In this document: one piece after another, positions 1-64,000 of the stretch
Layout: each line of letters opens with the position of its first letter
Position numbering within the stretch: the stretch's first letter is position 1
Source: Octopus sinensis
Lineage: Eukaryota
NCBI RefSeq assembly: GCF_006345805.1
Contig: NC_043016.1
Span: forward strand, 21,514,001-21,578,000
Direction: 5' to 3'
Length of the DNA: 64,000 nucleotides
The notes under the pieces: generated by a model
What the model was told of the DNA's origin: nothing
The model's input: the letters and a program-made list of their open reading frames with translations, nothing else
Database searches by the model: none
Translations under genes and position numbers: made by a program

Positions 1-1379
1 TTCACTGCTACCTCTACATCTAATTTCTCTGCCATCAACTGGTCTTACACTACACATTCTGTTCCACTATTTAACCTCTTTTGGGGTCACTAAGGTCATT
101 GTGCCACTTGTGTCCATTAGGGCTTTTGACACCATCCCCACAACTGGGACATCCATTATATGAAGCAACTTTATAAGTACCTCTGTTTGCTTGCAGGGAT
201 TGCTAGTGGCACAGCAGTTGCCTTTTGATCATTTTCCTGACTGCAGTTGCTGATAATATGTCCTGCCCACTTGCATCAGTAGTGAATTGGTTTGGGCTTT
301 GGCTTCCTGCAGCCCCTTACTATGTGCAGGTTCTAACACTTAAAGCATAGGCCTATCTTCTCTTTGGATAGGAGAGCTGTGGGAACAAAGTGGGAAAGAG
401 AGGATGGTGACTATGATGCAGTGGGTAAGAGTGGCAGACCCGGTAAATGGAAGCTAATATGTGCCCAAAGAGAAGAGTATCTTCTCTCCTAGTCATTCTT
501 TGATCACCACCTGATGCCGTAGGCTTCCATAGCTGGTAGCACCATAACATTCTGCTTGGTGTTTCATATTGACACAAGCTTCAGTGATGAGTTCACTCAT
601 AGGCATCATGTCATTGCCTAGCAACTGTTGCAGTCACACTGATATCTTGTTGGGGAAGCCATTCACAAATGCTAGCCACTCAGACTTTTCCAGGCCTTCC
701 CCTGTAAACCCTAAGAGTGTGGTTAATCTCCGAATTTCTGCTGCATACATCTCGCCTTTCCAAGTTTGGCAAACACAGTGTGACCTTTCCACAAACATTC
801 CCTGTAAGCACTGTTCCATCTTCTCCACATCCAGTTAGTCCACTTTTTCCATTTCAAGGTACAGTGCCAATGCATTTCTCTCCAAGTTCGGAGCCTTGAA
901 ACCTGCCATTTCCTCAATGTCTTGCAACCTGGTCACCACCTTGATCATCTGAATCCAGGTGATAACATCTCTCATCACAGAAGGGTCTGATGGCATCATT
1001 ACTGATCTTCATTTTTGTTGACATATATTGTCCAGACAAGGGATAAAAAATGCACAAAGGCCAAGGAAGTTTGGGGTTGTGGGGGAAAAATGTAACTCAC
1101 TTACCTTGCAGATCCTCTTGTGATGTTGATCTTTTCCAGATGGGATATGTTTGTGAGTGCCCTATCTGCCTAACCTCCTACCAGAATCTAGTGGAAAATT
1201 TCCTGAACTCACACAGCAACCATATCCATCTTGAGTGACAGTCCCAAAGCAAAAGAGGCCTACACTAATTGTCTTTCTATTCACATGACCTCAATTGCTC
1301 TTGTCTTTCCAATAAGACCCCTTAGTTGTTTGTGTGATGTCACTGGCCCTTTACTTCTGGTGAGGTTTCCAGTCCTACA
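1..1379 (-). mobile_element. Degenerate Ty3/Gypsy LTR retrotransposon, 5' part (putative LTR, gag, protease); runs off the left edge
   Basis: Minus-strand translation gives gag-like LERNALALYLEMEK and EIRRLTTLLGFTGEGLEKSEWLAFVNGFP, two decayed CCHC knuckles (CFKC*NLHIVRGC at 309-347; HY*CKWAGHIISNC at 243-284) and an aspartic protease-like ALMDTSG (103-123) followed by VDGREIRCRG. There are in-frame stops. A possible LTR start TGTAGG lies at 1379. Confidence 0.8.
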
Positions 1380-1389
1380 GCTCCAAAAT

Positions 1390-1700
1390 AAGATTTAAAA
1401 GTGGATACTCTTTCCTAATAGATGCAAACATAAACTGCAATACAAAAAAAATTTTATATTGCATAACCTGTCCCACTTGCAAAGAAAATGTGGTCAGTCA
1501 GACTGAAAACATCCTTTATGAATGAGCAATAACTTAAACAACAGATTAAACAGGCAGATTTACAGAGGATCCCATGGCTGAATATCTAGAAATCTGTGAT
1601 AACAAATCTCAGGTTTTCTGTAAAAGCCTAAGGGATGATTCAAAACACTAGAAGGAAATGGAAAAACATTTTTCTAAAATTGAGTGTGTAAAATCTCTGT
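1390..1700 (+). mobile_element. Penelope-like element GIY-YIG endonuclease remnant
   Basis: Translation NINCNTKKILYCITCPTCKENVVSQTENIL resembles the C-x-S-x-N-x-IY-x-I-x-C-x2-C-x3-YIGQT pattern of PLE endonucleases; degenerate. Confidence 0.55.
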
Positions 1701-1842
1701 GGAAACACAGAAAATGTTATTACAAAAGAAGTTTTTGAGATAACCAAACCATCACCACATATTAATGATGCTGATGTTTTTGCTGTTACTGAAACAAATA
1801 ACTAAAAAAAAAAGCTTTCAACAATCTCATGCATGCACACAC

Positions 1843-2046
1843 CCCATGCTGGTGGCACGTAAAAAGCACCCACTACACTCTCTGAGTGGTTGGCGTTAGG
1901 AAGGGCATTCAGCTGTAGAAACTCTGCCAGATCAAGATTGGAGCTTGGTGCAGCCATCTGGTTCGCGAGCCCTCAGTCAAAATCGTCCAACCCATGCTAG
2001 CATGGAAAGCGGACGTTAAATGATGATGATGATGATGATGATGATA
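1843..2046 (+). mobile_element. Short retroposon / 5'-truncated copy of the RTE 3' UTR with (GAT)n tail
   Basis: GGTGGCACGTAAAAAGCACC...CCAACCCATGCTAGCATGGAAAGCGGACGTTAAA(TGA)n matches the 3' UTR of the RTE copy at 50975-51170. Confidence 0.9.
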
Positions 2047-2755
2047 TAAATAAAAGAAAATCATATATCTTGAACAAAAACCAGTCAACTGTTTAATGAT
2101 TTCCCTGATTAAAGCTAAAAATTTATTGAAACCAGTAGACAGCCAGATATTTTATAACTAAAACAACCAATCAGAAATCTTTTGTCTTCTGTTTCATTTT
2201 TCAATAAATAGCTGACATTTCTTTATATACATGGAAATCAATAAACAGCTGGCCTTTTTGCTGCCTAAACTGCTTAAAAAGTTAATCCTCCTGAAAAGTT
2301 GCTTGTCTTTTGTTTAAACATTTATGTCACTCAAGCACATGCACACACAAAACGGATCAAACATCTTAACTGATCAGTCCCAAACATTCTTTGTCCAACC
2401 CCCCACACCCAAGCAAACAAATTTATCAAAGGTATTTGAATTCCTGGCATTTTCAACAAACAGCTGACATCCCTCACTCAATACACATAACAATTCACAA
2501 TTTTTGAAAAATTTCAGCAAGAATGAAAGCACTAAAGAGAGTATAAGTAATAATCCTTTCTCTTACAGGCACAATGCCTGACATTTTGGGGATAGGGGAT
2601 AGTCAGTTATATTGACCCTTAGTGTTCAATTACATCATGTAGCACTATTGGGGATACCAATTTACATATTAAACACATCCTTGCAACTGGCATGTACATA
2701 CACTGCTCTACTTACTATTTAAGCAATGTATTGCTGGGTAGTTAATGAGTTTGAT

Positions 2756-2800
2756 GTGATACTGAAGAAGGAGCAATAACTCTTGAAATATGCATATACA
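2756..2800 (+). ncRNA. Degenerate hammerhead ribozyme (PLE-type)
   Basis: CTGAAGA (2762-2768), stem II AGGAG/CTCTT, then GAAAT and a palindromic ATATGCATAT; helix I is poorly paired. Confidence 0.45.
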
Positions 2801-3035
2801 TTCATTATCTATTTTTCTGTCTTAATTGCATTGTTTACATAGATGTGTTTGCATACAAAATGCTGTAGTTTTCAATGCTGGCTCTAAATTCTATGAGAAA
2901 TCTGAAACAACACAAAAGTGCGACACAGGATTGACTTATAAACCTTTAATACATTGGTAGTATATTATGGTGGCTAAACGAAATACAATGTTCCTACAAG
3001 CAATCAATATAGATATGTGTATATAATATTTTTTA

Positions 3036-3176
3036 TCTTTTACTTACTTTAGTCATTGGACTGCAGCCATGCTGGAGTACTGCCTTGAAAGGTTTAGTTG
3101 AACAAATCAACCCCAGTACTTATTATTTTTAAGTCTGGTACTTACTTATTCTATGAGACTCTTCTTGCCTAATGTG
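3036..3176 (-). mobile_element. tRNA-derived SINE, 3' fragment
   Basis: Matches the 3' end of the SINE at 36246-36676 (TTTTACTT...AGTCATTGGACTGCAGCCATGCTGGAG). Confidence 0.7.
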
Positions 3177-3309
3177 AGCCCGGAACAATCTCATTTCTTA
3201 CACTATTTCAGTATTACATGTCAAAAGTGAAACAATAACATCTCTATTGTAATGTGAAATACTTTCAGTTTTAGTACTTTTAATATTAATACTGAAACTA
3301 TTATATCAC

Positions 3310-3460
3310 TTACTATATAAATGCATATATGTAATATATATATGCATGTATATATGTATATATACATCTTCACATATGTAAGTATATATAGATGTATACA
3401 TATAGAGGTATATGTATATATATGCATATGTATACATGTATATGTATATATATTTATATG

Positions 3461-3514
<54 letters not shown>

Positions 3515-3623
3515 TATACATATATATATATGTATATAATAATAATAATTTGAGGGAATATTATTCCAAACTTACAGGGAAAAATTCAATTTAGAAATAC
3601 TAAATCAAATTTCACAAAATATA

Positions 3624-3668
<45 letters not shown>
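3310..3668. repeat. (TA)n/(TATG)n microsatellites
   Basis: Direct inspection. Confidence 0.95.
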
Positions 3669-3671
<3 letters not shown>

Positions 3672-3805
3672 TAGAAAAAACAAATTAAATTACACCATCT
3701 AAAAAATTACATATAATAGAAATATTAAATAAACGATAAAAAATAATATACCGATGATTAAGTAATGTGCAAAATAATAAATAAAACGTATATATTTGGT
3801 AGAAT

Positions 3806-3908
3806 AACAGCACGTGTTTTGTGGCTATATTTAAGAAATGATTAGAGTAAAAATATCAGTAGTAGTAGTAAAATCACTTCAATATAAATATAGCCACTTA
3901 TCAGGGTA
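3806..3908 (-). ncRNA. Degenerate hammerhead ribozyme with long helix II in a PLE pLTR-like remnant
   Basis: Minus strand reads CTGATAA-GTGGCTATATTT...AAATATAGCCAC-AAAAC-ACGTG: a 12-bp helix II with core substitutions G8A and G12A. Confidence 0.55.
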
Positions 3909-4671
3909 AAAATAACTACAATAACAAAATAATTAATTAATAAATATATGTAAATAATCTTTTCAAATATAAATATATTCTTTAAAATAGATATTAATAT
4001 ATATATAGAAACTCTGCCAGATCAGATTGGAGTCTGGTTCACCAGACCTCAATCAAATCATCCAAGCCATGCTAGCATGGAAAGCGTTTGTTAAATGATG
4101 ATGATGATGATGATGATGATGATATATATATATAAGATACAAAATATATATTTTAGTCAAGTTCTCTTTAGTCATGATCAATGTTCACATCAGGATGACC
4201 CTTCACTACACTTAAATATGCTAAATATTTCAGGTTTACCATCACACATTAAAATTAAAGACTAATGTAGCAATTATTCTCTTACATACAATTGACTAAG
4301 CTAATTGTATGTGTAATGGTGAACATATATGTACCAAATGACAAACATTCCACAAAGAACATTGCTTACTAGGAAGTTCTAATTTAGAAAGACTTCTGGC
4401 AATGAAATATGAAACCAACAAAACAGATTTCAGAAATAGCAGCAAACAGTATTTATCAACACCTCAGGCTTGGCATCATTTACACATGAATTACAAAATA
4501 TGGAAACAGTAAAAACAATCAGTTAAAAAAAACTTGGAGTGAATTTGAAGTTTGACAGCAGGTTAGCTTGTTGCAACCTGCTACAGCACAAGTTGAACTA
4601 TAAAATGCACAAACATGTTGGGTATATAAACTTCTTTTTATCCTCCATTCTCTTTTTTCTTTCCCAATTAG

Positions 4672-5098
4672 GGTAGCCACGTCTCCCTATTTTCCTCTCT
4701 GGCTCTCTCTCCCTCCCTTTCTATCCTTTCTTTCCTAACTAGGTGACTATGTATCTCCTCAACAGCAAGACACTTATCTCTATTATACTTTAACTTCTCC
4801 CCAATCAAGGGTCTTGCTCCTGGAAGTTACTCAGAGACCCCCACCGGTGCTGGTGCCACATAAAAATGGTTGGCACTATAAGAGGCATCCAGCTGAAGAA
4901 CCATGACACTGTGCTGGTTCCACATTAAGTTCATACAATACATTCTGTATAGTGGCTGGTATTAAGAAGGGCATCCAGCTACAGAAATCATACCAAACCA
5001 GACATTGAATCCTGGCATTGTTTTCTGTCTTGCCAGCTTCTGTTACACTGCCCAACCTATGCTAGCATAAAAAATAGATATGAAATGATGATGATGAT
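4672..5098 (+). mobile_element. Old member of the RTE-tail retroposon family
   Basis: GGTGCCACATAAAAA module, GAAGGGCATCCAGCT and CCAACCTATGCTAGCAT...(ATG)n tail. Confidence 0.75.
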
Positions 5099-6544
5099 TA
5101 TGACTTCAATAGGGACTGGACAAATTACATAATATTAAAACCATACTTGAACTATAACTTTCTTGACATCAAAGAACAAAAAAGATTCAGCAGAAACAGA
5201 ATAATCAGCAATAGATTCAAAAACAAACATTTATACAGGTACATATATTTCTTTAAGTTAATTAACTTTTTCATAATGTTAATTTTAACAGTTGCTTTCG
5301 AAATTAGCATTACTTCATAGATATTCATTAATACTTTCAGAAAGTGAATAATTAATTATCCAGTAACACAAAAAACAGACAATACAGATCCATCACAACC
5401 ATTATGAAGGCACCAGACTTTCAGAGCATAATTTGTAGGATTTTCTAATGAAATGAATATACCAGATGGACTCAGTAAAATCTCAGGAATAACCTGGGGA
5501 TTATAGAATAAATGAAGAAAACACATGCATAACATATAATAGTTGCAGTAACAATATACATGAAAAATATATTGGGTATACTTTAATAATGCATGTAATA
5601 TTTTTTAATAGCAGTTAAATCTTCCTTAAACCACTCTTAAAGAGTGAAACAACTGTCTTCTGATTCTTAACACACACCACTCTTCATTAAACCCTGTTCC
5701 TTCCTGCATGTCATGTGTGTACCTATGCATACACTTTAGGAATATGTGATACAATGATATAAAATGTAAAATATACTATCTTAAAGATAATGTGTTCATA
5801 TATATATATATATATTGGTTCATCCTGTCCATATCTTTCCCTTATGATAAGGGCAAAGGATTTTGTAACATTTGCAACTCTGAACTCTTCCATATTCTCT
5901 TCTCTAATAATCACCTTGCTAGCACACTTATAGAGCGATCTTACAAATGTAAGCACTGGCAGAAACATACCTTTAGCTCATATAAGTAATTTTACCAGTC
6001 TTTATAGTTTGAACATTTAGTTCAACTTGCACTTTACTTCAATAGAGAAATCTACTTCCAAGCCTTTGAACATTTTTTAACCAATATATCCCTCTTTATT
6101 TGTTCTCTACTTATTATTTCTTTACCCCTTCTCTTCCTAGGGTCTGCCTTTGAAGTCGGATCTACTAATGATTTTTTAAAAATACTTAATAGTGTTCTGT
6201 TTATCATTTATGCAGTCAGCAAAATTGTTATAATGTCTTGTAGTTGAGATAGCTTCTCTTTCTTTCCTGATGAGAAGATTGCATTATTTTACACAGTTTA
6301 TCCCTTTGGAATAAAACCAATGTTGTCTTCAAAGCATATGTTGAAAGTAAAAGAATTTGAATAGCATCTGCATTCAACTCCATTTATTTACTTATACTAT
6401 ACAAATTACTGCACATTAACTCGGAGTTTCTACCTTTGAATAGGTCGTTGTATCCTTGTTACTTGCGTGAATTTTACTACCCTGGTAACTGTTTATTGAA
6501 TTTTCCATGTTAACAGTAAACAAAGGATAATTCACTCATCCATT

Positions 6545-6608
6545 TACATATATATAATATATATATATATTATATATATATATATATATATAATATTATA
6601 TATATATA

Positions 6609-6655
<47 letters not shown>

Positions 6656-6723
6656 TAATATATATATATATTCTATATATATATATATATATATTCTATA
6701 TATATATATATATATTCTATATA

Positions 6724-6787
<64 letters not shown>

Positions 6788-6846
6788 GTATTTATATTAT
6801 ATACATATATATATTCTATATATATATCTTTTATACATATATTATA
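6545..6846. repeat. (TA)n microsatellite tract
   Basis: Direct inspection. Confidence 0.95.
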
Positions 6847-7452
6847 TATGGGACACTTTTCCCATTCAAACTACTCCAGCCTTTGGAATGTCTTTCTCAT
6901 TGTATGTGGCTGAGTATTATCCTGATGGAAGAACCTCAGTTGTCTTGAAACCAAAGATGGCCGTTTTTCTTCTGGCATTGTTGAATGACCAAATTGAAGC
7001 TTCTCTGCTAGTTCTTCAACAGTTACAATGGGATTTTGTTCCACCAGGGTTTGCAGGACATCTTCATTGAGCTCTAAAGATCTTCCAGGATGAGGCTCAT
7101 CTTCTAAGCTGTAGTTTTTGGCTTGGAATTTTTGGAACCATCGTTTACACTGGCTTGTGCTTATTGTCCGATCCTCATATACTACATTAATATTCCTCAC
7201 GTTTTCCATTGCTTATTAATTGAGCTCATTAAGCAAAATATGTTAGTTCCATTATTGTTAGTTCCATTATAGCTTTGAAAAAATAACTGTTAAAATTGAA
7301 CTGTGCTCTTCGAAACTTGCGCTAAGAATAAGGACAAGGTTAAATTATTACCTGCTTTTATAGCAAGTTGAAGCAGATAGTTTATCCTGTCCCCCTTTTT
7401 CTTTTAGTTCATGCATTTGAAAAAACTGCATTATTTATGGGATGACTCAGTA
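6847..7452 (-). mobile_element. Internally deleted mariner (Tc1/mariner) element
   Basis: ORF 6871-7209: N-terminal HTH (QCKRWFQKFQAKNYSLEDEPHPGRS) is joined directly to the catalytic-region HQDNTQPHT. Mariner-type terminus TACTGAGTCATCCCATAAATAATGC near 7452. Confidence 0.85.
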
Positions 7453-7839
7453 CTTTTAGAACATTTCCTCCACTGTGCATTAAGTCTCTTAGGTAAGAGA
7501 AACTATCTACTGTATCTGCTTCCTGAGTATTCTAGAACATCTATTTCCTATGTGCTCTTAATATTTATTGCACTTATGCCACATGCAAAGTTTACTTTCT
7601 CTATTAACCATCATGTAATTCTACTGTATCTCTTGTGAGCTATAGTTTGCACCGGCAATGACCTTAGCAAGGTTGAGATATATCACATCCATATTTGAAT
7701 GGTTGAGTAGTTTTTTTCAGTACCCAGCTATAATGTTTTAGTAGCTAAGGCAGCTCCTTCCCGAATGAAAGCTATGTTGCATTGTAGTGGGCAAACCATT
7801 TCTTTCTAGGAACCTGATCAGCTTCCTTCTAACAATGCA

Positions 7840-8060
7840 TATCATCACCAGCAGCAGCATTTAATGTTCAATTTCCATGCTGCACAGATTGTTTGGTTTG
7901 AGAAGATCTAGCTAGCAACAGAGATGTATTGTGCTTCAATCTCAGCTTTGGTATGGTCTTGCTGGCTGGAGACCCTTCCTAACACTAACCACTTTACAGT
8001 GTGTACTGAGTACCTTTTTTGTGTCACTGGTACTAGTGGAGTTGCCAAGTAATTTGCAAG
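7840..8060 (-). mobile_element. Old RTE-tail retroposon copy
   Basis: (CAT)n tail, TTTCCATGCTG and CCCTTCCTAACACTAACCACT motifs. Confidence 0.65.
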
Positions 8061-8400
8061 ATAAAAAAGAATAAAACAAAGGAAAAAGGGCAAAGCTCTC
8101 TCAGCTAAGTGGGGGCAGTATTTGTGAGGATGAAGAGGTGATTTTAAAAATAATATTTACAACAATGATAATAATAACAATAGCAACAACAACAATTATG
8201 ATCAATTAATCAAATAAGAACCAAAAGAAACAACAATGATAAGATGTGAATAAAGTTAGGAATAATAGAAGGAAAGAAGATAAATAGTGACTAGAGTACA
8301 CAGAAATGGTAAAAAAAGGGGAGAAGACTTGGATTTAATGGGGTGGTGGTGGTGGTGGTGGTGGTGGTGGTACTACTACTACTACTAATAATAATAATAT

Positions 8401-8604
8401 TAATCCTTTCTTCTGTAGGCACAGGGCCTGAAATTTGTGGGGAGATGGTAAGTCAATCATGTCGACCCCAATACTTAATTTATTGACCCCAAAAGGATGA
8501 AAGGCAAAGTTACCTTGGCAGAATTTGAACTCAGAATGTAGTGACAGGTGAGACAGTGCTAAGCATTTCATCCAGCATGCTAAGGATTCTGCCAGCTCAC
8601 TGCC
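8401..8604 (-). mobile_element. tRNA-derived SINE (second family)
   Basis: Minus strand GGCAGTGAGCTGGCAGAATCC...GAGTTCAAATTCTGCC...TTTGCCTTTCATCCTTTTGGGGTCAATAAATTAAGT; same family as 37727-37942. Both flanks are trinucleotide repeats. Confidence 0.85.
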
Positions 8605-8605
8605 T

Positions 8606-8625
8606 TAATAATAATAATGATGATG

Positions 8626-8699
<74 letters not shown>

Positions 8700-8700
8700 C
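8606..8700. repeat. (AAT)n microsatellite
   Basis: Direct inspection. Confidence 0.95.
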
Positions 8701-9989
8701 TATATAATAATCTGCTTGTCTATTTACCTTTAGAGAGGTGGAATAAGAATGAGAGAAAGAGGGATAGGGAGGAATGAAGAAAGAAAGGGGGAAGAACTAG
8801 AGAATGGTGATTAATAATAGTCAGCTGAAGGTAGAGGCAAAGAATGAGAGAAAAAGAGGGTGTGAGAAGTGTTAATGACATGTGGTGGGGTGGAGAAGGA
8901 ATACTTATTATGTAGTTAAAAAGTTAGCTGAAGGAAAAGATGGATAGAGAGATGGACAGGGGAGGCAGTTATACTGAGAGAGAAAGAGAGAGAAAAGCAG
9001 ATAACAGTGGTGGTGTGTTGATAGTGTAAAGTATTTCTTGTATTGAACTAATCTTTTTTTTATAGTGACCATCACATACACATAGGTGCAATTATTTATC
9101 TTCTGCTCTCTTAAAAAAATTGATATTTGCTTATCTGAGTTAATTTATCCTAAACTCTGGATTCACAAGAAACACAGTTGCAGCTGTCTAAGAAAGGATG
9201 TGAAAATAGAGAGCACAGATCAGAGAGGAACATTGAAAAGATATAATAAAAAGAGGTAAAAGACAACACCAACAGAGACGTGAGGATTTGAAAGTAAACA
9301 AGTGTCAAGAATATTTGGAGAAAGCTAAACTATGAATGCAGTAAAAATGCAAATCATCCTTTCTCTTTTAAGTAGGTCTTCTTATTGTTGTATTTTGGAA
9401 TGGTCATTTTGCCAGTTTAGCCAATAAAAACACACGCACTATATATTTGGTGTTACTTTGCTTCAGTGTTATTTATTTTTTACATTAATCTTAATCTTAT
9501 TTCATCCCGAGTTCTTTCGTCACACTCCTGTGACCTCATCAGTGGTCCTTTGCTTTCTTCTTTCTTATCTGTGTGTCTCTCCTTACTAACGGTCAGCCAT
9601 TTTATATTTTGCATTTCTATTGTATGTGTTTTCATTTGTGCATGCGTATACCTCTATGTGTGTCTATGTTTAGTTAGTGTGTGTGTGTGGGGGGGGGTCT
9701 TCTTAATATTTTCCATTCCATGGAATTTACAATAGAATAAGTAATAAAAAAATAATGATTTCTTTATTAACCACTAAGGCTTTACAAAATGATTGGGATG
9801 GTACAATGAGAGATTACATGAAAGAGTGTGTAAACAGAAAATAGCTAATAATAAATTTTAACAAAGACTCCTCTAAGAGGGAAATTTCCAAGGGCTACTC
9901 ATGGAAATACTCTGAAACCATTGTTACCTTGACCATTAAGGCAATTGCTTTTTGTATATTGTTTTACTTCAGTCCACAAGTGTATGCTT

Positions 9990-11440
9990 AGAGTAGGCCC
10001 ATTCACTCAAACCATGCTTGCCATTATCATACATCTTTCAACATAAATATTAGGAAGTAGCACTTCATCCCTCCCCTTCACTTTCTTTTTCAAGCTGAAC
10101 TTGAAAAAGTCGATGAGGGTCATGGCCAAAAAGGAAGGAGTCTTCAATTCTTTCAATCTGGTTGACCACACAACCTCTTTTGCTAAGGCTACCAGACAGA
10201 TAAACACTGCCTGTCCTTCCAGGCCAAAGAAGTTGGTGAATTATCTTTACAATGTATTCAACCAGTAGCCAGATCCTTCCTATGCATGACAACAGCTGTT
10301 TGACATAAAACCCACATGTGAACAATGTTCAGGCACTGGATGAGTGAATGTGGAACATTTTCATCACTCAGCATGCATCTTGGCCAGGCCTGGCTGACTT
10401 CTGTACCTATAGAGTTTATCTTGAAGTTGTAATACTCCCCAGCAGCACTACTAGGCTATGGATTTCTGGAAATTTTCTTTGAGCCCTAGTCCAAAAGTCC
10501 TCTCAGACAGACCAGTCACTTGACTTTTATCAACTCACAGGCTTTTCTTCAGAACATTGTCATTCTTGCTCATAACTTCCCCTCTGTAGAATGCTGTGGT
10601 TGAAATTGCTCCAATTGCACTACTCAACTAGCAGATGGCCTATGGATTACAAAGCTGTTGCCAAGGGCCTTGTCTTGGTCTTTGCCTGATCCATGACTGC
10701 AGTTCTATCAAAGAGATGAGCTGTGGAGTAAATGAATCTGACAAATGGGGACTACACCTGTTCACTGTCAAAGAATTGTTGGAGATGTCACAGCCTCATT
10801 GCATGTCTGCATGTCATCAGCCACGTGCCCAGTATTCCTCACAGCAGTGTTGATAACAAATGGAGTATCTAACCAGTGGAGTGCATCCTTTCCACAGAAA
10901 GTGGAAAAGCAAGCACTCCAGGCCAGTCAGACATGAACTGGAGCAAGACATAACATTAGGTGGTAATATGACAAAGGTTATATATACATGTGCCACCTCT
11001 GCTAACCTTTCAAGGATAGCTTTCTCTTACCTCATTTCTGGGTGAGTTTGGCCACTCTGCTTGTCACATCATCCAAATTCTTCTTTACTTGGAGATTTGG
11101 ATGATCAAACCAGACTCCAAGAAATTTGACTGGCCTGTTTCCTATGACACTGTTGGATGGCATGAACCTGCTTCTCCAGGTGCCAAGCTGCAGGCCCACT
11201 GACTTTCCTTGGTTGATTTTTGTTCCTCTTTCTTAGAGCAGTGCCAGTTATCTTGATGTGCTTGGTATCCAACACTATCAGGGTGACTTCCACATCTTAG
11301 TTTGCATGGGATGCCTCTCAACATCTCCAGTTTCTGAAGTAATGGTTCAAGAGTCAATACAGAGATGAGAGGGGACAATCTTGATGGACTGAGTACATGG
11401 TACTGAATGGTGACATTCTCTATAACCACTGAGCAGATGT
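9990..11440 (-). mobile_element. Degenerate L1/Tx1-clade non-LTR retrotransposon (RT C-terminus and zf-RVT region)
   Basis: Fragments LSPLISVLTLEPLLQKLEMLRGIP and EVTLIVLDTKHI (RT motifs 4-5 region), then DENVPHSLIQCLNIVHMW..YVKQLLSCIGRI and LVALAKEVVWSTR, typical of the Tx1 C-terminal cysteine-rich domain. Many frameshifts. Confidence 0.75.
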
Positions 11441-11950
11441 TCTACGTTGCAGCAATCCAACTGTAGAAGACAAGACCAAAACCAGCTACTATGAAGACAG
11501 CTACTAAGTGTTGATGGTGACCCTATTGAACGCTTTCAGTTGATACTCCATAAATAACAGGAACGATAATGATGATGACAGCAAGGGTGTATTGATTTGG
11601 AAGAATCAAATGACCATTAGTGTGAAAATCTTGATTAGAGTGTAGTTATGTAGTAGATGAAAGGAAAAGATACTGAAAATAAAACTCAAGGAGATGTAGA
11701 TGCAATGTTGATAAATATCAAGAAAATGACACAGATTAATAATAACTCAGATGATAAATTTGTGATAGAAGCATAATATTCATTCGACTGGAACCTGAGA
11801 AGGGGAATGGCAAAGTGTATACACATAGATGTAAACATATACATCAGTAACTCTTGATCCTAAAAATGGAATGAGAAGGAGGCAGCATTACACAAAATTC
11901 ATTCAAATGAGGGGACATGAAATAAAATTAAATCAAAACTAGTATTAAAT

Positions 11951-12236
11951 TAGAAATATTAATATTTCTAAACCTCTCTAAAGGAGACTACAGCAGCAGT
12001 ACTGGATATTATTAATTATGGTCAGCAGCAACGCCTGTTGGGTTCAGCTACTCCACATTGGTAAGGAGCAACTACCTTGAAACTACTCTGTGGATGCCAG
12101 ACCAGCAAGGGGAAACTGCTGACCTGCCCTGTTCGAAGGTTATATTGGACACAGCTAGAGGCAACGGCCTCTTGGAGCTAATCAATGGCAGCATTTGTCC
12201 TATTTTCCTGGACTGCCATGTTAGCTTGGCGATAAC
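11951..12236 (+). mobile_element. Old diverged monomer of the 362-bp hammerhead (retrozyme-like) repeat, with internal inversion
   Basis: 12021-12236 aligns by eye to the reverse complement of the array unit (GTTCGAAGGTTATAT, GAGCTAAT, TGGCGATAAC). 11951-12019 aligns to the unit end in the opposite orientation (TAGAAATATTAA...CTCTCTAAA.GAGA...CAGC.GCAG). Confidence 0.85.
12052..12094 (+). ncRNA. Decayed type I hammerhead (U3-A8 core) in the old monomer
   Basis: TCCACA-TTGGTAA-GGAGCAACTACCTT-GAAAC-TA-CTC-TGTGGA: perfect 6-bp helix I, but core changes A6G and G16.2C. Confidence 0.7.
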
Positions 12237-12432
12237 TTAATAATATTAAATTCTAGTGTGATTAAGTATTAAATGAACAAATAGCTAAATGGTTAGCTAG
12301 TTGGTAAATAAATTTGCTGAAACTGCTGTGTCAAAATGGTAGAGATTAAAAATAACCACTGTCTATGTGCAACAGAGGATTGAGAAGATGTGCATGCTTG
12401 TGTGTGTATATAGGTTGGTAGTTGCATAAACA

Positions 12433-13698
12433 TATGACAGATGACTGAAAAGTTCATAGCTGGCTAAGACACTCTAATGGAATGTGACCAAATGAGGTTT
12501 ATTTTTCAACATAATCCCATTTATGGTAAACACACTTCCATCAGTGTTGCAGTGCTTGGAACCCAATTGGTAAAGAAGCTTTCATCCTGTTAGAAAAAAG
12601 TCATCAACAGCAGATATGACGTCATCATCATCACTGCACTACTATCTTCCAAAAAAGTGTTGTTTCATGTTGGAGGGCAGATTATAGTCAGATGGGGGTC
12701 AAGTCAGGAGAATAGAAAGGTTAATCAACCAGTTCAAAGCCACAGTCGGGCATAGCAGCCATTAAATCTGAGGACTTGTGTGCTGGAGCATTGTCCTGAT
12801 GAAAACAGTTTTCCTGGGCATTTGGTCTTTATAATCTTTCATAACTACCTCAACAAGTTGGCATAGTACTCTCTGTTTGTGGTATGGCCCTATGCAGGTA
12901 GTCAATAAATACTATGCCTTTTGCAACCCAAAAGACTGAGGCTGTCATTTTCTCTGCAGACGAAATGACCATGACCTTCTTTGTAAAAGGTGATAAGGGA
13001 TGTTTCCACTGCATGGATTGTCTCTTTGTCTCTGGTTCAAAGTGATGAATCCAACATTCATCCTATGTTAGGAAGCATTCAATGAAACCAGATGGATCTG
13101 CCTCAATCAATGTCAGATTTTCCTATGATGTAATCAATTTAGTACACATTTGATCATGTGTCAGGAGACATGGCACCCACCAAACAGATACCTTCATCAT
13201 GCCAAGTTCATTGTGCAGGATATTCTCAACTCTCATATGAGATATGCTTATAGCATGGCTATTTGATTTATAGTCAAAAGCCTGTTATCCATCACCACGT
13301 GGTGAACATAATCAATGTTTTCCTCAGGGTTGGTAGTTGCAGGATGTCCAAACTTTGGGTCATCTTCAAAACACCCTTCCCCTCCAAAATTCAGCTGCCC
13401 ACTGTTGTTAAAGCTGGAACATCATTCTCTAATGTAGCCAACATGTCTGCATAATGTCCTTGGAGACTAAACCATTTTTCTGCAGGTATTTGATAACACC
13501 ACAATGCCAAATTTTGTCCATTTTCAAGTGAAGCCACAACTAATTACATTTAAAGCCTTCTTTGAGGAGTCAAATGTCAGTTATCTGGAAAGGAATAATG
13601 CAGTTATTAATAAGAAGAGTTGAAATTAATGCAAGATTTCACAGTTTTTGCAATATTCCTTCATAGTCAGCCTATGAACTTTTCAGCCCACCCTTATA
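12433..13698 (-). mobile_element. Near full-length degenerate mariner element
   Basis: TA-bounded TIRs (TATGACAGATGACTGAAAAGTTCATAGCTG / GTCAGCCTATGAACTTTTCAGCCCACCCTTATA), about 1.27 kb; YSPDL-type and QDNAP-type motifs on the minus strand. Confidence 0.85.
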
Positions 13699-14904
13699 TA
13701 TAAGAATAAATGATTCTATGTGCTCAGTGTGCGACAAAAATTCTATTCGGGTTTTGGTGTTTATTGTTAATTGCATTAAACTCCCACTGCTGCATACTGA
13801 TACAGAGTCCTGTGTAGTCTAATATGGATGCATGCATGAATGATATATGTATACAAATATGTGTGTATGTATGTATTTATATGTAGTGACATGTATGTGT
13901 GTGTAGATAATTATATATGTGTGTGTGTTTACGTATCCACACATACACACAACCACAGTATGTATGTATAGTAAGTGAGAAGGGATTGGATATTCTTTGT
14001 GTTTACCTCAGGCAACACTCCCAGCTGTCTGAAATTGTATGAAGGAAAATTTTTACAGTAGAATCATGGGTTTCAAACAAAATATCCAGAAGGCTTACTT
14101 CCCTCATGGAGTATAAGTAAGAAGTGACGATAGATTAGCTGGTATTACATTTATTCCATGGTTTACAAGTGTTTTAACAACCTGTGTGTGACAAAGCAAA
14201 CATCATATATGTAGGCATGGATGACAGTTATGATATAGTCATGCTCATTATGTAATGTTTATTACATAATATCTTCCACAGCTATTTAGTCATAACCAAA
14301 TAAATGAATATAGCATAAATTGGATATTTCACTTATTAAGAAGGGAAATACCGGATATTTAATTTATTACGAAGTTGTCCTGGATTCAAGTGGAGTTGGG
14401 TGTAATCCTAGAATCTCAACGGATCTTTTCGCTTTGACCGGCAAATTTTAAAAATAATTTCTTTGTAACTAAACACTTTTAAACTTCGTATACTGGTAGA
14501 ATGTGTTTATAAAACGTGTTTTTCTCTTGGCTTTCTTGAGAAAATTCTGTAGTTTGTAAGCTATTTGTTGTTTAATTTCTTGCATTTCGGCAATTTCAAC
14601 CAATCAATGACGTCTATTGAGGTGAATACAATTTCTCTGGTTCTTTGTCAACAACAATTATTTGTGGTGTCATATGAATTTGTCACTGTTATTTATGACA
14701 TATTTCATATCAGTTACGTTCATATGAATGAAAGATTATCGTTATTAAACTTTTATTAATAAACGCATATTCCAAGTTCACAACATATGTATTTTTGATA
14801 TTATAATTAGATAGGTTCTATTCATCAATTAATACAAATTGTCAGACATTCACATACTGATTCATAGAAATATCATAAAACTATGTTACTAGTTACTGCT
14901 GAAG

Positions 14905-15042
14905 TCTTCTTTGAGCAGTCAGATATTAGTTTACCTGGAAAGAAACTATGTAGTTATTAATAAAAAAGTTGTGAAATTAATGCATGCAAAATTTTACAGC
15001 TCCTACGTAGTTGCCTATGAACTTTTCAGCCCACCTCATATA
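14905..15042 (-). mobile_element. Mariner terminal fragment (same family as 12433-13698)
   Basis: GCCTATGAACTTTTCAGCCACCTCATA matches the TIR at 13665-13698. Confidence 0.7.
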
Positions 15043-15322
15043 TAAACATGTAAGTTGGTATCAGCATTAACATTTATATATGTTTATATCAGTACAAGCA
15101 TGTGCATACATATCTGTGAGTGTATGTGCATATATGTATTTGCACACACACACACACACACATGTGCACGCGTGCATTTATATCTGTGTTTATGTTGGAC
15201 ATAATCCAATACACTGGCTCAAAAATACCATGCTGCAATTGTATCCTGTAAAGTCAATGTCTGCTTTGCATTCATATCCTACAAAGAGTTGTTGAAAATC
15301 AGGTACGAAACAGACAGTAATA

Positions 15323-15325
15323 ATG
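15323..15325 (+). CDS. Putative start codon at the end of an upstream exon of the sorting nexin
   Basis: ATAATG|GTAAGT is a perfect donor directly after an ATG, in phase 0 with the next exon (120-nt intron); an in-frame TGA lies upstream. An ATG at 15440 is an alternative. Confidence 0.45.
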
Positions 15326-15445
15326 GTAAGTGTCATTGTTATCAATGGTTTATAAGTTAAAGTTTCCTGCACGACTTACTTAAGACCATTAAATTATTTT
15401 AGATTTTTATTTCATTTGTAATATTCTCTTTTTATATTAATGCAG

Positions 15446-15601
15446 CCACTTGATGAAAATATTGAAACTGCTTCTGACGGAGAAAATGGCTCTTCATTTA
15501 CACATTCGGAAAAAATTGCAGATAATCAAAAATTCAATGTTGAAGTATTAAAAGCTGTAAAGGATGGTGATACATTAAATTTTACCATAAAATCACTAAA
15601 G
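15446..15601 (+). CDS. PX-BAR sorting nexin (SNX5/6/32-like), exon: N-terminus and start of PX domain
   Basis: Polypyrimidine tract ...taatgcag| and AAG|gtaggt; 156 nt, phase 0-0; PLDENIETASDGENG...FNVEVLKAVKDGDTLNFTIKSLK. Confidence 0.85.
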
Positions 15602-15692
15602 GTAGGTTTAATTGTATATTGTTTTTTTATTGTCCTATGCAAAGGTTAAGGGTTAGTGTTTCTTCCTTTATTGTTTCAGTTAGGAGCTGATA

Positions 15693-16300
15693 CATCATCA
15701 TCATCATATGTCCATTTTCCATGCTAGCATAGGTTGGATAGTTTGACTGATGTCTGAAAGGACAATAGTTGCACCAGGCTTGCCAACCACTCCAAGAGTG
15801 TAGTGGGTGCTTTTTATGTGCCACCATCACAGGAACCATTCAGGTGGGCTTGACATCGATCATGTTTGGACAGTGCTTTTTACGTGCCACCGGTATGGGA
15901 GCCAGTCAGGGGCCACTGGCATTGGCTACATTTAGATGGTGCTTTTTACATGCCACTGGCATGGGAGCCAGTCAAGCAGCCCTGACATCGATCACATTCA
16001 GATAGTGCTTTTTACATGTCACTGGCACAGGAGTCAGTCAGGGGGCACTGGCATCAACCACATTCAGATGATGCATTTTATGTGCCACCGGAATGGAAGC
16101 CACTCAGGGGTCACTGGCTACAGCTACAATTTTGGTTTTACTTGACTCAACAGGTCTTCTCAAGCATATCATATCGTCTGACGCATCAAGAGTACTTTTG
16201 AATGGTCTGGACATGCAACACTGGTATCGGCCATGGTTGCAATTTCACTTTAGTTGCCAGATCTTCTCAGTCACAGCATATCTCCAAAGGTCTCAGTCTC
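15693..16300 (-). mobile_element. RTE 3' UTR-derived retroposon with five tandem ~65-bp modules
   Basis: (CAT)n tail at 15693; GTGCTTTTTA(C/T)(G/A)TG(C/T)CAC recurs near 15806, 15870, 15938, 16003 and 16070. Confidence 0.85.
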
Positions 16301-16804
16301 AATATATAAGAACTCTTTTTAGAATTTAATGGAAGCAAGATTGGTTGGAAGATATGTTTAAAGTAAATTATATTAGAAACAAGACAAGCTTAGATATAGA
16401 TGTGTAATTGTAACTGTAGGGAACTGAGAGATGTAGACAGAAGCTTTATTGGTGGCACTCCTGGTTTAATAATTGTTAACATCTTGTACGATATGAATCT
16501 ATACTGCAACTGTCAGTTCTATATTGCTTGAAACTGCATGAGTCAGCCTACCCTTATTTACATTAACTATGAACTCTCTTTTATAAGGAAAACAACATTA
16601 CAGTCTGCATCATTTATTATTAATATTGACTTTCCCAGAGTTTTTTTTAATTGAAACTATTTTTGAAAAATGCAGCAAATCATTCTTTGAATGCTAACTT
16701 GTTCCATTATCTGATCTGTGAAGTAATAGCAGATGAGGCTTCGTAGATGATAACCAGAGTGATATATTTAGTCCTTCCCTATGCACTTTGCTATCTGACT
16801 TTGC

Positions 16805-18128
16805 TACTGAGGTGGTATCAAAAAGTTCCTGGACTAGTTTTGTAGTGCACTAACAGATGGCAGCGCATGATTGTGTACCAGATGGAATCACATGGCTGCA
16901 TGTGCATTGAGAGCTAGCAGTGCCCATCATGAGGCAAGGTGCCAAGTGACATCACTGTGTTTACTTTGCAAGTTATGAAATTTGTGTTTTTGTGATCACA
17001 TGTATGCTATAATCTGTGACTTTTGTCGTGGACAGGAAGTTGGAACAAAGAGCCAACATGAAATTTTGTATTAAACTTTGGAAGTCCAACACAGAGACAT
17101 TGAGCATACTGTGGTAAGCTTACAGCGATGAGGTAATGGGTAATACACAATGTTTTGAGTGGCATGGCTGCTTCAAAAGTGGAAGAACGTCCCTGGAAGA
17201 TGAGGAGTGATCTGGAAGACCTTCCTCTGGCATCACCTCCAGAAATGTGGAGAAAATTCATCAGTTGTGCATGAGCATCGTCAGAGGACAATCACTGACA
17301 TTGCTGATGTTGTTGGTCTGTCATAGGTGTCTGTGTAAGCAATCCTAACGTTTGGATTGAACATGTGGCATGTCTCTGCCAAATTTGTCCCCCATCTGCT
17401 GACCACTAAGCAGAAAGAACATTGCATCGAAGTATGTCAAGATCTCTGTCAGCATGCTTTATGTAGAGGATCATAACCAGTGATGAGAGTTGGGTCTTCA
17501 AGTACAACCCTGAGATGAAGCAGCAGTTGTCACAATGGAAGAGCTTTTCATCTCCACAACTGAAGAAGGCATGACAGAGCCACAGCTCAATCAAGAATAT
17601 GCTTGTTGTTTTGTTTTTTTGATATCTGCAATATTGTGCATCAAGAATTTGTCCCTCAGGGCCAGATTGTCAATCGAGAGTTCTACTGTCATGTTTGGAA
17701 ACAATTGAGGGAGAATATTTGGCAAAAGCAACTGGATCTGTGGAATGCGAAGAATTGGATTCTTCATGACAACAATGCACCCAGTCACCAAGCTCTCCTC
17801 ATTCATGAGATTCTCACCAAAAACAACACCCACCCTACTCACCAGATTTAGCACCCGTGGACTTCCATTTTTTTCCCAAGATGAAAATACAGCTCAAAGG
17901 TTTGCATTTTAACACTGTTGTCAAGATCCAGAGTGAATCATAGAAGGTCCTCAACTCACAGAAAACAACTTCCAGGTAATTTCCAAAAACAACTTCCAAA
18001 AGTGGCAAGAACGCCAGGAGTGGTGTGTGCAAAGTGACTATTTCGAAGGAGATGATGTTAAAACTAGGTAAATAAGTTATTTTTTAATAAACATAATTAG
18101 TCCGGAAACCTTTTGATACCACCTTGTA
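16805..18128 (+). mobile_element. Full-length degenerate mariner element
   Basis: TIRs TACTGAGGTGGTATCAAAAAGTTCC / GGAAACCTTTTGATACCACCTTGTA, about 1.32 kb. Fragments ITSDESWV, FFDICNIVHQEFVPQGQIVN, LHDNNAPSH and PDLAPVDFHFFPKMK. Confidence 0.9.
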
Positions 18129-18419
18129 GATCTATCGTATTTTTCATTGGGTGACTTGAATGAAATATTACCTGAAGAATAGTTGGGCACTGAAGTTTTG
18201 TCAAGTGTCTTTTTCCTCCAAAAATACCTTCTAGGTCTGTCGTATTTTTCTGCAATCATCCAACAAACTAATTTGTATGCATAATGAAAGGGAATTTTCT
18301 ATACGTATTAATGAAGTTCATGCATACTTGGGTATGTTGTTTCTGATGGAAGTAACAGCTTACCTATAAATTTCAAACTGAATCAACTAAAAAAGGTCAG
18401 GGTAAAACAAGATGAAAAT

Positions 18420-19170
18420 CATCTTGTCAAAAGAGCAGCAGGTTTCACATTATTCTTAGTTGGGAAGCTGAAGGGAGAGAAAAGTGAAGGTGATGTTGGG
18501 TTTGCAATTAGTAGTGATTTGCTAAAAGTCCTAGAACAACCACAAAGCATAAATACACGTATAATGAAACTCCAGATCCCTCTTTCTTGTGGGCGTTTTG
18601 TAACTGTTTTCTCTATTTATGCTCCTACACTTTCAGCTAGTGAGGAAAATATCCATGCATTTTATAAGGTGCTTAGAAGAAGTATTCTGTCTGACCCTTT
18701 GAATGAGAAGTTGGTTGTACTTGGTGACTTTAATGCACTTGGTGGTAGAGACTATGGTGCTTGGAATGTACTTGGGTGTTACAGAATAGAAAAGGTGAAT
18801 GACAATGGGTTGCATCTGCTACAAATGTACTCTGAGCTAGGGTTGGTTGTTGGGAATACTTTCTTTCATCATAAGTTGAAGGATAAAGTTACCTGGATTC
18901 ACCCAAGATCAAGTTCAGGGTCCGTAAGAAGATTTGTAGTACTGGTGTATGAGTACCAAAGAAAATTGATGTAGAGCAGCTAAAACAACCACAAGTTTTG
19001 CAATTGTTTCAAAAGAGATGCAGCAGTGTTCATTTTGAAGGTTCATGGCAATCTTTCTGTGATGGAGTATATAAAATGGGATCAGAGGTGTTAGGCTTCA
19101 AGAGGAGACAACACCAAGACTGGTTTGATTCCAATGATACAGTGATAAATGAGCTTTTAGCAACAAAGAG
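18420..19170 (+). mobile_element. RTE (BovB-like) LINE apurinic endonuclease fragment
   Basis: ORF 18519-18974 with SIYAPTL, VLGDFNA, NDNGLHLL, GNTFF and TWIHPRS motifs of the APE domain. Confidence 0.85.
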
Positions 19171-19305
19171 GGCCCCTACACTTTTCTCTATTTATTCTGC
19201 TGCATTCTTTTGGTATGCTTTCAAGGATTGCAACAGGGGAATCGAAATCAGATTTTGGACATCTGGTCGTATTTTTAAGACTTTCAATATATTTCCAAAA
19301 TGCAT

Positions 19306-19349
<44 letters not shown>

Positions 19350-19647
19350 GCACACACAGCTACTGCTGACACTTGAAGTCGAAGATAACTTGGAAGTATC
19401 TGCATGCACCATGCTTCCACTAATTGTTTTTGTAGCTTCTGTGAACAAGCATTTTCTCGACCCTCTCATCATTAACCCATTGGAACATCCAGAGTATGGT
19501 AGTTAAAGGGAGAGAGGAAAACATCATCCTTGAGCTACTACCTTATTTATTGACCCTCAAAGGAATTATATTTGGATAAATTTGGGAAATATCTTTTTGC
19601 TTCTCCCACTCACATTTTCTTTATGAAAAGTATTTTATCTATTTCAG

Positions 19648-19746
19648 GGAGATAATGAAGAAGCATTGTCGTTGCAAAGATTTTATGAAGATTTTGAATG
19701 GTTGCATCATTGTCTCACTACCCAGAATGATACAAGTGGTCTCATT
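19648..19746 (+). CDS. Sorting nexin exon: PX core
   Basis: tatttcag|GGA...ATT|gtaagt; 99 nt, phase 0-0; GDNEEALSLQRFYEDFEWLHHCLTTQNDTSGLI (R-x-Y-x-DF-x-WL PX motif). Confidence 0.92.
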
Positions 19747-20134
19747 GTAAGTTTCATTTCTTTCATATATTACAATATATAAGTACAATACCAACTTTCT
19801 AGATACTGATAGTCCAGGACCTCTTATAATCCGCATGAATTTACAAGAAGAAACTTAAAATTCCCACAGCTGCTAAATTAGTTTACAGAATGGACCATTT
19901 TCTCAGTACCTTGCACAGTACATCATTGATAAAATTCTATCATATATACTAAGGTGGAAGTGCCTGTATTTTATTTAATTATTTAAGTAAATTTAATACT
20001 TGCTTAATTCAGAAGTGAAAAATCAGTAATCCAGAAAACTTTGGAAAATTGGTGTTGTACCTGTATTACTGTTTCATATTTCTCTTGATGCTTTTATTAT
20101 GTGTTTAGGATATTTTGTTACATTCTTTCTGAAA

Positions 20135-20494
20135 TCATCATCATCATAGTTTAATATCTATTTTCCATCCTAGCATGGGTTGGACAGTTTGACAAGAGCT
20201 GGTAAGACAGAAGACTGTGCCGATCTCTATTGTCAGCTTTGACATGGTTTCTATGGCTGGATGCTTTTCCTCATGTCAAATGACTTTATAGAGTATACTG
20301 GGTACTTTTTATATGGTACCAGTACCAGCAAGGTCACCAAGTAACTTGCAAGAGAGAGATCTCATAACTGACAGAGGGAGTAGTGTTGAGGGAGGCGGTT
20401 TTGTGCCCGGTAATGAGAAGTTAAACTATGATAGAGGGACAGAAACAGGTGTCTTGCTCTAGAGGAGATACATAGTTACTCCAGTCGGAGAGAA

Positions 20495-20528
<34 letters not shown>

Positions 20529-20640
20529 GGAGGCGAAGGTATGCCAAGGCATATCATCAAGGTGCAAGGAATTGAATGTAAGTGGAATGGTACAGATATT
20601 TAAGAGAAGACAAGAAAGTCTTCTGTATAACATATATCAA
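20135..20640 (-). mobile_element. Old RTE-tail retroposon copy
   Basis: (CAT)n, TTTCCATCCTAGCATGGGTTGGACAGTTTGAC and GCTGGATGC motifs. Confidence 0.7.
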
Positions 20641-21039
20641 ATGTATTATGAATCATGTTTTAATTTAGCTATTAATGCACTTCTCAAATTAGTCCTATAA
20701 TATATTTAACACCCAAAGTCTGACAGGTGGAAATAGAAGATGAAAGTTGTAGAATTAAACCTCAGCTTTTGTGCCCTCATGTCTAGGTCTAAGAGCATGT
20801 GCCTTAATTCTGATAATACAGTTTCCATGTTTTGCATCAAAAGAAATAGTTAAGGGTCATTTTCATAATGCCTTTTCTTATCACTTTTAATCTGCAGGCT
20901 AGTGCTATCTCTATTATTCTCTGTTGCTATGCCTTATGGTTCTTTTTAGAGAGAAACCTACCTTTGGTTGTTGATGACTTCTCCTCATCAACACCTCAAC
21001 TAGTTTTTTTTAATTTAGAGTAGACAACAGTACAAGCAA

Positions 21040-22940
21040 GACATATTTGCAGTAGCTTGGGTTTGAGCTGCGTGGGGCTGATCCTTCAACTGGACCTGTA
21101 GAAATGTGGAAAACTTATTGGAACATCCTGCTGTCGACTTCTAGTGGGTGTATTGGTTTTCAAGAAAGGGCCAAAAAATATTTCCTTTCCAGGGAAACCT
21201 CTACACTGTAGGATGCAGCTGTAGGGTGAGGCTGGGTAGAGCCCCTGATAATTTGCTTCAGGGTCTGAGATGTGGGTTGTCAGATCACTGAGGTCCAACA
21301 AAGAAAAGCAGGTTTGAGGAATCTGTGAAGAGATCAAGAGTCAGCTTTACACTTCTAATCATGTACAACCTTCAGAGGAATTGTATGAGGTGGACCTGCA
21401 TAGTACTGATCTGAATACAAAGATGCTTTCAGTACTGTGACTGTCCTGCTAGTCAGCTGTAATCCACTATCTGTAGATGATGTACAAACCTCATTTGCAG
21501 ATGAGGTTCTTACATTGGTAAATCAGCAGAGGGGAAGGTGTGTAGTTGGTGTTTGTGGTATTCAAGAGGAGATGATTAAGAAAGGTAAGCCTGCTGCAGT
21601 CTTGTTCTTGTGGCAGATCATCTGCTGAATTTGGAGCAGTGGCATTATACAGCCTGATTGGAAGAGGGGCATAATTATCCCTATCTGGAAAGGTAACAGT
21701 AACTTCCTCGACTACAACAACTATAATGCGGTTACACTCCTCTCAGTACCTAGTAAGGTCTTTGTCAGGATTATTCCAAGCAGAGTGTGAAACCATTTAC
21801 TTGCCTCTGAATAACCAAAGCAGTCAAGGTTCATGCCAAAGCGGTCAACTACTGATAGGATCCTGGTTGTCTGTGTACTCATCAAATGCAGGCAGAATCT
21901 TCAGTGGGGGCTGGTTGCAGTTTATGTTGACCTCTGCAAGACATTTGATTTGGTGGATTCTGCTCAGGAGGATTCTGGAACTACAAGGTATACCTCCCCA
22001 ACTGGTTTGGCTGATGGTGGCCTTGTGTAGTAGAACAGTGAGTGCAGTTCAGATTGGGGGCTCAGCATGTGACTTTTTTCTCAGTTAGATCTGGGGTCTG
22101 TCAGTTTGCGTTTTGGCTTTCACTCTTTTCAATGCCTGTTTGAACTAGATATTTGGCCAGATGGTGGCTCAGTTGAGTCTTGGAGCACTCATTGGTGAAA
22201 GCAGGATCACAGGATTTTACTGATGATGCAATTATTCTTGTTGAGTCTCTGAATGTCTTAAGGAGTGCTCTCCTTTCACTAAGTGAGGAAGTGGAACCAT
22301 CTGGCCTAAGAGTTTCTTGGGTTAAGACAAAGATCCAGTCTTTTATTGGTTTCCTGGGGGACTCCATCTTGTCTGTCTCTGTTGTGGGTGAGAAAGGCAA
22401 AGTTGTAGACCACTTCACCTATCTCAGCAGCATGATCCATAGCAGCATTTGCTGTAAGTCCAAAATCTTAAAAAGGGTACTTACTGTTGCTGATATCTGA
22501 GCAAAAGGACAAACATTCAGGTTTTCAGGTCTCTAGCCCTCCCTGTCTTGTTGTATAACTTGAACACTGTCCAGTGTTCCTAGGGGCTGCCTGGAATCCT
22601 TTGGTACCAGGACACTTCACAGTGGATTATCATTGGTCAGATTTTGTATTCAACCAACAACTATACTCAGAAACTTGGATGTGTCCCGTTATTTGTATGA
22701 TTTGGGAACATCAACTGTTTGGTCATCTTGTTTGATTTTCTGAGTTGGGTCTTGTGTACTGGTTCCCCTTTTTTAAGGATCCAGTTAGGGTGATGGCTTG
22801 TGTTCATTGACCACATGTCTTATGGTTATGGCAGATAAGGAAGTATCTCATAGAGATGGGGACTGACTGGGACACTGCTCAGAAGGTTGCCTGGGATGAC
22901 CCAAGCAGATACTAATAAATGGTGAAGGTAGTGACATGCT
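21040..22940 (+). mobile_element. Degenerate RTE-clade LINE (RT domain), a different family from 55456-57945
   Basis: DWKRGIIIPIWKG, MPKRSTTDRIL, VAVYVDLCKTFDLV, FTDDAIILVES and RVSWVKTKIQ; frameshifted. Confidence 0.85.
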
Positions 22941-23627
22941 GCAATAAATCGTTCCCACATACCTAACCTGAGTATAGACTTACCATGCTAGAAAGGAAAC
23001 TTTAGCTTCCATAACCAGATCTTTGTCAATGCGTTCTGTCCAAACTGACTGATCCCAAACTGTGATGTGTAGCTGACTAGCTATATTAAGTCATTCCTAT
23101 ATGATGACTTAATATTTTATTTAAATAAAATCCAAATGTGATTTGGAACATTCAAGAAATTCAAGCAATACCTGTCCAGTTGGGATTTAGATAACCCTTA
23201 AACTAAAGGCATTGCCTACACTTCTGTTTACATCCAGGACCACCAACTTACCACCTAGGTCCAGGAAACTCACTAGTATCTTGACATCCAAATCTTCCCA
23301 AAACAATGCTACCACCCAACTCATTCCAAACTGAGTTAAGAAATTGAACACATCTTATAATTGAGAAAAAGTTTGAGAATATGCCAACAATTATGTTCTT
23401 GCTGAAATAAGTAACCTTGCTTCCAGACTGATCCTGTCATGTGTATGTAGCACTACATACATTTATATTATCAGTGCTTTGTATGGCTACGTTAGTGCAT
23501 AAATAGATATTGTTTAAAAAGTTATTGATTATGAATAAAAGACGAACAATTTCCACATTAAATTAGTATCAGTGGCTTTAACAAATTCTAATTTATATAA
23601 TCTAATTTAATACTTTCATTTCACAAG

Positions 23628-23758
23628 GTGCCGCCTCTTCCAGTGAAGCCAGAAATAGATGCAAAAAGTGCTGAAAATAAATCTAGGAGACAACTTGGAA
23701 GTGATACAAACATTCTTATTGGTGATGAGTTTCAAAAAGAATGTCAAAATGTAGAGAA
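23628..23758 (+). CDS. Sorting nexin exon: proline loop and PX insertion
   Basis: tcacaag|GTG...GAGAA|gtaagt; 131 nt, phase 0-2; VPPLPVKPEIDAKSAENKSRRQLGSDTNILIGDEFQKECQNVE(K). Confidence 0.92.
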
Positions 23759-23811
23759 GTAAGTAAAACTATGAATTATGCATGAATAATGAGAAATAAA
23801 TGCGAAGTTTA

Positions 23812-24220
23812 GGTGCAAGCATGGCTGTGTGGTTAAGAACCATGCTTTACTATGTTTCAGGTTCAGTCCTACTGTGTGGTACATTGGGCAAGTGTCTTCT
23901 ACCATTGCCTTGAGCCAACTAATATCTTGAAAGTGAATTTGGTCAGTAGAAATTATGTGGAAGTTCGATATGCATGTGTGTGTGTGTGTAAATCTGTGTG
24001 TGTGTGTATCTGTGTGTGTGTGTTTTGTTCCCCACCACCATTTGACAAGCACTGTTTGTTTACATCTGCATAACTTAACAGTTCAGCAAAAGAGTCTGAT
24101 AGAATTAGTTTCAGGTTTAAAAAAAAAAAAGTACTTTGGTCAATTTGTTCTTCTAAACCTGTTAAGGTAGTATCCCAGCATGGCCCCAATCCAATGACTG
24201 AAACAAGTAAAAGATAAAAG
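23812..24220 (+). mobile_element. tRNA-derived SINE with internal (GT)n
   Basis: A/B-box-like TGGCTGTGTGG and GGTTCAGTCC; same family as 36246-36676; starts about 50 bp after the exon donor. Confidence 0.8.
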
Positions 24221-24522
24221 GTATGTGTGTAGCATTGCAAGAAATTTCAAAATTTGGGCATTTATGAATGTTCAGTTGATATATGGATATCTACAACCAA
24301 CAAAGTTGACTGTATATAAATGTTTATAAGAAAATATGGACAAAGGACCCAAATGGACAAATGTAGGAAAAGGAAGCTTACGGAATATTTTTGATACAGT
24401 CATGATGGAGGCAGGGATTGTCATGCTAATTATGTGCTTTTTTCTTTCCTATTCCTTCTTCCTTTTGTTTATTTGGACATTTTTGTATTAACTTTGACGA
24501 AGCTCCATGTTCTAGTTCGAAT

Positions 24523-24603
24523 GTCTTATGAAGATGAAAAAATATTATTTTCACAATTCTTTGTAGGCACCGATTGGCATCGGAATCAGAAACGGCTGTA
24601 AGA
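24523..24603 (+). ncRNA. Degenerate hammerhead ribozyme (PLE-type)
   Basis: GTCTT-ATGAAGA-TGA...TCA-GAAAC-GGCT-GTA-AGA; C3 is mutated and the helix III palindrome is broken. Confidence 0.45.
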
Positions 24604-24710
24604 ATTGTTATGTTACATAAATGTTATGTCATGTTTTGTATTAAATAATAATAAGCTTTAGATGTAGTCCAATTGTGTTGTTTGTTGATCTGATGGAGAC
24701 CATTTTATGA

Positions 24711-24795
<85 letters not shown>

Positions 24796-24892
24796 TATAT
24801 ATATTTGTTAGGGTGACAGGAACAGTATTAGTTCAAAATATGTGTATCATACTTAAAGCAGATGCATCATTGAAATATGTGCGTGTGTGTAT

Positions 24893-25125
24893 CTTTCATC
24901 ATCTACTTGTTTTAGTCATTGGACTGCATCCTTACTGGAGCACTGCCTGGAAGGGTTTAGTCAAACAAATCAACCCCAGTACTTATTTTTTGAGACTGGT
25001 ACTTATTTTAACGGTCTCTCTTGCTGAACTGCTAAGTTACAGGGACATAAACAAGCTAACACTAGTTGTTGAGTGGTGGTAGGAGACAACCACAAGCATA
25101 AAGACACATATACATACATATATAT
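24893..25125 (-). mobile_element. tRNA-derived SINE, 3' half
   Basis: TACTTGTTTTAGTCATTGGACTGC...GCTGAACTGCTAAGTTACAGGGACATAAAC. Confidence 0.75.
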
Positions 25126-25184
25126 ATATATATATATACACATATATGGATGTATATATTGATATATATACAATATTGTACATT

Positions 25185-26135
25185 CATGTCTGTTGGGCAG
25201 CTGACCTCTACAGTAGTGCATGACTTTTGTTCTCTGTCCCATAGAACACTATCAGGTCTGTTATGTTCGCACTGAATTGATGTTTTTATCAGGATTTTCC
25301 ACCAGTATTCTTTGTTTTTAAAGATATGAATACCTGCTGGTCCTGATATGCCTTTGATCAGGGCAGTCCTTCCTATGGATAGCATTGTAAATAGTCTTTG
25401 CAACTATATCATGCCTCCGGGACAGGTAGTATCTCGTTGACATTTTAGGGAAGCTACTGCTGATGTGAGTGATATCTTTCACATTGAGATAGTATAGCTG
25501 ACATCTTCTGTCACAATGTAGAGGTTGAGTGGTATCTTTGTCTCTTTTGTTTATTAGGAATTTAGTACCTATCTCCTGTTCCTGAATAGCAAAAGTATAT
25601 CCTTCTAGGTGGGATGTAATGTATCTATTGCAGGCCCAGGAGAGGCTGCTTTTCATGTCAATGCTGTTGTTGCCCTCTAGCTTTCAAGATATGTTCCCAT
25701 GCCTTGCTTTTTGTTGGTATGATATCTGCTTTCCCTCCAATCTTCTGTTTAGGTTAGCAAGTCAAGCTTCCTTTGGGTCACATGAGACTGTTTTATTCTC
25801 AGAGTAACTGCACAGTAGTTCTTTCCCAACCCTGAAGATGTTGTTGCTTTCACTTTTGAGTATGCATGGAATATACTCATTTCTTTCTTTACTCTTCAGC
25901 AGGTGTTGTCTGGGTGATACAATGTCACATTCAAAGGCTGTTTGAACTGACCTTGTGCCTACTGCCATCACTTCGTCTCACATAGATCCTATCAGTGTTA
26001 CTGTTAATGTAGAAGTTACGAGTAGTGGTCAGTACCTTTCTGGTCTTGATGTGTATCTCATTGAGTGTCCAGTCCAATATCCCAAATGTTGGTACTAGCA
26101 CTGGTACTACAAAAGGTATTGTGAGATATGGTCTT
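25185..26135 (-). mobile_element. R4/Dong-like non-LTR retrotransposon with restriction-like endonuclease (C-terminal fragment)
   Basis: VPVLVPTFGILDWT, YTFAIQEQEIGTK, a decayed CCHC (CQLY...ITHISSSF..RRHDIVAK) and HNRPDSVLWDREQKSCTTVEVSCP (PD..D/ExK-type). Confidence 0.8.
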
Positions 26136-26239
26136 GTTAAATGCAGACAGATCTGAGTTCCATATTTTCTGGAGTCTACAGCAGTACTCTTTTGTTATTC
26201 TGGCTTTAGTCACATACATACATCTAGACTAACTCTCTT

Positions 26240-26985
26240 TCTAAGTAGCTCAACTAATTAGGAAGAGTGTTAGTCTAGATGAGATGCAGTTTGGTTTTGT
26301 GCCAGGGAGAAACACCACTGATGCTATATTTCTGGTAAGCTGCAGGAGAAGTATCTAACCAAATATAAACCTCTGTACTTGGCTTTTGTTGGAGAAAACC
26401 TTTGACAGGATACCACCCCCTGCTTCCTTATCTAGTGGTCAGTTTGAAAGCTAGGGATAGATGAGTGGTTAGTGAGACTGATACAAGCCATGTACAAGAA
26501 TGCTGTCAGTAAGGTGAGGGTTGGCAATGAGTATAGCAATGAATTCATTTTAGAGGTAGGGGTTCAGCAAGGATCAGTTCTCAGCACCCTCTTGTTCATC
26601 ATAATCCCCCAGACTATAACTGAATTTAAGACTGGCTGCCCTTGGGAGTTCCTCTATGCTGATGATCTTGTTCTTATAGCTGAATCACTACCAGAACTAG
26701 AGAAGAAATTTCAGATGTGGAAGCAAAGCCTAGAATCAAAGTGGGGCCTTAGAGTTAATTTAGCAAAGTCTAATGTCTTAGTAAGTAGGAAAACACACAA
26801 ATCACAAATCCCTTTTGAGAGATGGTCCTGCTTGATATGTAGAAAAGGCATAGGCAGAGATTCCATTAGGTGTACTCAGTGCAAGCTATAGACACATAAG
26901 AGGTGGAGCAATATCAGAGGAAGGTTAACAGAAAAAGTAGTCTTTGTGTGTGGCAATAAACATTAGAAATGTATAGAAAATAGAC
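26240..26985 (+). mobile_element. Older RTE RT fragment (same family as 55456-57945)
   Basis: VGVQQGSVLSTLLFIII, CPWEFLYADDLVL and WSCLICRKGIGRDSIRCTQCKL. Confidence 0.9.
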
Positions 26986-27304
26986 TTTGTTTAAACATTT
27001 AGGATCTACACCACAAGTACTATAAACTAGACATTTATCACATCTCATTCTTACCTGCCTCAATGTAAACAATTAGGTAGTTTTTTTTCCACTTATGTAA
27101 GAATTGAGGTACTGTAAAATTGTTGAGTGTTTTCTAAGATAGCAGTTTTGAATTCAGCTTCTCTTATGAGTATAGCTTGAAGAGGGATAGAATTTGCTAG
27201 ACCTTATTGCACTAAAACAACAGGTTGAGTAAGTTTTCTGATCTTTAAGACACAAAATATTCTGAACTAATATAATTAATTGTAGATAATCTGGTATTTT
27301 GTAG

Positions 27305-27380
27305 GTACTTGCGTTTGATGCTGTCACATGATGTATTTCAGAAGGACCAACAATTGATAAAATTTCTGTCAGAAGTTGAG
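27305..27380 (+). CDS. Sorting nexin exon: end of PX domain
   Basis: attttgtag|G...GAG|gtaaga; 76 nt, phase 2-0, completing AA+G = K; YLRLMLSHDVFQKDQQLIKFLSEVE. Confidence 0.92.
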
Positions 27381-27384
27381 GTAA

Positions 27385-27441
<57 letters not shown>

Positions 27442-27779
27442 TACTTTAAATGAATTATAATATTTTAATGATTAACTTTGATATAGTTAATTAGATATAA
27501 GACAGATTGTGAAGCTTGTAGAGTATTGCAGGAAATTGATTTTATTTAGTCACAGAAACTATTATAATAATTAAATATTGATGATGGAATTCCTCTCCTA
27601 AACTTTAGCTTCTCCAACTGCTCTTAGTTGTTGATATTGTTCAGTTTCAGACAACCCAAACTGAACAGACCTTGAATTAAAGACATTCCAATTCTGACAT
27701 AGGATGTGTGATGGATTCATCACTTTGAACCATAAACAAATAGACAATCCATGCAGTGAAAACACTTCTCACCTATTCC

Positions 27780-28335
27780 AAAGAAGGCCAAAGTCATTTC
27801 ATCTACAAGGAAGGTGATAGCCTAAGTTTTTGGGGGTGCAGAAGGCATTGCATTTATTAACTACCTTCAAAGAGCCACACTATCAGTAGAGAGTATTATG
27901 TCAACTGCCAACTTGTTGAGGCAGTTATGAAAAACTATCAAGACCAAATACCCAGGAAAACTGATGGAAGGTGTATTGTTTCATCAGAACAATGCTCCAG
28001 CCCACAAGTCCTTGGTTTCAATGGCTGCTGTGTGTGACTGTGACTTTGATCTGGTTGTTCAGCCTCCCAGTCTCCTGATTTAGATCCCATCTGACAATCA
28101 TCTGCTTCCCAACATGAAACAACACTTGGCCGGAAAGCAACATTGCAGTGATGACAATAATGCCATATCTGCTATTGATGACTTTTTTAACTGACAGGAT
28201 GAAAGCTTCTTCACCAAATGGGAGCCAAGCATTGCATTACCAACGGAAGAAGTGTGTGTACCACAAGCGGGTGGTGTGTTGAAAAATAAACCCCATTTGA
28301 TTACATTCCATGAGATTGTCTAGGTCAGCCTATGT
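27780..28335 (+). mobile_element. Mariner 3' fragment
   Basis: GVLFHQNNAPAHKSLVSMAAV, SPDLDPSDNHLLPNMK and the terminal GGTCAGCCTATG. Confidence 0.85.
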
Positions 28336-28735
28336 GATTTATAAATTATACAGATGCAAGGTGATTATGAAAATTATAAGTCTCATGAATGTGTAGTGGG
28401 AGAAATAAGGATAAATGCAAGTTCCTATGCACTTTTCACCATTATTGTTGTTTGGAGCCCTGCAATAAGGTGTTCTAAGTGCATTTAGATGCCCACACTA
28501 CAATAGATCATCAGGGAACACTTCATTGCATTATGCTACGGATATTTACAAAGTTGGATAGATAGTGAAGCGTTTTGTAATTATTTTGAGAGGGAAAAAG
28601 AAAGAAAGCAATTGGATGAGAAGGCAGTATATAAGGTACAAGAGAAAGGGTAGAGTGGTCGTTAGAGTAGAGTAACGAGATGAGAGAGAGAGAAGAAAAC
28701 GACTAGTGGAAATAAAAGTAGAAAGAGGATAAGAA

Positions 28736-28835
28736 NNNNNNNNNNNNNNNNNNNNNNNNNNNNNNNNNNNNNNNNNNNNNNNNNNNNNNNNNNNNNNNNN
28801 NNNNNNNNNNNNNNNNNNNNNNNNNNNNNNNNNNN
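28736..28835. other. Assembly gap (100 N)
   Basis: Run of N. Confidence 1.
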
Positions 28836-28839
28836 ATAA

Positions 28840-29420
28840 ACTAATTTGTCACTTACTTCTCTGTAAAAATGCAGTTATAATATCCATTGATCTGCATACC
28901 CAACCAAGAGATGTCATAATTCATAAATCTATATATGGACCCACTTTTGAACACGTGGGTGAGTCATTTCTAGTATTACTAGCATTCCTATCTTGAAAGC
29001 ATCTAGCCACATGTCTATCTTTACAAATTTGTTTATCATTTGACATTTCATTTGTATAAATCCATATTGTGGATATTTTAGGTTGACCTTAAGCAGGTTT
29101 TTGCATATAAATTTGATTCTTGGTCCAACTATTGAAGTTCTGTTTTCTCTTTTTTACCTATATATTTAAGGAAGAGGAGGAGGTGGAGGAGGAATTCATT
29201 GCATTTTCTTCTGAAGAAAAATGTTTATCTTCATTTGCTTATCATGCTCAAAATCCAATCAAAATGGTTCACCTTGTTCCATAACTGCATTCATTAAATA
29301 CTTGTTTCCATCTTTTGCTTTGCCTGCTCTGCTAATTACATTCACACTCCATTCTAGATTCTCCTCATCTGCAGGTTTACATTGTCCTGCTTTGGGAAAG
29401 ATAATTATTTTCAGAATAAG
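28840..29420 (-). mobile_element. Ty1/Copia (GalEa-like) LTR retrotransposon remnant: integrase-RT spacer and RT start
   Basis: Minus strand VISRAGKAKDGNKY, GQPKISTIWIYT, HVARCFQD, DSPTCSK and SLGWVCRSMDIITAFLQ, in Copia RT order; frameshifted and ends near the gap. Confidence 0.75.
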
Positions 29421-30799
29421 TTTTTGTTTAGGTGATCTATTTCTCATATCTTATAGGTTGACCCTCTATGCAAGTACAGAGTCTGGTAAAATTATTTTTA
29501 GTCTCTGAGTCTTAAAGATAAAAGATGATCAAACTGGATGAGATAATCACTATCATGTCCTTCAGCTATTGATATTGTTCAAACATTCTTATATGCTAGA
29601 TATTGATTGATTTAAATCTAAAAAAAAAAAAATGAATCCTGGGGAGAGTTGTTACATTCCATCATCATAATTTAAAGTGGCAATATCCATTTCTAACACA
29701 ACTTCTCTGGCCTTTCCTTCTATAGCAGATTTGAAATTGAGTTGCTGAATAGCTGAGTAAGTGTCACATCACAGTCATTTCACATGATCGACTGATTAAC
29801 AGACCAATCAGCATTGAGCCATCATGTGATTCAACCCTCTAGAACCTTATAACAAGGCTTATAAATAGATGAATTTTTGGTGCTAATTTCAGAATATTGA
29901 AGCTATTGCAGCTAAAACTATATTCTCATTTCCATTCTTCAGCCATTTGCAGATATAGAATGCTGAAAAGTTATTTTATCTACTTCATACTCATGTTTCC
30001 ATTCTCCAGTCAAGCAGATAGATGATACAGATTTGCTGTCATGAATTTAGCACAATATTTCTCTAGTTGTGACAACATAGTCACAGAGCTTTATGTACCA
30101 GCCATTTTGTCATAGACTACAAAATTTGTGTCTCCCAGTGTTTATAAATGGTTGTTTATATTCTTTGTTCAATGACCAACACAGAAAATACTATGTGCAG
30201 TAAATAAAGCTGCTGTCAATAGTTCACGAGTGTTGTTTGTCATTTACATACAGCCAACAACCCAACAACCATATATGACACTTCTAATGTAAAGAAAACT
30301 GTAGGGCTCATCTTCTAAGTTTTAAGCTGGTTGCTAATTTCCTTATCTGCAGTTCCTTTCTCCAGGATTCACAATTTCATGTTTTTAGTGGTGGTGATGC
30401 AAGTAATTTTAAAGTCATCTTGTATTCATGAAATAACAGAAAGTAATGATTTAAAATATAAAGAAAATTAAAATTTTATATCATTTACATAATAATCAAC
30501 TCAGCAACAAACATGCCTGCTTACATCTTGTGTTGCTTTGTCTATCACTTCTCTCCCTATAAATAATTGGAGATGGTTGTTTCCCTTTAAGAAATAAATT
30601 GGATTGACCAATGTAAAAAGAAACTACATTGCATGAATATATATATATAATGGTAAGGATTAAAAGAATATAATCATGAATATAGGTAGCCAGAATGAGA
30701 TTCATCTGAAGGATCTGTGGAGTAACATTATTTGACAGTGTGCATCACTACTTCTCTGTATTGAGAGGTCACAGCTCTGGTACTAAAGACACAATGAAA

Positions 30800-31000
30800 A
30801 TATCGCAAGAAAGGCTTGCAAGAATCTTCAAGCCAACTGGCAGGAAATCTAGAGGTAGACCAAGAATGAGATGGTTGGATAACATCCATAGTTTCAGTTG
30901 GTCATACTTGGGAATCCAATTGGAAAGTATAATGATTGTTGCTTCTGATAGGACCCTATGGAGGAGATGCCTGAGGACTCTATCTCTATGACCCTCTCAG
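30800..31000 (+). mobile_element. RTE LINE 3' ORF fragment
   Basis: GRKSRGRPRMRWLDNI...VASDRTLWRR. Confidence 0.7.
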
Positions 31001-31797
31001 AAATAGTGGGCAGAGAAGATGGGTGGATGAAAGAAATATGGCATGTTGATGGTAGAGAGTATTTGTAATAGCATGCTTCAGCAACCATTATCTTTATATC
31101 ATCTTTAATGACAACATCATCATCATTGACACTGTCAGCACCCGTATTATTTCAACATTTGCTTTTCTACACTAGAGTTGGTTGGTTGGTTGGACAGATT
31201 TGCAGTGATGTATAATTGCATGTCTTTTTAGTTTAGCATCATTTGACCTAGACTCAGCATCTTAAAATTGTATCTCAGAGCCTTTTTCTATGTGTTTATT
31301 GATTTTTCTTTTGCCACTTTTAGCATTTGGTTTTTCATTTAGCTGATATTGTTTACTCATATTGATCTTTAGATTGGTGTAGTGATGCATTTCATCTGCC
31401 AATATTCTCTGTAGTGGCACAGTTTGACTGAGAATCAAACTTGTGCCAAATTCAGTGAAAGGATCACTTCTACCACCATAGCCAGTCAAGAACTCAGCTT
31501 AATAAATACCAAGTTTCTGGGTGATTCACACAGCAACAAGTTTACAGATATGACTTGACAGAATGTTAGCTGAAATATAAATAAGATAATATAAACAAAA
31601 CCAAGTGGATTCATAACAGTGTGTGTGCATGTATGTGTATATATATGTACACATCTAACTCTTTCTCCTCTTTATTACTACTTGATTTGTTCTTTGTCCC
31701 CCCCCCCCACACACACCTCCTATTATCTGTACTACTTCTGACTATTAAGTTATAAATAAGTGCTTCATCCATATCTAAGTATTGTATTATTTGATTC

Positions 31798-31892
31798 TCT
31801 GTCTGAAGAATTTCTAATATGGAATTTCTTACATGTTTTCCTAGTATCTACAACTTTGTGATTCCTATTAGTAAATGAAACACATGTAGTTG
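31798..31892 (+). ncRNA. Partly degenerate hammerhead ribozyme with extended helix II
   Basis: CTGAAGA (31803-31809), ATTTCTAATATGGAAT pairing with ATTCCTATTAGTAAAT, GAAAC-ACAT-GTA (31877-31888); helix I weak. Confidence 0.6.
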
Positions 31893-32190
31893 TAAATAAA
31901 TGATACCAAAAAATTTTCCTATTTCCAGAATTTTCAAATTTAATATGCATCTCACACCAGTACAATCATACATGGTCAGTGACCTCAGAAGTATAAATAG
32001 ACCCCCTAGCGATATCAAAATTATCTGATCTAATTTCTCTAGTTCACAATTAATTTTCAAATTTCATAATACTTTCCTTGTAAAACTTGTCATAAATTAC
32101 ACATTTACTTAGTAAAATACAATTGTAATTTTCTTTAACTTATTTTTAAAATATTTCCATTATGATTTCTAACATTTTGTTTGGCATATA

Positions 32191-32225
<35 letters not shown>

Positions 32226-32619
32226 GTAACAAAAGCGGAACATGGAAATTTTTGGTATTTTTTTTTCCATTACACATGTTTCATTGCTAATAAGAATCAT
32301 AAAGATTTACATGTTATATAGACATGTAAAGAATTTCCTATTAGAAAAGTGTCAGACAGAAAATTTTTATAATACAAAAATCCATTTTGCTGAAGTGTTT
32401 ATACTTAGATATTAATCAAGAGCATCACAAATAACCCTAGTGAAGGAAAGAGAAAAATTTACACACATATTAGTGCAGACATTCACACACAAATATACAC
32501 AAGTGCATAGATAAACAGTACACATGCCCATATACACAAACATACACATATATATTCATAAATAAATTGTATACATATGCAAAAATCCACACATAAATAC
32601 ATACATATATATATATATA

Positions 32620-33094
32620 TGAAGAAAAGAAGGGTAAAGAGACCGCTTGCTAAAAATGAAAGCAAAAGCTTAAAACCCTCCACCAATTCTATGATAAATA
32701 CACACATGAGCAATGTAATGAATATTTTAAAAGATAGGCCTACCTTCAGGGTAGAATTTGAAGGTAGTTTACTACATACCCCAATATTAATTGATTTCAT
32801 GCTGGATGTTTAAAGTTAGAAACGCATACTAGTTGACATAGTGAATATTTTAGAAATAGATGTTAAACACTGTTTCCAACTGTGGATTGCAAAGCATGTT
32901 TTCTCATGCATAGCATGAAATCAATTAATATTGGGGTATGTAGTAAACTGCCTTCATATTCCATCCTGAAGGCAGGTTTATTTTTTAAAATATTCATTAC
33001 ATTGCTCGTGTGTGTATTTATTGTAGAATTGGTGGTTTTTTTAAACTTTCACTTTCATTTTTAGCAAGCGGTATCTTTACCCTTCTTTTCTTCA
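32620..33094. mobile_element. MITE/foldback element with ~190-bp inverted arms
   Basis: 32620-~32802 is the reverse complement of ~32912-33094 (roughly 85-90% identical by eye); AT-rich flanks. Confidence 0.85.
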
Positions 33095-33170
33095 GATATT
33101 TCATATTATACCTGTTTAGGTAAAAGCCTTGCTAGCCACCTCAGTAATAATACTTCACATATTTACATAG

Positions 33171-33189
<19 letters not shown>

Positions 33190-33201
<12 letters not shown>

Positions 33202-33716
33202 TATATATACATATATAAGAGATAATGGTGTCATTGAAACCCAAAGGTGTCAGGTAATGCTGAATAAGTGCTATAGACAGACCATAGTTAGGTTCCAGAT
33301 TTGGTAATATTGCGAATAAAGGGTCTAAAGTTGGTTCTATGTCAGCGTGTGTATATAAGAATTTTTTGCGTAATAAGATAAAAAACCAAGGCTGTATAGA
33401 TATTAGAGCATTTATAGATAGAAGGTCTTACAGCTGTTTCTAGGATATTAATTAATAATATCCCTTCATCAGAGACGGTGTAAGAGGAAAGTTAAGTCAT
33501 AGTTAGTTTAGATGTGATACAAAATAGAGAGTGAGGTGGAGGAAAGAAAATAAATGCAAGATATGTATGGGTATTGAAGTTGTAAATCTGTTTTATAGGC
33601 ATAATGGTATACATGCCAATATCCTTTGAGTAAAATCTAAAAGTCCAACAGAGTTTAATATGAGTCCTTCGAATATAGAGTTTATAAGCAAAGTAAGATT
33701 CCCTTATAATTGAGAT
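33190..33716 (-). mobile_element. Penelope-like element 3' end (endonuclease tail and pLTR with hammerhead)
   Basis: [14 protein letters not shown] resembles the PLE endonuclease C-terminus and lies upstream of the hammerhead at 33425-33476. Confidence 0.65.
33425..33476 (-). ncRNA. Minimal type I hammerhead ribozyme
   Basis: GTCT-CTGATGA-A-GGGATATT...AATATCCT-A-GAAAC-AGCT-GTA-AGAC: canonical core, 4-bp helix I and palindromic ACAGCTGT helix III. Confidence 0.85.
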
Positions 33717-33771
<55 letters not shown>

Positions 33772-33837
33772 TGTATATATGTATGTATATATATATGTGT
33801 ATGTGTGTGTGTGTGTATGTATATATATATATGTGTA

Positions 33838-33890
<53 letters not shown>

Positions 33891-34066
33891 GTATATATAT
33901 ATGTATACATATATATATATGTATGTGTATATATATATATTTATGTATGTGTATATATATATGTATACATATATATATATGTATGTGTATATATATATAT
34001 TTATGTATGTGTATATATATGTATGTGTATATATATGTATGTATACATATATATATGTATATGTAT

Positions 34067-34123
<57 letters not shown>

Positions 34124-34135
34124 GTATATATATTC
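33717..34135. repeat. Compound (TA)n/(TG)n/(TATG)n microsatellite
   Basis: Direct inspection; source of the YI/CV-rich pseudo-ORFs. Confidence 0.95.
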
Positions 34136-34410
34136 GAAGAGAGTTACAGGCTGTGAATCCAACCAACTAAGGGATAATATCTATCCAATATACTGCTGGT
34201 AGAATACCCAATTATTAATACACAAGTGATTTTTATTGCATTGCAATTACATCACCAAATGTACTAAATGGGTGAAGGTGGTAAAATATATGTGTATATA
34301 TATATATATAATCAATCTAAACATGAACAAGCAAGAAAAAACAGCAACACAAGGATGTGGAATAAGTACAGTGTTATTGGACGCTCAGAAAAGGAAAGAA
34401 AAGAAAGAGG

Positions 34411-34445
34411 ATTTCATGTTTTGAGTGAAGCTCTTCTTCAGAAAT
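34411..34445 (-). ncRNA. Decayed minimal hammerhead in a PLE pLTR-like repeat (same family as 46964-46998)
   Basis: ATTT-CTGAAGA-AGAGCTTCACTC-AAAAC-ATGAAAT; G12A. Confidence 0.5.
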
Positions 34446-34687
34446 AGAGGAAAACCCAAAGGAAGAGAAGACGGAGAAAGAAAATCACCAACAATACACA
34501 TGTGGTCACATATTGAAATGACCAGAAGGGAATGAGTGAAGAAAAAGTTCTTTCTATGACAAGAGAGTGCAATAAAAGGAGGTATGTGTGGGTATGTGCA
34601 TGCACGCAGGTCTGCCTGTGTGTGTGTGTATAATGATAGCATGTGTATGTGCATGTGTGTGTGGTTGTGGCTGTTTATATATGTGTG

Positions 34688-35383
34688 TGGTTGGACTTAG
34701 TGTCACTTAAAGTCATAGGAAGAATTTATAGTAAGAATTTTGGTAGGAGTGGCTGTCTGTTGTGTGTTTCCCAACGCATGTGTGTAGGGGTATGGTCAGT
34801 AGAAAGGTGTTTCACTGGTAGTTTGAGGTATGTGTGTGTGTGTGTGCAAGTATGTATATGTAGTGTGTGTGTGTATGTGTGCACGTGTGGGTATGTGTGT
34901 ACACATAAGGTTGTGTGTGGGTTGTGTCTGTGGAGTAAATGTATGTTACTCTGTGTGTGTGTGTGTGCGTGTGTGCTTGTATGTGCATGTGTGCACGTAT
35001 GTATGAGTGTGTGTTGTGTATGTATGGGAGGTATGTGTGGTTCATTGTGTGTGTGTGTGTGTGTATATATGTGTGTGAGTGTGTGTGTACATGTGTGTAT
35101 ATGTATGTGTGTGTGTATTTTGTGTGTGAACAAGGGGTTGTGTGGGGAGGTATATGTGCGCTTTTTTGTGCATGTATGCATGTGTGTGTGTGTATGTGTA
35201 TGTGCATGTAGTTGTGTTGCATGTATGTGTGTGTATGCAGGTGTGTATATGTGTATGCATGTGGTTGTGAGTGTTAGGTATGTATGCATTTGTGTGCATG
35301 TGTGTGCACATGTGTGTGTGCGTGTGTATGTATGTGCATCTATATGTGCATGCGTATGTGTATGTGTGTGTGTATGTATATAT

Positions 35384-35455
<72 letters not shown>

Positions 35456-35805
35456 GTGTGAGTGTGTGTGTACATGTGTGTATATGTATGTGTGTGTGTA
35501 TGTGTATGTGCATGTAGTTGTGTTGCATGTATGTGTGTGTATGCAGGTGTGTATATGGTATGCATGTGGTTGTGAGTGTTAGGTATGTATGCATTTGTGT
35601 GCATGTGTGTGCACATGTGTGTGTGCGTGTGTGCTTGTATGTGCATGTGTGCACGTATGTATGAGTGTGTGTTGGAGGTTAAACACCTTTCTACTAGCCA
35701 TTCCCCTATGCACATGTGTATGGAGACACACAACAGACAGCCACTCCTACCAAAATTCTTACTATAAATTTTTCCTACAACCTTTAGTGACACTAAGTCC
35801 AACCA
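34688..35805. repeat. ~128-bp inverted repeats enclosing an ~860-bp GT-rich low-complexity tract
   Basis: 34688-34815 is the reverse complement of 35678-35805; the interior has internal duplications (e.g. ~35270-35330 and ~35570-35630). Confidence 0.85.
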
Positions 35806-35825
35806 AATATGCTCCTTTGTCACTT

Positions 35826-35988
35826 ACATTATAGCTTTGAAAAGAATAACTGTTAAAATCGAACTGCACTCTTCAAAATTTGCACTAAGAATAATGATAA
35901 GGTAAAATTACTACCTGTTTTTATAGCAAGTTGATGCAGGTAGTTTTCATGCAATTGAAAAACTATGCATTATCTATGGGATGACCCA

Positions 35989-35991
<3 letters not shown>
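35826..35991 (-). mobile_element. Mariner terminal fragment (same family as 6847-7452)
   Basis: TTATAGCTTTGAAAAGAATAAC...CATTATCTATGGGATGACCCAATA. Confidence 0.8.
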
Positions 35992-36021
<30 letters not shown>

Positions 36022-36184
36022 TGTATGTATGTATGTATGTATGTATGTATGTATATGTTGTATGTATGTATGTATGTATGCATGTATGTATGTGTGTATG
36101 TATGCATGTACATGTGTGTGTGTGTATATACACTTACATATATATATATGTGTGTGTATATATGTATACATATATGCATGTATG

Positions 36185-36245
<61 letters not shown>

Positions 36246-36467
36246 CTCTTTTCTCTCTATTTTACTTGTTTCAATCATTTGACTGCGGCCATGCTGGAGC
36301 ACCGCCTTTAATCGAGCAACTCGACCCCAGGACTTATTCTTTTGTAAGCCCAGTACTTATTCTATCGGTCTCTTTTGCCGAACCGCTAAGTAACGGGGAC
36401 ATAAACACACCAGCATCGGTTGTCAAGCAATGCTAGGGGGACAAACACAGACACACAAACACACACA

Positions 36468-36504
<37 letters not shown>

Positions 36505-36676
36505 CATATATACGACGGGCTTCTTTCAGTTTCTGTCTACCAAATCCACTCACAAGGCTTTGGTCGGCCTGAGGCTATAGTAGAAGACACTTGCCCAAGG
36601 TGCCACGCAGTGGGACTGAACTTGGAACCATGTGGCTGGTAAAGAAGCTACTTACCACACAGCCACTCCTGCGCCT
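36246..36676 (-). mobile_element. Full-length young tRNA-derived SINE with internal (TA)n/(GT)n
   Basis: Head AGGCGCAGGAGTGGCTGTGTGG (A-box-like) and GTTCAGTCCC (B-box-like); CpG-rich; purine-rich 3' tail. Confidence 0.9.
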
Positions 36677-36748
36677 ATATATATATATAATATATATATA
36701 TATCATCATCATCATCATTTAATGTCTGCTTTCCATGCTAGCACGGGT

Positions 36749-36790
<42 letters not shown>

Positions 36791-37129
36791 TATATATATA
36801 TATAATATATAAATATATATATATTAGAGAACTCACAGGAATCAACCCACTGTAAATTGTGATAAGGCTATTGTTCACAATGGAACATGTAAACCTGTAT
36901 GTACATGCGTGTGCCTTTCAGTTGGAGGATTGAAAAGACATGTCAAAAGAGTCGTACTGTGGCACCTGTTTCTTCTGACAGCCAGCACAGCTGTGCATTA
37001 TGCAATAGAATGTGCAAATCTTTTGCCTGGTTCAACATTGCATCCTAACATTGTATCATCAATGACTCATTTCAGTGATTCTTTCTAGCAATGAGTTTGC
37101 TTGTATATTAGAAAGCAACTACTATATGT

Positions 37130-37140
37130 GTGTTTGTTTG

Positions 37141-37215
<75 letters not shown>
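37130..37215. repeat. (GT)n microsatellite
   Basis: Direct inspection. Confidence 0.95.
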
Positions 37216-37218
<3 letters not shown>

Positions 37219-37442
37219 CGTGCATGTGTGTGTGCGTAATGCCAGTGTAGCATAACCAGCCCATTTAAGAGCACCCTTCAATCATTGGGCAATAAACTGT
37301 GCTTGAAAAGGCCTGTTGAGTCAAGTGAAATCATTGTTGTGGCCAATGCCAGTACTGCCTGACTGGCACCCGTGCCGGTGCCACATAAAATCACCATTTG
37401 AGTATGGTCAATGCCAGTCTCACCAGTGTGTGTGTATCTATA

Positions 37443-37478
<36 letters not shown>

Positions 37479-37726
37479 TATAGTAAAAAGTGGAGACTTT
37501 CAGATGATGAATTTTTATGTATAAATATATAGTTTTTTATATTAATAGGTCCAGCATACACAGAGTACAAACAACAGAGAAAATTAAAGGGGTGGAAGAA
37601 AGGTATTATAAGTTCAACAGCTGTTTCTGGGGGCTCAAAGTTCTATAATAATGTTGGTAGATGTAACATAACTCAATATGCACATGCCCAGATCAGTGTG
37701 TGTTTTTATTATATTACATAACAGAA

Positions 37727-37942
37727 TATGAGGAGGCGAGTTGGCAGAATCATTAGCATGCTGGATGAAAAGCTTAGCAGTATTTTGCCTGTCGCTGCAT
37801 TGTGAGTTCAAATTCTACAGAGGTCAACTTTGCTTTTAATCCTTTCAGGGTTGATAAAAAAGTACCAGCTGAACACTGTGGTCGATGTAATCGACTTATC
37901 TCCTCCCCCAGAACTGCTGCCCTTGTGGCAAAATTTGAAACC
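37727..37942 (+). mobile_element. tRNA-derived SINE (second family) with 16-bp target-site duplication
   Basis: ATATTACATAACAGAA flanks both sides (37711-37726 and 37943-37958); B-box-like GAGTTCAAATTC; central TTTGCTTTTAATCCTTTCAGGGTTGATAA. Confidence 0.9.
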
Positions 37943-38774
37943 ATATTACATAACAGAACAATATATGTATATATATTACATAATAGAACAAAATAATGAG
38001 ACCACTTCATCCACTATCATTGCATAATAAACACACACACCACACACACGCATGCACACACACACACACACATACACATATATATATGCAAAAACGTACA
38101 CAACTTCTCTTTTTTATATATTTCTGGAGAAATCTTTTGATAAGATATGTTTCATTTATTAAACTAAAAAAAAAGTTAGATATATATAAAACTGAGAGAT
38201 GTTTTTAAATTTGTAACTAAGATATAAAAATGACTTTGCATAAAGTGCTCCCCTAAGAGGCCATCATGAAAAGGTCAATAACTTTTTACTATAATCGTTC
38301 TTGTTGGTTTCACTAGACTGAATAATGCAATCTCAATAAAAAGTTATTTCATTATATTCCTTAGAACATTTTTGTTTTCATTGGAAATAGTATATAATTT
38401 TTCATATTTTAATTTTATACACAGCTAGTGAAATAAATGAAAAAAAAACTATAAAAAAATTTTTTTAAACCAGTTCAGAGACTGTACTAGTATTTTCAGT
38501 AGATTCAAGAAGGAATCTAGTTACCTTTATTTCATCTTCATCTATGAAACCACCATGAATGAATTCAAGCTCAAATATCTCTGAAAGTTTTTCTAAACAT
38601 TAATGACTTGGTTCCCTTTACAATGTCAATTAGAGATGTTTAGGGAGAACTCTGAAAGTTGTCTTTGCTATAAATGACAATATGAAAGAGGGACAACTTG
38701 AAATATGCTGTGTCAAGATATTTACTATATTGAAATACCAGTATTAAAGTGATAACATTATCATCAAAAGTATT

Positions 38775-39771
38775 TGTAGGGTTAAACGTCCATACGTAAG
38801 GAGTTGGTGACAAATGTCTCCCTTTTGACGCCACACGGTCACTCCCTAACATAATAAGAAGCCAAATACATGGATATAAGATACAGTGCCAACAGAATAA
38901 ATGAAGGACGACAAAACTGTTCTACTGTTTGAGAGAGAAGAAAACATTATTCACAATGTTTACAGAGAGAGAGTGTGTGAGTGCTAGCGAGGTGTTGTGT
39001 ATGTGCGCATGCGACAAGTGTCTGTGTTTGTGTGTTCGTGTGTGCAACAGAAGGTACAGACAAAGGTGTATGCATTTAACAGAAATACAGAGCATAAGAT
39101 AAGTTCTCAGCATATTGAGTTAAGATGGAATTAGTTTACCAGTTCATGAGGTACACAATAGTAAGTTCTATAACAAGATGATGGGGGTCTCGAGGCGGAG
39201 GCCAGTTGAGCGTATATGCAGCGGTTGGAGCCTCAATGCCGAGCCGAGTCTCTTGATATAGATATTTCTTTCAGATATACTGCAACTGTTTTTCTGTGGT
39301 GAAAGATTCACAACAGCGTGAGTTAAACTTGGTCGGTGTTGATGTGTACATGTTGAAGTCAACGGCAGAGATGGAGAACATCCTGTTGTGGGTGTACATT
39401 AGCGTCGTTGTAGCTGAAGCAGGAGCATAGCTGGCAGGCTGGTCGTCTGTAGTTGGAACTGGAACATAGCTGAGTAGCTCTGTGGTCAGTGACTAGACCT
39501 TAAAAGGTCTGGAGTTGAAAGTCCAAGAATAGTGAAAGCAAGCTTATTTAAGGAGTTAAACTGGCTCAAAGAAGGACATCTTATCCGAAGGCCGTGATTG
39601 GTTGGCTTTACACTCTGGCGCGAAATAAGTAGGGAGACAGACCGCGCTAGATGCCAACCAATCAGATCAGTGGACACAACAGGATCAAACTAGCCAAAGA
39701 TGATTGTAACCTCAAACAAGATCACTCTCATTGTGTCTCTCAAACAGTGAGGATATCAGATACACTACACA
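38775..39771 (-). mobile_element. Possible solo LTR
   Basis: About 1 kb of CpG-richer non-coding sequence with TGT...ACA termini; flanks GTATT / TTATT (4 of 5 match); CCAAT-like boxes near the 5' end. Confidence 0.45.
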
Positions 39772-39919
39772 TTATTTAATGGAATCTAGCATTATGCTTG
39801 TAATGTGTATTTTGACTACTTTTCTTCAAAGAAAATATTTAGCTATAAAATAATATATAAATTAATGATTGTTTAGAAATTATTTTAAAATATTGCATTT
39901 CTTTTAAATTTTAACACAG

Positions 39920-39994
39920 GATGTAGATGAATATTTCCAGAAAACTCGTGACTGGGCTAACAACTATACTGCTTTAATGAAAGAGACATCAGAG
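39920..39994 (+). CDS. Sorting nexin exon: start of BAR domain
   Basis: ttaacacag|GAT...GAG|gtaagt; 75 nt, phase 0-0; DVDEYFQKTRDWANNYTALMKETSE resembles the SNX5/6 DVDDFFE motif. Confidence 0.88.
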
Positions 39995-40212
39995 GTAAGT
40001 AAGCTTTTCTAATATTGTAATTTTGTCAAATTTCTATGATATCAAGTGTTTAGTATCTTTCACTCTAGCTGTACATGATAATATACAATCTATATACTCT
40101 ATGCATATTTAGCAATGTTCTCACATCCTGTTAGAACTACAACTCTACATGATTTCTTACTAACTAAAAAGTAGCAATTGTACCAAGTTAATTTTTGTGT
40201 GCTGGTTTCAAC

Positions 40213-40575
40213 ATCATTATCATCATCATCATTGTTTAATGTCCGCTTTCCATGCTAGCATGGGTTGGACGATTTGACAGGACTGGCGAACCAGATGGCT
40301 GCACTAGGCTTCTGTCTGATCTTGCAGAGTTTCTACAGCTGGATGCCCTTCCTAATGCCAACCACTCCAAGAGTGTAGTGGGTGCTTTTATGTGCCACTG
40401 GCATGAGGGCCATTCAGGCGGTACTGGCAACATTCACGCTCAAATGGTGTTTTTTACATGCCACCTGCACAGGAGCTTGTCCTGTGGCACTGGCAACGAC
40501 CTCACTCGAATGTTTTTTCACATGCCACCAGCACAAGTGCCAGTAAGGTGATGCTAGTAACAATCATGCTCGAAA
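40213..40575 (-). mobile_element. RTE-tail retroposon copy with three ~65-bp modules
   Basis: (CAT)n tail and GTCCGCTTTCCATGCTAGCATGGGTTGGAC; modules near 40380, 40445 and 40509. Confidence 0.85.
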
Positions 40576-41782
40576 TTTTGTCAAATCTTGACTAGGTTAT
40601 ATTTTGCTACACAATCTTTATGGAATGTACACCACTAATTACTCCAAATATGACATAGGTAATCTGTATCATCAACAGCCTTTTTGTCCAATGCAAGGGT
40701 CCTCTGTAACTCTCCTCCTCTGCCTAAATAGGTTTTCTCTAGTACTAATGGAAAGTTGTATAAGATATTAATACAACTATTGTTGTATAATAATCAAAAT
40801 TTGGGTGACTGAAATGTCTGAACATCCATCAATTGTGATTTTTCATGAAATATTATTCTATCCTGAATAGCATACAAAAGTTTTGTTCTTTACATTGACA
40901 ATTACTTTTAGAAATGTTTTCTTGTATATCATGAGATGATGACCAAAATTTTCAAAAGGATGGTACATTCAACAAAATAGTCAGAAATAAGCAGTTCGCT
41001 TCTGGCTGTTTGTTCAGCCTCCATTGACTTCTTTTCTGGGAGTAATTGAGAAATGTCAACATTTGATTCAACCACATCATAGCATCTCTTATGCTTGACA
41101 AAAATTTTATTTCATTAGCATGGATTTATTTGTATTTCTAAAAATCATGGAGATGTTTTTTTTATATTAGACCAATGAACACAGCTATATATACCTATAC
41201 CCCTGGAAAAAATACATATGACACTACTAGACATACCACATATCCCATATCACACACCCCATCCCTGCAGGGACACCACAGTAATAATACATACTTTCCC
41301 CACTTCAAGATAACTCTTGCCAACTTCAGATCATACCCAATCAAGTGACATAACTCCTAACCCAATCCCCTGGACCCTTTTCGTTTCACCACTTTTTTCA
41401 CAGCAGCTGCTGACTGATTGTTCTAATCCACCTCTGACAATAGAAAGCAGTTGCCATATTCCCTTCTATATGGGCTGTATGTGATGAGTGTAAAGTTATA
41501 TAATCGGATTGTAACCTAACACTCCATTGTATTCTTTGCGCAAAACCACTTGGTAAGATCAGCCATGATGGATACTTAATATTATAAAATTCAGATAATA
41601 TACCCACTTTACGACAGATATATGAGTGTATCTTCTCCCTGACTTACGGTCTCTTAGACGACTCCTACATACATACATATATATATATAGATATATATAT
41701 ATATATATATATATATATCTATATATAATTATGGTGAATTGAAGAAATGGAGCTGAACGCAGATTGAACAGAAATCGTTTTA

Positions 41783-41872
41783 TTTCATTCTACACGTGTT
41801 TCGAAAGGCACAAATTACCAAAATCCGATTGAATAATGGGACCATATTGTGTCTTTCTCTTCAGGAAGAAAA
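41783..41872 (-). ncRNA. Type I hammerhead ribozyme (left arm)
   Basis: Reverse complement of the motif at 42766-42855. Confidence 0.85.
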
Positions 41873-42765
41873 TAGGAACCGTTGGAAAAACAAAAACAGA
41901 ACAGAGGCGGAGCAAAAACAAATCGAACTATGCTCCTAAGAGCCCATGGCGAAACTGTTTATCAGTGTATGTTGAGAACCGGTGGCTGAAGAATTTAACG
42001 GGTCAGGCATCGGTCAATCATGTGGGTGAGGGTGTGTGGGTGTTCTTTGTGACCGAGAATAAAGTGCAACCTTTGTGTCTCCGAACTCTTCCATATTTTG
42101 TTTGCCAGAGGCCGGATGGCAAACGGGCTTTTACAGTCGGCTTTTCGATGCCCCCATTGGCGGCATTACACTTATCTGGCTTTTAAATAGCGTTTATAAA
42201 TAATACCGGCACCCATAGCCCTTGGTAACAAATCTGAAATAGCCTTTAAGATATCTACGATTAACCACTGCAAGGGGAATTACTCTGTTAGACAAACGGG
42301 GCTTGGTTTTTTCACAGCGGGGGGTTTCCTTGACAAGGCAGGCTTAGATGAACACACACACACATAAAACATAATATATTTTTTTTTCTGCCACCCAACG
42401 GTTCTCGCGGCAGTAGCCACTGACAGCCGAACGATCAAACGCACACACGTACACAAAAAATGTTTTCTACCCCTACGCCAACACACACATATATAGAACA
42501 GTATACACACACGTCTCTAAGTAGATTTTTTCTCGCCCCTTATAAAACATCCAATTCCTTAAATAGTCAGAACTTTATTCTCGGTCACAAAGAACACCCA
42601 CACCCCTCACCCACATGATTGACCGATGCCTGACCCGTTAAATTCTTCAGCCACCGGTTCTCAACATACACTGATAAACAGTTTCGCCATGGGCTCTTAG
42701 GAGCATAGTTCGATTTGTTTTTGCTCCGCCTCTGTTCTGTTTTTGTTTTTCCAACGGATTTCCTA

Positions 42766-42855
42766 TTTTCTTCCTGAAGAGAAAGACACAATATGGTCCC
42801 ATTATTCAATCGGATTTTGGTAATTTGTGCCTTTCGAAACACGTGTAGAATGAAA
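42766..42855 (+). ncRNA. Type I hammerhead ribozyme (right arm)
   Basis: TTTTCTTC-CTGAAGA-GAAAGACACAA...TTGTGCCTTTC-GAAAC-ACGT-GTA|GAATGAAA; palindromic ACACGTGT helix III; predicted cut after 42847. Confidence 0.85.
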
Positions 42856-43062
42856 TAAAACGATTTCTGTTCAATCTGCGTTCAGCTCCATTTCTTCAAT
42901 TCACCAAATATTTTAATTTCAATTATCCGCACCAACGCACGGTTGCAACACCATATGGTTGTACCTCCAACCGTGCTGTTTACTGCTGTGATTTTTGCTA
43001 CTAAGGTATCGGTTAACTTTTGATTAATCTACTACAAGATTATTCATCTTTCTATTTCACAT

Positions 43063-43117
<55 letters not shown>

Positions 43118-43517
43118 TACATACAGATATACTGATAATAGGCCAGTTACTATGGCATTTCTCCTGAGATAACATTTCTTGGATGTACAGTGTTAAAAAC
43201 AACAAATCAGAGGCAGACAAAAATGTGTTCCAGCAGTAGCAGGTATGAAAATACTCAGATTATAAACTATCTTCAAAATATAAATCCAGAAATTCATTTA
43301 GATGTTGGAAAACACAGATCTGGGGTTAAAACCCAGGTGGCAGCCCTGATTGAGATTAGTAACAAAGCAATATGTATATATATTACATAATAGAACAAAA
43401 TAATGAGACCACTTCATCCACTATCATTGCATAATAAACACACACACACACACCACACACACACACACACATATCATTATCATCATCATTTTTCACTTTC
43501 AACTACTGATCATACCT

Positions 43518-43554
<37 letters not shown>

Positions 43555-44040
43555 CTCTCTCTCTCTGTATAAATATCATCATTATTTTTCCTTCATCATC
43601 ATTATTTTAACATCCACCTTGCTTTGTCTGCATGGGTTAGACAGAATTCTTTGTGATAGATTTTTTCTATGACAAGATAGCTTTCCTTTTGCCAACGTTT
43701 ACCTGTTTCCAAGTAATATTCTCTATGGTCAGATGTGTTTTTCATGAAAATGAACAACACTGCTTGTATGACACTGACACTCATTTATAACTATCTTGTG
43801 ATGTCAAAATAAGGTGGCATTAACACACACACACGTCTGCACACGTAAAGAGACATACACAGCATATATATATATATATAATAATAGTTATCGCCATACT
43901 AATATGGCATTCTTATAAAAATAAGAAAAAAGCTGTCCGCTTATTAGCTCCATGAGGCCATCGCCTTAAGTTAGCTATTTGATACACAAACTGTATCCAT
44001 ATAACCTTCGAACAAGGGAGGTCAGTCGCTCCACACTACA

Positions 44041-45888
44041 GCTACAGACGCGTTTCGGGGTATTGCCCCTTTTCAATGCAGCGTAGCCAGCCAGTAGGTG
44101 TCGCTTCCGACAATCTCTGTTCGATGGTTTTATTTACCTAGTTTCGGTGGAATACATCCACTTGTTTTCAATAATAGAAATATTAAAATAACTAAGTCTC
44201 TCTAAAAGAGAACAGCGGCAGCGTTCCCGGAAAATAATAGTTATCGCCATACTAATATGGCATTCTTATAAAAATAAGAAAAAAGCTGTCCGCTTATTAG
44301 CTCCATGAGGCCATCGCCTTAAGTTAGCTATTTGATACACAAACTGTATCCATATAACCTTCGAACAAGGGAGGTCAGTCGCTCCACACTACTTGACCGG
44401 CAGCTACAGACGCGTTTCGGGGTATTGCCCCTTTTCAATGCAGCGTAGCCAGCCGTAGGTGTCGCTTCCGACAATCTCTGTTCGATGGTTTTATTTACCT
44501 AGTTTCGGTGGAATACATCCACTTGTTTTCAATAATAGAAATATTAAAATAACTAAGTCTCTCTAAAAGAGAACAGCGGCAGCATTCCGGAAAATAATAG
44601 TTATCGCCATACTAATATGGCATTCTTATAAAAATAAGAAAAAAGCTGTCCGCTTATTAGCTCCATGAGGCCATCGCCTTAAGTTAGCTATTTGATACAC
44701 AAACTGTATCCATATAACCTTCGAACAAGGGAGGTCAGTCGCTCCACACTACTTGACCGGCAGCTACAGACGCGTTTCGGGGTATTGCCCCTTTTCAATG
44801 CAGCGTAGCCAGCCAGTAGGTGTCGCTTCCGACAATCTCTGTTCGATGGTTTTATTTACCTAGTTTTGGTGGAATACATCCACTTGTTTTCAATAATAGA
44901 AATATTAAAACAACTAAGTCTCTCTAAAAGAGAACAGCGGCAGCGTTCCCGGAAAATAATAGTTATCGCCATACTAATATGGCATTCTTATAAAAATAAG
45001 AAAAAAGCTGTCCGCTTATTAGCTCCATGAGGCCATCGCCTTAAGTTAGCTATTTGATACACAAACTGTATCCATATAACCTTCGAACAAGGGAGGTCAG
45101 TCGCTCCACACTACTTGACCGGCAGCTACAGACGCGTTTCGGGGTATTGCCCCTTTTCAATGCAGCGTAGCCAGCCAGTAGGTGTCGCTTCCGACAATCT
45201 CTGTTCGATGGTTTTATTTACCTAGTTTCGGTGGAATACATCCACTTGTTTTCAATAATAGAAATATTAAAATAACTAAGTCTCTCTAAAAGAGAACAGC
45301 GGCAGCATTCCCGGAAAATAATAGTTATCGCCATACTAATATGGCATTCTTATAAAAATAAGAAAAAAGCTGTCCGCTTATTAGCTCCATGAGGCCATCG
45401 CCTTAAGTTAGCTATTTGATACAGCAACTGTATCCATATAACCTTCGAACAAGGGAGGTCAGTCGCTCCACACTACTTGACCGGCAGCTACAGACGCGTT
45501 TCGGGGTATTGCCCCTTTTCAATGCAGCGTAGCCAGCCAGTAGGTGTCGCTTCCGACAATCTCTGTTCGATGGTTTTATTTACCTAGTTTCGGTGGAATA
45601 CATCCACTTGTTTTCAATAATAGAATATTAAAACAACTAGTCTCTCTAAAAGAGAACAGCGGCAGCGTTCCCGGAAAATAATAGTTATCGCCATACTAAT
45701 ATGGCATTCTTATAAAAATAAGAAAAAAGCTGTCCGCTTATTAGCTCCATGAGGCCATCGCCTTAAGTTAGCTATTTGATACACAAACTGTATCCATATA
45801 ACCTTCGAACAAGGGAGGTCAGTCGCTCCACACTACTTGACCGGCAGCTACAGACGCGTTTCGGGGTATTGCCCCTTTTCAATGCAGC
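44041..45888 (-). ncRNA. Six type I hammerheads, one per unit (44041-44082, 44403-44444, 44763-44804, 45125-45166, 45487-45528, 45847-45888)
   Basis: Minus strand GCTGCA-TTGAAAA-GGGG-CAATA-CCCC-GAAAC-GC-GTC|TGTAGC in every unit. Confidence 0.88.
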
Positions 45889-46152
45889 GTAGCCAGCCAG
45901 TAGGTGTCGCTTCCGACAATCTCTGTTCGATGGTTTTATTTACCTAGTTTCGGTGGAATACATCCACTTGTTTTCAATAATAGAAATATTAAAATAACTA
46001 AGTCTCTCTAAAAGAGAACAGCGGCAGCGTTCCCGGAAAATAATAGTTATAATATTTCTATTATTGAAAACAAGTGGATGTATTCCACCGAAACTAGGTA
46101 AATAAAACCATCGAACAGAGATTGTCGGAAGCGACACCTACTGGCTGGCTAC

Positions 46153-46555
46153 GCTGCATTGAAAAGGGGCAATACCCCGAAACGCGTCTGTAGCTGCCGG
46201 TCAAGTAGTGTGGAGCGACTGACCTTCCTTGTTCGAAGGTTATATGGATACAGTTTGTGTATCAAATAGCTAACTTAAGGCGATGGCCTCATGGAGCTAA
46301 TAGCGGACAGCTTTTTTCTTATTTTTATAAGAATGCCATATTAGTATGGCGATAACTATTATTTTCCGGGAACGCTGCCGCTGTTCTCTTTTAGAGAGAC
46401 TTAGTTATTTTAATATTTCTATTATTGAAAACAAGTGGATGTATTCCACCGAAACTAGGTAAATAAAACCATCGAACAGAGATTGTCGGAAGCGACACCT
46501 ACTGGCTGGCTACGCTGCATTGAAAAGGGGCAATACCCCGAAACGCGTCTGTAGC
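46153..46555 (+). ncRNA. Two type I hammerheads in the inverted arm (46153-46194, 46514-46555)
   Basis: Same motif on the + strand; predicted cuts after 46188 and 46549, 361 nt apart. Confidence 0.88.
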
Positions 46556-46963
46556 TGCCGGTCAAGTAGTGTGGAGCGACTGACCTCCCTTGTTCGAAGG
46601 TTATATGGATACAGTTTGTGTATCAAATAGTTAACTTAAGGCGATGGCCTCATGGAGCTAATAAGCGGACAGCTTTTTTCTTATTTTTATAAGAATGCCA
46701 TATTAGTATGGCGATAACTATTATTTTCCGGAAACGCTGCCGCTGTTCTCTTTTAGAGAGACTTAGTTATTTTAATATTTCTATTATATATATATATATA
46801 TATGTATATATAATTTTCTTAGAAAAACATAAATCCAGAGAAGAAGCATCTTCGTATATATATATAAAGTTAATCCAAACAGGAAAGCACAAAAACACAC
46901 AACTCGAGGACGTGGAACAAATATAGTATTATTGGACACTCAGGAAAGAAGGAAAGAAGGAGG

Positions 46964-46998
46964 GTTTAACGTTTCGAGTGGAGTTCTTCGTCGGAAAC
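46964..46998 (-). ncRNA. Minimal hammerhead (U4C core) in a PLE pLTR-like repeat (~46810-47040)
   Basis: GTTT-CCGACGA-AGAACTCCACTC-GAAAC-GTT|AAAC; 4-bp helix I, ACGT palindrome, partly decayed helix II. Confidence 0.65.
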
Positions 46999-47085
46999 AT
47001 AGGAGAAGGAAAGATCCAGAGAAAGGAAGACAGAGGGGATGGTTTTTGTTAAGCAGCATTGATTTTTACAATTCTGTAAATAATA

Positions 47086-47443
47086 ATAATAGTATTTTAT
47101 AAGCTAAAAGCTTATAAGAGATCACAACACAATGACTAAAGAAAATAGTGTCATAGTGGGGCATATAAGCCCTTGATGGGAAAAACGTAGGTTTTTCTGT
47201 ACACGTGGGACTCGAACCCACATCTCTTTGTTTTTGCGACAAGTGTGCTAAGCCATTTACACCAACATACAACCATTGGCTAGCATACTTGTCACAAAAA
47301 CAAAGAGGTGTGGGTTTGAGTCCCATGTGTACAGAAAAACCTACTTTTTCTATCAAGGGCTTATATGCCCCATTATTAGACTATTTTGTTTAGTTATTGC
47401 ACAGTGATCGCTTATTAGCTTTAAGCTTATAAAATACTATTAT
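47086..47443. mobile_element. Palindromic element of two head-to-head tRNA-like arms
   Basis: 47086-47255 is the reverse complement of 47277-47443 (21-nt spacer); B-box-like GTGGGTTCGAGTCCCAC on the minus strand of the left arm and GTGGGTTTGAGTCCCAT on the plus strand of the right arm. Confidence 0.85.
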
Positions 47444-47749
47444 ATATATATATATATATATATAAATGTATGTGTATTTTTTCCATGTGTACAAATAACA
47501 CAGAAAAAAAAAAAAAATAGTTACCAGAGTAGCAAAAAATTCACATAAGTACCAAGGATGTTACAGCCTACTTATAAAGATAGAAATTCCAGGGTTTAGT
47601 GAAATGTTTTTGTATAACAGATAAATAAAGAAATGGAGTTAAACGCAGGTGTTATTCAAATCTTTGTACTTCCGAAATATCTTTCGAAGAAAATATTGGT
47701 ATAATAATAGAACATGTAAAAAACTAGAACTAGGAAAGTTTTCTGTTTT

Positions 47750-48420
47750 AATCTAGCATTTAACATTGCTGTAAAAAAGAAAAACAGAGAATTCTTAAAA
47801 CTAGTTCTAAGCACTTTTAGGCTAGCCGTAAGTTCTATAGAATTTTTAATAGGAGAACACTGAAGGTTAGCTATTCTTGTTGCAAGAACTTCACCTCTTT
47901 AATTAACTAGCATAACACAAAAACCATTAGAAATAACCACAGTGCTGAAATTAGCCTTGCAATTGTAAAGATCAAATTTGCTGTCCATTGGGAGGAAATT
48001 GTCTAGAGAAAGGAATAGTCTATAAAGGTAAGGTACAAATAGATGGCTCACAAGAATACAAAAACATATACAGGAGCTTCAGAAAATTCCTCCAAGACTA
48101 GATTATATTCCTGCCGAAATTCATTTTGATACCCTGAAAATAGGACAGCAACAAGTCTTGCTGTCCTATACAAGTCTTGCCAACATGTCTGGCAACTGAA
48201 AGAAAATGATGCTTGTCCTTTCAAAATCAGTTGGACAATCTTGCAAAAAGCAGTACCACATAAGCATGAGCATAGAGATGCCCAATGAGGTGTAATTTGT
48301 ACCTAACTGGAAAGCTCTTCATCCTGCTCCAGGATAAATATGCACTGAACCAACAATGGGAGTTTTTAAATTCCTGTAGACATGCTATGAGGTATAGAAC
48401 ATTGAGAGAAGAAATATTAT
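47750..48420 (+). mobile_element. Degenerate Penelope-like element endonuclease region (Neptune-like)
   Basis: CCPLGGNCLEKGIVYKGKV, KTYTGASENSSKTRL, HVWQLKEN, ISWTILQKAVP and CNLYLTGKLFIL...ALNQQWEFLNSCRH; stops and frameshifts. Confidence 0.8.
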
Positions 48421-49179
48421 ATGGATAATTTTTGACTTTCGCATTTGAATTTGGCTTTTACACTTAAATACAGGCATCATTTAGTATTACAATTTTTGTA
48501 TATTTTTCACCTTTACATTTTACATTTTTTAACCTTCAAGAAGACCTTCAACTGTTTACAAATTTAAATTTAAATTTCATTGAAATAAAATTTTAACTCA
48601 TTTTCAAATTTAAATTTTAAATTTATATTTTTTCAAATTTATATTACTTTTAATTATATTACATTAATTTATTGCATGATTTTCTTATTTTAACATTCAA
48701 TACACCAGACAGTTTTTAATATATTCATATGTGTATATATGCTATAGTGCATATATGTATCTTGATGTGTATATATGTAAGTAGATATACATATATTCAT
48801 ATATATTTATTGTATATTTGTATGCGTGTATACACATGTGTTACTATTGTATGTATGTATTTTTGTATGTATGCATGTCTGTTTTATGTGTATGTTCACA
48901 AGCTTACAGAAGTATTTTAATGTATCTAACAATAGTTAGATACTTTGGGGAACGTTATTTATTCAAATCATTTTCTCTCTCTCTTTCTATTTTTCTCTTT
49001 CTCTTTTCTTTCTCTCACCACTTCTTATTTCTGTTTCTTTTTGTTTTTCTAACTTACGACAACTAAGGTGTGCATTTAGAATATATGCACAGAGATGTAT
49101 GATGTATGTATATATGTATGCAGATACCAATATATACATTAGTATGTATATTCACATCTATATTTTGCCTGTATATATT

Positions 49180-49247
<68 letters not shown>

Positions 49248-49856
49248 AATATATATATGTATATGTATGTATGTATCAGTGTTTGTATGTTTAGTGTATA
49301 CATATGTATGTATATGTTTTTTGTGTGTGTGTGTATAAGTAAATGTTTGTTTGTGTTTGTATGAGTGTTTATTTTTATGCTGTTAGATCTCTGTAAGTCA
49401 TATTTTATTATAAACGGATTTATATCTATTTAATTAAATTTATTTTACCATTAATTAATTTACTCTGGGTATACATGTTTTTCCCTCTAACTAAAATTAA
49501 TTTTTGATTCAAGGTTTCCTTTGATTTTACATAATGATTTTTAAATCGTAATTTTAGTTTTATGCATACCGCTGGTTCTTAAAAGGACTGTTAGTTGAAA
49601 GGACCAATGAAACGAAACCAATTTCAAATATCTATTTGTCAATGTAAATTGTATATTTATACAAACAACCTTAGTTTTTTTGTTCTATTCTCAACCAAAA
49701 CTCTCCAACAGATGGGAACGGGAAACTCTGAGTAACAGTTTTTTGTGATGCTTTTGCAGCTTTAATAATAAAAAGCATATTACTCTGCCTCTGGTATTCG
49801 AATACTATTTTTTTACCACATTGTTTCACATTTATGTGCTTACTCTGGTGTGTGTG

Positions 49857-49888
<32 letters not shown>

Positions 49889-49989
49889 TGTATGTATGTA
49901 TGTATGTATGTATGTATGTATGTACGTACGTATGTACGTATGTACGTATGCATGCATGCATGTGTATATATATTGTGTATATATATATA

Positions 49990-51170
49990 TATAGTTTTTG
50001 TATGTGGCAGATGCTCGGGAGCATTAACCTCCGAAAATCTGCAGAAAACAACTTCCGTCACTTTCCAGGGGGAAAAACTAGAAGTAGTTGATAGCTTCCG
50101 TTATCTAGGTGACCAAGTCAGTAGTGGGGGTGGGTGCACTGAAAGTGTAACTGCTAGAATAAGAATAGCCTGGGCAAAGTTTAGGGAGCTCTTACCTCTG
50201 CTGGTGACTAAAGGCCTCTCACTCAGAGTAAAAGGCAGACTGTATGATGCATGTGTACGAACAGCCATGCTACATGGCAGTGAAACATGGGCCGTGACTG
50301 CTGAGGACATGTGTAAGCTCGTGAGGAATGAAGCCAGTATGCTCCGATGGATGTGTAATGTCAGTGTACATACTCGACAGAGCGTTAGTACCTTGAGAGA
50401 AATGTTGTACCTAAGAAGCATCAGTTGTGGTGTGCAAGAGAGACGATTGCGCTGGTATGGTCATGTGGCGAGAATGGATGAAGATAGGTGTGTGAGAAAG
50501 TGCCAATCCCTAGCAGTTGAGGGAACCCGTGGAAGAGGTAGACCCAGGAAAACCTGGGACGAGGTGGTGAAGCACGACCTTCGAACTTTAGGCCTCACTG
50601 AGGAAATGACCAGCGACCGAGACCTTTGGAAATATGCTGTACGTGAGAAGACCAGGCAGGACAAGTGAGCCCAGCCCACTTATGAATGCCTTTCCTCCCT
50701 TGGACACAAAGACCTGTTGAGACAAGCGAAGTCGAGATAGAACCTCATCCGACAACAGGCACCCATGCCAACCCCCTTTGCTTGCGAAGACATGTTGGGG
50801 CAAGCGAAAGCGAAATCGAATTGAACCAGCCAGGATCCCTGGTCTGGTGGTACGTAAAAAGCACTATCCGACTCGTGGCCGATGCCAGCGCCGCCTCGAC
50901 TGGCTTCCGTGCCGGTGGCACATAAAATACACCAATCCGACCGTGGCCGTTGCCAGCCTCGCCTGTCACCTGTGCAGGTGGCACGTAAAAAACACCCACT
51001 ACACTCACGGAGTGGTTGGCGTTAGGAAGGGCATCCAGCTGTAGAAACATTGCCAGAAAAGACTGGAGCCTGGTGCAGCCTTCTGGCTTCCCAGATCCCT
51101 GGTCGAACCGTCCAACCCATGCTAGCATGGAGAATGGACGTTAAACGATGATGATGATGATGATGATGAT
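49990..51170 (+). mobile_element. Young 5'-truncated RTE LINE (RT C-terminus, 3' UTR, (GAT)n tail)
   Basis: Open frame FVCGRCSG...FRYLGDQVSSGGG...MLHGSETWAV...RRLRWYGHVARM...GRPRKTWDEVV to the stop at 50668; three stem-loop modules in the UTR; truncation point in a (TA)n tract. Confidence 0.95.
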
Positions 51171-51912
51171 TATAATTCTGAAATGCAAAAAGTTTGTTTG
51201 TTTGTCTGGTTTTGGTATTGCGAACGGGTTAAAGGCCACTAGATCCCGTCGGATTGACTCCAAAATTTATAGGGACATGTAAAATGAGGTGAGGATGCGA
51301 GTGGCCTAGGTTAGAAATCCTCATCTTAAAAGGTGTCGTTGCTAGGGCCAAAAACTCACTTTCACAAGTCTACTCTCATTCTTTTATGTATCTGTCTTCC
51401 TCCATCTCTCACTCTCTTTCCTCCCTTCCTTTCACTTTCTATCTATAACGTCGTTTCACAGCGTCCTATATCTCCCCCCCTCCCCGCCTTCGACAGCGCT
51501 TTTACACACTCTCTCTCTCTACGTCTGTCTGCACTCATAGAGAGAATAATCATCGCCACAACCACCACACAATCATGAGAACAAATATTATGAATCAGAT
51601 ATTTATTGGGTTAATTTATATATGTGTGTGTTCTATATATAAATATGTATATATAATGTATATATAATGTATATATACAAAGTGTATATATCTGTATTTA
51701 TGTATATTAAACTTTTTAATACTTTTTGATAGTTATATATATATTTTTAAAAAAAATTATAAATTAATAATTTTAATTTTAAATTTAAATAATTTAGATT
51801 TTAAAATTTTTTATTTTATATATTTTGTATATTATATTTTTATTTTTATGTTTTGGTTTATGTTTTTCGCTGTTTGATTTGCCTAATAGTGGTTTTATCT
51901 CTAATTTAATTT

Positions 51913-52065
51913 ATCATCATCATCATCATCATCGTTTAGAGTCCGTTTTCCATGCTAGCATGGGTTGGACGGTTCAACTGGGGTCTGTGAAGCCAGAAGG
52001 CTTCATCAGGCCCAGTCAGATCTGGCAGTGTTTCTACGGCTGGATGCCCTTCCGAACGCCAATGC
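51913..52065 (-). mobile_element. Short RTE-tail retroposon copy
   Basis: (CAT)n and GTCCGTTTTCCATGCTAGCATGGGTTGGACGG...GGCTGGATGCCCTTCC. Confidence 0.85.
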
Positions 52066-53375
52066 GTACACACACACAAATATATATATAATGCGTATAT
52101 ATATATATAATGTGTGATTTATGTGATCGGTTGTGCTGAAAATATGCACACCTATGTTAAAAGTGCTGGCGAGTTTGCATGGCAACTAGAAAGGTGTGAC
52201 CTCTAGGACAAAATTCCTCATCTTATAAAATGTGGCCCGAGTAGACCCGAATTAAATCAGGTTATATTAACCAAAATGTGAAAAGAGGTCTAAATGGGGC
52301 TTGAAGGGGATTAAAATTTACAGGAGTGGGTGTTTAGGAATTCTCTGAAGCTAAAAAATTTGTGCCAGCCTTTAAATCGTCAATGTGTTGCCGTCCATGA
52401 TGAAGAAGTTTTGAATGCTTGCCATGGTGAGTCTACTGTTGTGAGAAAGAATCACTTCAAAGTGTTGGTGTTTAAGAATTTTCTTTTACATCAAGTTCAA
52501 AATTTTACGCCAGCCGTTAAACTGCCACTACGTTGCTGTCCGTCGTTAAGAAATGCCAGCCATGGTGACTCTACTATCCTCAGATTCTATTCCTTCAAAC
52601 TTTGGTTTCCAATATTTTAAAAATTTTTATTCAGCTCGCAAGTTCATCTGTCCCTTTTAAATGTTAGTGTTTTGCTGTCTGCCTTGAAGCAGACCTTTCC
52701 GTTGTCACTGCCTGATATTTATGATTGATCTTTCAAAATATTTCCTTTCTCAACTTACTCAAGATCTTTTGTTGTTTATAAATGGGAGAGAGATAGATAG
52801 AGAAAGATAGAGAGTAAGAGAAAGCGAAGGAGAGTCCAAGAGAAAGGAAGAGTAAGAGATTGGGAAAGTGAGAGAGAAACAAAGAGGGAGAATGTGGTGA
52901 TAAAAAAACAGAACGGAAGCAACAGAAAGTAACAACCACACTCTTACCTGCGCGTAGAACGGGTCACCTTAAGCTAGTATATATATATGACTAGAGACTG
53001 AGACCTATGGAAGTATGCTGTGCGTGAGAAGACCCAGCAAGACTAGTGAAAACATAACCTGTGGCCTACATACCTTTCCTTCTTGGGACACAAAACTCCA
53101 CTTGTGAAGACCCTAAGACATCCTAAGGCCTCTTTGGAGATTACAAATTAGGTTAATACTATTGTGACTATATTGTTAATAATGAATTTATGTATTGTTT
53201 CTCTAGTATTAGCGGAGCATATGTATGTTTATTAATCTTTATTATTTATATCATTATGTACATTTATATTTATATGTCTATGAGTATAAGTATATGCACT
53301 CATATGTATATGTATATGTTTTATTATGGGTATATACCCACACTTTTATAAGTATATATGTAACCTAATTTGTAA

Positions 53376-53500
53376 TCTCCGAAGAGGCCTTAGGATGTTT
53401 TTGTAAATGTCTCATTTATAACTACATATTGATCTACCATAAATGGCTAATATGAGTTGAATGAGACATGCTTATCTACATGGCCGAAACAGCTGTAAGA
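53376..53500 (+). ncRNA. Type I hammerhead with U4C core and ~95-nt helix II extension
   Basis: ATCT-CCGAAGA-GGCC-[long insert with ATGTCTCAT/ATGAGACAT hairpin]-GGCC-GAAAC-AGCT-GTA|AGAT; predicted cut after 53497. Confidence 0.75.
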
Positions 53501-53724
53501 TATAGTCTATATTTATATTTATGTGTACTTATATTTATGTTCTATTATTCGTATTCTACTTATTGTATAACATTACTATTTTATGTACACTCCTTCATGT
53601 ACACTGTTTTACCCTGCATTATTATGTTTAAGCTTATAGTTTCTTATGTAGTGGTTTAATGAAGTATGTGATTGAGTATTATCTGGTAATTGATATTTGA
53701 TTTCGATGTATTTCTCCATTTTCT

Positions 53725-53782
<58 letters not shown>

Positions 53783-53908
53783 GTATATATAATATATATG
53801 TATGTATATATATATATATATATATATAGTATATATATATATATGTATATATTATATGTATATATATATATATATGTATGTATATATATATATGTATATA
53901 TATATATG

Positions 53909-53942
<34 letters not shown>

Positions 53943-54493
53943 TGTATGTATGTATGTATGTATGTATGTATGTATGTATGTATGTATGTAGTAGTATGTA
54001 TATATATATATTGTGCAGGTGGCACGTAAAAAGCACCCACTACACTCACGGAGTGGTTGGCGTTAGGAAGGGCATCCAGCTGTAGAAACATTGCCAAATT
54101 AGACTGGAGCCTGGTGCAGCCTTCTAGCTTCCCAGAACCCCGGTCGAACCGTCCAACCCATGCTAGCATGGAGAACGGACGTTAAACGACGACGATGATG
54201 ATGATGATGATATATGTATGTATATATATATATGTATATATATATGTATGTATATATATATATGTATATATATATGTATGTATATATATATATGTATATA
54301 TATATGTATGTATAATATATATGTATATATATATGTATGTATATATATATATGTATATATATATTATATGTATGTATATAATATATGTATATATATGTAT
54401 GTATATATATATATGTATATATATAGTATGTATATATATATAGTATATATATATGTAATGTATGTATATATATTGTATATATATATATATTAT

Positions 54494-54565
<72 letters not shown>

Positions 54566-54582
54566 TGTATGTATGTATGTAT
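53725..54582. repeat. (TA)n/(TATG)n tracts interrupted by an RTE-tail copy (54015-54210, +)
   Basis: Direct inspection; the inserted piece matches 50970-51170. Confidence 0.9.
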
Positions 54583-54583
54583 G

Positions 54584-55370
54584 CTAGCAGTAATACTCGT
54601 CGTTGATAGGTAATTACTTTTACTGTATCTCAGGCTGAGAAGCTAGAAAGATGGGTGTATCATATAGAAGAATAGCTTTACAGAATCCAGGTGACTGTGA
54701 TGGCACTGAAAAGGCTACAGGTCAAGTAGAACATCCATATGTCTCTGTTCCTTTTGATGTTTGAATAGGTGGTATGCTAAAGGAGAACTGAAAGATTCAG
54801 TTTTGAATCTGAACCAGGATGTGACTACAACTACAGATTTGGTTACTCTTCCTGTATGTGTATATTATATAAGAGAAAAACATGCAATAATTGAAGTGGA
54901 AAATAGATGGTTCTTCAAGATGCAATCCAGCAACTTTTAGTGTTTGGCCCTGACTTTTATTAATGCTCATGGCAAAAGAAAGTGGGATAGGAAACTGTAA
55001 TGGCTTAAATTGCAAGGCGACATTAGATGGTATAACTGGTATGTGAGGAATGAAGATGGTGTCGCCTTTACCACAACCAGTGAGAATATTTGCCTCAATG
55101 CAGTTCCTCATAGGTTTATGACAAGTAGTGTTGTACCATTGCATAATTTTTGTTGAGACAAATTGGGCAATAGCATGATAGGAGATATAGAAAAAGCACA
55201 AAAGCTTCCCTTGAACCATTTACTTTCATTTTGATGGACAAACAAACTGTCAAAGACCCGAATGGACAGAATTTCTCTTTTATATATATAGATAAAATAT
55301 AAGATAAGAAGAAAAAGCATAATAGTTTCCCTTGAACCATTTACTTGCATTTTGGAGATAAACAAGTGAA
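54584..55370 (-). mobile_element. Helitron remnant (PIF1 helicase C-terminus and CTAG 3' end)
   Basis: KLCNGTTL, ILTGCGKGDTIFIPHIPVIP and LQFPIPLSFAMSINKSQGQTLKVAGLHLEEP; minus strand ends ...CTGCTAG at 54584. Confidence 0.85.
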
Positions 55371-55400
55371 CAAATGGACGTAATCTCTCTCATACATATA

Positions 55401-55440
<40 letters not shown>

Positions 55441-55455
55441 TATATATATGTGTGC

Positions 55456-57945
55456 ATCATCATTTAGCGTCCACTTTCCATGCTAACATGGGTTGGACGG
55501 TTCAACTGGGGTCTGGGAAGCCAGAAGGCTGCACCAGGCCCAGTCTGATCTGACAATGTTTCTATGGCTGGATGCCCTTCCTAACGCCAACCACTCCGTG
55601 AGCGTAGTGGGTGCTTTTTACGTGCCACCTGCTCAGGTGCCAGACGAGGCTGGCAAACAGCCACGGTCGGATGATGCTTTTTATGTGCCACCGGCACGGG
55701 GGTCAGGCGAGGCTGGCAATGGCCATGATCGGATGGTGCCATTTACGTGCCACCGGCACTGGTATCACAGCTACAATTTCCATTGATGTTGATTGATTTC
55801 GATTTTGATTCTGATTCTCATTTGCCTCAACAGGTCTACACAAGTAGAGTTTTGTGTCCCAAGAAGGAAAGGTATGCATAAGTGGACTGGCTACATCCAA
55901 GGTAGAGGCCATGGGTTATGGTCTCACTTGTCCTGCCGGGTATTCTCACGCACAGCATACTTCCATAGGTCTCGGTCTCTAGTCATTTCCTCGGTGAGAC
56001 CTAAAGTTCGAAGGTCGTGCTTCACTACCTCGTCCCAGGTTTTTTGGGTCTACCTATTCCACAGGTTCCCTCAACCACTAGGGTGTGGCACTTTTTCACA
56101 CAACTATCTTCAGCCATTCTCGTCACATGACCATACCAGCGCAAACGTCTCTCTTGCACACCACAACTGATGCTTCTTAGATCCAACTTTTCTCTCAAGG
56201 TACTTACACTCTGTCGAGTATGAACACTAACATTACACATCCATCGGAGCATACTGGCTTCATTTCTTGCAAGCTTACGCATATCCTCAGCAGTCACAGC
56301 CCATGTTTCACTGCCATGTAGCATGGCTGTTCGTACACATGCATCATACAGTCTGCCTTTTACTCTGAACGAGAGGCCTTTTGTCCCCAGTAGGGGTAAG
56401 AGCTCTCTGAACTTTGCCCAGGCTATTCTTACTCTAGCAGTTACACTTTCACCCCCCACCCCCGCTAGTGACTTGGTTACCTAGGTAACGGAAGCTATCA
56501 ACTATTTCTAGTTTTTCTCCCTGGAATGTGGAAGTTATCTCTGCACATTTTCAGTGTTTATTGCTCCTGAGCATCTGCCACATACAAAAACTATTTTCCT
56601 AATTAGCCTTCCTTTGACATTGCTGCACCTTTTATGTGTCCATAGCTTACACTTGGTGCATCTTATAGAGTTTCTACCTACGCCTTTTCTACAGATCGAG
56701 CAGGGCCATCTACCTGAAGGCGTTTGTGATTTGTCTACCTTCCTACTTATTAGGACTTTGGTTTTAGCTAGGTTGACTCTAAGGCCCTTCGATTCTAATC
56801 CTTGCTTCCACACCTGAAACTTCTCCTCTAGTTCTGATAGTGACTCAGCAATTAGAGCAAGGTCATCAGCATAGAGAAGCTCCCAGGGGCAACCTGTCTT
56901 GAATTCCTCCATTATTGCCTGGAGGACTATGATAAATAGGAGGGGGCTGAGGACTGAACCTTGGTGGACCCCAACCTCTACCCGGAATTCTTCACTGTAC
57001 TCGCCAACCTTACTTGCAGCATTCTTGTACATGGCTCGCACAGCTCTCACTAACCATTCATCTTTCCCTAGTTTCCTCATTGACCCCACCAGATAAGGGA
57101 TCGGGGGACCCTGTCGAAGGCTTTCTCCATGTCAACAAAAGCCAGGTACAGGGGCTTATCTTTGGCTAGGTATTTCTCCTGCAGCTGCCTTACCAGGAAT
57201 ATAGCATCAGTGGTACTTTTCCCTGGCACGAACCCAAACTGCATCTCATCTAAACTAACTCTCTCTCTAATTAGTTGGGCTATGACCCTCTCCGTAACCT
57301 TCATTACCTGATCCAACAGCTTGATACCTCTGTAATTATTTGTATCTAGGGCGTCACCTTTACCTTTGTAGCAGTTGACTATTATGCTGCTACACCAGTC
57401 ATTGGGAATGACTCCTTCGTGTATCACCAGGTTAACTATACGGGTGACTAGGCTATAGCCGACACTACCAGATATTTTGAGCATTTCTACAGTAATTCCT
57501 GATGGGCCTGGGGCTTTCCCTGTCTTCATGCTTCTAATTGCCTTAACTACCAAGGAAGTGTCAACTCGGATAGCTGGTCCCTCTGTTGGGTCGACATTCG
57601 GCAGACTCTCTTTATACCATTCATTTTCTTTATTCAGCAACCTTTCATAGAGGCGCAAGTGAACCATCAACCATGCGAACACATTTCTCTCCTACTACAC
57701 CACGATTCTCTCTCACACACTGTCTTGCAACATGAAATACCTCAAGTCTTTCATCCTCACGGCGCAAAACATTGGCAAATTTTTTCTTATCTGCCTCCCC
57801 TCTGGCTAAATACACCTGCTTCCTAGCTTCCCTTCTGGCAGTCTGATACACTTCCCTGCTACCACCGTTCTTCCAGTCCTTCCAAGCCTGTTTCTTTTCT
57901 CTAATAGCCCTGTCAACAATATTGTTCCACCACCACGTTATTTTG
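55456..57945 (-). mobile_element. 5'-truncated RTE LINE, RT domain with PHD-type finger, 3' UTR and tail
   Basis: Overlapping ORFs 57645-57851, 57077-57682, 56535-57089 and 56025-56459: APGPSGI, NYRGIKLL, QFGFVPGKSTTDAIF, FVDMEKAFDRV, QGSVLSPLLF, LYADDLAL; few frameshifts. Confidence 0.95.
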
Positions 57946-58129
57946 GGTCTTGAGGGGATTTTGCACTAACCACAGATCTGATCAGTGGCTCTCAGCAGGT
58001 TGTCCATGCATATGTGTGAACATGTGTATATGTTTATATCTCTTTGTCTTGACAGTGTGTGATAGTTGCAAATGCATGTTGCAGTCATACAGGCAATTTT
58101 GCTTATTTGGAATATTCTGCAAGAAAGAA

Positions 58130-58330
58130 GACGCAGCTGGTATGCCTATGTGATGTGTATAGATGAAGGAAGCTACATAAATAAGTGCTGTTTCTAGATG
58201 GGGGTGACCCAGGAAGACATGGGATGAAATGATCAAGGTTGACCTCAGAACCCTGAGCCTCATGAAAGAAATGACAAAGAACTGAGATGTTTGGCAATAT
58301 GAGGTTTTCAAAAAGACCAGCCCTCCTCAG
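58130..58330 (+). mobile_element. Old RTE 3' ORF fragment
   Basis: PRKTWDEMIKVDLRTLSLMKEMTKN*DVW. Confidence 0.7.
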
Positions 58331-58823
58331 TGAAACTGAGTTGTGGAAGCACTGTAAATATTGTGCTCTCTATACACATTACAGTGATTCATTACCCAAC
58401 ACACTGAACCAAATTTCCTCCCATCATGTAGTACATCTGCCTCCTTTTTATCCTGGCTATGATAATGTATTATTTAACTATCTGTTTTGCTTCATTCTAT
58501 ATTGTCAGTTTGTGGCATGCATCACTTCGATATGCCTCTATCCTCTATGGATCCCCTGCAATAAAGCTTAACATTGTAACTTGTTACGCTGGTTCTGAAT
58601 TCTATAGGAAATTTATAGAGATAAACTTAAAGATATATATATATTAATTGCTTGTAAGGACACAGTATTTCATTCTGAAGCCCAAAATATAACTAAGAGC
58701 ATTGCTTACATAAATGTATTTGTATACAAAATATTATAACTTTCAGTGCTGGCTCTGACATCTGTAGAAAACCTGTAGAAATAAACTTCCAAAAAGTTTA
58801 TCTCTACAGGTTTTCTATAGAAT

Positions 58824-58854
<31 letters not shown>

Positions 58855-58855
<1 letters not shown>

Positions 58856-59096
58856 AGAGTTGGCCAAATGTCACTTGACAGTAAATCAAAATTCAATAAA
58901 TACTTAATATTCAAGTTTATTTATTCGTTTCAGTTATGAATGTTTAATAATTGAATGCTGGGAGTTAAAATCACTATCTTTTTTTCAACATTTGTCTAAT
59001 TTATTAATGAAGTAACGAAGTCACATAAAATAATTTTTTTAAATCTTGGAATGAAATGGTTTTGATTTACTGTCAAGTGACTTTTGACCAACCCTA
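58855..59096. mobile_element. Tc1/mariner-type MITE
   Basis: TA-bounded ~37-bp TIRs AGAGTTGGCCAAATGTCACTTGACAGTAAATCAAAA / TTTTGATTTACTGTCAAGTGACTTTTGACCAACCCT. Confidence 0.85.
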
Positions 59097-59362
59097 ACAA
59101 AAAGATAAGTTCTGATCATAGAGTTACCAATGGTTTTGGAACGATGAAAGCTAGTCATCTGGACAGCTCATCCGACTCTATACAAAGACAAGGATATCCA
59201 GAGGTCATGCAGTACAATCGTTTCATGCATGAAACGATCATACTGCATTACCTCTGGATATCCTTGTTGCTTATTTTGATTTTAAACACCTTACTTTGAA
59301 ATTGTATGGATAATACTGTACTAAATTCTGGTGCCTCAACTTAAGTACCATATTCATCTGAA

Positions 59363-59443
<81 letters not shown>

Positions 59444-59917
59444 GTATATGTATATATATATATATGTATGTATGTATATATATATATTGTATTTTACTTT
59501 TGAACTATACACATTTAGTTATTTGTATTACTCCTGTTTCATCATCATCATCATCATCATCATCTTCATAGTTACTGGTACTAACAATTGTAACATACTG
59601 GAAAGTATGATAAATTGAGTCTGGTTTACTTCAACTTAATGTCACTTAGGATGAAAAATATTTTAGTTGGCTCTACAAAATAGGCTTTAAGTATTAGAAT
59701 ATATATATAGTTTTGTAATGAATATATAATAAATTTAGAATATATATGTTGTTTGATAAAAGATTTATAATAAGTATTTCTATTAATAAAAGTTCTTTAT
59801 GCAGCATACAAGAATATCTAATGATTTCTCTGTAGGGGTATAAAGTCATGAGTTTTCTTAGTTTTTGAATTGTAATATTTAATATAAAAATACTTTATAA
59901 TCACTATTTCATTTCAG

Positions 59918-59948
59918 AATTACAACAAAATGGTATATGCCCAATACA
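59918..59948 (+). CDS. Sorting nexin 31-nt exon (BAR helix 1)
   Basis: ctatttcatttcag|AAT...TACA|gtaagt; phase 0-1; NYNKMVYAQY continues the frame of the 39920-39994 exon. Confidence 0.7.
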
Positions 59949-60299
59949 GTAAGTTATTTGTTATTTTACATAGTTTTTTTTTTCCATTGGAATATACCTA
60001 AATTTTAGGCATGTATCTATTTTATATTATTACTTTTAAAACGAAAGTTATACGTAGTCTTTTCAAATTTTGAAAATAGGTCAATATAACCTATTAATTT
60101 TGGAGAAAGTGAAAATAAATACAATTTCAGTCAAAACATCTTTATATAGCAATTATTTGCTTCTAAATCAATATTAATAGATATATCAAATAGTTAGATT
60201 ATGAAATTAATATAAATATTAATTTAAGTACATTTAATTAATAAATATTTCTGAATAAATATTACAACTTCAATTTTTTGTAAATTTTAGATGATGACA

Positions 60300-60720
60300 A
60301 TGATATCATTGTCATCATCTTTCTTTAACATCCGTTTTCCATGCTGGCATGGGTTGGGTGGTTTGACAGGGCTGGTTACCCAACCTAAGACCAACCATTT
60401 TACAGTATGTAGAGGGCATATTCTTTGTGCTAACAGCACAAATGAAGTCAGCAAATAACTTGGCTAGACGAAGAAAAAAAATAAACAAAAGGAAAATGAG
60501 AAAGTACCCTTGATTAAATGGGAGTGTATTTGAGAGAGGAGGAGGTGGCTTTATGCCAGGTGTTGAAGCCTACAATATGATAGTTGGACAAGTATAGGTG
60601 TTTTGCTTTAGAGGAGATACATGGCTACCCTACATTATATGCAGATGGCTGAGAGCAGCTAGAAGGAAAATAATGGTTGTGGTGAACATACTCTGAAGGT
60701 ACTAGGAAGTGAGCATAAAG
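60300..60720 (-). mobile_element. Old RTE-tail retroposon copy
   Basis: ATCCGTTTTCCATGCTGGCATGGGTTGGGTGGTTTGACAGG after a (CAT)-like tail. Confidence 0.65.
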
Positions 60721-61074
60721 GAGAATATAGGCTGTGGAGGATGGTTCATAAGAGTGTGAGAGGAGAGTGAAAGATGATTAGAGATGGGACTGGAGGTAAA
60801 TGTGGTGGGTGATGAAATTAATTATAAATGTATATAAGAAGGAGTTTTTATACTTGTTCATAAACAAATTTGGCAAAAAATTTCCATCTCGCAGTTGTAA
60901 AACCTATACTCACTCTAGTGATTATAACCTTAAATATGTGTGAGTGCAAGGTTAGAAATATACAGAAATACTTTGTATAGTCCATGCTTTATTATATAAT
61001 TAATACAATACATGTATGTGTGTGTGTGTGAATTTCTTTGAAAATAAGAGGGAACATATGTTAATGTGCAAGAA

Positions 61075-61901
61075 ATCTGCTGCCCCACTGATATTTAGCA
61101 GGGTGCATGCTTGTTCAGCTCACAAAAGTCAAACTTTGTTCTTTGGACTACAGCCATCATCATCAGCACACCACTCGTTGCCTCTTCTTCCCATCATATC
61201 AAAATCCCCTCCTCTATCCATCTGTCCACTTCTCTCTCAAACCTGTTCCTAGCCTCTCTGCTAAGAGTGTGCTTGTAGCAATTCACTCTGTGTCTCAGTT
61301 TTGTGGGGAGGCTCTTCTTTCCAAAAATACTCCGCTGTCCATCTTTTTACCATCAGACTCAGCCTGGAAGTTCCCACCACTACATCAGTCCCATCCACTA
61401 CCTCCCTGACAACAATCACTTCATCAATGTCCCTTGTACCTCTTGCTCTACTTCACTGATAACCTTGTACCTAACATATGTACCATCCACTGCACTGAGG
61501 CTAGTTTTTCCTCCCCAGCTCCCAACCATTTTTACATCACCAGGGTTGTTGTGCAACCCATATCAACAAGAGTTCATGCTCCCCTTACCTCCACTGGGTA
61601 ATGTAGGTGCACCTCTAATCAATTGCTGGGGGAACTACTGGCTTTGTAGTTCCCCTTTGTTTGATTCCCTGTTTGCAATAGCTTGCAGTGTCTGGGTTGG
61701 GTACATCAGTAACACACCACTTCAGATTCTGGTTCTGTACAGCCTGTGACCACGTGTAGGACCCCAACACCTAAAGCATAGTCCCTTAGACATTTGTCTT
61801 GTCATACTCCTGCTCCTTCATCCTACTCATATTCACCGTCACAGTTACTTTTGTGAGCTGAACAAGCATGCATCCTGCTAAATATCAGTGGGGCAGCAGA
61901 T
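61075..61901. repeat. 55-bp inverted repeats flanking ~720 bp
   Basis: 61075-61129 versus 61847-61901, one mismatch; an additional 13-bp outer match AACATATGTTAAT. Confidence 0.8.
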
Positions 61902-62136
61902 GTATGAGTAGAAAACTTGGGGGAATGGAAGCAAATGACAGGAACAACTATGATTGTTGACCTCAGATTAACATATGTTGTTCTTTGTTAACACTTGCAT
62001 CTTATCCACTAAGTCATCCACTAACATTGTGTTTATATCTGGCAGCTGCTGTAACCTCACTGAGATGTGATTGGGGAATCCAGTCACAAAAGCCAGCTTC
62101 ACAATCTACATATAGAGGTATATATATGTATGTGTA

Positions 62137-62196
<60 letters not shown>

Positions 62197-62867
62197 TGTA
62201 TGTATGTATGTATGTATAACAGTAGTGTGAAGTCAAGAGATGCAAGTCATGCACTACATATCTGTTGATCTTTATATAACTCAGAAATTAAAATAAAAAA
62301 GAACGTAATGTATTTGTTGCCACATTGAAAAGTTGTTCAAATCATTGGAAACTGAGCTAAAATAGTTGCTTCGTTTCAAAGGAAACCCATCCAAATTCGA
62401 TACTTTGCTGTATTTATATGCTCTTTTCTGCTTTCTCTAGGCTTTGTTTCAAGAAAAACGTAGATGAAATCTTTTGTCCTTCCCTTCTTATCTTTCAACA
62501 ACTATCATTTCTCTCCTGCCTATCTGTAAAGTCAATGCCTGTAAGATTCTTTATCTTGAAGGCATGCTTTGAAAAAACAAATGTTTCAGCTTTAGCTCCC
62601 CTTCTGTCAGTTCTTCTTTGTCAACAATTCTTTGTAAATGACGTCACTAATATGACAGTCTAAATGGTTGAATGGGTTTGGCTTTTTGACCCGTAAAAAT
62701 TCTGACCAAAGCATATCAACAATCCCATAATTCTTAATTAGTCAGCTCAAATGTTGCCATGACTTTCGAATATCTATTTTGCTCTGTTGTAAGTTTTGAA
62801 ATTATTATCATTAACCATCTTCTGTATTGAACAAATTTTCAAAAATTCTGAAGTCAGACATATAATA

Positions 62868-63205
62868 TACTCTTTTTTACTCTTTTTACTTGTTTCAGTC
62901 ATTTGACTGCGGCCATGCTGGAGCACCGCCTTTAGTCGAGCAAATCGACCCCGGGACTTATTCTTTGTAAGCCCAGTACTTATTCTATCGGTCTCTTTTG
63001 CTGAACCGCTAAGTGACGGGGACGTAAACACACCAGCATCGGCTGTCAAGCAATGCTAGGGGGACAAACACAGACACACATACATATATATATATATATA
63101 CATATATACGACAGGCTTCTTTCAGTTTCTGTCTACCAAATCCACTCACAAGGCATTGGTCGGCCCGGGGCTATAGCAGAAGACACTTGCCCAAGATGCC
63201 GCGCA
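62868..63205 (-). mobile_element. Young tRNA-derived SINE lacking its 5' head
   Basis: Nearly identical to 36246-36610. Confidence 0.9.
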
Positions 63206-63531
63206 TATAGCTAATTAATCTTTTGTTTATTTTACTAAAATTGTCTTTCCATTTTTTTGAAACTGATTTGCAATTCATGCACACACTCACACACACATGC
63301 ACTTTTTCTTTCATAAGATTTCTCGGATTTTCAAAATATTTGTCTAAATGACTGAAATGTATGTATAATTTGTATTCTAATCTTATATGTATTGAATTAT
63401 AAGATATATATGTATGCTATTGAGGTTCTCATTTTGTTAAATGAATAAATAATCCAACATTATAATATCCGAAAGTTGATGAACAAACTAAATTTGTTTC
63501 TCCATTTTCTTATTTGTATTATATATATATA

Positions 63532-64000
63532 CTAGCAGAGATACCTGGCATTGCTCAGGATTAAAATGGCATAGTTTGTATATATATATATATATATGTT
63601 AAAACACGTGATATGGGAAAGTGCAGTATTGATGACAAAACATTTGTGGAATAAATGATGGGCTAATTTGACTAAGCGACTTGTCATTTACCTTTTTAGA
63701 GTATTACAGGCCCTAACCAGCCATGGAAAATTGGGGGTTGGTTGGGGCATGTGGTTTTTGAATGCACCAAAAAGCTGTCAGTGGATATAATCTCCTTTGC
63801 AGCAGTTGGCGCTGCATCTAACATGACCCATTGTCTGAAGTTTTGACATCTCTTTTGAGTTTGTAGTCCTACATCACTCATAAAGCAAATTTGGAGGAAC
63901 TCTGGTTGTTCATTTGTGGGTAACAGGGAAACAATGAGGTGATAGACTTGCCCTTAAACTTTGAACATTGGCATAAATCCAAGTTCAACTTTCTCCTTAG
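63532..64000 (-). mobile_element. Internally deleted Helitron (Rep N-terminal region and 3' terminus)
   Basis: GFMPMFKV*GQVYHLIVSLLPTNEQPEFLQICFM at ~63870-64000; terminal hairpin CCTGAGCAATGCCAGG followed by CTAG ending at 63532. Confidence 0.8.

What the first reader, a model, noticed from the sequence alone, without database searches (positions are those of the whole stretch)
41732..42906. 1.17-kb foldback element whose two arms each carry an intact, outward-facing hammerhead
Seen: 334-bp near-identical inverted arms around a 506-bp CpG-richer spacer with no convincing ORF. Each arm has CTGAAGA-GAAAG...CTTTC-GAAAC-ACGT-GTA with palindromic helix III ACACGTGT. The geometry (divergent arms, AT-rich flanks) matches the array 1 kb downstream, but the sequence is unrelated. 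Inference: a second, non-autonomous ribozyme-bearing PLE derivative or an inverted-pLTR insertion. It looks like a MITE but lacks an evident target-site duplication.
Basis: partly seen in the sequence, partly recalled or inferred. Interest (0 to 1): 0.7.

Follow-up and report, generated by a model that had tools for sequence, protein, structure and literature searches.

The report
Head-to-head hammerhead retroelement insertion
A young 1.2-kb inverted-repeat insertion in an invertebrate-like animal genome carries a complete hammerhead self-cleaving RNA motif in each arm and is best read as a truncated, head-to-head double copy left by a Penelope-like retrotransposon, which is a known kind of event.

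Summary
Arms 41732-42065 and 42572-42906 (334/335 nt) show no substitutions and two small indels, around a unique 506-nt spacer. Each arm carries, facing outward, a type-I hammerhead with every canonical core base. Helix I has 9 of 10 bp. Helix II is long, with a G10.1-C11.1 pair. Helix III is the palindrome ACACGUGU, and cleavage falls after A42847 (mirror: A41791). A motif this good is expected about 0.001 times per 64 kb. Rfam does not call it, probably because helix II carries a 45-nt insert.

One correction: the spacer is not CpG-richer than the arms (observed/expected 0.93 vs 0.95). The whole insertion stands out from CpG-depleted host DNA (0.34), so it is young or unmethylated.

No ORF, no Pfam domain, no target-site duplication and no other copy turned up in the window or the public collections I could search. 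The left end abuts a (TA)n tract. The unrelated 362-bp array 1 kb downstream has the same head-to-head geometry with (TA)n at both ends.

This matches published Penelope-like element (PLE) insertion behaviour. Best reading: a dead, 5'-truncated head-to-head double cDNA insertion of a hammerhead-bearing, probably non-autonomous PLE-mobilised element. It is a new member of a known kind, of modest interest. Membership is unproven without genome-wide copies.

The parts
41676..41731 (.). (TA)n microsatellite directly abutting the left end; presumed insertion target
   Evidence: Sequence. Perfect (TA)>=5 tracts cover only 3% of the window.
41732..42065 (-). Left arm (334 nt). Its sense strand is the minus strand, and its 3' terminus is at 41732.
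   Evidence: Inverted repeat with 0 substitutions and 2 indels against the right arm. CpG o/e 0.95.
41781..41874 (-). Hammerhead motif of the left arm. CUGAAGA is at 41864-41858. The predicted cleavage is after A41791 (between 41791 and 41790).
   Evidence: Exact mirror of the right-arm motif.
42066..42571 (.). Unique 506-nt spacer. It is probably the extra 5' portion of the longer of the two cDNA copies. It is non-coding and its second half is (CA)n-like.
   Evidence: No repeat within the window, no Pfam hit in any frame, CpG o/e 0.93.
42572..42906 (+). Right arm (335 nt). Its sense strand is the plus strand, and its 3' terminus is at 42906.
   Evidence: CpG o/e 0.96.
42764..42857 (+). Type-I hammerhead motif. 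Helix I: 42764-42773 / 42848-42857 (9 of 10 bp). CUGAAGA: 42774-42780. Helix II: 42781-42791 / 42825-42835 (5+5 bp with an A.C mismatch and G10.1-C11.1) around a structured insert. GAA: 42836-42838. Helix III: 42839-42846, ACACGUGU. A17 = 42847, with cleavage between 42847 and 42848.
   Evidence: Sequence, pattern, descriptor and chance rate. The hammerhead fold is -14.8 kcal/mol against an MFE of -16.3. The dimer forms an 8-bp intermolecular helix III (-44.9 vs -32.6 kcal/mol).
42907..43061 (+). 155-bp segment between the right arm and the next (TA)n tract. It may belong to the insertion (tail or 3' extension) or may be host DNA. It contains a very stable long hairpin (42903-43013).
   Evidence: CpG o/e 1.09, and the CpG-dense block runs to 43010. 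Fold -36.1 kcal/mol, z = -4.7. Unique in the window. Ambiguous, because a small CpG cluster also lies left of the left (TA)n tract.

Best explanation
The locus is a dead-on-arrival insertion made by the reverse transcriptase/endonuclease machinery of a Penelope-like element (PLE). It holds two 5'-truncated cDNA copies of the 3' end of one hammerhead-bearing, probably non-autonomous, retroelement RNA, joined head to head at the edge of a (TA)n microsatellite. One copy is about 335 nt and the other about 841 nt (arm plus spacer). Their shared 3'-terminal 334 nt form the inverted arms, and the 3' ends point outward. The second arm arose either by priming from both nicked target strands or by snap-back self-priming of the first cDNA; these two routes cannot be told apart here. 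The hammerhead is a passenger from the parent's terminal (pLTR-like) region. In tandem sense copies it would act as a dimer through its palindromic helix III to cut multimeric transcripts. At this locus the two ribozymes lie on opposite strands, so no single transcript carries two sense copies. A read-through transcript would instead fold into a 334-bp hairpin. In-cis ribozyme activity here is therefore probably weak or absent. Shown: the anatomy, the motif and its improbability by chance, the lack of coding capacity and TSD, the (TA)n abutment, and the CpG-undepleted (young or unmethylated) state. Inferred: the PLE machinery, the cDNA origin, and the dimer requirement.
For: Arms identical apart from two indels, both ending at the same nucleotide 59 nt past the predicted cleavage site. 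Complete hammerhead core with G10.1-C11.1, a long helix II and a 2-bp helix III capped by a palindromic tetraloop. These traits are described for metazoan type-I and PLE hammerheads that work as dimers (PMC4209133; PMC7229834). Chance expectation is about 0.001 per 64 kb. The dimer fold forms the 8-bp helix III. The GUA cleavage triplet occurs in some natural hammerheads (PMC1636495 abstract). PLE insertions are described as 5'-truncated, often with an adjacent inverted 5'-truncated copy forming inverted repeats, biased to microsatellites including (TA)n, often without a discernible TSD, and with the hammerhead near the 3' end (PMC8557442). The left end abuts (TA)n, and such tracts cover 3% of the window. 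The unrelated array 43880-46787 shows the same head-to-head geometry (junction at 46046|46047, 52-nt offset) with (TA)n at both ends. The element holds 47 CpGs against about 13 expected at the host rate, which indicates a recent insertion. Animal retrozymes have been linked to PLE pLTRs (bioRxiv 10.64898/2026.07.22.740005).
Against: There is no RT or GIY-YIG remnant in the element and no GIY-YIG-like motif in the window (a weak regex test). No direct (pLTR-type) repeat is present. No other copy or autonomous partner could be retrieved, so recurrence, 5'-truncation heterogeneity and core conservation are all untested. No Rfam hammerhead model matches, even at E<=10. The hammerhead fold is not the monomer MFE. 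The (TA)n bias is documented mainly for Naiad PLEs, which lack canonical hammerheads. The right end does not abut (TA)n directly.
Confidence: 0.6

Rival explanations
1. A single hammerhead-bearing retroelement fragment was inserted once. The inverted duplicate arose later or artificially, through a replication template-switch or palindrome-forming rearrangement, or through a mis-assembly of long reads.
For: The arms differ only by indels and have no substitutions, a pattern typical of consensus errors or a very recent duplication. The scaffold contains an N gap at 28736-28835. PLE-type tandem/inverted structures are known to trouble assemblies (PMC8557442).
Against: A 506-nt unique spacer separates the arms, unlike a missed-adapter palindrome. 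A second, unrelated element 1 kb away has the same geometry with its own 52-nt offset. The two indels show that the arms were assembled as distinct sequences.
Confidence: 0.15
2. It is a DNA-transposon derivative (a MITE or foldback element with long terminal inverted repeats) that carries a hammerhead-like sequence by chance or by capture.
For: It has long, perfect terminal inverted repeats, is short and non-coding, and sits in AT-rich flanks. The window contains other MITE-like inverted repeats, for example 32680-32803/32912-33035.
Against: No TSD of any usual length (TA, TTA/TAA, TTAA, 8 bp) is present. The arms lack the internal subrepeats typical of Foldback elements. The hammerhead is improbable by chance, and its position and orientation near an outward 3' end match retroelement biology. 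The other inverted repeats in the window are 80-91% identical, not 100%.
Confidence: 0.12
3. The hammerhead motif is a chance match or a decayed relic with no ribozyme ancestry that matters, and the element is an anonymous inverted repeat.
For: No Rfam hit at any threshold. Helix II carries a 45-nt insert. The hammerhead fold lies 1.5 kcal/mol above the MFE, and the local fold z-score is only -1.2. A genome of gigabase size would hold tens of chance hits at this descriptor quality (extrapolated).
Against: All 11 core positions plus G10.1-C11.1, a 9/10-bp helix I and an 8-nt palindromic helix III occur together. The loose descriptor plus a palindrome occurs 0.0004 times per 64 kb. The motif also coincides with a PLE-like insertion geometry, which is independent of the motif.
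Confidence: 0.08

Closest known systems
Penelope-like element (PLE) insertions with an inverted 5'-truncated copy and a hammerhead in the terminal (pLTR) region (Penelope/Poseidon, Neptune, Nematis; PMC8557442, PMC4209133)
   Same: Head-to-head inverted copies with the 3' ends outward, a type-I hammerhead near the 3' end, a long helix II and a short palindromic helix III, insertion at a microsatellite, and no clear TSD.
   Different: There is no RT/GIY-YIG ORF or remnant, no direct pLTR, and no demonstrated homology to any autonomous PLE. [quoted passage not shown]
Metazoan non-LTR retrozymes (tandem 170-400-bp repeats with type-I hammerheads, expressed as circRNAs; PMC7229834; bioRxiv 10.64898/2026.07.22.740005)
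   Same: Non-coding, a type-I hammerhead with a weak palindromic helix III that implies dimer activity, low GC, and a probable PLE-dependent origin. 'Solo' monomer copies are known.
   Different: The copies are inverted and not head-to-tail. The longer copy (841 nt or more) contains no internal direct repeat, so the parent unit is longer than typical retrozymes. A circular RNA cannot be excised from this locus, because only one sense ribozyme lies on each strand.
L1 twin-priming inversions / snap-back cDNA hairpins (from general knowledge, not tested here)
   Same: An inverted arrangement produced during target-primed reverse transcription.
   Different: Twin priming gives adjacent, non-overlapping inverted and direct segments. 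Here the same 334 nt are present twice.
MITEs / Foldback DNA transposons
   Same: Short, non-coding, with long terminal inverted repeats.
   Different: No TSD, no subrepeat structure in the arms, and a ribozyme motif oriented as in retroelements.

Membership tests
Hammerhead ribozyme, type I | Conserved core C3-U4-G5-A6-N7-G8-A9 ... G12-A13-A14 ... A15.1-U16.1, H17 | tested here: met
   CUGAAGA at 42774-42780, GAA at 42836-42838, A42839/U42846, A17 = 42847. Identical in the left arm.
Hammerhead ribozyme, type I | Three helices around the core, helix I open, G10.1-C11.1 closing helix II | tested here: met
   Helix I 9/10 bp. Helix II 5+5 bp with G42781-C42835. Helix III 2 bp plus tetraloop as a monomer, or 8 bp as a dimer.
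Hammerhead ribozyme, type I | Match to the curated covariance models (Rfam hammerhead families) | tested here: not met
   No hammerhead hit at gathering score or at E<=10 with relaxed filters. The 45-nt insert in helix II is the likely cause, but that could not be tested.
Hammerhead ribozyme, type I | Conservation and covariation of the helices among homologues | not testable with these tools
   No homologous copy was found in the window or the public collections.
Hammerhead ribozyme, type I | Site-specific self-cleavage | not testable with these tools
   Needs in-vitro transcription of monomer and tandem-dimer constructs.
Penelope-like element (autonomous) | ORF encoding a telomerase-like RT and a GIY-YIG endonuclease | tested here: not met
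   No Pfam hit at E<=10 in any sense frame of either possible long copy or in the element's ORFs. No GIY-YIG-like motif in the window.
PLE-type insertion / non-autonomous PLE derivative | 5'-truncated copies in tandem and/or inverted arrangement (inverted copy adjacent, 3' ends outward) | tested here: met
   Head-to-head arms with an unequal inner extent (the 506-nt spacer). Definition from PMC8557442. Truncation is inferred, because the full-length parent is unknown.
PLE-type insertion / non-autonomous PLE derivative | Direct pseudo-LTR (partial tandem) | tested here: not met
   No direct repeat within 41732-43061 apart from low-complexity sequence.
PLE-type insertion / non-autonomous PLE derivative | Microsatellite target, TSD often not discernible | tested here: met
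   The left end abuts (TA)n 41676-41731. No TSD. Only one of the two ends abuts (TA)n directly.
PLE-type insertion / non-autonomous PLE derivative | Sequence homology of the terminus to an autonomous PLE of the same genome | not testable with these tools
   The host genome is not available. The best RT hit to a window LINE is only 63% identical, so the species is absent from the protein collection.
Metazoan non-LTR retrozyme | Head-to-tail tandem repeats of about 170-400 bp, each with a type-I hammerhead | tested here: not met
   The copies are inverted, and there is no internal direct repeat in 841 nt.
MITE / Foldback DNA transposon | Terminal inverted repeats flanked by a target-site duplication of fixed length | tested here: not met
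   Inverted repeats are present, but no TSD of 2-12 bp lies at or within 3 bp of the ends, apart from trivial 2-3-nt AT matches.

The most novel reading that the evidence does not exclude
The foldback is not an insertion accident but a recurrent unit: a non-autonomous 'foldback retrozyme'. Its CpG-rich spacer would drive divergent transcription, and the two outward transcripts would carry identical sense hammerheads that dimerise in trans through the ACACGUGU palindrome to define their 3' ends. The hammerhead itself, with a roughly 45-nt structured helix II extension that Rfam cannot see, would be a distinct structural variant.
Probability: 0.07. Interest if true: 0.6.

Novelty: new member of a known kind. 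Interest (0 to 1): 0.3.

Why it matters
If correct, this is one more example of hammerhead-bearing, PLE-mobilised non-coding DNA in an invertebrate-like genome. It is caught young: the arms are identical and the CpGs are undecayed. That suggests the family and its autonomous partner may still be active in this species. It also shows that curated covariance models miss hammerheads with large helix II inserts. Two unrelated elements 1 kb apart share the head-to-head, (TA)n-targeted geometry, which gives a useful natural pair for studying how PLE-type integration produces inverted copies. In practice, such 334-bp perfect palindromes can produce double-stranded RNA and can cause assembly errors. 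None of this overturns current understanding.

Tried and rejected
(1) Rfam at gathering score across the whole window and at E<=10 on 41400-46400 gave no hammerhead. The only hits were a tRNA-like element and spurious miRNA-family hits on (TA)n tracts and on the array palindrome.
(2) A protein search with the 116-aa arm-to-spacer ORF, meant to pull other copies out of gene-call collections, found nothing.
(3) Exact-pattern scans found nothing. These were the full hammerhead signature in metagenome and viral contigs and a 23-mer across the 3' half of the motif in metagenomes.
(4) Pfam on the element's ORFs and on stop-masked three-frame translations of both possible long copies found nothing.
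(5) A GIY-YIG regex over the six-frame window translation gave no credible hit.
(6) I tried to identify the host through a window LINE RT. There were 2397 hits, the best 63% identical and unnamed. Cluster and contig look-ups gave no organism.
(7) BLAST of the arms, spacer and flanks against the window found no other copy and no paralogous empty site.
(8) I considered that the 362-bp array carries a hammerhead. It has GAAA-CGCG-UC, a GGGG/CCCC helix II and a 7-bp helix I, but no CUGANGA box on either strand, nor does its 68%-identical relative at about 12 kb. I rejected it as a canonical hammerhead.
(9) I considered using CpG density to fix the element's right boundary at 43061. This was inconclusive, because a CpG cluster also lies left of the left (TA)n tract.

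Full report

Yes. The window holds an inverted repeat with arms at 41732-42065 and 42572-42906. The repeat finder reports it as three gap-free blocks that are 97-100% complementary. A global alignment shows 334 vs 335 nt with no substitutions and two indels, one of 2 nt and one of 1 nt. The 506-nt spacer (42066-42571) and the arms have no other copy in the 64-kb window.

The string CTGAAGAGAAAG-N-CTTTCGAAACACGTGTA occurs exactly twice, at 42774-42847 (+) and 41864-41791 (-). None is expected in shuffled sequence. Each copy faces the outer end of its arm.

**2. Is it a hammerhead?**

Read on the plus strand of the right arm, the motif has every canonical feature of a type-I hammerhead:

| Feature | Coordinates | Detail |
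|---|---|---|
| Helix I | 42764-42773 / 42848-42857 | 9 of 10 bp, open-ended |
| 5' core box | 42774-42780 | CUGAAGA |
| Helix II | 42781-42791 / 42825-42835 | GAAAG.CACAA / UUGUG.CUUUC; G10.1-C11.1 pair; one A.C mismatch; encloses a further structured insert |
| 3' core | 42836-42838 | GAA |
| Helix III | 42839-42846 | ACACGUGU |
| Cleavage site | A17 = 42847 | GUA triplet; cleavage between 42847 and 42848 |

- **Helix III.** As a monomer it is only 2 bp capped by the palindromic tetraloop ACGU. As a dimer it becomes an 8-bp intermolecular helix.
- **Thermodynamics.** ViennaRNA puts the enforced hammerhead fold at -14.8 kcal/mol against an MFE of -16.3. Helix II is already present in the MFE. 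A two-copy cofold forms the 8-bp helix III at -44.9 kcal/mol, against -32.6 for two monomers.
- **Chance rate.** I wrote a descriptor loose enough to admit this candidate. It requires CUGANGA, a helix II of at least 4 bp with a loop up to about 60 nt, GAAA, a helix III of at least 2 bp, H17, and a helix I with at least 5 of 9 bp. In the real window it finds both arms plus one marginal hit at 2762.

| Descriptor | Hits per 64 kb, both strands (523 Mb first-order Markov sequence) |
|---|---|
| Loose | 0.037 |
| Observed helix quality | 0.0011 |
| Loose plus a palindromic helix III | 0.0004 |

Dinucleotide shuffles agree: 0.05 for the loose descriptor and 0 of 63 at the observed quality.

- **Evidence against.** No Rfam hammerhead family matches, either at gathering score or at E<=10 with relaxed filters. 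The 45-nt insert in helix II is the probable reason, but I could not test an edited sequence. No homologues exist to test covariation.
- **Fit to the literature.** The motif's traits are a G10.1-C11.1 pair, a larger than usual helix II, and a 1-2-bp helix III capped by a small palindromic loop, which implies activity as a dimer. These match what Cervera and de la Pena describe for metazoan type-I and PLE hammerheads (PMC4209133; also PMC7229834). GUA is a minority but natural cleavage triplet (PMC1636495 abstract).

**3. What surrounds it?**

- **Host type.** The window looks like an animal genome. It is 36% GC and has many (TA)n, (TG)n and (TATG)n tracts. It also has LINE RT fragments (Pfam RVT_1) and one scaffold gap.
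- **CpG content.** The host DNA is strongly CpG-depleted:

| Region | CpG observed/expected |
|---|---|
| Whole window | 0.34 |
| Immediate flanks | 0.24 and 0.14 |
| Left / right arm | 0.95 / 0.96 |
| Spacer | 0.93 |
| 362-bp array unit | 1.09 |

The whole insertion is undepleted: it has 47 CpGs where about 13 are expected at the host rate. That points to a recent insertion or an unmethylated state.

- **Ends and TSD.** The left end abuts a 56-bp (TA)n tract. Perfect (TA)>=5 tracts cover only 3% of the window. The right end abuts AT-rich sequence, and the next (TA)n tract starts 155 bp further on, at 43062. No target-site duplication of 2-12 bp exists at or near the ends.
- **The 155 bp at 42907-43061.** This segment is also CpG-undepleted, and the CpG-dense block ends at 43010. 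It folds into a very stable hairpin (-36.1 kcal/mol, z = -4.7). It may belong to the insertion. However, a CpG cluster also lies left of the left (TA)n tract, so I leave its status open.

**4. Coding capacity and relatives**

- The longest ORF (116 aa, running from the arm into the spacer) has no homologue among 5.8 billion proteins.
- No ORF, and no stop-masked frame of either possible 'long copy', hits Pfam at E<=10.
- No GIY-YIG-like motif occurs in the six-frame translation of the window.
- Exact-pattern scans of metagenome and viral contigs found nothing.
- The host species is evidently absent from the searchable collections. The best hit to a window LINE RT is 63% identical and unnamed.
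- Recurrence, truncation heterogeneity and core conservation therefore could not be tested.

**5. The neighbouring array**

The 362-bp array runs from 43880 to 46046 in one orientation, then flips at 46046|46047 and continues as 2.05 inverted units to 46787. There is a 52-nt offset between the palindrome arms.

Both outer ends abut (TA)n and end in ...CTATTAT. This suggests priming on the (TA)n target by microhomology, which is an inference.

Its sense strand, as defined by a hammerhead-like segment, also points outward on both sides. So the head-to-head, (TA)n-targeted geometry occurs in two unrelated elements 1 kb apart. However, the array's segment (GGCUACG-CUGCAUUGAAAA-GGGG-CAAUA-CCCC-GAAA-CGCG-UC-UGUAGCU) lacks the CUGANGA box. 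So does its 68%-identical relative near 12 kb. It is not a canonical hammerhead.

**6. Mechanism**

Craig et al. (PMC8557442) describe PLE insertions as follows:
- They are heavily 5'-truncated.
- They are often partial tandems.
- They are biased to microsatellites, including (TA)n.
- They frequently lack a discernible TSD.
- In canonical clades they carry hammerheads near the 3' end, within the pseudo-LTR.

The foldback fits this template. It looks like two cDNA copies of one RNA's 3' end, one about 335 nt and the other about 841 nt, joined head to head with the 3' ends outward. Both copies end at the same nucleotide, 59 nt past the ribozyme's cleavage site. The shared 334 nt form the arms, and the 'spacer' is the extra 5' part of the longer copy.

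Two routes would give this product, and I cannot separate them: priming from both nicked target strands, or snap-back self-priming of the first cDNA.

The last 841 nt are non-coding, so the parent is probably non-autonomous or has a long non-coding terminus. It is not a typical short retrozyme, because 841 nt contain no internal direct repeat.

At this locus the two ribozymes are on opposite strands. No transcript can carry two sense copies, and a read-through RNA would form a 334-bp hairpin. The ribozymes are therefore best seen as passengers that are intact in sequence but probably idle here.

**7. Rivals**

| Rival | Confidence | Comment |
|---|---|---|
| Post-insertion or assembly-derived inverted duplication of a single retroelement fragment | 0.15 | Supported by the indel-only differences; opposed by the 506-nt spacer and the second element with the same geometry |
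| MITE / Foldback DNA transposon | 0.12 | No TSD, no subrepeats, retroelement-like ribozyme placement; other inverted repeats in the window are 80-91% identical |
| Chance or relic motif | 0.08 | Opposed by the chance rates above and by the independent PLE-like geometry |

**8. Comparison with known systems, and novelty**

The element works like a PLE-type hammerhead-bearing insertion. Membership in PLEs proper fails on the ORF criterion, and homology to an autonomous partner is untestable here. Membership in non-LTR retrozymes fails on the tandem criterion.

I rate it a new member of a known kind. The modest points of interest are:
- a hammerhead variant with a large helix II insert that Rfam misses;
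- the youth of the insertion;
- the paired example of head-to-head integration.

Interest: 0.3.

Noticed in passing
window 43880-46787: A 362-bp tandem array has six units in one orientation, then 2.05 inverted units after a junction at 46046|46047. (TA)n lies at both ends, and both outer ends finish in ...CTATTAT. CpG o/e is 1.09. On its outward-facing strand it has a hammerhead-like segment: a 7-bp helix I, a GGGG/CCCC helix II, and GAAA-CGCG-UC. The 5' box reads CUGCAUUGAAAA instead of CUGANGA, so it is not a canonical hammerhead.
   Followed up: partly
window 11900-12300: A diverged (about 68% identical) single copy of the 362-bp array unit. It also lacks CUGANGA. Its helix II pairing is kept, but in a register shifted by 2 nt (AAGG/CCUU).
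   Followed up: partly
window 42903-43013: An unusually stable long hairpin (-36.1 kcal/mol, z = -4.7) lies immediately right of the foldback, with the core GCACGGTTG...CAACCGTGC. It is CpG-undepleted. It could be part of the insertion, a small palindromic element, or a hairpin RNA precursor.
   Followed up: partly
window 9515-9542 (-): CUGAUGA-G-GUCAC-AGGAGU-GUGAC-GAAA. [quoted passage not shown] It has no convincing helix I or palindromic helix III. It may be a decayed PLE ribozyme or a chance match.
   Followed up: partly
window 47057-47472: A tRNA-like sequence (47197-47271, minus strand, Rfam tRNA 36.3 bits) sits between 128-nt inverted arms that are 80% complementary (47057-47184 / 47345-47472). 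It may be a tRNA-derived SINE or MITE.
   Followed up: no
window 32680-33035 and 34688-35805: Two other foldback-type inverted repeats: 124-nt arms at 91% with a 108-nt spacer, and 128-nt arms at 88% with an 862-nt spacer rich in (TG)n. They are older and MITE-like, and neither has a hammerhead motif.
   Followed up: no
window 50140-51066 and 55540-56451: Two copies of the same LINE family lie in inverted orientation at 91% identity (RVT_1 plus PHD finger, and a conserved C-terminal region). The best outside protein match is only 63% identical.
   Followed up: partly
window 15851-16118, 50846-50996, 55610-55759: 63-66-bp tandem subrepeats (GGTGCTTTTTACGTGCCACCGGCA...) recur at several places, some of them next to the LINE copies. 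They are probably part of a SINE or LINE tail family.
   Followed up: no
window 28736-28835: A run of 100 N, which is a scaffold gap.
   Followed up: no
window 45894-46147: Sub-threshold Rfam 'MIR6217' hits on both strands (103 and 88 bits, gathering score 110). These only reflect the palindromic junction of the array and are not a microRNA gene.
   Followed up: yes

What the first reader, a model, noticed from the sequence alone, without database searches (positions are those of the whole stretch)
43881..46787. Retrozyme-like satellite: eight tandem ~362-bp units, each with a type I hammerhead ribozyme carrying a compensatory U3-A8 core
Seen: six units in one orientation and about two in the other, about 98-99% identical, with no real ORF. 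Each reads (ribozyme strand) GCTGCA-TTGAAAA-GGGG/CAATA/CCCC-GAAAC-GC-GTC|TGTAGC. Helix I extends beyond a TAC/T internal loop (CTACT-GGCTGGC pairs with GCCGGTC-A-AGTAG). The unit also contains several small hairpins (GCCATA/TATGGC, TCTTAT/ATAAGA, GATACA/TGTATC, GTCG/CGAC). Established: the hammerhead core is C3-U-G-A-N-G8-A...GAA with a tertiary C3:G8 pair that tolerates U3:A8; minimal helix III palindromes (here ACGCGT) work as dimeric double hammerheads; metazoan non-LTR retrozymes are tandem repeats of a few hundred bp with type I hammerheads that yield circular RNAs and are thought to be mobilised by Penelope-like elements. Inference: this is a young cephalopod retrozyme family. A search for the literal CTGAnGA core would miss it. 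Whether the family is already described cannot be checked here. Unit 1 has lost 9 nt of distal helix I.
Basis: partly seen in the sequence, partly recalled or inferred. Interest (0 to 1): 0.95.

Follow-up and report, generated by a model that had tools for sequence, protein, structure and literature searches.

The report
Hammerhead-ribozyme retrozyme tandem array
A 2.9-kb block of eight near-identical 362-bp repeats, each carrying a self-cleaving hammerhead RNA motif with a rare but already documented compensatory core change, looks like an ordinary animal "retrozyme" (a small parasitic element that spreads through circular RNA); its layout also hints at how such elements are inserted.

Summary
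Window 43880-46787 holds 6.0 tandem units of 360-362 bp, then 2.05 units in the opposite orientation. Units differ from their consensus by about 0.5% and have no ORF over 72 aa. Each carries the same type I hammerhead: a 6-bp helix I continued past a UAC/U internal loop, a 4-bp helix II, and a core UUGAAAA...GAAA with U3/A8 replacing C3/G8. Helix III is the palindrome ACGCGU, and cleavage is predicted after GUC. My descriptor finds only these eight motifs, against 0.03 per shuffled window. Two copies fold into a double hammerhead, and the monomer folds far better than shuffles (z -8.0). A diverged relic at 11926-12248 keeps U3 and A8, and keeps helix I through two compensatory changes. Both loci consist of two blocks joined 5'-to-5'. 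The array sits in an (AT)n microsatellite, with both outer ends at the unit's only two CTATTAT motifs, which resembles Penelope-like element insertions. The best reading is a metazoan non-LTR retrozyme whose ribozyme works as a dimer. Natural U3-A8 covariation was published in 2011 and 2014, so this is a new member of a known kind. Cleavage, circular RNA and the cephalopod origin could not be tested.

The parts
43880..46787 (.). Whole retrozyme-like array: 8.05 unit equivalents of a 360-362-bp repeat, 41% G+C, inserted in an (AT)n microsatellite
43880..46050 (-). Left block with the ribozyme strand on the - strand. It reads from unit position R165 through six full turns to R176, i.e. 6 units plus 12 nt. 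Its ribozyme-sense 3' end ...CTATTATT abuts the left (AT)n. (R numbers run along the unit from the predicted cleavage site.)
46051..46787 (+). Right block with the ribozyme strand on the + strand. It reads from about R221-224 through two turns to R238, i.e. 2 units plus about 15-18 nt. Its 3' end ...CTATTAT abuts the right (AT)n. The block start is ambiguous within 46047-46051.
46138..46208 (+). Hammerhead with extended helix I (71 nt); predicted cleavage between 46188 and 46189
46499..46569 (+). Hammerhead with extended helix I (71 nt); predicted cleavage between 46549 and 46550
45833..45903 (-). Hammerhead (71 nt); predicted cleavage between 45853 and 45852 on the - strand
45473..45543 (-). 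Hammerhead (71 nt); predicted cleavage between 45493 and 45492
45111..45181 (-). Hammerhead (71 nt); predicted cleavage between 45131 and 45130
44749..44819 (-). Hammerhead (71 nt); predicted cleavage between 44769 and 44768
44389..44458 (-). Hammerhead (70 nt) with a 1-nt deletion in distal helix I (R316); predicted cleavage between 44409 and 44408
44041..44097 (-). Hammerhead of the leftmost unit. The core is intact, but the 3' strand of distal helix I has lost 9 nt (R8-16). Predicted cleavage between 44047 and 44046.
46039..46065 (.). Central 5'-to-5' inversion junction AATAATAG-TTAT|AATATTT-CTATTATT. The two copies of the CTATTATT motif face each other here as an 8-nt inverted repeat.
43862..43879 (.). 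Left flank, (AT)9 microsatellite: one half of the presumed target site
46788..46803 (.). Right flank, (AT)8 microsatellite: the other half of the presumed target site. Joining the two flanks gives a continuous (AT)n.
12018..12248 (+). Old diverged copy of the unit (R294..362 then R1..~176). It carries a decayed hammerhead at 12051-12094: CTCCACA-TTGGTAA-GGAG-CAACTA-CCTT-GAAAC-TAC-TC|TGTGGA.
11926..12024 (-). Inverted partner block of the old copy (about R159..~258), joined 5'-to-5' to the + block. Its left boundary is uncertain in A+T-rich sequence.

Best explanation
This is a non-autonomous, non-coding retroelement of the metazoan 'non-LTR retrozyme' kind.

Proposed life cycle, inferred from the published model: the tandem units are transcribed as multimers. 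Two neighbouring hammerheads pair their palindromic ACGCGU segments into a shared 6-bp helix III (a double hammerhead). [quoted passage not shown] A host RtcB-type ligase closes this RNA into a highly base-paired circle. A reverse transcriptase supplied in trans copies the circle or a multimer, and the tandem cDNA is integrated.

The core uses a U3-A8 pair in place of C3-G8.

Inference from the locus layout: integration was target-primed on both strands of a (TA)n site. Priming occurred at two UA-rich CUAUUAU sites 63 nt apart in the RNA, giving two blocks joined 5'-to-5'. This is the pattern known for Penelope-like elements, which are therefore the most likely mobilisers. After insertion the array also grew by at least one two-unit duplication.
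For: Ribozyme anatomy, shown directly in the sequence. Helix I has six base pairs. The 5' box reads U3 U4 G5 A6 A7 A8 A9. G10.1-C11.1 opens a 4-bp helix II with the loop CAAUA. G12 A13 A14, A15.1-U16.1 and C17 are all present, and there is no other core deviation.

Specificity. The descriptor gives 8 hits in the window against 0.03 per shuffled window.

Dimer. Two copies cofold into the double hammerhead at -67.7 kcal/mol, against 2 x -30.8 for separate monomers. In a 462-nt tandem transcript the two ACGCGU segments pair with each other in the minimum-free-energy structure.

Compact RNA. The monomer folds at -131.7 kcal/mol (z -8.0) on the ribozyme strand and -108.2 (z -6.9) on the other strand.

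Family traits described in PMC7229834: 362-bp tandem units, 41.7% G+C, no ORF, no LTR.

A second copy. The relic at 11926-12248 (nhmmer E 1e-22) shares U3 and A8, and keeps the UAC/U internal loop. All six proximal helix I pairs are kept, two through changes on both sides and one through G-U to A-U.

Insertion signature. (AT)n lies on both flanks. Both blocks have their ribozyme-sense 3' ends outward, at the only two CTATTAT sites of the unit. The blocks are joined 5'-to-5', and the relic shows the same layout.

Literature on Penelope-like elements. They prefer (TA)n targets and form tandem plus inverted 5'-truncated arrangements (PMC8557442). A purified Penelope-like element protein cleaves and extends both target strands and starts reverse transcription at two adjacent internal sites (PMC11167929).

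Literature on the core. U3-A8 cores occur naturally, and covarying variants at these positions are active in vitro (PMC3088659; PMC4209133).
Against: There is no experimental or transcript evidence here for cleavage or circles.

No Rfam hammerhead model scores the motif, even at E<=10.

Helix III as a monomer is only A-U closing a CGCG tetraloop. By analogy with the axolotl HHR_Amex1 motif, which self-cleaved only 6% in one hour as a monomer (PMC7229834), monomer activity should be poor.

The units are too similar to show selection on the ribozyme; 2 of about 16 events fall in it.

Only one diverged homologue could be found. No relatives appeared in metagenome or viral contigs or in predicted proteins.

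The window contains no Penelope-like element; the only reverse transcriptases are LINE fragments.

In vitro, hammerhead mutants of a Penelope-like element still insert (PMC11167929), so ribozyme activity is not proven necessary for spread.

The coincidence of end sites is only moderately significant if a TAT or TTAT microhomology is all that is needed: (2/14)^2 to (2/6)^2.
Confidence: 0.65

Rival explanations
1. Inert satellite DNA descended from a retrozyme. The hammerhead is a fossil that no longer cleaves, because of U3/A8 and a one-base-pair helix III. The array arose and grew purely by DNA-level processes such as unequal crossing-over, replication slippage and a microhomology-mediated inversion.
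For: The array shows at least one DNA-level event. Units L1/L3 share G at R220 and units L2/L4 share T at R186, the signature of a two-unit duplication. No Rfam hammerhead hit was found. The units are too alike to show constraint on the ribozyme. The junction sequences are A+T-rich, and such microhomologies could also serve recombination.
Against: Apart from the compensatory pair, every invariant core position and all helices are intact in all eight copies. The U3/A8 state is shared with a copy about 25-30% diverged, so elements with this core kept producing new insertions over a long time. Natural U3-A8 hammerheads exist, and such covarying variants cleave in vitro (PMC3088659). A second locus 32 kb away means the sequence moved, rather than only expanding in place.
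Confidence: 0.2
2. Not an independent element but part of an autonomous Penelope-like element: amplified pseudo-LTR or untranslated-region pieces whose coding part lies elsewhere or was lost.
For: The layout is tandem plus inverted 5'-truncated, the target is (TA)n, and each block carries a small terminal redundancy reminiscent of the Penelope-like element 'tail' (PMC8557442; PMC11167929). A 2026 preprint argues that animal retrozymes derive from pseudo-LTRs (10.64898/2026.07.22.740005).
Against: No GIY-YIG motif and no Penelope-like-element-type reverse transcriptase occur anywhere in the 64-kb window. [quoted passage not shown] It is not the minimal form described for these elements (PMC4209133). 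Eight complete units follow each other with no coding insert.
Confidence: 0.1
3. Chance resemblance: an ordinary minisatellite that happens to contain a hammerhead-like string.
For: The eight copies are one founder sequence, so the motif arose only once. The core departs from the consensus, and no Rfam model matches.
Against: The descriptor gives 0.03 hits per shuffled 64-kb window, about 2e-4 per 362-bp unit. That figure does not count features outside the descriptor: G10.1-C11.1, the palindromic helix III, 12 further helix I pairs, and a fold z-score of -8. The diverged relic keeps helix I through compensatory changes.
Confidence: 0.03

Closest known systems
Metazoan non-LTR retrozymes (Cervera & de la Pena 2020, PMC7229834), especially the axolotl HHR_Amex1 / newt satellite 2 type
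   Same: [quoted passage not shown] As in HHR_Amex1, helix III is a single base pair capped by a palindromic tetraloop, so efficient cleavage is expected only from dimers.
   Different: The core pair is U3-A8 instead of C3-G8. The weak, amphibian-like helix III is unexpected if the host is an invertebrate, because most invertebrate retrozyme hammerheads were reported to cleave well as monomers. Expression as circular RNA is not shown here.
Minimal hammerheads of Penelope-like elements, including the U3-A8 variant of Schistosoma mansoni Cercyon elements (Cervera & de la Pena 2014, PMC4209133)
   Same: Both have the natural U3-A8 covariation in the core, a palindromic 15.2-16.2 / loop 3 region that implies action as a dimer, the conserved G10.1-C11.1 pair, and an association with tandem and inverted copies.
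   Different: [quoted passage not shown] They sit in pseudo-LTRs flanking an RT/GIY-YIG ORF. Here the motif is of the canonical type, has no extra nucleotide, and no such ORF is nearby.
Classical hammerhead satellites: Schistosoma Sm-alpha and Dolichopoda pDo500 (described in PMC6155905, PMC2837043)
   Same: Both are repetitive DNA whose transcripts carry a type I hammerhead with a 6-bp helix I followed by an internal loop and a 4-bp helix II. From my own recollection of the Schistosoma ribozyme (a lead, not tested here), its helix I internal loop also contains UAC and its loop 2 reads CAAAUA, close to the UAC and CAAUA seen here.
   Different: Those have the consensus CUGAUGA core and are recognised by Rfam Hammerhead_1; this one is not.
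Plant LTR retrozymes and viroid-like circular RNAs
   Same: Both involve a non-coding, self-cleaving, compactly folded RNA unit thought to circularise.
   Different: Plant retrozymes use type III hammerheads within LTRs and have PBS and PPT motifs and 4-bp target-site duplications. Avsunviroid-type RNAs carry ribozymes in both polarities. Here there is one type I ribozyme in one polarity only, and none of those motifs.

Membership tests
Hammerhead ribozyme (type I) | Three helices around a junction, with helix I open-ended | tested here: met
   Helix I (6 bp + 7 bp + 5 bp) and helix II (4 bp) form in the minimum-free-energy fold. Helix III forms as a 6-bp intermolecular ACGCGU duplex in the dimer.
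Hammerhead ribozyme (type I) | Literal 5' box C3-U4-G5-A6-N7-G8-A9 | tested here: not met
   The sequence is U3-U4-G5-A6-A7-A8-A9 in all eight copies. The descriptor restricted to C3/G8 finds nothing.
Hammerhead ribozyme (type I) | Watson-Crick pair between positions 3 and 8 | tested here: met
   U3 and A8 can pair. The same covariation is documented in natural hammerheads, and covarying variants at these positions are active in vitro (PMC3088659; PMC4209133). The relic also has U3 and A8.
Hammerhead ribozyme (type I) | 3' box G12-A13-A14, A15.1-U16.1 pair, non-G at position 17, G10.1-C11.1 | tested here: met
   GAAA-C-GC-G-U-C with C17, and GGGG/CCCC as helix II.
Hammerhead ribozyme (type I) | Match to a curated covariance model (Rfam hammerhead families) | tested here: not met
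   No hammerhead family was reported at gathering score on the window, at E<=10 on 3.1 kb, or at E<=10 on an 88-nt stretch.
Hammerhead ribozyme (type I) | Loop 1 / loop 2 tertiary contacts | not testable with these tools
   An internal loop UAC/U lies six pairs from the core, and the 5-nt loop 2 reads CAAUA, so both are placed as in canonical type I motifs. The contacts themselves need 3D or biochemical data.
Hammerhead ribozyme (type I) | Site-specific self-cleavage | not testable with these tools
   This needs in vitro transcription of monomer and dimer.
Metazoan non-LTR retrozyme | Tandem repeats of about 150-450 bp, from dimers to large multimers | tested here: met
   Period 362, 6.0 + 2.05 copies.
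Metazoan non-LTR retrozyme | One type I hammerhead per unit, in one polarity | tested here: met
   Eight motifs, one per unit. No ribozyme was found on the opposite strand by the descriptor or by Rfam.
Metazoan non-LTR retrozyme | Low G+C (below 45-50%); no ORF, LTR, PBS or PPT | tested here: met
   G+C is 41.7%. ORFs are at most 65-72 aa and unit ORFs have no homologues. The units follow each other directly, without LTRs. PBS and PPT motifs were not searched for explicitly.
Metazoan non-LTR retrozyme | Monomer RNA predicted to be stable and highly self-paired | tested here: met
   -131.7 kcal/mol, z -8.0, with 0 of 100 shuffles as stable.
Metazoan non-LTR retrozyme | Dispersed copies, i.e. 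evidence of mobility | tested here: inconclusive
   One further diverged copy lies 32 kb away in the window. No genome-wide survey is possible with the collections available.
Metazoan non-LTR retrozyme | Expression as linear and circular RNA of unit length | not testable with these tools
   No transcriptome data were available.
Metazoan non-LTR retrozyme | Co-occurrence with hammerhead-bearing Penelope-like elements in the genome | not testable with these tools
Penelope-like element (pseudo-LTR with minimal hammerhead) | RT plus GIY-YIG ORF flanked by the repeats | tested here: not met
   No GIY-YIG-like motif occurs in any frame of the window. The only YADD reverse transcriptases are LINE fragments with RVT_1 and PHD domains.
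Penelope-like element (pseudo-LTR with minimal hammerhead) | [quoted passage not shown] | tested here: not met
   A9 is followed directly by G10.1, and a canonical 6-bp helix I with internal loop is present (criteria from PMC4209133).
Penelope-like element (insertion signature only) | (TA)n target preference, tandem plus inverted 5'-truncated copies, short terminal extension | tested here: met
   (AT)n lies on both flanks, two blocks are joined 5'-to-5', and each block is n units plus 12-18 nt (criteria from PMC8557442 and PMC11167929). This bears on how the element was inserted, not on what it is.

The most novel reading that the evidence does not exclude
The two loci in this window may record the insertion mechanism of animal retrozymes directly. 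In this reading, reverse transcription of a circular or multimeric retrozyme RNA starts at two defined internal CUAUUAU sites 63 nt apart. It is primed from both strands of a cleaved (TA)n target, which leaves two rolling-circle cDNA blocks joined 5'-to-5', each an integer number of units plus a 12-18-nt 'tail'. That would be locus-level evidence that Penelope-like element machinery mobilises retrozymes.

In addition, a lineage of canonical type I hammerheads has a fixed U3-A8 core and is invisible to standard descriptors and to Rfam. Retrozyme diversity may therefore be under-counted.
Probability: 0.3. Interest if true: 0.6.

Novelty: new member of a known kind. Interest (0 to 1): 0.4.

Why it matters
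This locus adds a family that every consensus-based hammerhead search would miss, which suggests that surveys restricted to CUGANGA under-count animal retrozymes. It also offers a natural U3-A8 core in an otherwise canonical type I scaffold, convenient for testing how the 3-8 pair tunes cleavage and ligation. More usefully, who mobilises animal retrozymes, and how, is still argued from co-occurrence and sequence similarity. A young insertion with clean junctions, plus an old one with the same layout, gives predictions that a genome-wide survey or an in vitro Penelope-like element assay could test. The predictions are block ends at two specific motifs, (TA)n targets, and 5'-to-5' inverted blocks.

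Tried and rejected
Rfam at three settings found no hammerhead family. The only strong sub-threshold hits were MIR6217 (103 and 88 bits against a gathering score of 110), mir-H11 and sRNA162. All sit on the long hairpin created by the inversion junction at 45894-46147, so I rejected them as artefacts of the palindrome.

Searches for relatives elsewhere all failed:
- Exact or degenerate DNA patterns of the ribozyme in metagenome contigs (two scans) and viral contigs gave 0 hits.
- A six-frame peptide query of the unit against 5.8 billion predicted proteins gave 0 hits at E<=0.01.
- Exact look-ups of two unit ORFs gave 0.

Organism identification failed:
- Exact look-ups of two flanking ORFs gave nothing.
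- A LINE RT query gave 3,709 hits, but the best were only 57-78% identical and came from unnamed assemblies, a mislabelled MAG, Hydractinia and Mercenaria.
- The contig of hit P0002 (locus L001) is an unidentified ENA assembly with no similarity to the unit.

Penelope-like element nearby: Pfam on the larger ORFs, inspection of stop-to-stop ORFs in about 7-kb flanks, and a GIY-YIG / YxDD motif scan of all six frames found only LINE fragments and a mariner fragment.

Selection on the ribozyme within the array: there is too little variation to say anything.

Dimeric-circle template as the cause of the alternating variants: rejected, because the outer units L0 and L5 do not continue the alternation. 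A two-unit duplication fits better.

Fold-back assembly artefact for the inverted block: rejected. The junction is offset (R165 against R221), the arms are separated by 52 nt, and the right block has five private differences and its own unique flank.

Literature: no paper in the held library combines hammerhead ribozymes with octopus or other cephalopods in a way that describes this family.
Full report
WHAT IS THERE.

The stretch 43880-46787 is a tandem repeat. TRF gives period 362, 6.0 copies and 98% matches for 43880-46050. The repeat finder shows that 46047-46787 is the same sequence in reverse complement, at 99-100%. The string GAAACGCGTC occurs twice on the + strand and six times on the - strand, always about 361 bp apart. 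The full 42-nt motif GCTGCATTGAAAAGGGGCAATACCCCGAAACGCGTC|TGTAGC is identical in all eight places.

I number the unit along the ribozyme strand from the predicted cleavage site (R1-R362). Cut at that site, the monomers are 360-362 nt long.
- The left block carries the ribozyme on the - strand and runs from R165 through six turns to R176.
- The right block carries it on the + strand and runs from about R221 through two turns to R238.
- About 16 mutational events separate the units from their consensus. Another is a 1-nt loss in distal helix I of the next unit.
- ORFs are at most 65-72 aa, and a six-frame peptide query of the unit found no homologue.
- The unit has 41.7% G+C, against 35.9% for the window.

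IS THE HAMMERHEAD REAL?

Read on the ribozyme strand, the motif has every element of a type I hammerhead:
- Helix I, GCUGCA/UGUAGC, six pairs including one G-U.
- The 5' box U3-U4-G5-A6-A7-A8-A9.
- G10.1-C11.1 opening a four-pair helix II (GGGG/CCCC) with the loop CAAUA.
- G12-A13-A14, the A15.1-U16.1 pair, and C17 as the cleavage nucleotide.

Positions 3 and 8 are the only departure from the consensus, and together they can still form a Watson-Crick pair. Beyond a UAC/U internal loop, helix I continues for 7 + 5 further pairs and then merges into a branched, rod-like fold of the whole unit.

A descriptor I wrote accepts either C3/G8 or U3/A8, four pairs in helix II, at least one extra pair in helix III, and at least five of six pairs in helix I. 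It finds only these eight motifs in the 64-kb window, all with the U/A core. In dinucleotide-shuffled windows it finds a mean of 0.03, which is roughly 2e-4 per 362-bp unit. That figure does not count G10.1-C11.1, the palindrome, or the long helix I. The eight copies are one amplified founder, so the argument rests on the quality of a single motif, not on eight.

HELIX III AND THE DIMER.

Between GAAA and C17 lies ACGCGU. As a hairpin this can give only A-U closing a CGCG tetraloop. This is the weak helix III described for axolotl HHR_Amex1 and newt satellite 2, which cleave poorly as monomers and well as dimers (PMC7229834; PMC4209133).

RNAcofold of two 71-nt copies gives the double hammerhead as the minimum-free-energy structure, with a six-pair ACGCGU:ACGCGU helix III and helices I formed in trans. 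Its energy is -67.7 kcal/mol, against 2 x -30.8 for separate monomers. In a 462-nt tandem transcript the two ACGCGU segments, 362 nt apart, pair with each other in the minimum-free-energy structure.

THE RNA AS A WHOLE.

The 361-nt monomer folds at -131.7 kcal/mol on the ribozyme strand (z -8.0; 0 of 100 shuffles as stable). The opposite strand folds at -108.2 (z -6.9). The difference comes from G-U pairs and points to the ribozyme strand as the one whose RNA structure matters. The other strand has no ribozyme candidate, either by the descriptor or by Rfam.

DATABASE MODELS.

Rfam 15 reports no hammerhead family at gathering score on the window, at E<=10 on 3.1 kb, or at E<=10 on an 88-nt stretch holding one motif. 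That is a failed membership test for the curated models. The sub-threshold microRNA hits at 45894-46147 are the long hairpin made by the inversion junction and mean nothing.

A SECOND, OLD COPY.

BLASTN and nhmmer with the consensus found one more relative in the window. The + strand at 12018-12248 matches R294-362 followed by R1-~176 (E 1e-22). The - strand at about 12024-11926 matches R159-~258 (BLASTN E 7e-8 for R188-249; nhmmer E 1e-3). Identity is roughly 70-78%.

Its hammerhead, at 12051-12094, is dead. The changes are A6 to G, a helix II decayed by transitions (GGAG/CCUU), and loss of the helix III palindrome (ACUACU). Three things are still informative:
- It has U3 and A8, so this core state predates the split of the two copies and is a property of the family.
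- It keeps the UAC/U internal loop.
- All six proximal helix I pairs are kept. Two changed on both sides (U-A to C-G and G-C to U-A, written 5' strand first as) and one changed from G-U to A-U. In total, 25 of the array's 32 predicted pairs survive in the relic.

With only two distinct sequences the shuffle control is uninformative (153 of 500), so this is supportive rather than statistical evidence. The relic also shows that the sequence has been inserted at more than one place, and that the family is much older than the array.

HOW THE ARRAY GOT THERE (INFERENCE).

The array is bracketed by (AT)9 on the left and (AT)8 on the right. Joining the flanks gives an uninterrupted (AT)n.

The two blocks are joined 5'-to-5' in the middle, and their ribozyme-sense 3' ends point outward. 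Those ends read ...CTATTATT|(AT)n and ...CTATTAT|(AT)n. CTATTAT occurs only twice in the unit, at R169 and R232, whereas TAT occurs 14 times and TTAT six times. Each block is a whole number of units plus 12-18 nt, so its inner 5' end lies just upstream of the same motif. At the centre the two motif copies face each other (AATAATAG-11 nt-CTATTATT).

The old copy has the same layout. It has two blocks joined 5'-to-5', one 3' end at about R176, and the other somewhere in R236-258.

Published work on Penelope-like elements describes the following:
- A preference for (TA)n targets, and tandem arrangements with an adjacent inverted 5'-truncated copy (PMC8557442).
- A purified Penelope-like element protein that cleaves and extends both target strands. 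It starts reverse transcription at two adjacent internal sites, and the interval between them explains the 30-40-bp 'tail' (PMC11167929).

The simplest account is therefore reverse transcription of a circular or multimeric retrozyme RNA, primed from both strands of a cut (TA)n site at two UA-rich sites. The two cDNA blocks would then be joined.

This is suggestive, not proven. If only TAT or TTAT microhomology were required, the coincidence of ends has a chance of about 0.02-0.1. The window contains no Penelope-like element; its reverse transcriptases are LINE fragments with RVT_1 and PHD domains.

After insertion the array changed at the DNA level. Units L1/L3 share G at R220 and units L2/L4 share T at R186, while the neighbours L0 and L5 have neither. 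This points to a two-unit duplication.

COMPARISON WITH WHAT IS KNOWN.

All sequence-testable features of metazoan non-LTR retrozymes are met: a tandem unit of 150-450 bp, G+C below 50%, no coding capacity or LTR, one type I hammerhead in one polarity, and a stable self-paired monomer (PMC7229834). Circular RNA expression and co-occurrence with Penelope-like elements cannot be tested here.

The U3-A8 pair is not new in nature. Perreault et al. 2011 reported the covariation in several natural hammerheads and noted earlier proof of activity in vitro (PMC3088659). Cervera & de la Pena 2014 retrieved about 1,300 U3-A8 minimal hammerheads in Schistosoma mansoni (PMC4209133).

I did not find a description, in the held library, of a U3-A8 core in a canonical, loop-bearing type I hammerhead of a tandem retrozyme. 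I also found no retrozyme described from cephalopods. The library is incomplete, and Dfam and Repbase were not available.

The weak, amphibian-like helix III is somewhat unexpected if the host is an invertebrate, since most invertebrate retrozyme hammerheads were reported to cleave well as monomers.

ORGANISM.

I could not confirm 'cephalopod'. The window is A+T-rich, full of microsatellites, and carries LINE, mariner and SINE-like debris. The LINE RT's best relatives are 57-78% identical and come from unnamed ENA assemblies, a mislabelled MAG, a hydrozoan and a clam. A marine invertebrate is plausible, but nothing more specific can be said.

VERDICT.

The interpretation as a retrozyme with a dimer-dependent, U3-A8 type I hammerhead is the best-supported reading; I put about 0.65 on it being a functional member of that class. 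It is a new member of a known kind, not a new kind. The most interesting by-product is the insertion architecture, seen twice, which gives testable predictions about how such elements are mobilised.

Noticed in passing
window 11926-12248: A diverged relic (about 70-78% identical) of the same 362-bp unit. It has a dead hammerhead (A6G) that still has U3 and A8, and the same 5'-to-5' inverted two-block layout as the array.
   Followed up: yes
window 44389-45903 (units L1-L4 of the left block): Alternating shared variants: G at R220 in L1 and L3, and T at R186 in L2 and L4, absent from the neighbouring units. This indicates a two-unit (about 724-bp) duplication inside the array after insertion.
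   Followed up: partly
window 45894-46147: Rfam MIR6217 scores 103 and 88 bits (gathering score 110) on both strands across the inversion junction. This comes from the long perfect hairpin, not from a microRNA, and shows how inverted repeats can nearly pass a curated threshold.
   Followed up: yes
window 47057-47472: About 270 bp to the right of the array lies a palindromic element of about 415 bp, with arms 47057-47250 and 47281-47472 that are 80-91% complementary. It ends in (AT)n. Its centre is called a tRNA (Rfam 36.3 bits; ARAGORN tRNA-Leu CAA, 47196-47272, - strand). It may be a tRNA-derived SINE inserted as an inverted pair, or the tRNA call may be produced by the palindrome.
   Followed up: partly
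window 41732-42032 and 42604-42906: A 100% complementary inverted repeat of about 300 bp with a 571-bp spacer, about 1 kb to the left of the array. It could be a very recent inverted duplication, a foldback-type element, or an assembly artefact.
   Followed up: no
window 56025-57682 (-), 26472-26891 (+), 49850-50668 (+): Fragments of a LINE with RVT_1 and a PHD finger, broken by a frameshift at about 57080. The family has thousands of relatives (57-78% identity) in marine invertebrate and unnamed assemblies. One close relative is labelled as a Herbaspirillum MAG protein, probably host contamination of that MAG.
   Followed up: partly
window 15851-16118, 50846-50996, 55610-55759; also 40240-40548, 50748-51140, 53852-54169: A recurring SINE-like repeat that contains 63-66-bp tandem sub-repeats (GGTGCTTTTTACGTGCCACCGGCAC...). 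There are several copies on both strands.
   Followed up: no
window 6871-7209 (-) and 54797-55219 (-): A mariner/Mos1-type HTH_48 transposase fragment at the first site. At the second, an ORF with no Pfam match whose sequence looked PIF1/Helitron-helicase-like to me by eye.
   Followed up: no
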